Below are positions 1 to 64,000 of a stretch of 64,000 bases of DNA, piece after piece. Origin of the DNA: Ascoidea asiatica JCM 7603 (lineage: Eukaryota; Fungi; Ascomycota); assembly GCA_001600695.1 (NCBI GenBank), contig BCKQ01000007.1, positions 94,040 to 158,039 of the forward strand. The letters are read 5' to 3'. Position 1 is the first letter of the stretch; every line of letters starts with the position of its first letter. The position numbers and the translations under genes are program-made. The notes below the pieces were generated by a model, which was not told the origin of the DNA, searched no databases, and saw only the letters and a list, made by a program, of their open reading frames with translations.

Positions 1-902
1 CAAGTGGTATAGCTAAACTAAATGATAATGTTTTATGACATTCTTGTAAAATAATTGCTGTGAAAATATCTCTTAAATTTTTTTTAAATTTATTATTTGG
101 AAAATTTTCTTTAAAAAATTTATCAATTTTTATTAAATCATTTTGAATAACTGCAATTAAATCATCACTATCAATTTTTGAAACAAATGAACTACTACTT
201 TGTCTTGCAATTGCAACAGCAACTGCTAATCTTTCTTTTGGTGAAGGCCAATAAATTTCTTTTGAGAAAACTCTTTCTGCTATATTTAAATGAAGTTTAA
301 AATCTATTGATGATAATGAAACATATGAAAGTAAATTTGGTGAAAAACAACAATAAATTGGCTTAAAGTTTATATTTGATAATTTAAATCCAACATCAAA
401 TAAACTTCCAATAGTATTTGGTAATTGAAAATCTAATTGATTCTCATTTTCATTTTCATTATCTTTATCTTTATCTTTATCTTTATCTTTATCTTTATTT
501 TTATCCTCAATTTTTAAAGTTAATTTTGGATCAATCAATTTTAAAGTATTTCTATCTCTAATTTCAATTTCACCATTAATAAAACAAAAATATAATAATG
601 TAAAAGTTATATCTGTTCCAATTGATAATAATGGTAAAAATGAATTTATTATATTTTTTTTAACAAGTGTATGATCTCCTTTATTCGATATTTTTTCAAA
701 ATTATTACTATTATTATTTATATTATTATCTTCATTTTCAATTTCATTTTCAATTGTAGAATTTATATTTATAGTTGTTAAACCATTTTCTTTATTTAAA
801 TTTTCAATCCAAGAAGAATTAGAATTATTAAAATCTATTTGACTTCCTGCAAAAATAGTAGAACAAGTTTTATCTGAAGGAGAACTATATAAATCATAAT
901 CA

Positions 903-939
<37 letters not shown>

Positions 940-2665
940 TATTATTTTCATTATTATCATTATTTTCATTAGAATCATCAGTTTTCTTAATTTTATCTAT
1001 ATTAAAACGATATGTGGTACTATTGATATTATTTTTTTGATTTTTTGAATTTAAAGAATATAAAGATAAAAAAATATCAATTTTTGAATTATAACCATAA
1101 TCTTGAATTCTTTGTGGAGAAAAAGATTTTAATAAAGTTGGATAATGAAAATTATCATTTAAATTTTTTTTTGGTATAAATTTAGATAAAATATTTTTAA
1201 TTTCAAAACTTGGTGGTATTCTTTCAAGAATATCTTTACCTTTTGAAGAAATATTTTGATCTAATTTTGCTAAGAATTCCCAATTAATTTCAATTTCATA
1301 AATATTTAATAAATAATTAAATTTATTAAAAGTTGTTAAAATTATTGAAGTTTTATCTTTAAATGAAAAATCTGCTAAGGATATAAGATTATTTTTATTA
1401 TTAATAACATTTTTTTCAATATTTTCATCGTTATTTTCATCGTTATTTTTATCGTTATTTTTATCACTATTTTTTGTGCTATTATTATTATATAAGTAAG
1501 TTGAAATTTTATTATAATCTAAACCATGATCACCTTGATACCATAAAATTAATTGAGAATTTTTTCTAAGACCTATACAAGCTTGTTTTCTTGAAATTGG
1601 ATGAGAAACAATATCTTTAGTTGGAGAAAAACTATATAAATAAGAAGTTTTAGTTGAAGAATATTCTAAACCATATTGTAAAGAATCAGAATTATTATGA
1701 ACTTTAACAGCAGGTTTTAAATAACCTAATTTTTTATTGATATGTAACCATTCAAGAGCAATAATATTTGAGTTGTTAGAGTTAGAGTTAGAATATTGAG
1801 AATTAAATTTTGAGTTTGAATTTGAATTTGAATTTGAAGATTGAATTTGATTTAAATAATTATTTGAATAATCATTTGAAACATTTAAATAAAAATTATC
1901 AGGAGGAGTTTCACCTTGAAAATATAAAGTATCTTGATAAATTAATTCTAAAGAAGTTAAACAAGAAGTTGAAAATAAAGATGGATTAATTTTTGAAGTA
2001 TCTGATGGACCTGAATTTGAATTTGAATTTAAATTAGATTTAGTATTTAGATTTATTGAAGATTTTAATTTATTATTTAAATTTGAATTTAAATTTATTG
2101 AGATTTTTCTATTTTTTTCAATTCCAGAAACTAAAATTGACATATTACCTTGATTATCAACACAAGCTAAATCAGTACCAGTATGACTAAATTTTATCAT
2201 ATTTAAAGGTTTGATTCTATTTGATTCAATCCGAGGTTTTTTATGAGGATTATTATTATTATAATTATTATTATTGTTATTGATTTCATTATCATTTTCA
2301 TTTTCAATTGATGGTTTTATTTTTGCTTTTTTCAATGATTTATTTAATGATTTATTTGGTGATTGATTTGAAGTTTGACTTGCAGTTTGACTTGCAGTTT
2401 GACTTGAAATACTTGAAGTTTGACTTGAAGATGAATCTAACTGTAAATCATTTATAGATGAATTTATATCAACTATTGAATAACCTTTTGGATCAGATAA
2501 TTTCCATTGATTTCCATTATAACAAACTAAATGAGAAATTAATAAATTATATTGACTATTTAAATTCGGATTTGCATAGGCTATCACACCTTTAACTGAC
2601 CAAGATATTTTATTTTCATTGAGGTTGGTAATAGAATTTGATAATGATGAATCTTCTTCTGACAT
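1..2665 (-). CDS. SIN4: Mediator tail subunit Med16/Sin4 (3' end beyond the left edge of the window)
   Basis: ATG at 2665 (-) gives MSEEDSSLSNSITNLNENKISWSVKGVIAYANPN...LLISHLVCYNGNQWKL, matching the Sin4 N-terminal 'SWSxxGxIAY...NGxxW' pattern. The same frame still reads as protein at the window edge (...CHKTLSFSLAIPL). It is absent from the ORF track, presumably because no stop lies inside the window. Confidence 0.88.
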
Positions 2666-2779
2666 TAGTTTTATTATTATTATAGTACACTTTTGATATT
2701 GATATCATTTACTTCTATCATTATCATTATCATTATCATTATCATTATATTCAGAATCGATGTTATTGCCACCATAAAC

Positions 2780-3060
2780 ACCATAAACACGAATGCCAGC
2801 AATGTCTCCAGTGTCTCCAGTGTCTCCAGTGTCTCCAGTGTTTATTGTTAATTCTTCTTTCTTCTTTGTTTTTGCTTCTTTCTTCGGTTTTCATTTCTTC
2901 GCTGCTTCCGTTGCTCGATCCGGAAAAAGGATCCATACAAGTGTAAAACACCGGCTTCCATGGCACGGACTAGCACGGCCGGGCACGGTTTGGTTCCAAA
3001 ACACGCCAAAAGCAAATTAACGCTGGATGTTGGACGTAAGTCACGGGACTGCGTGTTATT
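2780..3060. promoter_or_regulatory. GC-rich divergent promoter island between SIN4 and SRM1
   Basis: Local GC enrichment between head-to-head ATGs at 2665(-) and 3483(+). Includes a 9-bp (TGTCTCCAG)x4 tandem repeat and three GCACGG motifs. Confidence 0.55.
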
Positions 3061-3482
3061 TTTTTTCTGGTTTTTAATTGATTTTACTTTAACTTAATTT
3101 GTTTGAAAAATAAACAAGGAATTTTTATAGAAAAAATGAAATGAAAACAAAGCAAAAAAGAAAACATTGTAAAAAAAATAGAGAAAATTCGCCAAAATAA
3201 TACTTAAAATATATATTTAATAAATTTTAGGAAATAATAAGAAAAAAATTCATAAAAATTCATAAATATTTGATAATTATTAAGAAAAATCAATTAAAAA
3301 TTAATCTAAATTTTACATTTGATTGAATTAGAAATTTATCTTAAAAAGAATTGAAAATTTTAATAAATAGATAAATAAATAAAAATTGATATTAAAAATT
3401 CAAATAATTTAAAAACTGAATAATTAAATAATTAAATAATTAAATAATTAAATAATTAAATAATTAAATAATTTTTAAAAAA

Positions 3483-5492
3483 ATGTCAAGAAAGAGATTT
3501 AGAATGGCATCACATGAAGAAGATCTTGATGATTTTGAAATTAGTGAACCTGAAGAAAATGATGAAAATATGGAGAATAATAAAAAAACAAAATTAGAAA
3601 ATAGTCTGGCTACTTCAAGTACAAAAATTATAATTAAAAGAAAAAGAGGAAGACCAAAGAGTACTGCTACTAAAATAAAAGTAAATTCACATCCAAATTC
3701 AAATTCAAATTCTATATCTACAATTAAAAGATCTGTAGGTAGACCAAGATCAAAAAATTCAAATGAACCAAAAGATGTAAAAGAATCTAAAGAAGTGAAA
3801 AGTTCTCAACCTGTTAAAAAAACTAGAGGTAGAAAACCTGCTGTGAAAAAAGTAGAAGAAAAGAAAGAAGTAGAAGAAAAAGAAAAAGAAGAAGATGATG
3901 AGGATATGAATTTAGAAGAAGAGCATGTTGACGAAGAAAATCATGAAGAAGAAGAAGAAAAAGAAGCTAAAATTAGTAAGTCCAAAAAACATTTAATAAA
4001 AGAAAAAAAAGAAGAAGAAGAAGAAGAAGATGAAGAAAAAGAATCAAATAATCTTGAAGAAAAATCTAGTCCAAAAAAAAAAAAAAAAATAGTACCAATA
4101 ATGAAATCTCTTTATAAACCACCCAAACCAAAAAGATCAAAAAAAATTCCATTAAATAAAATTCCTTCTGAAAAAACTAAAACTTTAGATGTTTTTGTTT
4201 GGGGTACAGGTGATATGTGTGAACTTGGTCTTGGTCCATCTTCAAAAACAAAACAAGTTAAAAGACCAAGATTATCACCATTTTTATCAAGAGATAAAGT
4301 TGGAGTTGTTGATATAGTTGCAGGTGGTATGCATTCTTTAGCTTTAGATTCTAAAAATCAACTTTGGTCTTGGGGTACAAATGATAGTGGAGCTTTAGGT
4401 AGAGATACAACATCTGCAGAAATTGTTCATGATATTAAAGATGATGATGATGATGATGAAGATGGTGATTTAAATCCACTTGAATCAACTCCAGGTTTAG
4501 TTCAATTTTTACCTTATGATCCAAAAGAATATCCAAATATTAAAATTATTCAATTAGCTGCAACAGATAATTTATCAGCAATTTTATATTCAACTGGAGA
4601 AGTATTTTCTTGGGGTACATTTAGATGTAATGAAGGTATACTTGGATTTTCAGAAAATATTGAAATTCAAAAATATCCAACAAAAATTAATGATTTAATT
4701 AATATTATTCAAATTTGTTCAGGTAAAGATCATTTATTAGCATTAAATTCATCAGGTAGAATTTATGGTTGGGGTAGTGGACAACAATATCAATTAGGTA
4801 GAAAAATTCTTGAAAGAACAAGATTAAGAACTTTAAGACCAGCATTATTTGGTTTAAAAAATATAAAATATATTGGATCTGGAGAATCACATTCTTTCGC
4901 AATTGATATTAATGATAAAGTTTATTCATGGGGTTTAAATCAATTTGGACAATGTGGTACAGAAAAAGAACTTTATGATGGATCAGTTGTTGAAAGTCCA
5001 AAAATTATTAAAGAATTAAGTGGTAAGAATATTATTCAAATTGAAGGTGGTGAACATCATAGTCTTGCAATTAATAAAGATGGTGATATTTATGTATTTG
5101 GTAGATATGATATGAATGAAATTGGAATTTCTAAAGAACAATTAAAAAAAATTGATTATAGTTTTAAAGGAACAAATGGAGAAATTAGAGCAGTACCATT
5201 ACCAACAAAATTAGAAAATGTACCAAAATTTAAAAAAATTGCAGCTGGATCACATCATTCACTTGCAATTACCTTTGATGGAATTGTATTTTCTTGGGGA
5301 TTTTGTGAAACATATGCAGTTGGATTAGGAAATTTAGATGAAGATGTTGAAATTCCAACAAGAATTAAAAATACAGCAACTCAAGAACATGATATTAAAT
5401 TAATATCAGCAGGAGGACAATTTTCTCTTTCCGCAGGAAGTAGATTAACTCCAGAAGAAGCAGATAAAAGGGAAGATAATTATGAGGAATGA
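3483..5492 (+). CDS. SRM1: RCC1-family Ran (Gsp1) guanine nucleotide exchange factor
   Basis: RCC1 repeats (VFVWGTGDMCELGLG, AGGMHSLAL, WSWGTNDSGALGR, GKDHLLAL, YSWGLNQFGQCG, AAGSHHSLA, SAGGQFS) after a long basic/acidic N-terminal tail. Confidence 0.95.
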   Translation: MSRKRFRMASHEEDLDDFEISEPEENDENMENNKKTKLENSLATSSTKIIIKRKRGRPKSTATKIKVNSHPNSNSNSISTIKRSVGRPRSKNSNEPKDVKESKEVKSSQPVKKTRGRKPAVKKVEEKKEVEEKEKEEDDEDMNLEEEHVDEENHEEEEEKEAKISKSKKHLIKEKKEEEEEEDEEKESNNLEEKSSPKKKKKIVPIMKSLYKPPKPKRSKKIPLNKIPSEKTKTLDVFVWGTGDMCELGLGPSSKTKQVKRPRLSPFLSRDKVGVVDIVAGGMHSLALDSKNQLWSWGTNDSGALGRDTTSAEIVHDIKDDDDDDEDGDLNPLESTPGLVQFLPYDPKEYPNIKIIQLAATDNLSAILYSTGEVFSWGTFRCNEGILGFSENIEIQKYPTKINDLINIIQICSGKDHLLALNSSGRIYGWGSGQQYQLGRKILERTRLRTLRPALFGLKNIKYIGSGESHSFAIDINDKVYSWGLNQFGQCGTEKELYDGSVVESPKIIKELSGKNIIQIEGGEHHSLAINKDGDIYVFGRYDMNEIGISKEQLKKIDYSFKGTNGEIRAVPLPTKLENVPKFKKIAAGSHHSLAITFDGIVFSWGFCETYAVGLGNLDEDVEIPTRIKNTATQEHDIKLISAGGQFSLSAGSRLTPEEADKREDNYEE

Positions 5493-6050
5493 ATATAAAT
5501 ATAATATATTTGAATAATTTTTCTTTAAAGCAATTAATGAGTGTATTTAATGTGTTTTAAAAAGAAATCATTCAAATTTGATTATTTCCCATTCAATTTC
5601 TGTCATATTGTTTAGATTCTGATGTAATTTTAAGAAAATCAAAAAAATCAAAAAATCAAAAAAAAATTATTATGGAAAGTCACTTTTTTTTTTTGTTATT
5701 GTTGAACTTTTATTAAGAGAAGATTATCTTTTTTTATTATCTTATCCCTTTTTTATCTATACATTTTTTTATTTTGTTTGTTTTTGTTTACTAATCTTAC
5801 TTACTTATTTATTTATTCATTGAAAAAAAAAAAGTTCTAATTTTATCAGACTCTGATGATTATTAAATTGGAGATTTTATTTAGTTTAAAAGTTGTATTA
5901 TCATCATATCATTATTCTTCTTATCTTAATTTTATTGTACGTTTATTAAATATCAGTTATTTTTAATTATAATAGTTTGTAGATATGCAATATCAGTAAT
6001 ATAATTGTATTTGCTAGTAGAATACAGTATAAACCAAACCTCATTCCGAG

Positions 6051-6064
6051 TTTCCTAATTGGGA
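6051..6064. promoter_or_regulatory. Mcm1-type MADS-box site (TTTCCTAATTGGGA)
   Basis: Matches the CC-N6-GG Mcm1 consensus. A near-identical TTCCTAATTGGGAA occurs at 19719 and TTCCTATTTAGGAA at 63751. Confidence 0.4.
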
Positions 6065-6205
6065 TGTGCGTCCTGTAATGGGAGGGGTGTGTCCCTGAAT
6101 ACGTTGTCCTAAACCCACTCTATGTCCCTATTCACTTATTGCTAGCATCTATAAATACCTAGTGGTACAATTGTAATAGATAACTATACTGAATAAACAT
6201 GTAAA

Positions 6206-6311
6206 GGCATTGTGGCCGAGTGGTTAAGGCGAAAGACTTGAATACAACCGTTCGATTGGTTCAGGGCATCTTTTGGGATTTCCCGCGCAGGTTCGAGTCC
6301 TGCCAATGTCG
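6206..6311 (+). tRNA. tRNA-Ser(UGA) with a 25-nt intron (6243-6267)
   Basis: Acceptor stem GGCATTG/CAATGTC with G73. D-arm TGGCCGAGTGGTTAAGGC. Anticodon stem AAAGA/TCTTT with loop CT-TGA-A^A. Long variable arm GGG-ATTT-CCC. T-arm GCAGG-TTCGAGT-CCTGC. A T-run Pol III terminator follows directly. Confidence 0.95.
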
Positions 6312-6340
6312 TTATTTTTTACTTGTTGTTATGTAACCAA

Positions 6341-6504
6341 TGACTAAGGGCTCCCGTGACTGTGGACTCTCTTTTTTTTGTGCTCTTTTCGCCTGGGTGG
6401 CACTGGCATCAGAAGCAGCGAGAGTCGACTCATTTCACGTGATCTTCCGTCCCCAACTTACTTAACTTACTTAACTTACTGAATTAACTCTCATAAAACT
6501 GTGA
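6341..6504 (+). promoter_or_regulatory. Sulfur-regulon promoter elements of MET17
   Basis: TCACGTGA (Cbf1) at 6435-6442, AAACTGTG (Met31/32-like) at 6496-6503, ACTGTGG near 6359, and TGACTAA (bZIP-like) at 6341. This is the combination known from MET gene promoters. Confidence 0.7.
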
Positions 6505-6843
6505 GTACTTTAAACACTCAGGGATATCAATAACTTAATAACGTAATATCAAAAGTATGGAGAACTTCAATCACCATACTGCTCTGCTCTGCTCTGCTCA
6601 ACTCCTGGAAATTGAAATATAAAGATATTGATTTCCTGTGTTTTTTCTTTTCAATTATGATTTCTCTTCAATTTCTTTTCAATTGCATTTCTTTTTATAT
6701 CTAGATTTATATTGATATTTTTTATTCATATTTATTTCAATTATCATTACAACTGAAATACTTTTATATCTTTTTGAAAAATCAAATCATTAATTTCATT
6801 ATAATCATTATAATCATTATAATCATTATAATCGCTAATATAA

Positions 6844-8193
<1,350 letters not shown>

Positions 8194-8552
8194 TCTAACT
8201 TACTTGTTTATCTTATTCCCTATTTATATATTTTCTTATTAATCTTTCACTTTCAATTTAATTTAATGTTATAATGATTTGTTTTACCAAAATTAATTTA
8301 ATTTCTTCATTCACCATAATAATAACTGTAGTAATAACCGTAGTAATTTATAGTACCATCATACTGGTTTTTTAAAAAAACACTTTTTTACCGTAAATTT
8401 CATTGTTTTTTTTTGTTTATTGAAATAAAATTAATATTTATTTCTGAATATTTCCACTTCTTTTGATTGATTTATTTCAAATCTTTTGATTCACATCCAA
8501 TAATTTTAACAATTCCAACAATTCCAAATTAATTCAATTAAATCAATTAAAA

Positions 8553-11495
8553 ATGGATGAATTACCTTTTGATCCATATATTCCAGTCATTTCAGAATCT
8601 GAAAACCAATTATTAACAAATCAATTAGTTAAAAATCTTAAAAATTTAATTGGTAATGATTCAAATTCAAAAAATTCAAAAAAAAAAGGTATTCCAATGA
8701 TTAATACTTTTAAAATCTTTGATAATGATCAAATTCAATTAGATTCTTATAAATTTAATGAATGGGATTATGGTAAAGATAATTTAATATTACCAATTAA
8801 TTCAAGAGGTTTATTTTTATTAAATGAAAAAAATTTAAATTTAAATAATTTTAATGAAAAAATTATTATTAGAGGTTATGATAAATTTTTTAATATTAAT
8901 GAATTAATTAAAACTTCTTGGAATTATTTAAATCAAAATACAATTGGTCCTTATGAATTAACTTTAAAAGAAAATGGTTGTATAATTTTTATTTCTTCAA
9001 TTTGTATTAATAAAAATTTAAATAAATTTCAATTAATTATAACTTCAAAACATTCAACTGGTTATAGAAATGATACTCAAAAAAATCATGCATTATATGG
9101 AAAATTATTATTAGAAAAACAATTAATTTCTTTAAATATTAATATAAATAAATTTTCTTCATTATTATATAATTTAAATATAACTTTAATTTGTGAATTA
9201 TGTGATGATTCTTTTGAAGAACATATTATAAGATATTCAAAATTAAATTCAGGTTTATATTTACATGGAATTAATTATAATTCTCCAATTTTTCAAACTT
9301 ATCCAATGGAAAAAGTAAATAAATTTGCTGAATTATATGGTTTTAAAAAAATTAATTATTTAATAAAAGAAAATTTTAAAGATTTAAAAAAATTCTTAAC
9401 TGATTGTTCATTAACTGGTACTTATAATAATAAAGAAATTGAAGGTTTTGTAATAAGATGTAAAATAATTGATGATAATAATAATAAAAGAGATTATTTT
9501 TGGAAATATAAATTTGATGAACCTTATTTAATGTATAGACAATGGAGAGAATTAACAAAAAAATATATTTCTGGTCAATCATGGACAAAAATTATTAATA
9601 GTATTAAAAATCATAAACAAATTTCTATTCGATATTTAAAATTTATTGCTCCAATACTTAAAAATAATGAATTTTTAAGTAAACAATATCAATTAGGTCA
9701 TGGAATTATTCAATTAAGAGAACTTTTCTTAAAACATATTAATCAAACTGGATATTTAGTTGCAAAAGATGATAATGAAGAAGAAGAGAATAAGGAAGAA
9801 GATAAAATAAATACAGAAGACAATGTGAATAAAAGTAAAAGAATGATTCTTGAAGAAGCTGAAAATAGTAATGATTATTTAAAAGATAATAATCTTCAAA
9901 ATGATCTTGAAGAAATCATTGAAGAATTAACAGAATTATCAATAAAAGATAAAGATGCAACTTATTTAAATTTAGGTCATAATAATAAATTTGATAAACA
10001 AAGAAATATTCATACAAATCCAAAAGATCGAATAATTAAATATATTTTTATACCAGTTGCAACTATTGGATGTGGTAAAACAACTATTGGAGTTACTTTA
10101 AATAATTTATTTCCAACTTGGGGTCATATAGAAAATGATAATATACCAAATGGTAAAAAAAATAAAGATAAATTAATTTTAAATTCATTAGAATATTTAT
10201 CAAAAAATAGAGATGTTATATTCATTGATAGAAACAATCATCAATATAGAGAAAGAAAACAAATTTTTGATCAAATTGATAAATTTAAAGATGATATATT
10301 TAATAAAGAAAATGAATTATATAATATTGAATTTAAAATTATTTGTTTAAATTTTATTTCAAATCTTACAAAAAATTATCAAAATAGTAAAGATGAAAGA
10401 AATAAAGTTTGGAATTTAACATATTCAAGAGTTATTAATAGAGGTGATAATCACCAATGTATAAAACCAATTAGTGAAGGAAGTGAAAAAACAGAAAAAA
10501 TTATGAAAGGATTTTTAAATAGATTTCAACCTGTAAATATTAATCAATCGCCAGATAATCAATTTGATTTAATTATTGATTTAAAATGTGAATCGGAGAA
10601 TAATTCAAGAGAAAATATAGATATAATTTTAAATTCACTTTATAAAAAATATCCAGAAATGATACCTGAAGGTAAATTACCAAATTCAGAAACTATAAAT
10701 TTAGCATTTGAAAAAGCTCTTGAATATCAATCAATATATACAAAAATATTTCCAGAGGAGAAAAAAAATAAACTGATTGTAAATAAAGAAGTTAAACAAA
10801 AATCAGTAAAAAAAGTTAAGAAAAGGAAAGCAGTATTTCATTCTATAAGATTATTAGAAAATAATTTAATTATTTATAGAATTGAGAAACAAATTAAAGA
10901 TTCAAATTTCAATAATGGATTATTTGATATTTTAAAAAAATCTGATAGAATTCAAAAAAAAAGTCATGTAACTTTAATTCATGTTACTCAATATAAAACT
11001 GAAAAAAAAAATTTAGAAAATAATAATAATAGTAATAAAAAAATTTGTGAAATTTGGGAAAATTTTGATAAAATTATAGACAATTCAATTAATGATGAAA
11101 AAGATATAGTTAAAATTAATTGGAAATTAGGTTTTATTGATTTACCATTAATTGCGAAATTGAAACCATTAAGAATTGTATTTAATGATGATATTATATG
11201 TGTACATGTTAAGATTGAATCAATAAAAAAGAAAAATGAAGATGAGAATTTATTAGATGAAATCAATTCAGTTAATGAGTTTCCTCATATAACTATTGGA
11301 ACTAGAAATGAGAATATTAAACCAATGTTATCTAATAAGTTATTAAAAGATTGTGAAAAATTTATATTGAATAATTCTCAAGGTAATATTGGAGAAATAA
11401 ATGGACAACAAGTTTATATTTTAAATTGGATTTATAATGAAGAGGATAATGATGATGTATTATTTGATAATTTACCAATTTCTACATATTTTTAA
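8553..11495 (+). CDS. TRL1: Fungal trifunctional tRNA ligase (ligase-kinase-cyclic phosphodiesterase)
   Basis: RGYDKFFN, motif I TLKENGCII, SKHS, EEHI, EGFVIR, KYKFDEPYLMYRQWRE, kinase P-loop IGCGKTT, DRNNH, and two CPDase HxT motifs (HVTL, HITI). Confidence 0.96.
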   Translation: MDELPFDPYIPVISESENQLLTNQLVKNLKNLIGNDSNSKNSKKKGIPMINTFKIFDNDQIQLDSYKFNEWDYGKDNLILPINSRGLFLLNEKNLNLNNFNEKIIIRGYDKFFNINELIKTSWNYLNQNTIGPYELTLKENGCIIFISSICINKNLNKFQLIITSKHSTGYRNDTQKNHALYGKLLLEKQLISLNININKFSSLLYNLNITLICELCDDSFEEHIIRYSKLNSGLYLHGINYNSPIFQTYPMEKVNKFAELYGFKKINYLIKENFKDLKKFLTDCSLTGTYNNKEIEGFVIRCKIIDDNNNKRDYFWKYKFDEPYLMYRQWRELTKKYISGQSWTKIINSIKNHKQISIRYLKFIAPILKNNEFLSKQYQLGHGIIQLRELFLKHINQTGYLVAKDDNEEEENKEEDKINTEDNVNKSKRMILEEAENSNDYLKDNNLQNDLEEIIEELTELSIKDKDATYLNLGHNNKFDKQRNIHTNPKDRIIKYIFIPVATIGCGKTTIGVTLNNLFPTWGHIENDNIPNGKKNKDKLILNSLEYLSKNRDVIFIDRNNHQYRERKQIFDQIDKFKDDIFNKENELYNIEFKIICLNFISNLTKNYQNSKDERNKVWNLTYSRVINRGDNHQCIKPISEGSEKTEKIMKGFLNRFQPVNINQSPDNQFDLIIDLKCESENNSRENIDIILNSLYKKYPEMIPEGKLPNSETINLAFEKALEYQSIYTKIFPEEKKNKLIVNKEVKQKSVKKVKKRKAVFHSIRLLENNLIIYRIEKQIKDSNFNNGLFDILKKSDRIQKKSHVTLIHVTQYKTEKKNLENNNNSNKKICEIWENFDKIIDNSINDEKDIVKINWKLGFIDLPLIAKLKPLRIVFNDDIICVHVKIESIKKKNEDENLLDEINSVNEFPHITIGTRNENIKPMLSNKLLKDCEKFILNNSQGNIGEINGQQVYILNWIYNEEDNDDVLFDNLPISTYF

Positions 11496-11634
11496 TAAAT
11501 TATATATAAATAATGAATAGATTTTTATTTTTATTTTATTCTTTTTAGTTTTTTTAGTTTATATTTACAAGTTATGAATGAGTATGATTGATTGATTGAT
11601 TGATTTGATTATTATTGATATTCTAGATTAAAGG

Positions 11635-12050
11635 TCAATTTTTATCAAGTTGATTAGATAATTTTTCATTCACCACTTTATAACTGGGTATATTCATTGG
11701 ATCCATAAGATTATCTCTTTGAATTAACTGAAAAAAAAAAAGGAAATTGTTAGTTAATGAAAAATATTTAAGAATAATTAAGATAAAGATAATAAATATG
11801 AAAATAAATGAATACATACTTGACCCATTAATAAATTTGATTTATAATATTTTGTAACACATCTTTCAAGGCAAACATTTTCACCTTTATTTAATTCACT
11901 TTCACCATATTCATGTGGTATACATTTATCTCTACATGATTTCATCATTGTATTAAAAGTTGTAGCCATTGCATCAAATTGAACTTCAGCAATTTTAAGT
12001 TTTTCAGAATTAACTTCTTCATTTGCATCATGACTAAAAAATAATGACAT
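11635..12050 (-). CDS. TIM12: Mitochondrial small Tim chaperone Tim12, two exons: 12050-11820 and 11727-11635 (107 aa)
   Basis: Twin CX3C (CRDKC...CLERC) and EKLKIAEVQFDAM. Intron 11819-11728 has a GTATGT donor, TAACTAAC branch point, U-tract and CAG acceptor. Splicing joins ...LMGQ/LIQRDNLMDP...LDKN in frame. Confidence 0.9.
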
Positions 12051-14271
12051 TTTCTTAAGATATCTAAGTGATTTATATTTTATTATATTATATTATATTA
12101 TATTATATTATATTATCTTATATTCTTCTTTTATATTCTTTAACCATTGTATATAGTGATATTCATCATAATTCAAGCATAATAATATTATAAATGATAT
12201 ATTTCATTACACAACTTCTATTCCATAATTTTTCACTTTTAGTACTTACGGTAATGGAAAAGTAAAAGTAAATTCTATTATATGGAAAATCAGCATAAAT
12301 CCATTTCAATGGATCTAATGCATAATTCTGTCTACCTACCTCTTTTAACCTCTGGATACATTAGAGCCCTTTAATTTATAGAAAGCGGAAATCCGGATTT
12401 AAGGATCAGGATTTAAATGGATCTGATCGGAGTTTAGTAAATCTTAAGTTAATTTATGTTGGCCGGTAACGGTGATCCACGGCAGTGCTGCTGTGTACTG
12501 CATATACCTAAAAAGTTCTGGCTGTTTTGCATTGCGGTGCACCGGGAACTGAGTCAGTTTTCTGCTGTACTGTGAGGTCCCGCTGCTTACTTCTCTGCCG
12601 ACGTCTGCGCAGATCATGGCGCCAGGAAGCAACGTTCACAGATCAAATCGACTGAGCCCTAACGGCTGATTCTTCCGTTTCGGGGAACTGTCGCGCTCCA
12701 GTTCCGACCTGGTCACCGGACCACCAACTGCAATACTCACACCCGTCTGGGTCTGAATGAATAAATAAATAAATAAATAAACAGTGTAACGTTGTCTATT
12801 AACTTTGTATTTTTTTGAGTGGAGTCGTAATACGAAAATTAACCTGAATTGGAATTTAAACCATTTCTGAATGAATTCTTAAATATAATAAATAGCACAA
12901 TTGAAAAATATGCACACAATGTATTTCACTGAGTTCACTTTTTATTCATTCTATTCACTACAGCAGGAGAGAATACTTTTCTTCTACGGGTAATTATATG
13001 ATTATGAACACTTGTATGCAGGTAACATTCACAAGAAAAAAAATAAGCTCGTATTTTTAAAGCTGGTTTCTGTGCCTTGGTTTTAAGATGAAGGCTATGT
13101 TTTTTTTAATTCTCTTATTTGATTCGTGTAAAGATTTAAAATTTTTAATCTCAGAACAAAAAAATGCCAGAAATATTAAAAATCTGTTAAGTTTTCTCAA
13201 AAACTTTGAATGTTAAAAACAAAAACCTAAAATTTACTGACAATTTTTTGTTAACTTTTAACTGAATTAAAACAAGCATAAGCATCCAAAGGAAAAAAAA
13301 TATAATTTCATAAGAACTTTAGATTTCACCAAAGAACCTTAAACGTTTTCATGTATCGATTATGACCAAATAACTAATTTCATCAATTAGTGTATGATGA
13401 TGATGGTGATAAAGACGAAGAATTTGTGTTTTTGATCACTAATCTTGTACTTTTATTATTCTCTATTGGTCTATTGGTCTATAAATCTATAAAGCTATAG
13501 ATTAGTCTATTGTGCAAATAATCTTATTTAGTGCCTGGAATGTATTAATTTACAACTTATTCATTTCAGAGAATCTAGACATTCTGGATTAAATTCGGTA
13601 CCTTTCAGGTACTTTTTCAGTAAACTTTCGTACCTTTTCATTCTTCTTTTTTGTTATTTCGTCAACAAGAGAATAATAACATTTTTACAATTCTCAATAT
13701 TTTAAAATTATTACATTGATATAAAAATTTTTATTAAGAAAAATTACTAAATAATAGAAAAAAAAACATTTGAGAATAAACATGGTTTATAGATAGATAC
13801 TCATGAAAAGCATATTTGAAAGAAAAGAAAAAGTATGTAAGAAAATAATGACTAAAATGACAATTTTTTTATATGAATAAAAATAATAATAATAAAATGA
13901 AGAAATTTTATAAAAAAATAACTAATTAATTAAATTCCAATGAAATCAAATAAAAGGAATGAAAATTTGAAAAATGTTATTAAATTTATATTACTTAGGA
14001 AGTAAGGAATGAATAGTAAGATAGATATTTAGATAAAAAGGAGTAAATGCTAGTTTTTTTATGTTATTGATTCTCAAAACTTTTATATTAGCATCATAAT
14101 CTATGAAATTTGTTTTTTTTTTAAAGGAATGATAAAATTTTTTATAATACAAAGACTACTATAGATTTTTTTTTTGAATTTTTGTTTAATTTTTGATTTT
14201 TTTTTTTAGTTTTTTGTTTGATTTTTTCTTGTTTTTTCTTAATTATAAGTTACAAGTTATAAGTTATGATT

Positions 14272-14736
14272 TTAATTTAAAAAATAACTAATATTTGTAC
14301 CATGATTATTCTTGGAATAGGTTACTTTATAATTACCATTTTCATCTCTATAAAAATGTTTAATATAATCATCATGACCACAAAAAGTTTCTTTACAATG
14401 AAGACATTTTGCATTAACAACTATTTGAGGATTTTGTAAATATAAATGTTTACATATTGTACAAACATAACCATTAGAAGATGAACTTGGTGGATTTGGA
14501 TTTGGATGATTTGAACTCATTGATAAATTTCTATTACTAATATTTGTTGTAGATGAATTTAAATTATAAAAATTTGAACTTGAAAATGAATTTGAAAATG
14601 AATTTGAAATTGAATTTGAAATTGAATTTTGAACTAATGGATAAGATAATGAATTATTAGTTTGATTATTATTATAATTATTGTTATAATTGATATTATT
14701 ACTTGAAGAATTGTTATTGAAACTTTGAGTAAACAT
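14272..14736 (-). CDS. Uncharacterised 154-aa protein: N/S-rich N-terminus plus Cys/His putative zinc-binding domain
   Basis: ATG-initiated with host-like codon usage. Motif C-x2-C-x15-C-x2-C-x4-C-x-H-x5-H (CTICK...CLHCKETFCGHDDYIKH). Confidence 0.7.
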   Translation of the reverse strand: MFTQSFNNNSSSNNINYNNNYNNNQTNNSLSYPLVQNSISNSISNSFSNSFSSSNFYNLNSSTTNISNRNLSMSSNHPNPNPPSSSSNGYVCTICKHLYLQNPQIVVNAKCLHCKETFCGHDDYIKHFYRDENGNYKVTYSKNNHGTNISYFLN

Positions 14737-17700
14737 ATATATAAATTGATTAAGATTTTTTTTTTAATTTATGAAGTTTTTAAATAGAAAGCGAATGTTT
14801 TAAATAAATAAAGCGAATGTAAAATTTAAACTGATATAATATTTGATAATTAATATTTGATAATTTATAATATATATTTGATAATTGATAATTGATAATT
14901 GATAATTAAAAATAAAAGAGTTTTAAAAGAATTTTGAAATGAAAGTATATGGAATTTTGAAACATATATATATTAATTTTTTAAAAAATAATCTTGAATA
15001 ATAAATTTGATATTATACTCATAGATAAAAGAAAGATAAAAAAAGATTAAAATTATAAATTAAAGATAAAAAAAGATAAAAAGGACCATTACGTAGTCAT
15101 TGGATAAATTGTATAAATAATAATACTAGAAAGAGAAGAAATTTAATTGAAAGTTGTGTAAGGATTATGGACCCCAGAATTGAATAAATGAATTGTTATA
15201 ATTGTTATGATTATGAAAAAAAATAATAAAAGTAATAAAATTCTAAAAAATTTAAAAAATAAGCAATAATTATGTAATATCAAAAACATTTTAATTTTAA
15301 ATTTATTTGTTGCCTTAGGTTTAAATTTCAAATAATTTTAGGTGAAAACTTTAGTTGAAAGTTTATTAAAAAGTTTATTGAATTAATGATTGATAGAAGT
15401 TTTGTTGGAAAAGAAAAGTGGAATATAAATTAGAAATTTGTTTTATTATTAGTTTAAATAACTATATGATTAGATAATTGAATATAGGTAAGGGTTATAT
15501 TGCTGTAGTTTTATTATTAGACATATTTATAAAGGGGTAAGAGTATAATAAGTAAATTAAGTAAATTAAGTATATTAAGTCTTTAGTTGTGAATTAATTT
15601 GAATTAATCGTAAATGATAATGAATGAAATTAATTGAGACAATTTAAGATAACGTTAGAAATAGAATATATATTATATAGTTAATAGACTCTGATTAAAT
15701 TTGATTGTAATTTTGAGGGAAGGTTTATATTTTTACGATTAAACAGTTAATAATTGATGAATTTCTTGAAAAGAGTATATAAATTAACTTGTTTGATTAT
15801 ATATTTATAGAAATTGATTACAAAATTGAAACATTTGAATTAAAAATACAATAAAATGAAGTAAAATATTAAAGAATATAATAAAATATTTTAAAAAAAA
15901 AGGGAAAGAAGGGAAAGAAGGGAAAGAAGGGAAAGAAGATCTAAAAAATGAACCTAGACAAAAGAAAATTTTGAAAATATTTCTGAAAACAGTTTCAAAA
16001 ACATTTTTTCAAAAACAGGTTTAAAAGTAGCTTAAAATAGTAAAAAAAAAGGGGAAATTTGGAAATGATAACATAACTAATGAAGTTAATGAAGTTAAAT
16101 AAAATGATTATTATATAAAAATTGGGTTAATTAATAGTTTTTAGTGATAATTGATAATTAATTAATACATTGATCAGCTTAATTGATATATATTTTGAAT
16201 GACAAGTTGTGGAGTAAAATATTAATGGAGTCTATTGTAAAAGTAAAAGTAAAAGCAAAAGCTATTTATAAACGGAAGAATAAAAATTATGGTTTAGAAT
16301 AAGGGAAAATACTGAAAATAGATTGGCAATAGATTGGCAATAGAAATAGAAAGAAAGAAAGAAAGGTACAATGAAGATGAAGATTAAGACGAAGATTAGT
16401 AATCTCGAATGATATAAGATATCTACATGATTATATCTAGAATACTTTTAATATCATAGAACAAGAGAGTTATTAATAAATTATATCAAAATTATGTAAC
16501 TGAATTCTATTATTTTTAAATAATCTAAATCTTCAACCGATTTTCTATCATATATTGAGTGGATTTGAATCAATTTTTGAATCGTTTTTTTTATCATATG
16601 AGATTATTTATCAACTTTTGAGGCCAGTAACAAAGAATGAGATTAACTCTAGAGAGAAATATTTCCAAGTTACTTTCAAGTAACTTTCAAGTTATATAAT
16701 TTTAAAATAGATTCACTACTGTGATTGTGATTGTGATTGTGATTATAATTGTTTCAATTAATATCATTATATTTAATCGAGTTTTAATAAATGATTTTGA
16801 TGGATTTGATGAATGAAGTTCCTGAAAAAAATATTTTGACGGAGTATTCAGTTGGTAAAAATAGGTTTGAGAACGCGGGAAGAGGCTATAACAGGTGGGA
16901 AAAGGTGTGGATGGTGGTCTACCAAGGATTTGAAAAGATAAAAATAAATGCGGATTTATTTTTACGGATTAAATTTTACGGTTCTGTCCAAAATTACGAC
17001 TGCGGCGTCTAGAACGTGCTGTATATAGCTAGGATATACAGGCTAATGCATGTCCCGACCGGCAGGAACAGAGCTTCTTTGTGGTCGTAAAATAGGTGCG
17101 GAAGAAAGATCCACCACGCGGATCTGTTCCTGAGTTGCGGACTTAAAAACAAAAACAATTTCTGTTGGTGCACTTCGATGGCCGCTAATCACTGCGGGAT
17201 TATTCCTTCCCGAGTTTCGGAACCATCTTAATAACAGACGTAGTCGGAAAGCATATCCGTTAAGTAAAAAAAAAGCAGAGCCTGTGATCAAGCCGGCTGG
17301 ATTACATAATTACATACTACATAATGACTCAGCAGATATTTTTTTGTATTGTATTGAGTAAACTAAGATTTCAAATACTAATTCTGTTGGCAAAGGTTCG
17401 AAATCATCAATGTTTCTTTACTATTATAAATACATAATCAGTATAATTCCACAAATAAAGAAAAAACCATAGAAATGAAATTGGTTGAAAGGAAATTTCA
17501 ATGACTGAATAAGTATATTATTGGTTATATAACAATTCTAAATATAAAGTTAAAACAACCAAATATAAAGAATTGAAATAGAATTTAAGATAATGAATAA
17601 AGAATTTAATCTAAGCATTTAGACACATTGTATTACGATATTGACAAAGGATTAATGAATAATCTAACGTATCAACTTAAGATAATGCTTGATTGAAATA

Positions 17701-18376
17701 AAAGAAGTAACAGAAGTAAAAGAAGCACAATCAAATGCTTTTTGTTTCGTTTTATTTATATTCCAAAACATTTTCACAAGTCAAAAAACACAAATCACAC
17801 AAATCACACAAATCACACAAAAAACATTACCAGATTTAAAAGTAGGGCTTTAAGAGACGCTGGTCACGTTTGGGTTACCCGCTGCACTCGATCCGCTGCT
17901 GTGATTCGGCTGAAATTGCAGTCTCGGATGAGCATTTATGCTTAAATTGCATATCCTACAGGGTTTATAAGTGTATATTTCAAATAAGCATGGTATTATA
18001 TCTAAAACATCATTTTACTACGGGGCTCATCTTGTTCCTTTCATTCGAAATCGTTTAAAAACTTAAAATTATTGAAATTTATCATTGCACAAGTAGATTT
18101 GGTTGGAATTAAACTTAAGAAATATGAAAATAATATGAAAATATATGAAAATATATGAAAATATATGAAAATATATGAAAACATATGGAAATAAATGAAT
18201 AAAAGAATATATTAATAGGAAAATGATTTATTAATATTTGATATATTATATGAAATTCAACATGGTTTATATAAATAAGATAAAATTTCCTTTATTAACT
18301 TGAAATTTACATACAAATATATATATATATTTAGACTGAATATATAAATAACTATAATTGTACTAATATTATCAAA

Positions 18377-19558
18377 ATGACAATAGATTCAAATAAAGTA
18401 TCATCTGATAAAGAAGATTCAAATGATATTGAAATTGAAAATAACATTGAAAATGAAGATGATTATTTTAATAAAAATACTCCACCAATATATTTAAATG
18501 AAATTGAAGAAAAAATTAAAGAATTTATAAAATTTCATAAATTTAAAACTGGTAAAAAAATTGCTTTAATTACAAGTGGTGGTACAACTGTACCTTTAGA
18601 AAATAATACTGTTAGATTTATTGATAATTTTAGTAATGGTAATAGAGGTTCAAAATCTGCTGAATTATTATTATTAAAAAATTATTCTGTTATTTTTTTA
18701 TATAGAGAATTTTCTTTATTACCATTTTCAAGAAATTATACACATAATAAATCTTTAAATTTTTTAGATTTTTTAAAAATTAGTAATGATGATAATAATA
18801 ATGAAAAAATTGAAATTAAAGAAAATTATGTTAATAAAATTTTAAAAGATTTAAAAGATTATGAAAAAATTATTAATGAAAATTCATTATTATTAATTCC
18901 ATTTACAACTATTAATCAATATCTTTTTACATTAAAATCAATTACAATTTTATTAAATTCATATGGTTCAAAATCTTTAATTTATTTAGCTGCTGCAGTT
19001 TCTGATTTTTTTATACCACAAACTAAATTACCTGAACATAAAATTCAATCAAGAAATATAAGTAATTTATTAACCAATAGTGAGAATGATACAAGAAATA
19101 ATACTAAAAACACTGAAATTACTGACACTAATGAAAATGGTCAATTAATTATAAATTTAGATCCAGTACCTAAATTTTTAAATAAAATTGTTCAAAATTG
19201 GTCAAATAATTCAATGATTATAAGTTTTAAATTAGAAACTGATGATAATTTATTAATCAAAAAATCTAAATTTGCTTTAAAAAAATATAATCATAATTTA
19301 GTTATTGGAAATTTATTACAATCAAGAAAATTAAAAGTTGTTTTTATTTCAAAAATTAAGTCACCAAGTAATAATAATAAAAATAAAAATAATAAAAATA
19401 AAAATAATAATAATAATAATAATAATAATTTTAATGAAAAATGGTTTAAAATCTCAAATAATGATATTTTAAATAATATTGAAATTGAAGATGTTTTTAT
19501 GCCTGAAGTTATTAAATTACATGAAAATTGGATTCTAAACCATCCATTAAATAATTGA
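18377..19558 (+). CDS. CAB2: Phosphopantothenate--cysteine ligase
   Basis: ITSGGTTVPLENNTVRFIDNFSNGNRG, YLAAAVSDFFIP, PEHKIQS, LDPVPKFL, ISFKLETD, VIGNLLQSR. Confidence 0.96.
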   Translation: MTIDSNKVSSDKEDSNDIEIENNIENEDDYFNKNTPPIYLNEIEEKIKEFIKFHKFKTGKKIALITSGGTTVPLENNTVRFIDNFSNGNRGSKSAELLLLKNYSVIFLYREFSLLPFSRNYTHNKSLNFLDFLKISNDDNNNEKIEIKENYVNKILKDLKDYEKIINENSLLLIPFTTINQYLFTLKSITILLNSYGSKSLIYLAAAVSDFFIPQTKLPEHKIQSRNISNLLTNSENDTRNNTKNTEITDTNENGQLIINLDPVPKFLNKIVQNWSNNSMIISFKLETDDNLLIKKSKFALKKYNHNLVIGNLLQSRKLKVVFISKIKSPSNNNKNKNNKNKNNNNNNNNNFNEKWFKISNNDILNNIEIEDVFMPEVIKLHENWILNHPLNN

Positions 19559-19718
19559 TTTCTTCTTCTATTCTATTCTCTTCTTTTCTCTTCTCACAAA
19601 TAACTCGCTATATATTCTCATATTCTTATTCTCATTTACACATTCAACACATAGATCTTTAAATAATAAGTAGACATTGTATATAAATAAATAAATTATT
19701 GCAATATAATAGATTATA

Positions 19719-19732
19719 TTCCTAATTGGGAA
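19719..19732. promoter_or_regulatory. Mcm1-type site TTCCTAATTGGGAA upstream of ICE2
   Basis: Near-palindromic CC-N6-GG site at the left edge of the GC-rich island preceding ICE2. Confidence 0.45.
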
Positions 19733-20185
19733 CATTTGCCGCTCTTTAATTTTATATTCCATTTACTGTAGGCGGATCGGGATTACGTAACATATTTCCT
19801 GTCCGTAGTTTACCAAGGATAAATATTTAATATGGAAATAGCTATCCTTGAGTTGCGGAACTTAAATAAGTCATGTTTTCCTTACCTTGCCACATACCTT
19901 CCAAATACAGCTTCTGCGGCGTGTTTCTTTAATGTTTCGCGTTTGTTTGACGAGTTTCTGCTTTGGGCCCAGCGGCAACGTCTCTTTTTCTCTTTTTCTC
20001 TCTGTCTCTTCAAATCTCCAGCAAAGAAGCCAACCTTATCCAGATTCAATCAACAATCAATCAATCAACAGTCAACTGTCCAAATATATGAAATCATTTC
20101 AAATAAATATTCAAATCTATGGAATCATATTCAATTATATTCAACTATTCACTCGAAACCTTTATTTTCAGTCGAGTAAATATTC

Positions 20186-20216
<31 letters not shown>

Positions 20217-20862
20217 TAACAATCAATCAATTAACAATCAATCAATCATATAATAATAAGAATTAGAGCTGGAAATAAACAACCAGACTCAAATATATTC
20301 TGGTTGAATCCCTTATTCTATATATTCAATTACTACATAATTACTGTTCATTTTGCAGTTTCATTTATTCTTCTATTATTTATCTATTATTTATCTATAA
20401 TTCATAATATCTTCAAATATAAAATCATTATTAAAATAATAAAAATAATAATAATTAAAATCAAATTCAGATCAAAGTTATAAAATCTATTAAATTCTAA
20501 ACATTTCTTCAACTAGTTGGCCTTTAAATCCCCATTCTCAAAATTTCTTAATTCCTATTTCATATTAAGTTTTAGTTTTTTTTTTTCTAATTCACACGAT
20601 CAAATTCTCTTTTCTAATTTCAGAAGTTAAAATTTTCATTTTATTATTTTATATTTAATATATATCATATCATCATTTCTCATAATCCATTATATTCATA
20701 TTCATATTCACATTCATATTATATATTATATTATATCATTTCATATTATATCATAGCATATCATAACATAACAATATATCTCAATATATCACAACATATT
20801 ATATTCTCCTTTATTTGACATTCAGATTTATAATCTGATACCAATTATCTATAATATTCAAT

Positions 20863-23166
20863 ATGTCTTCTAGATCTTCAAAATACTCAAATTACTCAAA
20901 GCTTTATGATCATAATAATAGTAACAACAATAACAGTCACAATAATAATATTAATAGTAATAATTTACATATAAATCCAATTTCAAAAAAAAATATAGAT
21001 TCTACAAAATTAAAAAAAATAACAATACATAATATTAGAGCCACTTTTAGAATAATCTTAGCAACAATATATTTAGGATTAATCATTTTAACAATACCTT
21101 TAGCTTTTGAATTAGGTGATACAATCTGTGGTTTAACTTATAGTTTCACATGCTTCAATTTATATTTTTTCTTAACTTTATTAAGATTAATTATTAAAAA
21201 AAATTTATTCTTAAAAAAATTTAAATTCTTAAATAATTTAAAATTTTTATCTTATATTTATTATTTACAACATCTTTTATTACCAAGTTTATTAACTTTT
21301 TTATTAACTTTTTTTAATAATGCAAATCAATTCAATAATAATAATAACAACAATAATAATAAAACTTTAGTAACTAATTCAATTAATGAATCAATAAATA
21401 ATGAAATTTCAAAGTCAATTTTACATTATTATACAAATACTTTTCAAATTAATTATAATCAATTATTAAATTTAATAAATATTTATATAACTCCATGGCA
21501 TGTTGTATTAAAAAATTCAACTCCTCTTTTTACAACCTTAGAAGGTCTTTGTTCTTTATTATTAATTCAAACAATTGGTAAAACTTTTAATTATTTAATT
21601 AATAAATCTCAATCAAAACAAATTATACATACTAATTCAAATAATAATTCTTCTATTGATGAAAATAATAAAAAAATTATTAATAATAATAATGATGATG
21701 ATGATATAAATATGAATTCGAATATTAGTAATAATCATATAAATATAAATAATAATAATGATAACAATAATGAAGAAAATAATGATACTAATGAAATTAA
21801 TAATAATGATAATCTTGATATAAACAATAAGAATATAAGTGATAATAATAATACTGATAATAATAATGATACAAGTATAAATTCTTCTTCTTATTGGTCA
21901 ATATTAAATCTATTAATTTCTGCAATTATTTTAACAATAAGTTTTTATTTCCTTTATAATATTTTTATAATTCCAAATTTAAAAATTGGTTTATTTTCTG
22001 CAACTTTATTAGGTTCAATTTTAACTTATTCACTTGGAATTGGTTTATTTGGTATATTAAATAAAAATGGTTCAACAATTGAAAGTTCTTTAATTTTTGC
22101 TTATATTGTTAAATGTATTTATCAAACTTTTCCAGAATTATCAAAATTAACTTCTTTAGAATTTACAAATTTAATTAATTTAACTACAATTAATTTAAAA
22201 AATGAATTAAATTTATATTATTCAAAAGGTTCTTTTAATCATTTAATTAATTTAAAAAAATATAAAAATTATAAAGATTTATATAGAGATTTTTATAATG
22301 AATTTATTCAAAATGATTTTTATAAAAATTTTTATAAAGAATTTTATAATGATTTTATTTTAAAAAATTTAAATTCTGTTAATAAAACAAATAATATTAA
22401 TATTTCAAATATTAATAAAAATAATTATTATTATAATAAATTAATTAATATTTTAAATTTTTTAAAATTTTTAAATTTAAAAAATTCATTCAAATCAATA
22501 ACTAAATTTTTTTTAAATGCTTTAAATTATTTAACAATTCCTTTATTATTTAATTTAGCTTATAGAATTGCTGTATTTTATGCTGCAACTAGAATTATAC
22601 CAGCTTTAAATAATTCTGTTAATTCAGCCTATAATATTCCTTCTCCAACAAGTTCTCCAATGAATTCTCCAATTATCCCAAAAATTCCAAGTTTTAGTGA
22701 TACCCATAATAATTTAATTGATATAAATTCTTCACATAAAAAGAAAAGATATATAAAACAAAAGAAAAATAGTTTTGGAATCCTTCAAATTTTATATTTA
22801 TTTTCACCATGTATTGTGATTGCAGTTTATACTCATTTAATGTTATTAAATAGAAATGAATTAGGAGATGAATTAATTTTATGGGGTTGGTGGACTTCTT
22901 CTTCATCTATATCTCAATCACCTTCAATTACTCAAGGCTCTTCATATTTGGCATCTAGTTTAACTTCTACTGCATCTGCAATTGCTGAAACAGCTACTTC
23001 AATAATGAATAATACTCAAAACAATCTTCAAAATAATATAGAAGGAACAACAATAATCACTGATGGAAAATTGGTTGTTAATCCAGTACAATTTTGGAAT
23101 TGGATCAATATGATTTCAACTTTAGGTTTATATACTTTAGAATTGATTGAAGGAAATGTTGATTGA
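20863..23166 (+). CDS. ICE2: ER membrane protein Ice2, with poly-Asn insertions
   Basis: LTIPLAFELG..CGLTYS, YYLQHLLLPSLL, PW...NSTPLFTTLEGLCSLLLIQTIG, IESSLIFAYIVKCIY, YRIAVFYAATRIIP, SPCIVIAVYTHL, FWNWIN...LYTLEL. Confidence 0.93.
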   Translation: MSSRSSKYSNYSKLYDHNNSNNNNSHNNNINSNNLHINPISKKNIDSTKLKKITIHNIRATFRIILATIYLGLIILTIPLAFELGDTICGLTYSFTCFNLYFFLTLLRLIIKKNLFLKKFKFLNNLKFLSYIYYLQHLLLPSLLTFLLTFFNNANQFNNNNNNNNNKTLVTNSINESINNEISKSILHYYTNTFQINYNQLLNLINIYITPWHVVLKNSTPLFTTLEGLCSLLLIQTIGKTFNYLINKSQSKQIIHTNSNNNSSIDENNKKIINNNNDDDDINMNSNISNNHININNNNDNNNEENNDTNEINNNDNLDINNKNISDNNNTDNNNDTSINSSSYWSILNLLISAIILTISFYFLYNIFIIPNLKIGLFSATLLGSILTYSLGIGLFGILNKNGSTIESSLIFAYIVKCIYQTFPELSKLTSLEFTNLINLTTINLKNELNLYYSKGSFNHLINLKKYKNYKDLYRDFYNEFIQNDFYKNFYKEFYNDFILKNLNSVNKTNNINISNINKNNYYYNKLINILNFLKFLNLKNSFKSITKFFLNALNYLTIPLLFNLAYRIAVFYAATRIIPALNNSVNSAYNIPSPTSSPMNSPIIPKIPSFSDTHNNLIDINSSHKKKRYIKQKKNSFGILQILYLFSPCIVIAVYTHLMLLNRNELGDELILWGWWTSSSSISQSPSITQGSSYLASSLTSTASAIAETATSIMNNTQNNLQNNIEGTTIITDGKLVVNPVQFWNWINMISTLGLYTLELIEGNVD

Positions 23167-24087
23167 AAAAAACTTAATATTAATAATTCCCATTAATGAT
23201 TTTCATTCATCAAGTTATACAAGTTATCCATGTTTTAAATCGTTCAGTGGTCGATCCAAATCATTGATTGTTTGTGTTTTTCGCAAATAATAATCAAATA
23301 TTTTTGATATAAGAAATATATCATTACAAGAATATAAAGTGTTTTCTGAAAGAGCTAGTTAATGATTACTCTCTATCTCAACTGGATTAAAAAATGATGT
23401 ACAGTTTTCTGATAATATTTCGGTTAAATATAACGAGATAATCTTAATTTCAGCTATAGTAATACTCATCCTCAAATATTAAATTTTTAGTCTCTTTCCG
23501 AGTCTAAGTTTTACAAATTATAATCTATTAATTAAAATTAATAATTATAAAAATTTTAATTTAAATTATTGCATTTTCATTTTTTGTTAAATATATCTTC
23601 TAAGCTTATGTTAATTTTCTTTCAAAGCTTATTTCTTGCTTCGTTTAATTATATCCTATCTCATTCTTGTTTTTGCTCATTGCTATCTCTTTTTTTTTTT
23701 TTATCGTTGAAATATACTTGAAGACATCGTATTCCTGGTTTATACATATATCTATATCTAACCAATTGTCTTTATTTATCACATTCGGATGGAACTTATT
23801 ATTCTCTTATTAATTTTGTTTAGATTTGCCTATTTTTTCATAATTTTTTTTAAAACTATTTTATTTTTTTATTATTTCTAATTTCATTTTTCTTTTATTA
23901 TTTCAATTTAATTTTTCTACTTAAAGAGACGTTTTATTTATTTTTAAATAAAAAATTGTAAATTATAATACTTTTCATTTACACACTGCTTGTTTTATTC
24001 ATTATTATAAAAAAAAAAGCATAATAAGCTATAATTGTAGACTTATGAGAAATGCTCTTTTTAAAACTTAGTCTCGTCATAAGTGAT

Positions 24088-24453
24088 TCAATCAAGATCA
24101 ACAACTTTACCAACGATATTGTATCTTTGTTGAAAAAAAGAATACCAGCCTTCTAAGGTCTTGACTTCTTTTTCAGTAAGATCATCATATTTATATGAAA
24201 CTGCAGGATCATTATCTTCTTTACTCAAAGATGATTTACCTAGTGGTCTACTAGCATCCTTACCTGTAAAAACATGATAACCTTTATCAGGACCATAAGC
24301 TTTTTTATTATTTGTGACATCAAAAACAGTTCTCTTTATTGCAACATAAATCTTTTCTGATTGAATTCCATCACATTTAGATAATTCTTGTTTTGTGATT
24401 TTATCATCCTTTGGAGGTTCTAATGTAACTGGTTCTTTGGGGGCAAATGACAT
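24088..24453 (-). CDS. Cytochrome b5-like heme/steroid-binding protein (MAPR/Dap1-like, no transmembrane anchor)
   Basis: IYVAIKRTVFDVT...YGPDKGYHVFTGKDASR...W..FF..RYNIVGKV is the MAPR-family signature. Confidence 0.9.
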   Translation of the reverse strand: MSFAPKEPVTLEPPKDDKITKQELSKCDGIQSEKIYVAIKRTVFDVTNNKKAYGPDKGYHVFTGKDASRPLGKSSLSKEDNDPAVSYKYDDLTEKEVKTLEGWYSFFQQRYNIVGKVVDLD

Positions 24454-25093
24454 TGTTATAAAGATATATTAATTAAGTTGATTGTTTTTTATACACTTAT
24501 TTTTTGATATTTTAGATATGATGAAGAAATATTTGAATGAGATATTTGATTATTTATTAGATTTCTATTCGCAAAAAGATTAATTGATCAAGAGAAATCT
24601 ATGGCTTCTTTGGAAAAGTATTGAAATGTTTGCAATGCCTTCTTGTATGTTTCTCTTCACTCAATGTGATTTATGCTTTAACAAAGTGAAACACTTCTGG
24701 TAAATAATGCTCTTGAAATGAATATTTTTATCAAAATCACTAGCTTTTTGAGATTTTATAATATTTATTATAAAAATAGTGGCATTTCGTAGATTTGTAG
24801 AAACACCGTTTATTTGATATTGATTAAAATACAAAATAAATATTGGTTATCTTGTTTATTATTATATTACGTAATATGAGAGAGTATAAAAAAACTTATT
24901 TTAAGAGTGAAAAAAAGGAAATAATTATACAAATTTATTTAAGAAATAAAAGGAATAAATGTCAATGAAACGTCAAAGAATTGAATTTACTCAATGTAAC
25001 TGGGATCAGATAAAATAAAAAAAAAAAATAAAAAAAGAATTATGTAAACATACTTAATGGCGGAAAATCTTAAAATATTACTTTCTTGAAAAT

Positions 25094-26348
25094 TTAAGAA
25101 TCATCATCGTCATCATCATCACTATATATGACTCTCCTCTTTTTACGAGAACTTGCCCTTTTATCATCTTCATCATCATGATGGCTACTAAACCTTTCTT
25201 TTTCTCTAGCATTTCCTAATCTTTCTGCTCTTTCCAAATCATCGTCATCTTCATCTTCATATTTCTCTATTTCTTCTTCATCAGGGGCAACGAAATCATC
25301 ATCATCTTCGTCATCTTCATAGTCATATTTATCTTTATAGTTCATTGTTTCTGCATCTTCATCTATTTCTCCATCACCAAATCTTGGATGACGGAAATTT
25401 TCATGTCTTGTTTTTGATGAAAATGTACCGGAAGTAAATTCTTTATCTTCTTGTTGTATTTTTTTCAATCTTTCCCTTCTTCTTTTTTTATCTTCTTCAA
25501 TTTCTTTTTCTTCTAATTCCCTTCTTTCTTTATTTGGATCTTCAGTTATATTAATTTGTTCTGCACGCATTTTTTTAGAAAAATCTTTATTTTTAAAATA
25601 AGCAGCTAATTTTCTATGAGTTAAAGAAGAAACAGAAGTTGGAACAAATTTCATACTTTTATTAAAAATTGAAGTTGTTTGTAATAATTTTAAATTATCA
25701 TGACGAATTGTTAAAAAATTATCATTTAATTTTGTTCTTACAACATCAAAAAATTCAGAACCTAATTTTAAAGATAAAGAACCATCATCCCATTCAATAA
25801 ATTGAGCATTTGATTGTTTTTTTAAAGAATTTGAAGTTTCATCTTGAACATGTCTCCATCTTATTGTATTTTCAGCAATTAATTTTTCAATAATTCTTTC
25901 ATCTTCACTCATTTTTTCAAATCTTTTTTGTTTTTGTAATAATGAAGCTTCATAACTTTCAGAAACAAATTCTTTTGGTTCAACAAATAAAAAATTTGGT
26001 AATTGAATATGATAAATATCATTATTTAATGCATGATGAGATATATTATGTCTTGGCAACTCTAGATTTTCAACTTTTGTAGAATCTTCTTCACCATAAT
26101 CAGAATTATCTGGATTTTCATATTTTAAACGATATTCTTTATCTCCATATATTTCAATTTCTTCATTTCCAAAATCATCATTATATTCACTTTTAATATC
26201 AATATTACTTGTTTGAGAAAATGAATCTTCCTTTTTAATTACATTATCTTTATCGTTATCTTCATCATCATCATCTCCAAACAAATCATCAACATCATCC
26301 TCGACTTCATTATTATCATCAAGATTTTTCTTTACCTTGATATTATTG

Positions 26349-26386
<38 letters not shown>

Positions 26387-26479
26387 GTTATCACTTTGAT
26401 TTGATATTATAGATATTTCAGGATTTGAAGAATCATGATCACTTTCCAATCCTTGAGGATCAGATTTATCAGAATCCAT
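25094..26479 (-). CDS. LEO1: Paf1 complex subunit Leo1
   Basis: DDLFGDDDDE, PNFLFVEPKEF, ENTIRWR, SNAQFIEWDDGSLSLKLGSEFFDV, FVPTSVSSLTHRKL; acidic termini. Confidence 0.94.
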
Positions 26480-29400
26480 ATTTCAAAATAAAAACTTTAT
26501 ATTTCCTTAAATTTGAAGAATTGTTGTAAATTTCAACTTCATCGAATTTCACTTCTTACCAAACAAACAACCAATTCTTATTATAATTTACCATTACAAT
26601 ATTTCAATATTTCAATATTTCAATTAACATTTGAGTATCGTTAAAAGAAAATGGAAAAGGTTTAGAAACTGCTCACATGCAAATTCACGTGCTGTCCTAC
26701 TTAAAGGTCTTTGGATAGCTAAAAATAATAAATATAGGACAACCAGCCATATACACCCGGAAAAGAAGTGAAACCCCATTACTGTGGAAAATAATTAAAA
26801 CACGTGAGTTTTGAGGCTGTAAAAACAGTAAATTTTGTTCTGAAATTCCAAAAGTGAATTTTTAGTGCTTGCCGAGCGGCGACTTCAAATCCAGCCCACA
26901 AACACCTGGTGCAACATGTCTTCACATCCGTGATCATGTGTGCTTATAGGCAAACGTACGTGTAGTAACGTTTTATAACGTCTATAAACAGTACAAAACA
27001 GTCCGTAACGGGTTGTAACATTTTGCAACAGTTGACAACGTCTATGCGCTATTTTTGCTTTCCAGATCTCTACAACGTTTGTGTGCAGGGTTTTTCCAAA
27101 TATTATGAATATTGGAAACTTACGTACACCAGCTGGAAGATAGGTGCATGCTTGAGTAAACTGGTAACCCCAGATAGAGTCTTGATATGTTATCGTTAAC
27201 TTACGAGTGAGTTTGGCTGACTTATGGCTTACGTGATAATTTAGTTCTGGCTGTTCTGCGGGCATTTTTGTTCGCCCAAAGAAAGAAGGAAGATCCTTCA
27301 GGTTGAGTTAACAACACTGCTTGTTTTCAGCTGTACGATACTTTAGCATCGAAAAATACCTGATCTCGTTCAACAATGAAAAATTACTGTTCTGAAGTGA
27401 ACTGGAAACGTTATTGGCTGAGTCAATGAATAATCGATAAATTCGATTACAAAGTAATACCAAATGTATTTCAATTGGTTTATGATATCAATTCTTTATG
27501 CGAAAAAGGTACAGTGCTGAAATGCCCAAGTTTCAATGTCGATCTGGTGTTCTTCAATTGAACCATTTATCAGACGATAAATCTTTTGTACTTTATGACC
27601 AGAGAAAGAATATCACTTTTAACAAAAAATTTATATTGGCATAATAAGAATAATGATCAACTTTTGTTTCCCTGTTTTTGTTTTGTTTTTATTATTGTGT
27701 TTGAGCTTTTAAGGAGGTTTTTGAATCCAAAAAGAGTCAATAAAACTCAGTTTCATAACGATCATACTTCTTGATATATTAAGACACTTTTTTCCTTTCT
27801 TTTTTTTTTTTCTTTTTTATTTTCATGAATCAAATCGATTTAAGGAAAACCTCATTACAAAAATATTTAATAACACTTGAAACTGACAGCATATGTTACG
27901 ATATCTTATACTGAAGTTATTTTATATTATGCTCTCAAAAATATAGTGCTCCCCTTTTTATGAATCTGTTACAAATATTGAAACAAAAGTTATATATTCC
28001 AACATTAACTACTGGTAGAAATATTTTTCAGAAATTTATGTTTACATTAAAAATACAGTAATTGAAAATATAAAGATTTCTTTATGCCGATTTTTAAAAG
28101 AAAAATTTGAGAACCAGAAAAGTTAAGTTATTCAAACAATTTTTTACTTTATTTATAACCAAATATTCAAACATTTGAGCCGAAAATCAATGAAATCAAG
28201 TATATTAGTCAAATTAATAAACTCAAGAAACTCAAGAAACTGAATAAAGTCAAAGTAAAAATCAAATCAAATAATTGATTATTATGTTAGGATTTTTTAA
28301 CAGTCATTTATATTTTTGGAACAAACCTCAATTTTTTAAAATACTTTTTGGTTCGAGTCAATTTCATCAGTTTAATGAATAATTTCTCTTTAAAATTCAA
28401 ATAAACTAATAATTATTATTATTATTATATTATTATTATATTATTATTATATTATTATTTTATTATTATTATTATTATTATTATACTATTATTCATACCC
28501 TCACTATTAGTTACAGTCAAGATTACTGTCACTATTAAAGATCAAAAAAAAAGTAAAAGAACTAACTAGCTTTATAAAAGGATATTCGAATCATTGAATT
28601 TTTCCAAATATACTTTTTTTTTTTCATTTCTATTATTCTTCCAAAGATATACTAACTCTTTAGGTTATCATACTTTACAAATTAGTTTTCATTTTTTATT
28701 CATTTTTCTTCTTTTTTCCCTGAATTTTCACTACAATAAAAGTATTTTAGACCAAAGTTCAATTTCAAGCTGCTTCAACAAGGGAAATTAAGTTAAATTT
28801 TTCATAAAACCCCAAAAGTAAAATTGAAAACACATATGATAAAGACCTCTTAGAGAATTTTTTTTCAATTATCATTGATTAAACTACGAATTTCAATATT
28901 TTTAGAACTATAATTAATATATCTCAATCAGTCTTCTGGTTGAATTTTTTTGCGATTGAACCTTTTTTTTTAAAGACTTCTGGCTTACACTTTTTGGCTC
29001 ATTTTATTCCAACCTTTCTATTATCATTAGTAACTCACCTTTTTTACAACCCAAATGAATCAATTATATCCATATTTATTCACCATTTGTTCACCCTTTA
29101 TTCAACATATTCCAATCACTCACTTTGAAATATTTCAAAATGTTTCAAAAGTCTCCTGTCTCGTAGGAAGTTGAGAAACGCACTTTCAAAGCACAATTTA
29201 GGTGAACTCGCCTCTGCTTGGGAATTTCGTAAAGCATATTATATAAAATATTAAAATTTTCTAAAAAATTTTTCACTAAAGCATTAAATTTTAATCTTTT
29301 ACTTCACTGTGAAGAAGTAGCTCTGAGTTTAATTTTAGTGTGGACTAATTCTAAATTTCATTAACGCAATTCACTTGAAATTGTGAGCTAACATTCATTT

Positions 29401-30904
29401 TTTAGACTAAGTAACGTTACAATACCACCAGATTGATAGTAAAATAATAAAATATCCTCAATTATTAGTAATATCACCCAAAATCACCTAATATAAGCCA
29501 ATGTGAAATGAGATGAAAAGACATGAAATGATATCAGATAAGTTGGAATAAACTGGAATAAACTGGAATGACTATCACTATCAATAAATATTTCAAAGAA
29601 TTTCAAAACATTTCACGTATTTTCACAACTTTACAAAAATTCTGAACTTTTGGAGAATTTCTTCTCACTTTTTTTTGAATACAAATGAAGTTAAATATCC
29701 TCAAAATCTTCAAATTTTTTACAGAAACTGAATTGAATTTATGGGTTTGAAATTCGTAATTTTAAAATACCAAAAGTAAAAAGGTTATTAAATTATTTTT
29801 ACCTTTAATTCCTGAACACAATCTAGTATTAAAGTACGTACTGCTGGCTAATATTGGTTAAGTGTCACTTCGACAAGAATTTTATATTAGCATTGTCAAT
29901 GTTATTTGGTTGTTTGGTTCTCCTGGCTATTGGACTATTGTACAGAAATCTAAAGGAGCTAATTCTGTAAACATTGGTGGTTTTAAGGAGAATTTAAAAG
30001 TCCCAGACTTATTTTTATTATTTTTTGTTTTTTTTATGTTTTTTTTCTCAAAATTGCACTTTTAAACTGCCCATAGTATTAAGTAAAAGGTAAAGAACAT
30101 ATTAAAAATAAATATTTTATTTTATTTTTTTTGTATTGACAGTAAAACCATCAATTATTTTGTATGATAAACCATTTTGTTTATCTTATTAAACTGTGAC
30201 AAAGATAATATCCAATTGGTTAATATTGAAGATAAAGATAATAGATAAGAACTTAGATAAATAATATTTTTATTAGTTATTATAAACGATTATAATATAG
30301 GGAGTGAAATAGAATAATAAATAAAATGATAAAATGATAAAGTGATAATATGATTATAATATGATAATATGATTATATGAAAAATGATAGTCAATAAAAT
30401 GAATTTTTTTTTATAAATAAAAACATTAAAAAAAAGCACGAAAAATATAAAAATAAATAAGAAACAACTGAAGAACTAAATATTAACAACACTGTAATTA
30501 TCATAATACAAAAGGAATATTAAAATACTAGACCAATCTTTAAATGCAGATCAATAAATAAATGAAAAAAAATAATAAAAAGAAAAGTAAAAAAAAAAGT
30601 AAAAGAAGGATCTTAATTTATAAAAAAGTTGTAAGATAATGATAAATTAAATAAACTAAAATAAAATAAAATATTTTAATAATACATTTGAATTGGAGTG
30701 CATTTTGTCTTCTTCTTTTTTTTATTTTATTTTGTTTTGGTTTGATTTTGCTTTGTTATGTCTTGCTTGCTTGTTTGTTTGTTTTCATGATCAATTTATA
30801 TTGATTTGTTGTAGAATAACAGCCAAAACTAAACCAGCATTTCATAACAGGGATCAAATAAATGTGTATATATATATATTTAAAGGAAGTGATTGAATTG
30901 ATAT

Positions 30905-31057
30905 TTAACCTTTATAATCTTTTGGATATTTTGTAATTACTTTTCCATATTTGGCTTGTTCCATTAACTGTTGTCTGTAAAATTGTACTAATGGTGACAT
31001 ATCATTTTCATCTATTGGATTACCATTTTGATCATAAAGTTGTTGAGATTTATCCAT
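30905..31057 (-). CDS. Putative 50-aa small protein (not in ORF track)
   Basis: MDKSQQLYDQNGNPIDENDMSPLVQFYRQQLMEQAKYGKVITKYPKDYKG*. A at -3, preferred codons (TTA, CAA, GGT, CCA, AGA), non-repetitive composition, and TATAAATA on the - strand at 31476-31469. Confidence 0.6.
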   Translation of the reverse strand: MDKSQQLYDQNGNPIDENDMSPLVQFYRQQLMEQAKYGKVITKYPKDYKG

Positions 31058-33090
31058 TATTAATATTATATGAATTGATTTATATTATTGAGTTGAATTT
31101 TAATTTGAATTTGAATTTTAATTTGAATTTAAATCAAATTGATATAGACAAAATTGAAGATTGAAGAGTACAATTATATTTGATTAGAGAGTATTAATCT
31201 TTTGAAAAGTAATTGATAAGTGAAATAAGTGAAGAATATTGAAGTGAATCTAAATAAATTTGATTTATAATATACAAGAATTTAAATAGATATTTATATT
31301 GAAATTAGTATTGCTATTGCTATTGTTATTGCTATTTCTATTATCACAGATGTTAATATTATTATTTTGTTATAAAAGTTAAGGATATTGATGTTGATGA
31401 TATGATAATTGAAAGCTATATTTAAATTTTATAAATTATAGTTAAAGAAAAATGGGTAAAGGAGGAACTATTTATATGAATTTGTTTTAATATAATATAT
31501 ATTCAAGTATTGAAAATTTAAAGTGTGAAGTTAAATCTTTTCATTCTTTTATACTGTACTTTGAAAAAAAAAAATAGAAAAATATTATTAAGAATAAACC
31601 TACAATTGTCACATAAGTGAAAATTTTAAATTTGAAAGTGAATTTTAATTTGAAATTTAGATTTAAACAATATTCAAGTACTTTACTGTGAAAAAATTCT
31701 TTTCTTGTCAAAAAGCTTTATCCAATTTCAAATTCAAAACGAATATAAAATGTTAAAATTGATTATTTTGTTGTTTTGTTTAGCACTGGTGTTAGTTGTT
31801 AGTACTGAGAATAGCAAGTTTGTATTAAACTTAGCAGAGAAAATAGTAGTTTTTTAACAAAAATCGAAATTTTTAGAAAAAAATTATTGATAATTGCTGA
31901 TAATAATCGATAATCTGATACGTATCAATATTTCCAGTAACCTTACTGTACATCATTTCTCTTACAGTATTAGAAAATAAATTTTATTGAGTATGAATAT
32001 GAATATGAATATGAATTATGAATTATTTTTTCATAAAGTACTGTATCAATTTTTCAAATTCAAATAATAAAAATTATTAAAAAATTTTGGTTAAAAAAGA
32101 ATTTTCAAGAGAAGATCATTGAAAAAAAATCTTAAATTCCTTTAGGAGATAAAATAGTTGAAAATGGTAGATAAATTGTAGAATAATTGTAGAAAATCAT
32201 GAACAGAATAAAATTCTTACTAAGATGAAAAATTTTAAAACCATAAAGTTAAGTATATTTTTGTAGTATTAAGCTAAAAAAAGCTTACAACTGTGGTAAA
32301 GGAATAAAGAAGAGTAGGAATATGTGAACTAAACAAATATTAATTCAATTCATTAATTATTTTATTATTTTATTATTTATTGATAATATTTTTTTCATTT
32401 ATTTTTTTTGTTTGTCTATTGAAAGAGATAAACTCAGAATCTTCATTATTGTTTGGTATTTGTTCCACTTAACATTACCTTTTGTTGAAAATATCTATTT
32501 GCTTTTAAAGATAACAACACCCTTAAATGAAAGTTTTAAAAGAGTGTGAATAATTTAAAAATTCTAAAGTACTCAATTTGAAATTCAAAATGAATTGAGA
32601 ATATATTCAAAAATAAAGCAAAACTATTAAAAAGAAATCAAAAGAAATAATGATTGTGTGAAATTTTTCGGGTGTAGCATACACCACCCAACAAATTCAT
32701 TGAAATTATATACCAAAAATAGTAATTTTTAACAAAATAAAGATAAAACATCTTTGTGACTTATAAGACAAGTTTATCATTCAAGTATGATTCAATTGAG
32801 TCTAATTGAATTGATTTCAAAAGATTTCTTAATATACTATAAAATTTTTTAATTTCACATAAAATTTTATTGAATTTCTTAGTAATGATGAGAATCAAAA
32901 CAATTTGATGACAATTTCATTTTCAATTCTCAGTTTGTATTAAACATGATATTACTGTACCAATAAATATATATTTTTTTTATAATAATTCTTTAAAAGA
33001 CTATTTGAATATTTGAAGTTGAATCATAATAATTACTGTAGGTTTTAGAAAAAATGGAAATTCGAATCTGAAATTTCACATTAGACAACA

Positions 33091-33182
33091 TAAATATTAT
33101 ATAATCACTCTCTAGATCGTAAAGAAATTGAACTAAATATTATATAATCACTCTCTAGATCGTAAAGAAATTGAACTAAATA
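33091..33182. repeat. Perfect 43-bp tandem duplication
   Basis: TAAATATTATATAATCACTCTCTAGATCGTAAAGAAATTGAAC at 33091-33133 and 33134-33176, followed by TAAATA. Confidence 0.95.
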
Positions 33183-36100
33183 ATATTTAAGAAACTTTTC
33201 ATAGAGTATTGCAATTATTGTACTACGTGTGAGATTAAATGACAAAATAAGAAAAATCTTAGAAACTAATTTTCACAATATCTATTTAATTTTCAAAATT
33301 ATTTATAAGATTGAATGCAAAAGAAATTGTGGTTTGATTATTGATCTATTGTTAAACTGATATCAAATTTATTTCTCAATAAGATAGGCATGGATGAGAT
33401 ATAAACCTTTTTATAAACAAACTATTGAAATAAAATTTATTTGAAAGTAATAGTATGTTAAATGATCTCTAAAGTACATCAAAAGGAGCTAGTTTTGAAA
33501 AAAAAGTGAATTTTAATTGCTTTTATTTACTCAATTCTTGAATTTTTGAATTGATTAATTTTATAATTCTTCAAATCTGAAAAAATTGAGATGTAAAAGA
33601 CTTAAAGATTTGAAAACTTTTAAGATTGAATATATTTAACTTTAGGGATTTATTTCAGATAATTCAGGCAAAAGCTATGTAGGGTTGTTTCTTCAACATA
33701 ATTTCAAAAGATACTTTGATATTGATATTGATATTGACATTAGTATTTTTCTCGAAATTTTCATATGAAATGCTTTATTGAATTGAAATTTCAAATTGAT
33801 TCAATTAAATATTTTAACATATATTCAAATAGAAGATATTAAAATTATTGAAGTTTACAATATTTGGATTTTTTCAACATCTGGCCACCTTGTTTTCAAC
33901 CAGTTTCAACATACTCAAATATATTCCAATTAAATCAGGGTTCTTGGCTTTCCTAAGACTTCAGAAACAATTTAATGAATGGAAACTTTCAGTCATTTGA
34001 AAAATTTGTTTGAGCTTCTTTTTGAAGGGAACTTTCCAACAAATCTCTGATTTCAAATACGAGATATTTCTGTGTTGAATTGATTTCCAGATAATAAAAA
34101 AAAAAAGATGAATCATGAAAACATTTTCAAATGAAAAAAAAAAATAATTGACTGAAAAATTTGAAAATAGTGATGACGACAAACTTGTACCACTTGTCTT
34201 TTTCCCATGGAATTATCACTTCCATTCCCATTTGGTCAATCGTGGAAAATGATAAATAATAATAATAACGAAATATATTAAATAATAAAATATAAAAAAT
34301 AAATAATAATTAATAATTAATAAATAAACAATCATCAAAAAGAAATTTTGCAAAGTCACAGGCAACTAATTAAAATTCCTTCACGAATCTCACAATTCGT
34401 AAACTCACTTTCACTTCCCACAGTGTCTTACGTAAGCAACTACTTCCGGACTAAATGTGTGCTGCTGGGCCATGTAGACCCATTTTTTTATCAGCAACAC
34501 TAACGCTTCTCGCATGCTGAAAAGCGCGGTGGAAATCCAAGCAGCAGGTTTTCAGCACTTAACTCATACCAGATTTTATACCACAAACGCATTAATGCGT
34601 TGAGTGTGGCAACTGTAACGCAAGTTACAATATTAGCTTAGCCGAGAATTTAATTGACTAATGAATTGAGTCAAAGTTCTACATCAATGAATTAAATGAG
34701 AACACTCGCCAGTTTTTGAACTAAACATCAATCTAATGATTATACTAAAGGAATTATATAAGTTTTCAGAAGGTGTACTTCTTATTTTTTTTTTTTTTTT
34801 TTGAAAGGTAGGTGAATTCTTAGTCCATTTTTTTTTATCTCTGAAAATTCCATAACCACATGGGCCCATTAACATCAGAGTCACTCTTGAAAAATAGTCT
34901 AGCTTTGACCAGATAATTTATGGTATTGGAGAACCTTAATGTTAAAGTACTAATGTTAACGTTAACGTTAAATTAATTAACTTTGCTACTAGCGTAAAAA
35001 CTATACAGAATTCGTAATGTTAATCTCGATTAACAAGTACGGCGATATACTGGTATTTAGTGTGGTATACAGTTAGATGCCGAAAATAACATCTTGATTT
35101 ATAAACTTAAGTTTCAGGTTCAATTTGTTTTTTACTCCGGCGAGTATGTTCCTGTACGCACATTTAAAGCTTTTGGTAGCACGCTACTGTATTACATACT
35201 TACGAAGGAAGATCCATCTGCAAGCCAAACTGTAGGGTTCTGTAGAACCAGTTACTGTATACAGATCCGAATGCACTCTTGGAAGTTATAATTTCCTAAA
35301 ATAAACATATATAAATTCATTTTCATTATCACACTGAATTACCATAGTTATAAATCTTTTTCTTTTCTACCTGTATTGTAATTTACTTGGCATTTGAGTA
35401 GGTAAATATACAGAGTTTGTCTAGAAACATAAATATTTAAAACAAGTATAAAAGATCTAGGAATTTTGGCGAAATGAAAATAAATGATAAGAAAGCAGTT
35501 GCAAAAAAAGGTCTGTGCCTTTTGTCTCGAGCAAAAAAATTGAAAACAATAGGTCTATTGTCAAGTCAAATACTGTTTAAAGTTTAAATGAAATAGCATA
35601 GAATGTACTATACTGGTATGAAAATCTAATAATTTCATGTTATATTCTTCATTATTAATAATTGTGTTCTAAGATTAAATTCAACAATCGATAATTATTA
35701 AAGCATTCGGAAATTCTACTCTAGGGGTTTTTCCGTTTTGAATGCTGGTTAGTGAAAACCATAATTTTCATTTTCTTTCTATCTTTTTTTATAAAAATGT
35801 TTGAGTAAAAGAAAACAAACATGATTAAAATCGGCTTTTTACTCTTGACTTTAAGAGAAATTCAAATTTTTTAGATATGCTAGCACTCAAGATTATGAAA
35901 AATTGTTGATATTGATTATAGCAGATTTAGTACTATAATAAGCTATCGTAACAGGTTGTTGGTTTTCTATAGACGTATTCACCATAGGTCAATAAGATAT
36001 ATGATTTTTTTGAAATTTTTGGATCACAAACTGCAAAATTATTTTCCATTTCAAAGGAAAATTTTGGGAGTACTAGGTAGAAATAAGTATTAAATAATTT

Positions 36101-37583
36101 TTAAAAATCTACTAAAAATTTCATGATATAGATAAATCCAATAAAAAGAAAAGAGAAATCAAAAAAAGAATTTCATTTATAAGTAATTTAACTTTAGTAC
36201 CGGTTGAAGAATATTCCTTATGATTTATAAAAATGAAGTTTCAAACCACTCAGATTTGAGAGTAAAAGTAAAAAGCCTTAGTTGTTTTTGTTTATCTTCT
36301 ATTACAGTTTTGATTAATGTTTTTTTTTTCCGACTTGATTGTAATTGTAATTGTAATTATAATTACGATTATGATTGTGATTGTGAATTTTAGATCTCAT
36401 TGTCTAGACTTTGAAATCAATTAAAATTTCTTTATTGTACAGTACCAAATCACAATCACAAATTGAATCTCCTTTTTTTTATTAATTTTGCAAAGTACTA
36501 ATATTTATCCGAATATATTGAAAATTTCAGCTGATCATTAAAACAATGTTTGTTTTATGAAACATCAGCTCACTATCCTTTTCTGATATCTTATTTATCT
36601 TTTTAGTTATTATTCTAATATTTCCTAAAATCAAGCTCATAAACCAATTAGTATGGGTATTTTATAAATGTTTCTAGCTGCATTTGCACTATCAAATTTT
36701 AAACATTCATCAATAAAGCTTTTGGTGTTTGGATGTAGAACCGGTGTGCGGATATTCCCTTTTAACGATGGTTTAATGTTTGAAAATTTCTTTTAGGACA
36801 AGAGTAACTCTTAGGGCAAAAGAGCCCTAACTTCAAAGAAGCCTCAACACAAGAGAAGATAAAGCCTCTCCTGTCAGTTTTCAGTAGTAATACGCCACTA
36901 CAAAAAATGAAAAGACTAAATAGGAAGCATTCTCATTTTAGTATAAATCCGCTTGAGATTTTGGATACGAGAATAAACGAATACGAGATCCTAAGGTTTT
37001 CTTTACAAAAACTTTTGAGGATTTCCACGTGCTCATACATATTTTTTCTGCGTCAAAGATCAAAAATCGTCACGCACTTTCCCAGGTATTATGCTAGGTC
37101 CTGTTTGGTGATAAGCGAACACCTCAGCGATCACAAATACTGCCACAGAATTGTTCGCTTAAAGATAACTCGCCTTCTCAGTCATTTCATGACCGATATT
37201 TCATTTTCCTTTATTCACAGGAAATCACGATAAATGATGCTCTGAAGAAGGAAAATCGCCTTAAATTCAATTTCTCAATTGATTTTACTATTAAATATCC
37301 TTAATTATTTTCTTTATTAATCAGTAGAGTAATTTCAAGAAAATAATGAATCATCTTCTTTTATAAGTTAATAGCTTATTTATAGTTAAATAAACCTTAT
37401 GAAATAAAAATATATAAAAAGTTTTGTCTTTTCATAAAAGACTATATTCAAAAAGGTATTTGTAGTATTGACTGCATTATCTATCAATATTTTTCAATTC
37501 AATTTTTCAAATAATTTAAACATATTTTCAAATTGGTTCCTTCAAAGAATACGTTTTAGTGAATTTGAGAAAAGATAATATAT

Positions 37584-39002
37584 ATGGCTTCAGTTAATAA
37601 TATAGAAATTCCTTTGGCGAAAGCCAGCAAAAAATCTTCAATAATAAGTTTAACAAAAACAATAATTGGAGCAGGAATGCTAGCAATTCCATATGCTTTT
37701 AGAGCTGATGGTATAATTTTTGGTATTCTTATAGTTATCTTAGCTGCAATTACTAGTGGTTTTGGTTTATTTTTACAAATTAAAACTTCAAAATTTTTAC
37801 CTCCAGGAAATGCCTCTTTTTTTGGGATTTGTTCAATAACTTATCCAAAATTATCTGTCTTATTTGATATTGCAATTGCAATTCAATGTTTTGGTGTTGG
37901 CTTATCTTATATAATTATAATTGGTGATCTATTACCTGATTTATTTCCTTCTGGTTCAAGACTGTTTTGGATTTTATTTTCAACAATAATTATAGTTCCA
38001 TTATGTTTTTTAAAAAATTTAGATTCTTTAAAATATACTTCAATTCTTGGTTTAATTTCAATTTCTTATTTATTTTTCTTAGTTATTATTCATTTTTTCT
38101 TAAATGATATTCCTGATAATTTAAAAGGTAAAATTAATATATTCAATATTTATAATTATAATTCAATTTTTTCAACTTTTTCAATAATAATTTTTGCATT
38201 CACTGGTCATCAAAATATGTTTTCAATTATTAATGAATCTAATGATAAATCAAATAAAAATTTAACTTCAATTTTAAAATTTGTTATGCTAATTTCAACA
38301 ATAATGTTTATTTGTATTGGTTTATCAGGTTATTTAACTTTTGGTGAAAAAGTTAAAGATAATATAGTTTTAATGTATCCAGATTCTTTTTCAACCAAAT
38401 TAGGAAAATTGGCTTTATGTTTCATGGTAATTTTTTCTTTTCCTTTAATGTTTCATCCAGCCAGAATAAGTGTTAATAATATATATCATTGGTTAAAAGT
38501 TAATTATTTCACTTGTTCATCATCAAATCCAAAATTTGATTTAAATCAAACAATTGTATCAGAAACTACTCAACTTATCTCTTCTTCTGATTCTCGAACC
38601 ACTAATAGTCCTAATGCAAATACCCAAGCTAATTCAATTAATTTAGAAGAAGTGATTGTTCCTTTTCCAAATTCTACTTTCATAATTATAACAGTTCTGC
38701 TTTTAATTCTGGCTTATAGTTTAGCTCTCAGTATTTCTTCTTTTGCTTTGGTTTTATCGTTAGTTGGAGCAACTGGATCAACTGCAATTTCATTTATATT
38801 ACCCGGTTTATTTGGATATAAGTTATTAGGTCAAAGTAACTCACCATCAATTTTACCCGGTTTCAGTGATTCATCTTCTTTATCATCATCATCATCATCA
38901 TCATTATCAAATAGAAAATTTTATAAAATTTCGAGTTTACTTTTGGTGTTTTGGGGAATTTTAGTTATGGTTGTTTGTGTGTTTGCAACTTTAACCATGT
39001 AA
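37584..39002 (+). CDS. AVT7: Vacuolar amino-acid transporter, AAAP family (Avt7-like)
   Basis: KTIIGAGMLAIPY, QCFGVGLSY...GD, LDSLKYTSILGL, FAFTGHQNMF, GYLTFG, SFPLMFHPAR, VGATGSTAISFILPGLFGYKL; multiple hydrophobic segments. Confidence 0.88.
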   Translation: MASVNNIEIPLAKASKKSSIISLTKTIIGAGMLAIPYAFRADGIIFGILIVILAAITSGFGLFLQIKTSKFLPPGNASFFGICSITYPKLSVLFDIAIAIQCFGVGLSYIIIIGDLLPDLFPSGSRLFWILFSTIIIVPLCFLKNLDSLKYTSILGLISISYLFFLVIIHFFLNDIPDNLKGKINIFNIYNYNSIFSTFSIIIFAFTGHQNMFSIINESNDKSNKNLTSILKFVMLISTIMFICIGLSGYLTFGEKVKDNIVLMYPDSFSTKLGKLALCFMVIFSFPLMFHPARISVNNIYHWLKVNYFTCSSSNPKFDLNQTIVSETTQLISSSDSRTTNSPNANTQANSINLEEVIVPFPNSTFIIITVLLLILAYSLALSISSFALVLSLVGATGSTAISFILPGLFGYKLLGQSNSPSILPGFSDSSSLSSSSSSSLSNRKFYKISSLLLVFWGILVMVVCVFATLTM

Positions 39003-39373
39003 AATACAACCTAGATCTTAAAAATATTCTAATACTTTATATACTGCACTTCATTACAATTATTATAAAATAAATAAACGTTTTTTTAAAGTTTTAAATC
39101 GTGAATAAATTTTTGATTAATTTAGTAGATATTTTGATAAGAAATAGTTTCTTAATCTAACAGAAAGTTAAAGAGTGCTTACAATTTGAAAAATTCAAGG
39201 AGATTTTATTAAAACTCTAGTATGCGTTTTACAAAGACTTCATATACGGTTTAACAAGCAAGATTCTTTTATTGAATGACTATAGTTAGATGAATATTAT
39301 TTCTTTACCCTATATTTCAGGTATTGGGTTTGATAAATTGCAAAAACTCTAAAAACAAACAGGTAGCCAAAAA

Positions 39374-39409
39374 AACTCAGATTACTAATACCTCTTAGTA
39401 ATCTGAGTT
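39374..39409. repeat. Perfect 15-bp inverted repeat with a 6-nt spacer
   Basis: AACTCAGATTACTAA-tacctc-TTAGTAATCTGAGTT. Confidence 0.9.
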
Positions 39410-42400
39410 AATGAAAGCTGGTGAAGTTTGTATACAGTGAGTATTTAATAAAATCATACCAAAGACTTGAAGAGTAATAAAATTCTGTTTCTTTTTAAAT
39501 TGATATGCAAGAACAAATAGTATTCATAATCATTTAACCCCATTAACCGTACCAAGTATAGACTTTAACTGATTTGAGAAGTAGAAGACGAATTGAATAT
39601 TCAAAAAGGTTCCAAACATTCAGTCACTTGAATAGATTCGCACTCTTAGGTGACTTTTAATTAATTATTTGACTAGTCTCAATTTAGTTTTAGTTTAAAA
39701 TATACCCAGCATTAGCTGGTTTACTTGTAGTCGAAAGATAAAAAGCCGAAGTAAAAAACTATCAAGAATGTTTGATTTTGTTTCATAATTGATCCTGAAA
39801 ATAATTACCAATTTGAAATAATAATAAAGCATTTAACCTTAAACAACATGATTTGAGTGAAAATAAAATTAGAATAATGCGCCAGGAAGTAAGGTAAACA
39901 AAGAAACTCAAGATATCTAGAACATTCAAAATCATCGGAGTTTGGAAGCTCATAGTACTAAAAATATTACCTCATGAATATTTTATAATTTTTCTTTCCG
40001 AGGTGCTTTTATTATTTATTAATGTTTTTGAGTTAAAAATTTTTTTCGGGAATTGAAGGTATTTGCTGAAATAAAGTTAGCTGCTGAGTTGAAGGTAGCT
40101 CTTTTCAAAAGGCACAATATTATTCCGAGTTAAACTTTCAAGAATATTTCCATATCCTGTATAAGCAATATTATCATTTACTTAGTTGGAAGTATGCATT
40201 TCAATTATTGAAATTAATTTTTCTTTTTCATTTTCTCTTTCAATTAGAAGAGCAGGTAAACTTTGAAACTTCAGAGAATCCTTTATTTTTGAAAAACAAC
40301 TGTTTCTTTTGTCTATCAATTAGAAATAGTTTATGCTGTATTACCTCTTTTCTTCAATTAAATTTTCAGCAAGTTATAGTCCAATAAATCATCTTTTTGT
40401 AATAATTTGGAGATCTTTTCTTTCTCCTGTATTCAAGGAACATTGGCTAAATATAGGAAGTAATAATTAGGTAATGATTACCATTTTCAGAACAATTTAA
40501 AACAGTTCACTAGTCATAATGTAAATAAGATGAAGTTCAACCAATAATGTAGACCTAAAGATACAATCAGTTTAAATTCTGGTTTTTGACAGGATTTTTA
40601 CATTTGTTCATGAATTTCAAAGTTTCCTAAAATTTTGATCAAAAACCGACCTAATATATTAATAATAATTTGAACTCCTCTTTTCTTTGTTGAACACTGA
40701 TCTCTTAGTAATGTTGTACAGGAATTTCAAAATACTTCCTTCTGTAATTTTCTTTTGACTTTTTTACCAACGAAAAGTATGGTGATTGGAGAAACAATAA
40801 CTGAATGAAAACTTATTACTTGAAAGAGAGCTAACTCAAAAAACCTTTTGAAACCAAAATACTGATGACTCTTCGTTAATGAGTAAAATTTTATTGTCAA
40901 GGAGGATCCTTCTGGATTTTATATTGTAAATATTTCTGGATATTTTTAACTCTCTTAGCATATTCTTAGGCTAAAAGATAAAGTTCATCAAGAAAAGCAA
41001 ATTTGTTGAATGATGAACATTTAATAAGTTCTAAAAAGTTGTAAAAGAAGAAAAATATTGATGATGCAAAACATATCTAAAGCCTCAGTATGTTTGTCAG
41101 ATTATTGAAAAGCTAGAAATAAAATAGGATATATTTTTTAAGCAAACTATACTTTTCTTGAACTTACTTTTGAAACAGAAAGTAAAAAAGCCAGAGAAAA
41201 TAACAATAATTTTCTTAGAAAGTATGTTTAGATAATTTGCTCAACTATACTCCTGAAGCAAATATTCCTTAACTATGAAAGCTTTTCCAGCTTAAGAATA
41301 GCTATAGAATATTATCTTCGAAAAATTTAATAGAGAAAATTATAGAAAAGTAAAAAATCAAAATTGGGAATATTTTTGGAAGAAAATAGTGAAATAAAAT
41401 AGTGAAATTGTGCAATAGCAATGCTATCCCTTTATTATATTCATATCCCTTGTCCTTTATCCTTCACTTCTTCAGTTCTGCCTGTTTAATTTCCCGGTAA
41501 AACCACGTTCACCAATTTCAATTCAAACCCCAAAACCAGCGTCTGTGGAAAGATGCGCATAAGCAGCCATATACGCCAATGCACGTTTTGAGTCCTGTGC
41601 ACATTCTTTGGCGTCTCAAAAAAGTTGCGTTGATCTCCATTTTGCTGCAAAAAGTCAAGAAACTTAACTTCATTTCAACGCAAGTCTTGCTCCCATTTTA
41701 CCAACAGTTACAGTTAAGGTTAAATTATTTCTCTCCTTCACCAGGTATGAAGAACCATCACTTCCGAAGCATATTGATAGTTGATGTCTTTGATGTCTTT
41801 GAATTGAAACAAAAGAATGAAAACCAATTTGTCAGAGTCTTTTGTTATTATTAGCCTCTAGCTTGAAATGATTGAAAGAGCTTCTCAATAATTTCAAAGA
41901 ACCAAGAAAAACATCACTATTTTGAGCCCAGCTCATTTATAATTATAATCACCATTATTATATCCGGGGACTATAGTACTTTATCTAAGGAAAGTATTGA
42001 AGACTTTCTTTATGCTGAGTTCAATCAATGATTGTTATTAGCTTTATAGTTTTAAATATAACTAGCAAATATGAGACAATTTTGACCTTCTCTTTAGGAA
42101 TATTTAATGAAATTTCATACTTATTAGAAAATTAATTTGTAAAATCATTATTTCGATTCTTAAGTAGAAATCTCTTAAAATAGCAGTTCAAAGTATCCAA
42201 ATTGCTGAAATATTTTTGAACTTTCCGAGATATTAATGAAATTAAGTGAAATTTAATGAAAAATAATGAAAATATTGAAAATATCGAAATTTATCAAAAA
42301 CAATAATCAATAAATAACATGTAAATTTGATAAATGCTGTTAAGAGCATATAACATCTCCTTTTATACCCCGATATTTATCAGCCTTTTTGGGATTAATC

Positions 42401-42871
42401 AATTGATTAGCCTCATGTCTTCGAAAAGCAGCATAATAATTTAATAAATATTAATTAAAAAATCAATATCATTGAAGTTGAAACATATCACACCAGCATT
42501 ACAGCTTCAATTTACTAAGCTTGACTATTTGAATGAACACTCATAATAAAGTTTTTAATTACGAATATAGGTAGGGGGTAGTTAATAGTTTAAAACTTTT
42601 GGATATCCTACCGGAACTTTATCATCTCCATAGAACTCAATTACCAGGCAATGATCTAATCATCTAACAGTAGAATTCTACCATATTGCATATAATCAAA
42701 TTAGTCTAATTTTTGAGAAATTAACCTTGATAGATTGATTTTTAGCTTGAAATTTGATCCGACATAACAGCCTTCTTTCAGAAAGTAAAAAAACCGATTC
42801 AAGAAAGTATCAATTCAGAAACAAATCTAGCGAAGAACTTGCTTATCTGAACCACATTATTTCAAAACTAT

Positions 42872-42949
42872 GCTTCAACACCATCCTTCAGCACCATCTT
42901 TCAACATCATTCTTCGGCATCATTCTTCAACATCAATATTTGACATCAA
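42872..42949. repeat. Degenerate 13-bp minisatellite, about 6 copies
   Basis: gcttcaacaccat/ccttcagcaccat/ctttcaacatcat/tcttcggcatcat/tcttcaacatcaa/tatttgacatcaa. Confidence 0.75.
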
Positions 42950-45900
42950 TCTTCCAAAATATCATCTTTCACCTTGTAGTTTGTTCTTAATTTGAAACAC
43001 ACTCAAGGATAACGCCTGAAAAGAACGTTTTTAGTAAATACATCATCATTATCATAAACAAAGGGAAGTATACTCCTTTTCCTTATTGTAAAAAAAGCTT
43101 CTCCTAAAGAACATTGTAAAATGGTGTAAAATACCGAACTAGAAATCTCCTTCATCTTCAGCAATCTTAACAAGCATTAAGGAAAGAAGCTATCATAATA
43201 TTTTTTTTGAGTAAAAACAGCTGATAAAGAAACTGTTTTCATGACTTACGTTCTGCAATTTTCATATATCATAGGAAAGATAATTATCAGAAGACCTAAA
43301 TCAGCAACAATAAAAGAGAAGAAACAACTAACACTAGGAAAATAGAAAAAAGAAAAAAAAAAAAACTATAAAGGGGATATAATATCTATTTATTGATATA
43401 TCTATAAGAATGATTTCACATACATAAAAGTATTGACTTTCCTCTTTTCATTATAAAAATGCTTAAAAGATATAATTTGAGATTTAGAAGAATTTTAAAT
43501 CATTTAAGAAACAGAATGATTAAAAAACAACTAATGAAATTGAAAGCAAAAGAGGTGAAAAAGAAGCAAAAAAGAAGCAAAATAAAGTAAATGAAAAATT
43601 CTTTCAAAGCTACCCCTTTCTGATACATCCTGTATTTATACAGGATATACATTTTATTGTAAATTTGTATCTTCAGAGAGAGATTTTTAAGCAAATAAAA
43701 ACAAACTATAAAACTTTCATTTTAAGTAAAAGTAAAGTAAAAGAAGAAGAAAATGAAAATAAAAAAAGAAGATGAAAAATAAGAAAAGAGAAAAGAAAAA
43801 AGGTTATAAATAATTGATAATAATTAGTAATAGCTATCCAAAATCAACAAAAAAAATATGTTCTTTTCTTAAATACTATTATATGCTTATTTGCAATTTG
43901 TTTTTTCATCAAAAAAACTCTTTTATCCACTTTGAAATATTGAAGATAATTCAGATTCCACTACTCAAGAACCAAATTATCGACTGAGAAGAAAAAAAAG
44001 ATAAAAAAAAAGAATAAAAAAGTAGAAGAAGAATTTTATGCCCTTTCAGAATAAAGGAATTGGTTTAAAATAAGGAACAAAATTGTATATAAAAAAACGC
44101 AAAAATTGAATATATAAATACTGACTCTATTTTTTCTCAGTACTGTATTTATTTGTAATTTTCTAGGAGCACTAGGCCCTCCCCACAAAGGGAAATGTGC
44201 ATGCACGGGTCACTCTGGTTTCATGCTCCTCAAGGCGGGTGCATGCCTACATCCTAGAAAGTGCGTGATAATAGGCGTCAGTTTTGCATTTGAGGCACAG
44301 TGGTTGCAAATCAGGAACTTTTCAGCCACAAAAAGCAAATAAAAGATAAAATAACCGCGGCTGTTGGATTTGGGGCTTTGTTTCAGCGGCACAAAATCGC
44401 TGGGGTGTTTCAAAAGAGCTTAGTATCGCTCAGTACCACAATTTGTGATATATTGCTTTTTACAGCTCTGTCTGTGATAAAATTAGATACCACCAGTCTG
44501 GGTAGTACTGTTTTTGCTTGTAAATGATGAAAATAGCTGTGCTACACGGCACACGCACTCTTTCACATGTCTTATGAGGCTCCATTGTGCATTTGCACCC
44601 CTACCGCCAACAATCAACAAACACACAAACGCAAACGCAAACACAATTACAATCACAATCATTCTTCCATTTGCGTCGACCAAGCTGGCAATGCGTATTT
44701 TCCAGCACGCACATTTCCCACGCTCTATTTATTCACTATTCAACAAGATGTTTTTGGGTCTCCTTTTTACACATTTGGGCTTTATGGTTTTTATTAGTGA
44801 GCTGGTGCTATCTGTACTGAAATTTACCAAGCAAATTCACTAGCAATTTTATTGGCAAGTTTATTACCAAGTTTATTAGGCAAATTTATTAAAACATTTA
44901 TTACCGAATTCATTCATTCTCTCTTCCAAAAAAACATAAATATATTTTTGTTGAAACTTTTGATGTTAGGCTTTAATGGCCTAAGAATTATTCATTATAA
45001 TTTATTTACTTTTATTAACACTTTTATAGTTCTCGAAAATTTCAAGAATTAAAGCCTTCTGTATTATCTTTTCCTTCAAATATAGGATTAGATACTTTTT
45101 GTTATCCCCTATTTTAAAAAATCTAAAATCTTTGATATTTTTTCGTTGATATTTGCTCTTTTTTATTTTCTTTTTAAATAAAATGTAAGATTTAATATAT
45201 ATGTTATTTCAATTAGAATACAATTTATATTCTTAACAAAAAATGTGGTATAGATTATCCTTTTTTCTTTTCTCAGAAATTGGATTTAACTATTAAGTTA
45301 TACAATTTTTTTTACTTTTATTATCATATTTAATCAATTAAAAGAAAATCTTTTATATTATATATTAATATTGAATTTTATATTGATTTTCTTTATTATA
45401 TTCGAATCCTGAAATTATAATAAATTTGTTATTTTCAGAAGAGAATTTTAATTAAACATAATCATTATACTATTCAATAGGGTATATGCTAAATGTTTTG
45501 ATAGATTCTAACAAAGACTTGTTAATCACCAGTTCTTCTAAGCTATTACAGTTTATAAAGTAATAACAATGAGAAGAAAAGAATAAACAAAAAAAGAGGA
45601 TGAAGAATAGTATCAAACATACATTTTATTGGGTTAATAAGATGGTATATAAACTTCATCAATGATCTATGGAAGCCATATATTCTTTAATCAAGTTGCA
45701 CATTTTTATTAAAGATTCTTAAAAATACATTCTCATTATTCATTACTAAAGCTTTTTCAATCAAATTCATGAAATTTTACCATTTCAATAAAGATTCTTT
45801 ATGATTAAGTTACTTTATTTTGATTATGATTTTAACTGATTCAATTAATCAAGCAAGCAATCAATCAGACAAGGCATAAATCAAAAAATCTATCAATTAA

Positions 45901-48900
45901 TTAAGGCAAACCAAACCATACCAAACCAAATCTAATCAAATCTAATCTAATCAGTTCTATCACATTACAACATATTCTTATTTCATTCAATTAATATCAT
46001 GGTTATGATTATTGTTCTTAATGCTACTTTTTATTGGGTTATTTTTTCTGTAAAAGTTGAGAATCTTTTCAGTTTAATAATAAAGTTTAATATTATCAAA
46101 TAATAATATCCTCCTATGATCATGTCATCATATAATCTCCCAATTATATTTCTTGAAGTTGTATGGATTAATCTTTTCTTGTACTTTTTCAAAAATAAGC
46201 TTTTTGATGGTTTTTGAAATTTTGAAAAACCGAACCCCTACAAATTATAATTTTTAAAAAAGTTAATGCACTTAATCAATTATCAAGGGTCCAATAATTA
46301 ATAATTGAACCTAAAGGTTGTAATAGATGTAATGGATGTATTGGATATGACGGATGTAATAGACTAAATGGTGATTTAGGATTATTATCAAGAAATTATT
46401 AGATTCTTTTTCTTTTTCGTTTTGTTTAGTATTTTTTTCTTAAATTCAAGTAAAAAACAAAGAGAAATATAAAAGATTTTCAAGCATTTAAAAGAATTAA
46501 AATGAATTTCAAAGTAATACAAATGAGATTGTATTTAAAAAAGAGGATTTTTATATAAACAAAGCATTAAAAGACATGTTTTATTTAATAAGGTTAATCA
46601 ATACTTACATTACTTTTTTCATAAATGAATTCTTTAATATATTTTTCAGATTTTTCATCAATTTGTTTATACAATAATTTATTGAAAAAGAGAATCAACC
46701 CAAACCAAAAGAAAGGTAATATATCAATCAGTTCAATTAAGGTAATAAATAAAGTTATAATGATATAGTTTTAATGAGTTTTTGATTTTTAAGGTAATGA
46801 AAAAGAGAAAAAATAGGTAAAAATAAATGAAAATAAGTGAAAATAAGAGAAATAAGACAAAAAGGAAAAGAAGAAAGAAAAAGAAGAAGATAATGTGAGT
46901 GGTAAGGTTAATACTCATCATTATTTAATTAAGCTTTTCAAAGAATTTAAGAATTGATCGTATGATGATGGTATAAAATATTGATATTAATTTTAATAAT
47001 CTTTGAGATGAATGATGAATATGATGAATATTTTTAATTGATAAAACAATAAAGAAAAACAAAACAGAGTAAATTATATTTCATAGATTATAGATTTTAA
47101 TTTGAATGCTAATAAAAGTTCTCATTACTTGAGAAAAAACAATCAAAGATATAAGCTTATTAATCTATTCTAATAGAGTAAGTAAGTAAGTAAGTAGGTA
47201 AGTAAATAAGTAAGTTTATACTGGATGTATACTGGATACCTTTAATATCATAAGATAATAGAAACCTCGGTATAGTTATACAAATCAATGATTTCAATGA
47301 TTTAATGAAACTTAATTTGAAAGAGAGTCAATTCAATTTAATATCTTAATTTTATTTTTTATATACTCTCTTTATACTTTTAATAAGTTATATTCCAAGT
47401 CAAAAATAATCAAATGGACATAAATTAATAAGCTTATAAAAATTAATAATTGTAATTAAAGGAGTTAAAATTTATAAATAATGATAACATGCTAAACTAA
47501 AATTTTAATAAAAAGATAATAAAATAATAATAATCATTCATTTATTTTTGCAAAAAAATCAAAATTTTTTGGTAAGAAATTGTTCGAAATAAAAATTGTG
47601 AGTTTCAAATAGTATTCCAGCAAGTTTTTATAATGAGAAGATCTTCTCTTTCAATAACTTACTTTTATCATCATTATATCATTATAATTATCATTATCAT
47701 TATTATTGTGCTTAATATTATTATCATAAAATGCTTATCCTACAGATTATATAATCCTTATATTCAACATATTAATTATATTCACCATATTTATTATATT
47801 TACTATGTAAGATTACAAGGACTGCAAAAGTTACAAAGATTGTAAAAATATAAAAAAGTGCAACCGAAGCTGAATGCCGTGCACAGGAAAACACCTCCAA
47901 AAGCACTGAAATACACCGAGGCACGGCAACAGGGCTAGGCGTAGCCACGGCAGACTACGGTACTCCGCCTGAAACATGCATTTCCACACACGCGGCCAAA
48001 CGGTGCATCTCCCACGTTAATTGGCCAAGCCTGAGATTGAAAAGGAGATAAATTGAAAAATTAAATGCAACCTTGAAAATTCTACTTCAGTGGTTATTTT
48101 TAATTGAAATTGGTAGTTATATGAAATATTTGTTAACTGATTGGTGCAAAAGAAAAAGAAAAGTGGTTATTTGAAATATGGTGTGTTTGTACAAACTTTG
48201 TAGAGATAATTAATATTTCAAGATCATCGTTAATAATTACCATTTTTGATATTTGTAATCATCGATGCACAACAAACTGAGTAGTGGTGGTTGCTAACCG
48301 CCACACACGTATGGACCGCCTTGCCCAGACAAAACTTAGGTTGCAAAAAATGGGTGGTGGGCAGTGGAGGTGGGCAGTGTGCAGTAGGTTATAGATTTAA
48401 TACATGGTTTTGGCTTTAGGAAACCTTGAAAAACAATTAGGCCACAGAACCCCACCCCCTCTTCCTCCGGGACTGGGAAAGGTACGACATGAAGCTCGTG
48501 GCTGGTGTGTGTTCGCCGGATGTCCCAACGAAACGTCACAAGCTCTTTTTATTATGAATTTTCTCGTTTGAGAACGTGTGAATAGTTGGATTTTTTTATT
48601 GTCACTTTCATTTTCAGCTTTATTTCATTTTGTTTCGTTTCATTTTTGTGGCTGGGAATTCTGGGCGTGAGGATAAAAAGCAAGAGAATTTGAAACCGAA
48701 GGAGAGGTGGAAAGAAGCCGAGGGTTAGTTCTGCCGAGGTTACTCCCCTCCTGAATACATGGTTTATGAATTTAACTTTCAAAAGCGATCAGAAAAAATC
48801 TAAAAAGATCAAAAGAATTAAAAAGAATCCGAAAAGACCTTAAACAAACAGAAAGAACTGAAAAGCCTTGAAGAAAGATTTGACTCTTTTGAAAGATGAA

Positions 48901-50826
48901 TCTGCTGCAATTGCTATTAATCAATTTAGGTACAATAATATAATAATATTACAATACACAGCCTAACTAATTCCACAAACAAGGACTTGAAAGTATTGAA
49001 AGTCATGAAAGCCAAGAACTGAACTGGATAGAAATCATTTTTTGTTGCTTGAAAAGGTAACAGAAAAAGAGACTTGAGAATCGTCGCTAGGATGTTGAAA
49101 GCGGAACCCCTTTCTTTTGCGTTACGTTTGCGTTTTTGAATTCAATTCAATTGAGATACGATTTGATTTATTCCCACCACCCACCACCATTGAATCCTAG
49201 ACACGAACACGAACCCAACCACAAACGGACCACTTTCTCCATGGTATCACTGCAAATACTGGAAATACTGCAAATAACAAGATTACAACAGCAACAGCAA
49301 CAGCAGCATCACAGCCCACCGGAACAAATCGCTATCAAATCACAGCTTTGAAACCTTGAAACTTTGAAACTGGTGATGCAAATCTGTTTTAGTGCCAACA
49401 ACCTTAAAATAAAAAAACGTAATAAACATAAAAATATAAAAAGTATTTGCATTTCCACTGCTTAACCAACCGTAAGTCAAAAACTAAATATCCAATATCC
49501 AATATCTAATATTAAAACTATTTCAAGTTGCAATTGAAATGGAAATGGAATTGGAATTGGAATAAACCACAATACTTAATACTTGTTTCTTTCTTTATTT
49601 TCTTTATTTCTTTATTTTCATAAGGAAATAATATTCCGATATCGTAATTTGATAGAAAATGGACCTTTTCCAATTACAAATCAACATTAAAATCTTTTCA
49701 CAAGCAAACTGAATTTAATCCATTCACTTTTCTTTTATGTTTCAAATCATTCGGCAATTTCTTGTTTTTTCTTCTCTTTTCTTCTCTTTTCTTCTCTTTT
49801 CTTGTCTTTTTTAGTCTTTTCTTGTTTATTCTTGTTTTTTCTCACCTTTTTGATTTATTTTCTTAATATTTTCTTAATATTTTCTTAATATTCTCTAGGT
49901 TTTATCTCGTTTTCGGCTTGTTATTACTAAACTTCTTGTTGTTATTTTTATTATTATTTTTTTTTATCCTTGGGTTAAAATTATCATCAAGAATGTGAAT
50001 TATTATATCATCATTATATTTTCTAAGTAAATATATTAAATATATTGAATCATTGATTAATTTTCTATTTGTTTTCTTCTTTTAACTCTGTTGTTATTCC
50101 TGTTCTTGTTCTTGTTCTTGTTCTTGTTGTTAATCATGGTTCCAATTCTCGTAAATTCTTCTTTGCTTTTTATTATATCATATCATATTATATCATGAAT
50201 AGTATAAAATCATATCATTTCATATCATTTCATTTCATACCATTTCATATCGTATTATAATATAGTTCAAATCTAATTCAAATCTAAATCAATCTCAAAG
50301 CAAAATTAAAGCAATATTGAAACTTATTTAGACATCCTTAAACAAAACAAACATTTATTATTAAATGTTATTAAATGTTATTAAAATCTATTTAAAATTG
50401 AGAGAAGTAAACTATTGAAAAATTTATATACTGTATCTTAACTTGTATATAACTTTTATTATATATATATACTTGTATATATTTTATACATATATATTTT
50501 ATACATATATATCTTACTTATAAAAATCATTTTAGCCGGGGTTAATTGAATATTTATTTATTTTTAAGCCTTATAAATTATAAAAGTAATTTTCATTCTC
50601 TTCATATATTATTATTTCTTTATTTCATATAAAAGGAATTCATTTCTTCCATTTATCTATTCATTCATTCATTCATTTAATCTTTAACCTCAATTATATC
50701 ATATCATATCATATTATATTATATTATACTATACTATTTCATATCACATCATATCATATCATATCATATCATATCAAATACCATATCATCTTACATTTCA
50801 ATGAATAGTTATTATAATTAATTATT

Positions 50827-51378
50827 ATGGCAAATATAATGGATGCTCAAATCATTTTACCATTAAATTCAAATCAAATTTATACTGCTAGAGGTCCGGT
50901 ATTTATTGGTACTGAACCAACATTAATTTTATTTAGAGATTTTAATTTAAATAATAAAAATTTAAAAAAAGTTAATATAACTTCAGAATTAAAAAATCAA
51001 ATTATTGATAAAAATATTTTAGTTGGAATTTTTCATCTTGAAAAAAATTCATTAAAAACTTTAGAAAATATAAATGATTATAATGATTTAAATTTAAATT
51101 CTTTTAATAATAATCATAATAACAACAACATTAATGATTTAAATAATTTTATTCAAAATAATTATACTGAAACTTTTTTACATTATATTACTTGTGATCC
51201 AATAAGTTTTGATATTATGCCAAATGATTATGAATTAAGAAATGTAAAAATTAATTATCAAATTAATTTAATTGGTTCAAGAGATTTTATATTTAAAGGT
51301 TATTATTATTTTGTTTTTACAACTTCTTTAAATTTTGGTGCAAAAAGAATTAGAAGTGATATTTTTTTTGTTAATTAA
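50827..51378 (+). CDS. Uncharacterised 183-aa protein, probably beta-rich
   Basis: ATG-initiated, host codon bias, and complex sequence at both ends flanking an Asn-rich insert. No family confidently recognised. Confidence 0.75.
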   Translation: MANIMDAQIILPLNSNQIYTARGPVFIGTEPTLILFRDFNLNNKNLKKVNITSELKNQIIDKNILVGIFHLEKNSLKTLENINDYNDLNLNSFNNNHNNNNINDLNNFIQNNYTETFLHYITCDPISFDIMPNDYELRNVKINYQINLIGSRDFIFKGYYYFVFTTSLNFGAKRIRSDIFFVN

Positions 51379-51621
51379 TATTCCATTATTTTATTATTCA
51401 TTATAAATCTTTCATTTTTTTACTTTTATTTATTACATTTCTCATTATATTATTCATTATATTATTCATTATAGTTCTCATTATATATATATATTTTATT
51501 TGTCATGTTAGTTAGTTAGTTAGTTCATCAATTCATTCAATATTTTTTTTCATATTTTTTTCATATTTCTCAGATTTTTTATATCTATTTTTGTATATAA
51601 TATATTGAATGATTTTTTTTT

Positions 51622-52671
51622 TTATCTATTTAATAAAAGATATTGTAATTGTTTTTTAATTAAATTTTCATCAAAATTATTCCATGATTCATATAATGAT
51701 AAAATCTCTTGAATTGATTCAATAATTTCTTGTAAATTAATATTTGAAAATGCTAAAAAATTATTCAAAAAAACTAATTTTTCATTATATATTTGATATA
51801 AGTTTGAATTTGGATTAGAATTTGGATTTAAATTGGGATTTAAATTTGGACTAGAAAATTCATTTGATGATTCATTATATAACTCATTTGATAAATCATT
51901 TGAAAATTCATTTGGATCACTTGATTGATCATTTAATTCATTTAATTTAATAATAATTGTTAAATAAATTGAAGAAATTGCAATAATATGAGGTGGAAAT
52001 AATAATAATAAATCTGAAATATAAGAATCATTAATAATTGACCAAGATAATTGTAAATCATCATTTGATAATTGAATATTTTTAAAATTATTATTTGATA
52101 TTGAAATTGATTTATTTTTAGATAAAATTGAATTAAAATTATAATTTTCAAATAAACTTTTCAATTGAATTAAAGATTTATATGGATGATAAATAATTAA
52201 ATAATTATTTAATTCTTCAATTAAATAAAATTCAAATTCTGCTAATTTTGTTAAATCATTTGGTATATATTCTGGCCATAAATTTCTTGATTCATTTAAA
52301 ATTGTTCTAATATGTATTGGATTTTCTTCAATTTTACATGATAAATAAATTGATGTTGAAATTAATAAATATAAATTAATTTCTTTAAAATTAACATTTA
52401 TCAAAAATCTTTTAATATAAATTATTGAAGTTGCAATTGGTAAAATTGATTTTATATTTAATTTTCTTGATAATTTTAATATACAATTATTTAAATATAT
52501 TTTCATATTTGTATTATATAAAATATATTTAAATTGATCATTAATTGGTAATTGATTTGATAAATATAATTCTCTTTCTTGAGTATTTAAATCTAATTTT
52601 TTTTGCATTAATTGTTCTCTTGTCATTTGCCATTTATTTCTTTGAGTTGAATTCCAATAATTTGCACTCAT
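51622..52671 (-). CDS. SSN8: Cyclin C of the Mediator CDK8 module
   Basis: MSANYWNSTQRNKW, IYLSCKIEENPIHIRT, LAEFEFYLIEEL..YLIIYHPYKSL, WSIINDSY, PPHIIA. Confidence 0.96.
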   Translation of the reverse strand: MSANYWNSTQRNKWQMTREQLMQKKLDLNTQERELYLSNQLPINDQFKYILYNTNMKIYLNNCILKLSRKLNIKSILPIATSIIYIKRFLINVNFKEINLYLLISTSIYLSCKIEENPIHIRTILNESRNLWPEYIPNDLTKLAEFEFYLIEELNNYLIIYHPYKSLIQLKSLFENYNFNSILSKNKSISISNNNFKNIQLSNDDLQLSWSIINDSYISDLLLLFPPHIIAISSIYLTIIIKLNELNDQSSDPNEFSNDLSNELYNESSNEFSSPNLNPNLNPNSNPNSNLYQIYNEKLVFLNNFLAFSNINLQEIIESIQEILSLYESWNNFDENLIKKQLQYLLLNR

Positions 52672-53639
52672 CTTATCAATTCATTACTATTATTATTATT
52701 TTTATTGTTATTCCTCTATTCTTTTTTCTTAACTTTCAATTAGAATTAAGCTAAAATTGTTATCAATGAACTGATAGCTTTAGTAAAGTATTCTTAAAAT
52801 ATAAGGAGTGACTTATCATACTACCTTCACAAATACTTCACTCGTAAATGAATCAATTCCAAAACTGGATCTATCTTTTGAAACCTTCAAATCCTTTAGA
52901 ACTATTGCTTCGATTATGCTTCTCTCTTTGTTATCCAGATTATCACTTGACTAGTTTTATTTAATTAAACAATCATTAAACAAATCTTCAATTTTTATTC
53001 TTACAATTTCCCCTTATTCTTTTTCCTTTAGTATTTAACGTTACTAATGTTCAAATCCACTCCAAACTCTTACCAAAACAATTGTTTAACAAAAATGACT
53101 TTTCTTAACTAATCCATAATATTGGTCTCTGATGTGCACATGATAACGCGGATATTAAAATCCGCTAAAATATTTTCCGTAAACATTATCCGCACCAAAT
53201 ATCCAATAATATGGTCTCACTTATATCACATGATATATATTTTAGAAGTCCCTCAGAACTGGCTTTGTAATTATTTTTTGAATTTTTTTTGTCTGTTTTC
53301 AAAGTTTTTGCCGTTGAAAGCTGAAAATTGAAAATGCTTCCATTTTTTTCCAGCGCTTTCTCTGGCACGTCGCACTTTGAATAGTTGTTCACTATTTAAA
53401 AGCTCGCCAGATTTTATTTGATTTTTAGTGCAAATACTACTACTTACTATTTGAGATTCTGATAGTAGAAGAAGAAGAAGAAGAATAAGAAGAAATATAC
53501 TATTATTATTTATATTATATTATATCACATTATTGAATCTAATTAATAATCAATTAATTAATTCAATATATCTTTATTTCAATAATATTCTTTTTTGAAT
53601 CCTTTTTATATTACTAAATAATCTGAAAAAATCAATAAT

Positions 53640-54275
53640 ATGTCTTCAGATCCAAAACAAGAAGAAGAAGTTACAGGTAAAGTTACTTCTTTACCAACTC
53701 CACCATCTGCAAATGTATTTTCAATGTTTGGTGGTAAAAAATTAAATAAAGAAAAAAAAGATGATGTTGAATCTGTGAAGAAAGATGAACCAAAATCTGA
53801 ATTAAAAACTGAAGAAGAAGAACCAAATGTAGATTTTAAACCAATTGTTCAATTAGAAAAAATTGAAGTTAAAACTAATGAAGAAGATGAAGAAGTATTA
53901 TCTAAATTTAGAGCTAAATTATTTAGATATCATTCTGATATTAAAGAATGGAAAGAAAGAGGTGTTGGTGATGTTAAATTTTTAAAACATTCAAAAACTA
54001 ATAAAGTTAGATTACTTATGAGAAGAGATAAAACTCTTAAAATTTGTGCAAATCATTTAATTTCTCCAGATTCTGTTTTAAAACCAAATATTGGTTCTGA
54101 AAGATCTTGGGTTTATACTGTTGCTGCTGATGTTTCTGAAGGTGAACCTGAAGCTCAAACTTTAGCCATTAGATTTGGTTCTAAAGAAAATGCTGATAAA
54201 TTTAAAGAAGCTTTTGTTTCTGCTCAAAAAACAAATACTGATGATGAATCTGAATCTGAATCTGAATCCAAATAA
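53640..54275 (+). CDS. YRB1: Ran-binding protein 1 (RanBD1)
   Basis: [25 protein letters not shown]...[13 protein letters not shown]...[33 protein letters not shown]. Confidence 0.97.
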
Positions 54276-54760
54276 TTATTATAATCCTATTTTTTTTCTA
54301 ATTCGATAAGGTATTGAAAAAAAAAAAAAAAAACTATTTAAAAAAATCTGAAAGAAAAATATCAAAACAAAATATTTTCTTCAAATCATTTGCAAATACT
54401 CTTTTATATTTATATAATCATATCTATATCTATATATATATCAACTATATATCTCATCTATTATCATCTTAATCTTAATCCTAATCTTAATCTTAATCCT
54501 AATCTTAATCTTAATCTTAATCTTTTTTGTTTTGTTTCACTTTATGCTATCCGCTTTTACTTTAATCTTTTCTTTCAATCTTATGTTTGCATCCATTATT
54601 CTCCATTCTAAAATTTTTCTTTTCTATTATAATGATTTTTATAAATAATCTTATTTTACTTTTCTCTGAATACTACAAATTATTCCCTTATATATTAAAT
54701 AAAAGGCTTAAAAAAAAAAAAATAAAAAAAATTGTTCATTGTAAAGCTATCTTTCATTTT

Positions 54761-55693
54761 TTATATTATTTTTTTAAAATTACTATTACTATTATTATTA
54801 ATCCCATTGTCTATGTTATTATAATCATCATTTATATTATCATTATTAATTTCATTATTCTTTTTATTTTTATTGAAATTAAATCTATCATATAATTGAA
54901 AAAACTTTTTATAAAAAATCCATTTGATTAAAATATAAATCATCATTATTCCATCGAATTCTGGCCATAAAATATTTAAAAATAATATATATATACTTGA
55001 AGATATACTAATTTCCCAAAGTAAAAAATCACTAAATCTATAAACGTTTGAGGTTCTAATTAGAATATCTAATTTTGGTAAATCTTTTGTATATAAATGT
55101 GAACTTATACTATTCTCATTTATCTTTTCAATATCTTTAAATTCAGTTTCTTTTATAACCTCTTTTATTGAATGAGTTATATCATCTCTTGATGTATATG
55201 GAATACATATATTTAGTACTGCTTTATTATTATTTTCAGTTAATTTTTTAACTTTTTTCATTAATTCTTGTATATGTAATGGTAATAAACTTATATCTCC
55301 ACTAACTTCAATTTTAATTCCATATTTCTCACATAAATCATTATGATGAACGATTTGTAAAAATTTATTCTCAAATAGTTTCATTAAATTATCAATTTCA
55401 AATTTACTTCTTTTGAAATTTTCAATTGAAAATGCATATATTGAAACTGTATGAACTTTACATTCATAACAAATTTCTAAAATTTCACTTAACGAATTAA
55501 ATCCTTCAGAATGCCCATCTTTAACTTCGATTTTTTGTTTTTTTGCAAATCTTCTATTCCCATCCATTATAAATCCAATATGTTGAGGCTTGAAGGAACT
55601 TGTATTTATAGATTTAGTCAATGTTTCTTTGATGAACACAATCAACTGATAATATCCTGGAAAAGTTCTTATCCATGATAAATTTAAAGCCAT
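54761..55693 (-). CDS. RER2: cis-prenyltransferase (dehydrodolichyl diphosphate synthase) catalytic subunit
   Basis: PQHIGFIMDGNRRFAK, GH..GF, YAFSIENFKRS, LNICIPYTSR, DILIRTS...FSDFLLW. The short N-terminus with 'PG' resembles Rer2 more than Srt1. Confidence 0.88.
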   Translation of the reverse strand: MALNLSWIRTFPGYYQLIVFIKETLTKSINTSSFKPQHIGFIMDGNRRFAKKQKIEVKDGHSEGFNSLSEILEICYECKVHTVSIYAFSIENFKRSKFEIDNLMKLFENKFLQIVHHNDLCEKYGIKIEVSGDISLLPLHIQELMKKVKKLTENNNKAVLNICIPYTSRDDITHSIKEVIKETEFKDIEKINENSISSHLYTKDLPKLDILIRTSNVYRFSDFLLWEISISSSIYILFLNILWPEFDGIMMIYILIKWIFYKKFFQLYDRFNFNKNKKNNEINNDNINDDYNNIDNGINNNSNSNFKKII

Positions 55694-57918
55694 TTTCCCC
55701 TTTCCAATTCTTTATTTTTTGCTAAATTTGAAGTATTCTTCTTTATTGATTATGATTAAGATTAAAATATATGATTATTTGTCTTTGAGGTGATTGGCTT
55801 TGACTTTTAAAACGAATGAATCATTAAACTAGTTTTACTTCTAGAATTTATATTATTGCTGTATTTGAACAAATCTTACTACGATTCAATATTGTTTGTG
55901 ATCTATTTGTTGATTGTGATAATGTTTGAAAAATGGTGAGTCTATTTCTGATTCCACTTTTTTCTTTTTTTATATAATCTAACCTTTATTTTGGACAACA
56001 GTGCTTTAAAACCTCACTGAAATATTTATTTTTCTTTTTAATACTGTGCAAACCTTAAATTGCGGCCCTAGGAATTGTCCCACTCAAATTCGTCCATAAT
56101 TGTTAGGTATTTTATCTGATTAAAGAAGTGTAATTGAACAATGAATCTACAATTCGACTGATAATTAATTGATCAAACAATTATCAGAAGTTCTACAGCT
56201 CTTTAAGAAAGTATTTAAAAAAAAAACTCCAATATCAAATTGAGAGAATATAAAGATGAATATTATATCCAACAATTTGATATTAAGAAAATGATTAATG
56301 AATTTAGAAAACAAATGAACTCAATGAGTATGATGAATAAACAAAAAGAAAATTTGAAAGACTAAGTTTAAAAGAAAGAATTTGAAGAAAAAAAGAATAA
56401 AAAAGAGAATAAAATTGAAAATCGAAGAAGATAAATAAATTGTTAGAAATAGTAGAAGAAACTATAAAAAACTGAAAAGAAAATAAAAAGGGACAATTGA
56501 AAATATTTAAAAATTTGATAAGAAAAATTGAAAAATAAATAAGGTAACAAATGAAAAGTATAAGAAGTAATCTTCCTGAGAAATAAGACTATCAAGAATA
56601 TAAGTAACTATTGAATATAATATTATTAATAACAGTAGATATATGTGTAATTTAATTCTCTAAAGAGAAAAAATTCATTAACTACTATTAAAAATATCAC
56701 TCAGAAAAGATACCAAATAGAAAAACCAACCAATAGAACATAATATCTTATATAAAATAAATGAATTTTTGATTGATACAAAAATATTGAAATTAATAAG
56801 ATTTAAATTGAATTGAATACCAAATAAAAGGACAATGATAGAATCGAAGAGAATAGAAGGTATAATAACAATAAAAAATAGACAAACTAGAGAAAATACT
56901 TAAAATAAGTTAGTACAAGATAAAATAAAAAAAGAGAAGAAAGCTTCAAAAAGAAGAGAATACACTCGATATTAGAAGTTGAATGAATGATAATATCAAT
57001 ATTGAAATTATTTCAAACAAACAACTCCTAAAAATGAGATTTTTAAAAAAAAAGTGAGAAAAAGATTAGTAATTTGAGAAATAAATATAAATAAATTCCA
57101 AAAAAAGAAATACTTTGAAAGAAAAATTTTCAAAAGAATCTAATAAAAAGAGATAAATAAATAAAAAATGTTTCCAATATTATATCATTATAATATTTTA
57201 AGGTATTTTACATTATTGTAAAAAAAAAAAATAAGCAGAAATTAAAAAATCAAATATAATCTCAAATTATAATTTGAGTATTTTTTAACCAAAAAATAAA
57301 ATAAAAGATAGAATGAAAAATAAATCTAAAAATACAAGATTTAAATTGAGAAAATAAAATAAAATAAAATAAAATAAAGTAAAATAAAGTAAAATAAAAG
57401 AATAAAAAAAGATAAAAAAGATAAAAAAATTGAAATAAAATAAACCAAAATAGAATAAACCAAAAAAAAAGTAAATATGATAACATAACCACCCAAAAAA
57501 TTAAGTAAGAAAATATGAATCAAAAATTATTCAAAAAAATAGTTTAGTGTAAATTAATTCAACCTTTTTTAAACGTTTGTATTAAAAGTTTGACAATTCA
57601 AGAAATTTCTTTTTTTGAAAAAATGAAGTAGAAAAATGCATATTGAATTATTTGATTTAATGATAAATTATAACAAATTATTATGAAAATAATATGTTAT
57701 AGGATATAGGAAATATAAAAAATGAGATTGATGAATTTAGAATAGAATATTTTTTATAGAATGGCCTAGATGCAAGAATTAAGTAAATATGACAATATTT
57801 ATAAACAGAAAAAATTAACTTTTTTTTTTTTCATTAAATGACTGAATTTATGAGTAGTTTAATGATATGAAACCAAATTTTTAAGTTTATTAGTTTAATC
57901 CATTATGATTCATTATAA

Positions 57919-57970
57919 TTTACTATAATTTACTATAATTTACTATAATTTACTATAATTTACTATAATT
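57919..57970. repeat. 10-bp tandem repeat (TTTACTATAA)x5
   Basis: Directly visible, just downstream of the 58001 stop codon. Confidence 0.85.
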
Positions 57971-58000
57971 TATTATGATTTTATTATGATTTAAAATGAT

Positions 58001-59440
58001 TTATTTTAATTTTAATACTTTTCTTAATTCTTTTTCAGCTTCAAAATTATTATTGAAATTATTTTGACTACCTCTTGAACTTGAACTTGGATTTGTTAAA
58101 TTAGATTGATTTGAATCAATTGACTTAAAAGATTGAGTTGAATTATTTGAGTGATAGAAGTTATTTTGATTTTGATTTAAATTTGAAATTGAATTTGGAC
58201 TTTGATTTTGATTTTGATTTTGATTCTGATTATATAAAGTAACTGGATTAACAGGATAAAAATTATAATTTGATTGATTATATTGATTATATTGACCATA
58301 AGGATTAAATTGAGATTGATTAAATTGAGATTGATTTAAATTATTTAAATTATTTAAATGATTTGGGTTATATAAAGTAGATCTATTTGAAATTGGATGA
58401 GAAATTGAAAGTTGATTTGAAAATTGATTTGAGATTGAGATTGAATTAACTATTGGAGTTGAAGGAGCACTTTTAGTTGAATTTAATAAATCATTAAAAG
58501 AAATTTTTGTACCTTGATTTTGTTGATTTGATTTGTTATTATTATGGTTGTTGTTATTATTAATTTGATTAAAATAATTAATATTTTTATTCATATTCAT
58601 ATTCTTATTTAAATTATTTGATAATGAAGTATTTGGTAAAGAATGAGAAATATTATGATCATCATTAATGTTATTATTATTATTATTATTATTATTAATA
58701 ATAATTGGTAAATCATTTATATTTGAACTACTCTTTCTTGAAGTAAAAGAAGGTTTTGGTAAATGAGTTGGCATTGGAGAATTACTAAAAGAAGAACCAG
58801 CATAAGAAATATTTGAACTTGAATTTTGATTTGTAGATGAATTTGAAGATAAACTATTTGAAGAATTATCTGGATCAATATTATTATTATTATTATCATT
58901 ATTATTAGAGTTACTTATAGTTATATCATTTGATATATTTGATGATTTAGGACTTTGTTTATTTTGATTTTGATTTTGATTTGAATTTGAATTTTTTGAT
59001 TTTGATTTTGATTTTGATTTAATTTTTTTTGATTTTGATTTAGTTGGTGTTGTAGTTGAAGAAATAGGTTGAGATTTTATTGATAATTTTGTTGATATTA
59101 TATTATTTGAATCATTATTATTTAATAAATTTGAAGTTGAAGATAAAGTTGAAGTTGAATTTGAAAAAGATTTTGATCTTAGATGATTTTTATTTTTTGA
59201 TTTTAATTTCAATTTTTTTGGATTATTATTATTATTATTTGACATTTTATTTGAATTAATAGGTAATTTATTATTATTATTATTGATATTATTATTATTA
59301 TTATAATTATTTTGAATAATATTTTGATTTAAAAAGTGATTATGATTATGAGTGTGATTAAGCTTAAGATTATGATTATGATTAAGATTAAGATTAAGAT
59401 TAGGATTTGGATTAGTAGATGTATTTTGTATAACCATCAT
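58001..59440 (-). CDS. Edc1/Edc2/PNRC-type mRNA decapping activator, N/Q/S-rich and disordered
   Basis: YAGSSFSNSPMPTHLPKPSF matches the YAGxxF Dcp2-activation motif plus the LPxP Dcp1-binding motif. C-terminal helix AEKELRKVLKLK. Confidence 0.82.
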   Translation of the reverse strand: MMVIQNTSTNPNPNLNLNLNHNHNLKLNHTHNHNHFLNQNIIQNNYNNNNNINNNNNKLPINSNKMSNNNNNNPKKLKLKSKNKNHLRSKSFSNSTSTLSSTSNLLNNNDSNNIISTKLSIKSQPISSTTTPTKSKSKKIKSKSKSKSKNSNSNQNQNQNKQSPKSSNISNDITISNSNNNDNNNNNIDPDNSSNSLSSNSSTNQNSSSNISYAGSSFSNSPMPTHLPKPSFTSRKSSSNINDLPIIINNNNNNNNNINDDHNISHSLPNTSLSNNLNKNMNMNKNINYFNQINNNNNHNNNKSNQQNQGTKISFNDLLNSTKSAPSTPIVNSISISNQFSNQLSISHPISNRSTLYNPNHLNNLNNLNQSQFNQSQFNPYGQYNQYNQSNYNFYPVNPVTLYNQNQNQNQNQSPNSISNLNQNQNNFYHSNNSTQSFKSIDSNQSNLTNPSSSSRGSQNNFNNNFEAEKELRKVLKLK

Positions 59441-61394
59441 ATTTAAAAAGAGTTTATTAAATGAATTATTGAATAAGTTAATAAAGAGATTAAAAAGTAA
59501 ATTATTAAATTAATATAATAATTTGTTATTAATATAAAGGGGGGGATAAATATAAATATAAGTAAATTTAAAGATAAAAGGAACAAAAAAATGAAGTTTT
59601 AATAATCTTGAAAACTAATTTTTTTTTATTATCTTAGATTGAAACTAGATTGAAACTAAATTGAAATTACAGTAAAGTGAAGCAAAGTAATATTATTATT
59701 GTAAGAGTTAGATATTAGTTTGAAAGAAGTTAAATAATTTGAATTTATCAAATAAAACTTGTATTTTTGATAAAGGATTTCGAATAGTTTATCAAATTAT
59801 GATTATTATTATGATTATTATTATAATTAATTTGAGATTGATTTAAGATTGATTTGAGATTAAAGAGAATAAATATAAAAGAATATATAAATATAAATAT
59901 AAATATAAATATAAATATGAATATATATATAAATAAATATGATTTTATATTACAATAGGTGATTAAGAATATGTTATGATAAAATATAAAAAACAAAATA
60001 TTAAATAAAATAGAATCTATTAGTAAAATAGAATTTGATATTGAAGATAAATAGTATATTATCAAAATATTTGTTTGGAAATTTATGTTTATTTGTATTT
60101 GTTTGTATTTATTCAGCTTGTTTGTTATCAATGTAAAATAGAGATAATATGAGGATAATATGAATATATTGGACAAGATAACTCAGAGAAGGAGGAAGAA
60201 GAGCACTCAAGAAGTGGTTTTATTACTGTTATTATTACTACAGCACGGGCGCACTGCATTTTGTATGGCATTTGGCTCATTGGCGGTGTGGGCTGTATTT
60301 GGAACAACTGCTAGCTCCACCGCAGCACAGGCTCCAGTGGCAACATTGGAAGCAGCCGCTGTGTCCCGTGTAAAGCAGGTAAGTCACAAGCTTGTCAGGT
60401 GCTTTGTTTTCCCCGTGACACAAGCTTTTCTATGAGATAAAGCCACGTGCTTCTATCTTTTTCTTTTTCTGCTTCTTCTTGTGTTTCATGACTGTTTCAT
60501 ATTTCCTCTAAACATGTTTTGATTTAGCAGGGGCACAGCATCCAAATCCTCTACTAAACGCCACCCTTGTTTATGTTTTGAGTGGCCTGTTTCCACATCA
60601 ACTGCTTTTCTCAAAAAGGGTCTATGTGCACACACGCAGTCAGTGTGTCATGGTGCACGTACCCACGTTATTTCCAAGCCGCAACGGCAACAGCGTCACA
60701 TGATTGATTAGTCATTGCTTATCTAATTATTTTTGGGGTTTCAATTTGAATCCCAATACATGGATGTCCTTCATTAGTATTATTTATTGTCTTACTTCAT
60801 ACAATACAACAACTTTAGTATATCAAGATGATAAAAGGTTGTAATTTGAGTATTTCATATATCTTTTTTGAGATTTAATTTGAATAATGAAATTTAGTTA
60901 GTACTTTGATTCTTTGAAATATTTGTAGACATATTACTGAGGAATTGAAAATCAATAGAATCTTTTGTTTGATATTTTTTTTTAAATTGTTTATTTTTGA
61001 AATAAATATTACATAGATTAATGTTAATTTGTTTATTTCAATCAATTATTCACTTTATTTATTATTTAATAATTTATGATTACAATATCATTTTCAAAAA
61101 TTTTGATGTTTTGAATTAATTGTGAGTAATTTACCAAATTTAGATAATGTTGACAGTCTTAACACTGTTAACAATGATAACAGTTACTTTTACCGAACTT
61201 CAGGCTTATGTTCATTCATTCTTTGCGGAGCAAATTTGTTTATTGTTTAAAAATCATATAAAAAGGTCAATCAATTTCATAATTTTTTTTCAAATCAATT
61301 AATTCTTTATTTTAAATTCTATTCAATTTTATTCAATTTTATTAATTGATTAAATTTACTATTATACATATATTTTAATAAGTATTTTAATTCA

Positions 61395-61910
61395 ATGAAG
61401 CTTTATTCAGCTTTAAGATTAAGAAAAGATTATCAATCAACACTTGGAAATCTTTTTACTCGTATAGAAAATAATTGTGTTGTTCAAGAAGGTTTTAAAC
61501 CATCTGAAAATCCAAATGAATTATTAATTGAATATTTAAAAATTAGTGAAAAATTTATGAATTTAATTTCTGATATTAATATTACAAATTCAAAAAGTAA
61601 ATTTAAATTTAATGATTCAAAAATTTTAAGAACAATGACTGAAGCTTTAGCTGAAAGAGATCAATTACAAAAAGAATTTAGTATTTTAAAATTAATTACT
61701 GAAGAAGGTGTTGTTAGTGAAGAACTTTATTCCAAAGAAGAAATTAAAACTGTTTCTCTTGTTGATATTTCTGATTTTCAACAAAAAGCTTCTAAAGTTG
61801 CTATAAAAAGAAGAAAACTTGATGATTTAATAGAATTAAAAAATTTTGAATTAGAATTAATTACTACTTTTAATTATGATGAAGATGATAAAAATGAAGA
61901 TCAAGAGTAA
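61395..61910 (+). CDS. DIP1984-family ('septicolysin-like') coiled-coil protein of bacterial type
   Basis: Matches the recalled family pattern along its whole length: MKL..AL..R.D.Q, R..NN..VQEG.KP.E.P.ELL, IN.TN, TMTEALAERD.L, YS..EIK.VS.VD...Q, R.LD..I...N...EL. TATA-like CATATAAAAAG near 61255. Confidence 0.8.
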   Translation: MKLYSALRLRKDYQSTLGNLFTRIENNCVVQEGFKPSENPNELLIEYLKISEKFMNLISDINITNSKSKFKFNDSKILRTMTEALAERDQLQKEFSILKLITEEGVVSEELYSKEEIKTVSLVDISDFQQKASKVAIKRRKLDDLIELKNFELELITTFNYDEDDKNEDQE

Positions 61911-61920
61911 TATTAATTCA

Positions 61921-61972
61921 ATGCTTTATTAATATGCTTTATTAATATGCTTTATTAATATGCTTTATTAAT
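61921..61972. repeat. 13-bp tandem repeat (ATGCTTTATTAAT)x4
   Basis: Four exact copies starting 11 bp after the stop codon of the DIP1984-like gene. Confidence 0.9.
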
Positions 61973-62500
61973 GGATTTTTTCACCGATATTACTTGGTGT
62001 CATATATTAAACAGTTATTATTATTTTTTTTTGTCAAGATTTATTCTTAGACTCAGGACATAAAATGAATTCAAGAATAATAATATTACTTGATGGTATT
62101 ACTTGATGGTATTTACTGATGGTATTTCTTTATTTTGATTGTTGTTGGTATCACTCTTTGGAAAGGTGGATAATACACCACGACTTTTCCAGACGCAATA
62201 TTTACGTTAACAATTTACAAATCAAGTCGTTACTTTTACAAATTATTATTATTACCATATTATCAATTTTCAAAGAGTGAGAGGGAGGGATTGGGGATTC
62301 CAATCAAAATATAAAGAATGTTTTAATAAATATTTTTAATAAATGTTTTTAATAACAAAATTATTTTTATTTTAAAATTGTAGTTTTTTACAAATAATTT
62401 TCTATGACTGACGTTATATAAAAATTGAATTTTTATATTCGAGTCCAATTTTCTGGGTCATTAAGAATATTTATTAAAAGTATTTTTCTATTGAATTAAA

Positions 62501-63427
62501 TTATAAATCTTCAGAACCTTTTAAACCTGTTGATTTAATTTCATTTAAATTTATTAATTCATTTATATCAATCTTAACTTTACCATCTTTATTATTGATG
62601 TAATTTGAATTATGAGTGAAATTATAATTTTCAATTTGATTTTTAATATCTTTAACAGTTAAATCTAATAAAATTTTTAAATATAATCTATTTAACCAAA
62701 TTATAAATTTTGGTAATATTTTACCATCATTATTAAGTTTATTATATTCAGTAGCTTCAGTTAAAATGATTTTAATTTTTGTTTTGCTATTACTATTACT
62801 ATTCCTATCATTATTATTTTCATTATTTTTATTAATACTTATATTATTATTGTTATTGTTAAGTTTTGTATTTATATATATCTCTTTATAATTACAATTC
62901 ATTATTCTCCATGGTAAACCAAATTTACTTAATTTTTCAAAAAAATTGATTATATTCAAATTATTATTATTCCATTTTATTAAAATTGAATTTGAATTTT
63001 TATTTAAAATTTCAAAATTTTCAAAATTTAAGTTATAATTGAATAAAAAATTCAAATTTAAATAATTATTAATTCTAAAAATATTTAAAAAAATGAAATT
63101 TCTTAAATTTTTGAAATATTTTAAATCTTTTAAAAAAAATTCATTTATATCATTTGTATCATATTTACTATTATTCATTTTACCACTACATAAATCAATT
63201 TCTTCAGATATAAATGAATCACAATATCCAATATATTTTGAATGATTTCTATCGAATTTTTTATCATTTATAATTTCTTGAATTAACATATCATTTGGTA
63301 ATATATATATTGGATAATTATCATATTTGCAATTTATCTTATATCCATAATATATTGAACCTATTCCAATTCCTATACTACTATATTTAATCAATTTTCC
63401 AAATCCAAATTTCATTCTAACAGCCAT
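62501..63427 (-). CDS. Uncharacterised protein with an N-terminal basic leader and Gly-rich hydrophobic anchor (possibly mitochondrial)
   Basis: 308-aa ORF. MAVRMKFGFGKLIKYSSIGIGIGSIYYGY leader, and complex blocks GLPWRIM and DGKILPKFIIWLNRLYLKILL. Confidence 0.75.
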   Translation of the reverse strand: MAVRMKFGFGKLIKYSSIGIGIGSIYYGYKINCKYDNYPIYILPNDMLIQEIINDKKFDRNHSKYIGYCDSFISEEIDLCSGKMNNSKYDTNDINEFFLKDLKYFKNLRNFIFLNIFRINNYLNLNFLFNYNLNFENFEILNKNSNSILIKWNNNNLNIINFFEKLSKFGLPWRIMNCNYKEIYINTKLNNNNNNISINKNNENNNDRNSNSNSKTKIKIILTEATEYNKLNNDGKILPKFIIWLNRLYLKILLDLTVKDIKNQIENYNFTHNSNYINNKDGKVKIDINELINLNEIKSTGLKGSEDL

Positions 63428-64000
63428 TTTAAATGTATTATGTGAATCCTTATTGATTTGTTATTCTATTACTCTATTACTCTATTATTTTATTACTCAA
63501 TTGAAATATTTATATCACTTAACATATATAAATATACCCAGGAACTTATTGATTTCATTATCTTTATTATTATCATTTATCATTTACCATTGATTTATGA
63601 TTTGATTTTTGGGTTTTAGAATATCACACTCTTCTCAAATCACGTATAAATATCCACTTTGATAAAATTATATTATTGTTGAGGAGAAATACTAAGTGAA
63701 GTCACATCATCTCTATTTGCAGACACAACATCTCTATTTGCAGATATTATTTCCTATTTAGGAAGTAATGTTGTCACGTTTTTGAAAAATGAACTTTTGA
63801 AAAAGCTCAGCGGAAATCACCCAAAATCCGGAAAATAACCGCATTTGAATCCGACAAAGGATTTAAAATCGGGTCCGAAGGTTTTAAGAGTGACCAGAAA
63901 GTATTAACATGGGAAGCCAGGTACCCTCTATAAATGGAACATATATTTTAAGTGATATGTTTAAAAACCGTCCACTCATTTACCGGAAATGACAAACCGG

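Follow-up and report, generated by a model that had tools for sequence, protein, structure and literature searches.

A DIP1984/DUF6847 gene of probable bacterial origin, resident and multiplied in the genome of the yeast Ascoidea asiatica

The genome of the budding yeast Ascoidea asiatica carries what we take, with a probability of about 0.8, to be a resident and intact gene whose product is a soluble, all-helical member of the DIP1984/DUF6847 family and which derives from a single old transfer from a bacterium to budding yeasts. The gene lies on contig 7 of an assembly of 20.3 Mb (71 contigs, 24% GC), within the 64,000-nucleotide stretch of DNA analyzed here, which we call the window. According to this reading, one old transfer would have left descendants scattered over the orders Serinales and Ascoideales; the gene would already have adjoined RER2 before this lineage split from that of Saccharomycopsis; and later it would have adopted the extremely AT-rich codon use of the host and multiplied to at least five intact copies. 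An earlier note on this DNA had presented the gene as a bacterial-type gene and a candidate for horizontal transfer into this yeast chromosome. The bacterial type stands; the gene is not private to this yeast, however, as a clade of yeast homologs is already present in public databases (such as DEHA2F27258p and PGUG_03586). The features discussed below are listed in Table 1.

Table 1. Features of the window and of the 171-aa protein (nucleotide positions refer to the window; those of the GC-rich island are approximate)
Feature	Position	Strand	Evidence or remark
DIP1984/DUF6847 family CDS, 171 aa, single exon	61395..61910	+	ORF, NF038048, PF20935 and 3kdq matches, AF2 model
Family domain of the 171-aa protein	residues 1-155		NF038048/PF20935
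Clade-specific acidic tail of the 171-aa protein	residues 156-171		
RER2 (cis-prenyltransferase), synteny anchor	54761..55693	-	
GC-rich island with CACGTG motifs	60190..60710	.	between the divergent upstream gene and the DIP1984 gene
Non-coding element, 220-400 bp 3' of the stop codon	62130..62315	+	

The open reading frame is intact and intronless, as had been claimed from the sequence: its 171 codons run uninterrupted from ATG to TAA in one exon. No CTG codon is present among them, and its translation is thus independent of how the host decodes CUG. The product is a full-length DIP1984/DUF6847 protein. It matched the NCBIfam model NF038048 (DIP1984_fam) with 132.7 bits against a cutoff of 70 (E = 1.1e-38), residues 2-155 covering the model from end to end (1-149 of 149), and the Pfam model PF20935 (DUF6847) with 125.5 bits against a cutoff of 27 (E = 2e-36), residues 10-155 again covering the model in full (1-141 of 141). 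The founding structure of the family, PDB 3kdq (DIP1984 of Corynebacterium diphtheriae), was matched by sequence with an E value of 2.3e-14. These matches confirm the family membership that the earlier note had read from an order of short motifs, and the motif order itself proved genuine. DUF6847 was the sole domain detected in the Pfam scan of the protein, with no cytolysin domain, and searches of the defense and phage libraries PADLOC and PHROGs gave no usable match.

Structural modeling agrees with this assignment. In the AF2 model, which was built on 58 family sequences (pLDDT 95.1, pTM 0.82), the protein has the fold of 3kdq: Foldseek paired the model with 3kdq_A at an E value of 4.3e-8 (TM 0.84/0.95), and VIA-align superposed the two with a Z score of 15.5 and an rmsd of 1.1 A over 151 of 152 residues. 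The predicted fold is all-helical and consists of two long antiparallel helical hairpins with a tiny beta-sheet cap (~20 kDa), matching the founding fold, in which four long helices form two hairpins with small beta bridges. The two proteins also share the motif order and a single domain of ~150 aa, at 32% identity. Beyond 3kdq, both Foldseek and VIA-align returned only generic helical hairpins (Z scores of 9.3 or lower in the latter), and no pore-former was ranked above them. In the ESM Atlas, like shapes were found in DUF6847 clusters as well as in unnamed clusters from Bacillota and phages. Prediction of a homodimer gave a score of 0.30, compared with a mark of 0.32.

Several differences from 3kdq and the DIP1984 family in general are evident, apart from the fact that the gene sits in a eukaryotic chromosome. 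In the yeast protein, five residues are inserted into the loop that follows helix 2, and an acidic tail of 16 residues is added. All seven invariant columns of the family are retained (M1, L3, L7, Q31, N65, R140, and N150), and four of the 18 near-invariant columns are altered (E5 to S, D133 to S, Q147 to E, and W151 to F). Because four near-invariant positions have changed, the activity of the window copy may have shifted away from the family norm. The replacement of the usual terminal NW by NF and the acidic tail had both been pointed out before, and both are real. At least 90% of the 58 family members carry W151, and every copy of the A. asiatica genome has F in its place, which sets these copies apart from the other yeast homologs, while the tail is common to the paralogs on contig 4 and the proteins of Saccharomycopsis crataegensis.

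The gene is resident in the host chromosome. Its neighbors in the window are fungal (RCC1/SRM1, MET17, a fungal tRNA ligase, ICE2, LEO1, an amino-acid transporter, a cyclin, and RER2), in line with the eukaryotic flanks described previously. The best named match of this MET17 is an Ascoidea protein at 81% identity, all others being at 78% or less, as expected for an Ascoidea-like budding yeast as host. The GC content at third codon positions (GC3) is 3.5%, within the range of 2.5-12.9% observed in nine neighboring yeast genes, so the host-like codons reported in the earlier note are also found; the gene is fully ameliorated to host codon use, which is far richer in AT than that of the other yeast homologs. 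The GC-rich island upstream exists as reported, with ~50% GC in a genome of 24% GC and a single copy in the genome, and may serve as a promoter region common to both divergent genes. A TATA-like element is present too, but it means little at such a base composition. Downstream, the non-coding element is kept 3' of the window copy and of three near-identical copies on contig 4 and was found nowhere else in the genome. Between paralogous loci it is 77% identical overall and ~90% identical in its core, compared with 67% for the coding sequence. It may act as a 3' regulatory element or give rise to a small RNA. An Rfam scan of positions 59441-64000 of the window, which cover both the island and the downstream element, gave no match. 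Further downstream lies a convergent ORF of 308 aa (62501-63427, minus strand), for which no Pfam family was found.

The family has expanded within this genome. At least five intact DIP1984 copies are present, namely the window copy and four others within 65 kb on contig 4, where the neighbors are pseudouridine synthase, STE3, polyubiquitin, and TRK genes; the start of a further copy on contig 4, at 1286199, runs into an N gap of the assembly. By comparison, the named homologous yeasts have one or two copies. A 3.3-kb segment of contig 4 is duplicated (1288020-1291364 and 1321320-1324650) with 99.3% identity, and an inverted partial copy of it occupies 1291982-1292939. Within this segment lie a DIP1984 copy and a PseudoU_synth_2 ORF, and a tRNA-Pro(tgg) gene marks its end. 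The segment, in which three contig 4 copies are located, is of foreign composition, with 30-37% GC and a GC3 of 26-32% against 2-13% in host genes, the GC3 of the window copy and of the paralog C4_1350k being ~3%. Such a GC-rich segment has possibly arisen by gene conversion among the repeats or by recent import from a GC-richer relative. The paralog C4_1350k (contig 4, 1350643-1351158) is the most divergent one, with altered core motifs (including ALAERD) and an odd amino-acid composition, and is flanked by tRNA-Ile, tRNA-Pro, and tRNA-Val genes; it may be drifting under relaxed constraint. Crude NG86 estimates of dN/dS for the window copy were ~0.2 against the other contig 4 and Saccharomycopsis copies and 1.4 against C4_1350k, values that are unreliable with synonymous sites pinned to A/T.

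Homologs were found in other yeasts of the genera Scheffersomyces, Debaryomyces, Meyerozyma, Suhomyces, and Diutina (Serinales) and Saccharomycopsis (Ascoideales). Named homologs from single species include Debaryomyces hansenii DEHA2F27258p, Meyerozyma guilliermondii PGUG_03586, and Scheffersomyces stipitis XP_001383026; others occur in Meyerozyma sp., Suhomyces tanzawaensis, D. fabryi, D. tyrocola, and Diutina catenulata. Two copies with the same acidic tail and 54% identity are encoded by S. crataegensis (DASC09_056210 and DASC09_000980). Like the A. asiatica copies, with which they form the same monophyletic clade, these homologs are single-exon genes in ordinary chromosomal settings: the S. 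stipitis copy is located on a 2.7-Mb chromosome between BRF1/RNR1/RPB2, and further copies in Logan contigs lie beside eukaryotic ORC3, DAGAT, proteasome, and bZIP genes. An entry deposited under the basidiomycete Naganishia cerealis shares 90% or more of its residues with PGUG_03586 and looks like contamination of that assembly by a Meyerozyma-like yeast.

One of the two S. crataegensis copies is directly downstream of RER2, and in the window RER2 is found 5.7 kb upstream of the gene. Since the two are linked in both genomes, the locus goes back to an ancestor that both of these Ascoideales yeasts share. Next to the S. crataegensis copy there is no counterpart of the 479-aa gene that lies upstream in the window, and apart from RER2 in that species, no neighbors common to the window and the loci of other yeasts were found. 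Moreover, no protein of Ascoidea rubescens was among the matches of the searches, and the presence of the gene is thus patchy even inside the Ascoideales group.

Among bacteria, the family is widespread. An exhaustive profile search yielded 2010 representative clusters at E ≤ 1e-3; among the best 150 of these, ~20 were yeast-like and the remainder were proteins of 150 aa. By a single N-terminal peptide pattern, relatives were detected in the genomes of at least 579 bacterial species, and the family is represented in Bacillota, Chloroflexota, Acidobacteriota, Pseudomonadota, Campylobacterota, Cyanobacteriota, and Deinococcota. It is also carried on 347 PLSDB plasmids (340 of them from Acinetobacter) and in a few phage records. 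In the searches run, all named eukaryotic matches came from Serinales and Ascoideales yeasts, a patchy fungal presence of the kind that a transfer had been expected to leave.

A maximum likelihood tree of 91 rows and 158 columns was built under LG+C20+F+G4 with PMSF and without an outgroup; its deep nodes are weak. All 29 yeast rows fell into one clade with a support of 92/96, together with one long-branch metagenomic row that comes from a compact, prokaryote-like contig. When yeast monophyly was imposed, the tree was 9.1 lnL units better than that of the free search (AU test, p = 0.80). On this phylogenetic evidence, the yeast copies are monophyletic. The bacterial group nearest to them comprises Acetobacter, Lichenicoccus, and Advenella (Pseudomonadota) along with unnamed metagenomic rows, at weak support. 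Because the tree has no outgroup, we infer the direction of transfer, probably from bacteria to yeasts, from taxonomic breadth, with many bacterial phyla on one side and two yeast orders on the other. The same breadth underlies the nesting among bacterial sequences that the earlier note had anticipated, the tree being unrooted. Taken together, the large number of bacterial clusters and species genomes, the supported yeast clade, and the host-like GC3 uphold the proposal of an old, ameliorated, and domesticated bacterium-to-yeast transfer.

Other explanations of the locus fare poorly. We consider the chance of an assembly artifact or bacterial contamination to be negligible: no point in its support was found, and it is contradicted by a GC3 that agrees with host genes, by five copies among yeast genes on two contigs, by RER2 synteny common to another yeast, and by the presence of the locus in an independent study of the same organism in 2023, whose contigs contained 89% of the locus words. 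Vertical descent of an old eukaryotic or fungal gene, with loss from nearly all other lineages, would be in keeping with copies in two yeast orders in ordinary chromosomal contexts. However, the family is overwhelmingly bacterial, with its clusters spread over many phyla, the yeast sequences make up one shallow clade, and no named match from any other eukaryote emerged from the searches run, which makes such an origin highly improbable.

With a single transfer from bacteria to yeasts as the preferred reading, the spread between the two orders may have been either vertical with many losses or from yeast to yeast. In the published budding-yeast phylogeny, Pichiales, Phaffomycetales, and Saccharomycetales descend from the ancestor that Serinales and Ascoideales share, and vertical descent would therefore need many losses. 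In the tree, the Saccharomycopsis and A. asiatica copies form a clade (100/98) nested in a subgroup with Diutina, Scheffersomyces, and Debaryomyces (98/88; inner nodes 82-93), which hints at a secondary yeast-to-yeast move. It is conceivable, although we hold it somewhat short of an even chance, that bacteria gave the gene to the ancestor of Serinales (CUG-Ser1) and that Ascoideales obtained it later from a Serinales yeast. Such a route is suggested by this nesting, by the lack of named matches from other budding-yeast orders, and by the location of three contig 4 copies in a compositionally foreign segment. Nevertheless, an alternative tree in which the Serinales members of the subgroup formed their own clade (a group named after the tree had been seen) was not rejected by the AU test (p = 0.416, lnL difference of 6.0). 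In addition, an alignment of 158 columns is short, the two deep yeast subgroups could instead represent an old duplication with differential loss, and the GC-richer contig 4 copies fall together with the remaining A. asiatica copies in the tree. A more elaborate version appears doubtful, namely that a single bacterial acquisition and a move from Serinales to Ascoideales were followed by ongoing copying as a foreign 3.3-kb cassette (DIP1984 gene, 3' element, and pseudouridine-synthase gene, ending at tRNA-Pro), with copy number under selection, for which the expansion to five copies reported in Malassezia globosa would be a parallel. If true, it would point to a dosage-dependent protective function recruited from bacteria by fungi more than once.

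As to function, UniProt names both yeast and bacterial family members 'Septicolysin'. Septicolysin (delta-toxin), a protein of Clostridium septicum, belongs to the cholesterol-dependent cytolysins (PMC8696124). For DIP1984 proteins the label is a misnomer, because the true septicolysin is a large cytolysin of that class, while the protein studied here is small and hydrophilic and lacks a signal peptide. In fact, the database name is the only likeness between the two: compared with the large, secreted pore-former of C. septicum, the yeast protein has 171 aa and neither a cytolysin domain nor a signal peptide nor a hydrophobic segment. Its pI is 4.9, its GRAVY is -0.59, and its maximum 19-residue hydropathy is 0.69; the hydropathy check revealed no signal peptide and no hydrophobic or membrane segment, and the start is the conserved Met1 of the family. 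Nothing found here supports the membrane-active or antagonistic role that the earlier note had considered possible: the protein is hydrophilic, and the label belongs to an unrelated cytolysin.

A secreted or membrane-active toxin directed against competitors or hosts is, in our view, very unlikely. The idea could draw on the UniProt name, on the expanded copy number in this genome, on the carriage of the family by Acinetobacter plasmids, and on papers on Malassezia, which repeat the toxin reading. In that genus, a 'septicolysin-like' gene has been reported as a horizontal transfer from bacteria; M. globosa is said to carry five copies, and the copy number to differ among strains (bioRxiv 10.1101/2020.01.28.923367, Ianiri et al.; PMC12239588). 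The likeness is that of a bacterial gene labeled 'septicolysin' in a fungus, membership in the same family being suggested by the shared label only; as the recipient is a basidiomycete, it would be an independent transfer. Against the toxin reading stand the identity of the true septicolysin, DUF6847 as the sole Pfam domain, the absence of a secretion signal or hydrophobic stretch in 171 hydrophilic residues that begin at a conserved Met1, fold searches in which pore-formers did not surpass generic hairpins, and the detection of the Meyerozyma ortholog in the soluble cell fraction.

We find a cytosolic protein better suited to these data. No conserved gene neighbor was found in 80 bacterial loci, where the commonest neighbor family occurred in nine; the clusters are lineage-specific, such as those with lipoproteins in Campylobacter. 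This agrees with a protein that acts on its own and whose gene can be passed on singly. The DIP1984 gene of Pyrinomonadaceae belongs to one of these lineage-specific clusters, together with genes for a Ro60/TROVE-vWA protein, an HNH endonuclease, and an unnamed protein of 149 aa. The yeast protein presumably acts alone inside the cell and not as a cytolysin. PGUG_03586 of M. guilliermondii was differentially expressed with Mn2+ in a soluble LC-MS/MS proteome (listed in Table 1 of PMC7042463), and this proteomics table was the only literature found that names yeast DIP1984 genes by accession. A member of the D. hansenii cluster is also present as an MMETSP transcript. For A. asiatica, none of the runs recorded as RNA contained the locus. 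The gene might encode a dosage-sensitive, stress-associated cytosolic protein whose conserved polar motifs, located at both tips of the helical bundle, would bind a ligand or partner. The tip motifs are QEG..P.E.P, INxTN, YS.SEIK, and NW/NF. This suggestion is our best guess and is made with low confidence, the Mn2+ table from another genus being the sole experimental hint.

That yeasts can carry bacterial genes is familiar, and the yeast DIP1984 clade was already contained in public proteomes, so that the surprise is moderate. Nonetheless, the locus offers a clean and well-supported case of a bacterial gene that became fixed in budding yeasts, persisted there over a long period, and later multiplied. 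It also corrects the reading of these proteins as septicolysins or pore-forming toxins that has spread in the fungal literature. The family has a solved structure and, misleadingly labeled as a toxin, is widely carried by resistance plasmids of Acinetobacter; tractable yeasts with one or two copies (D. hansenii, M. guilliermondii, and S. stipitis) provide an easy genetic route to its function.
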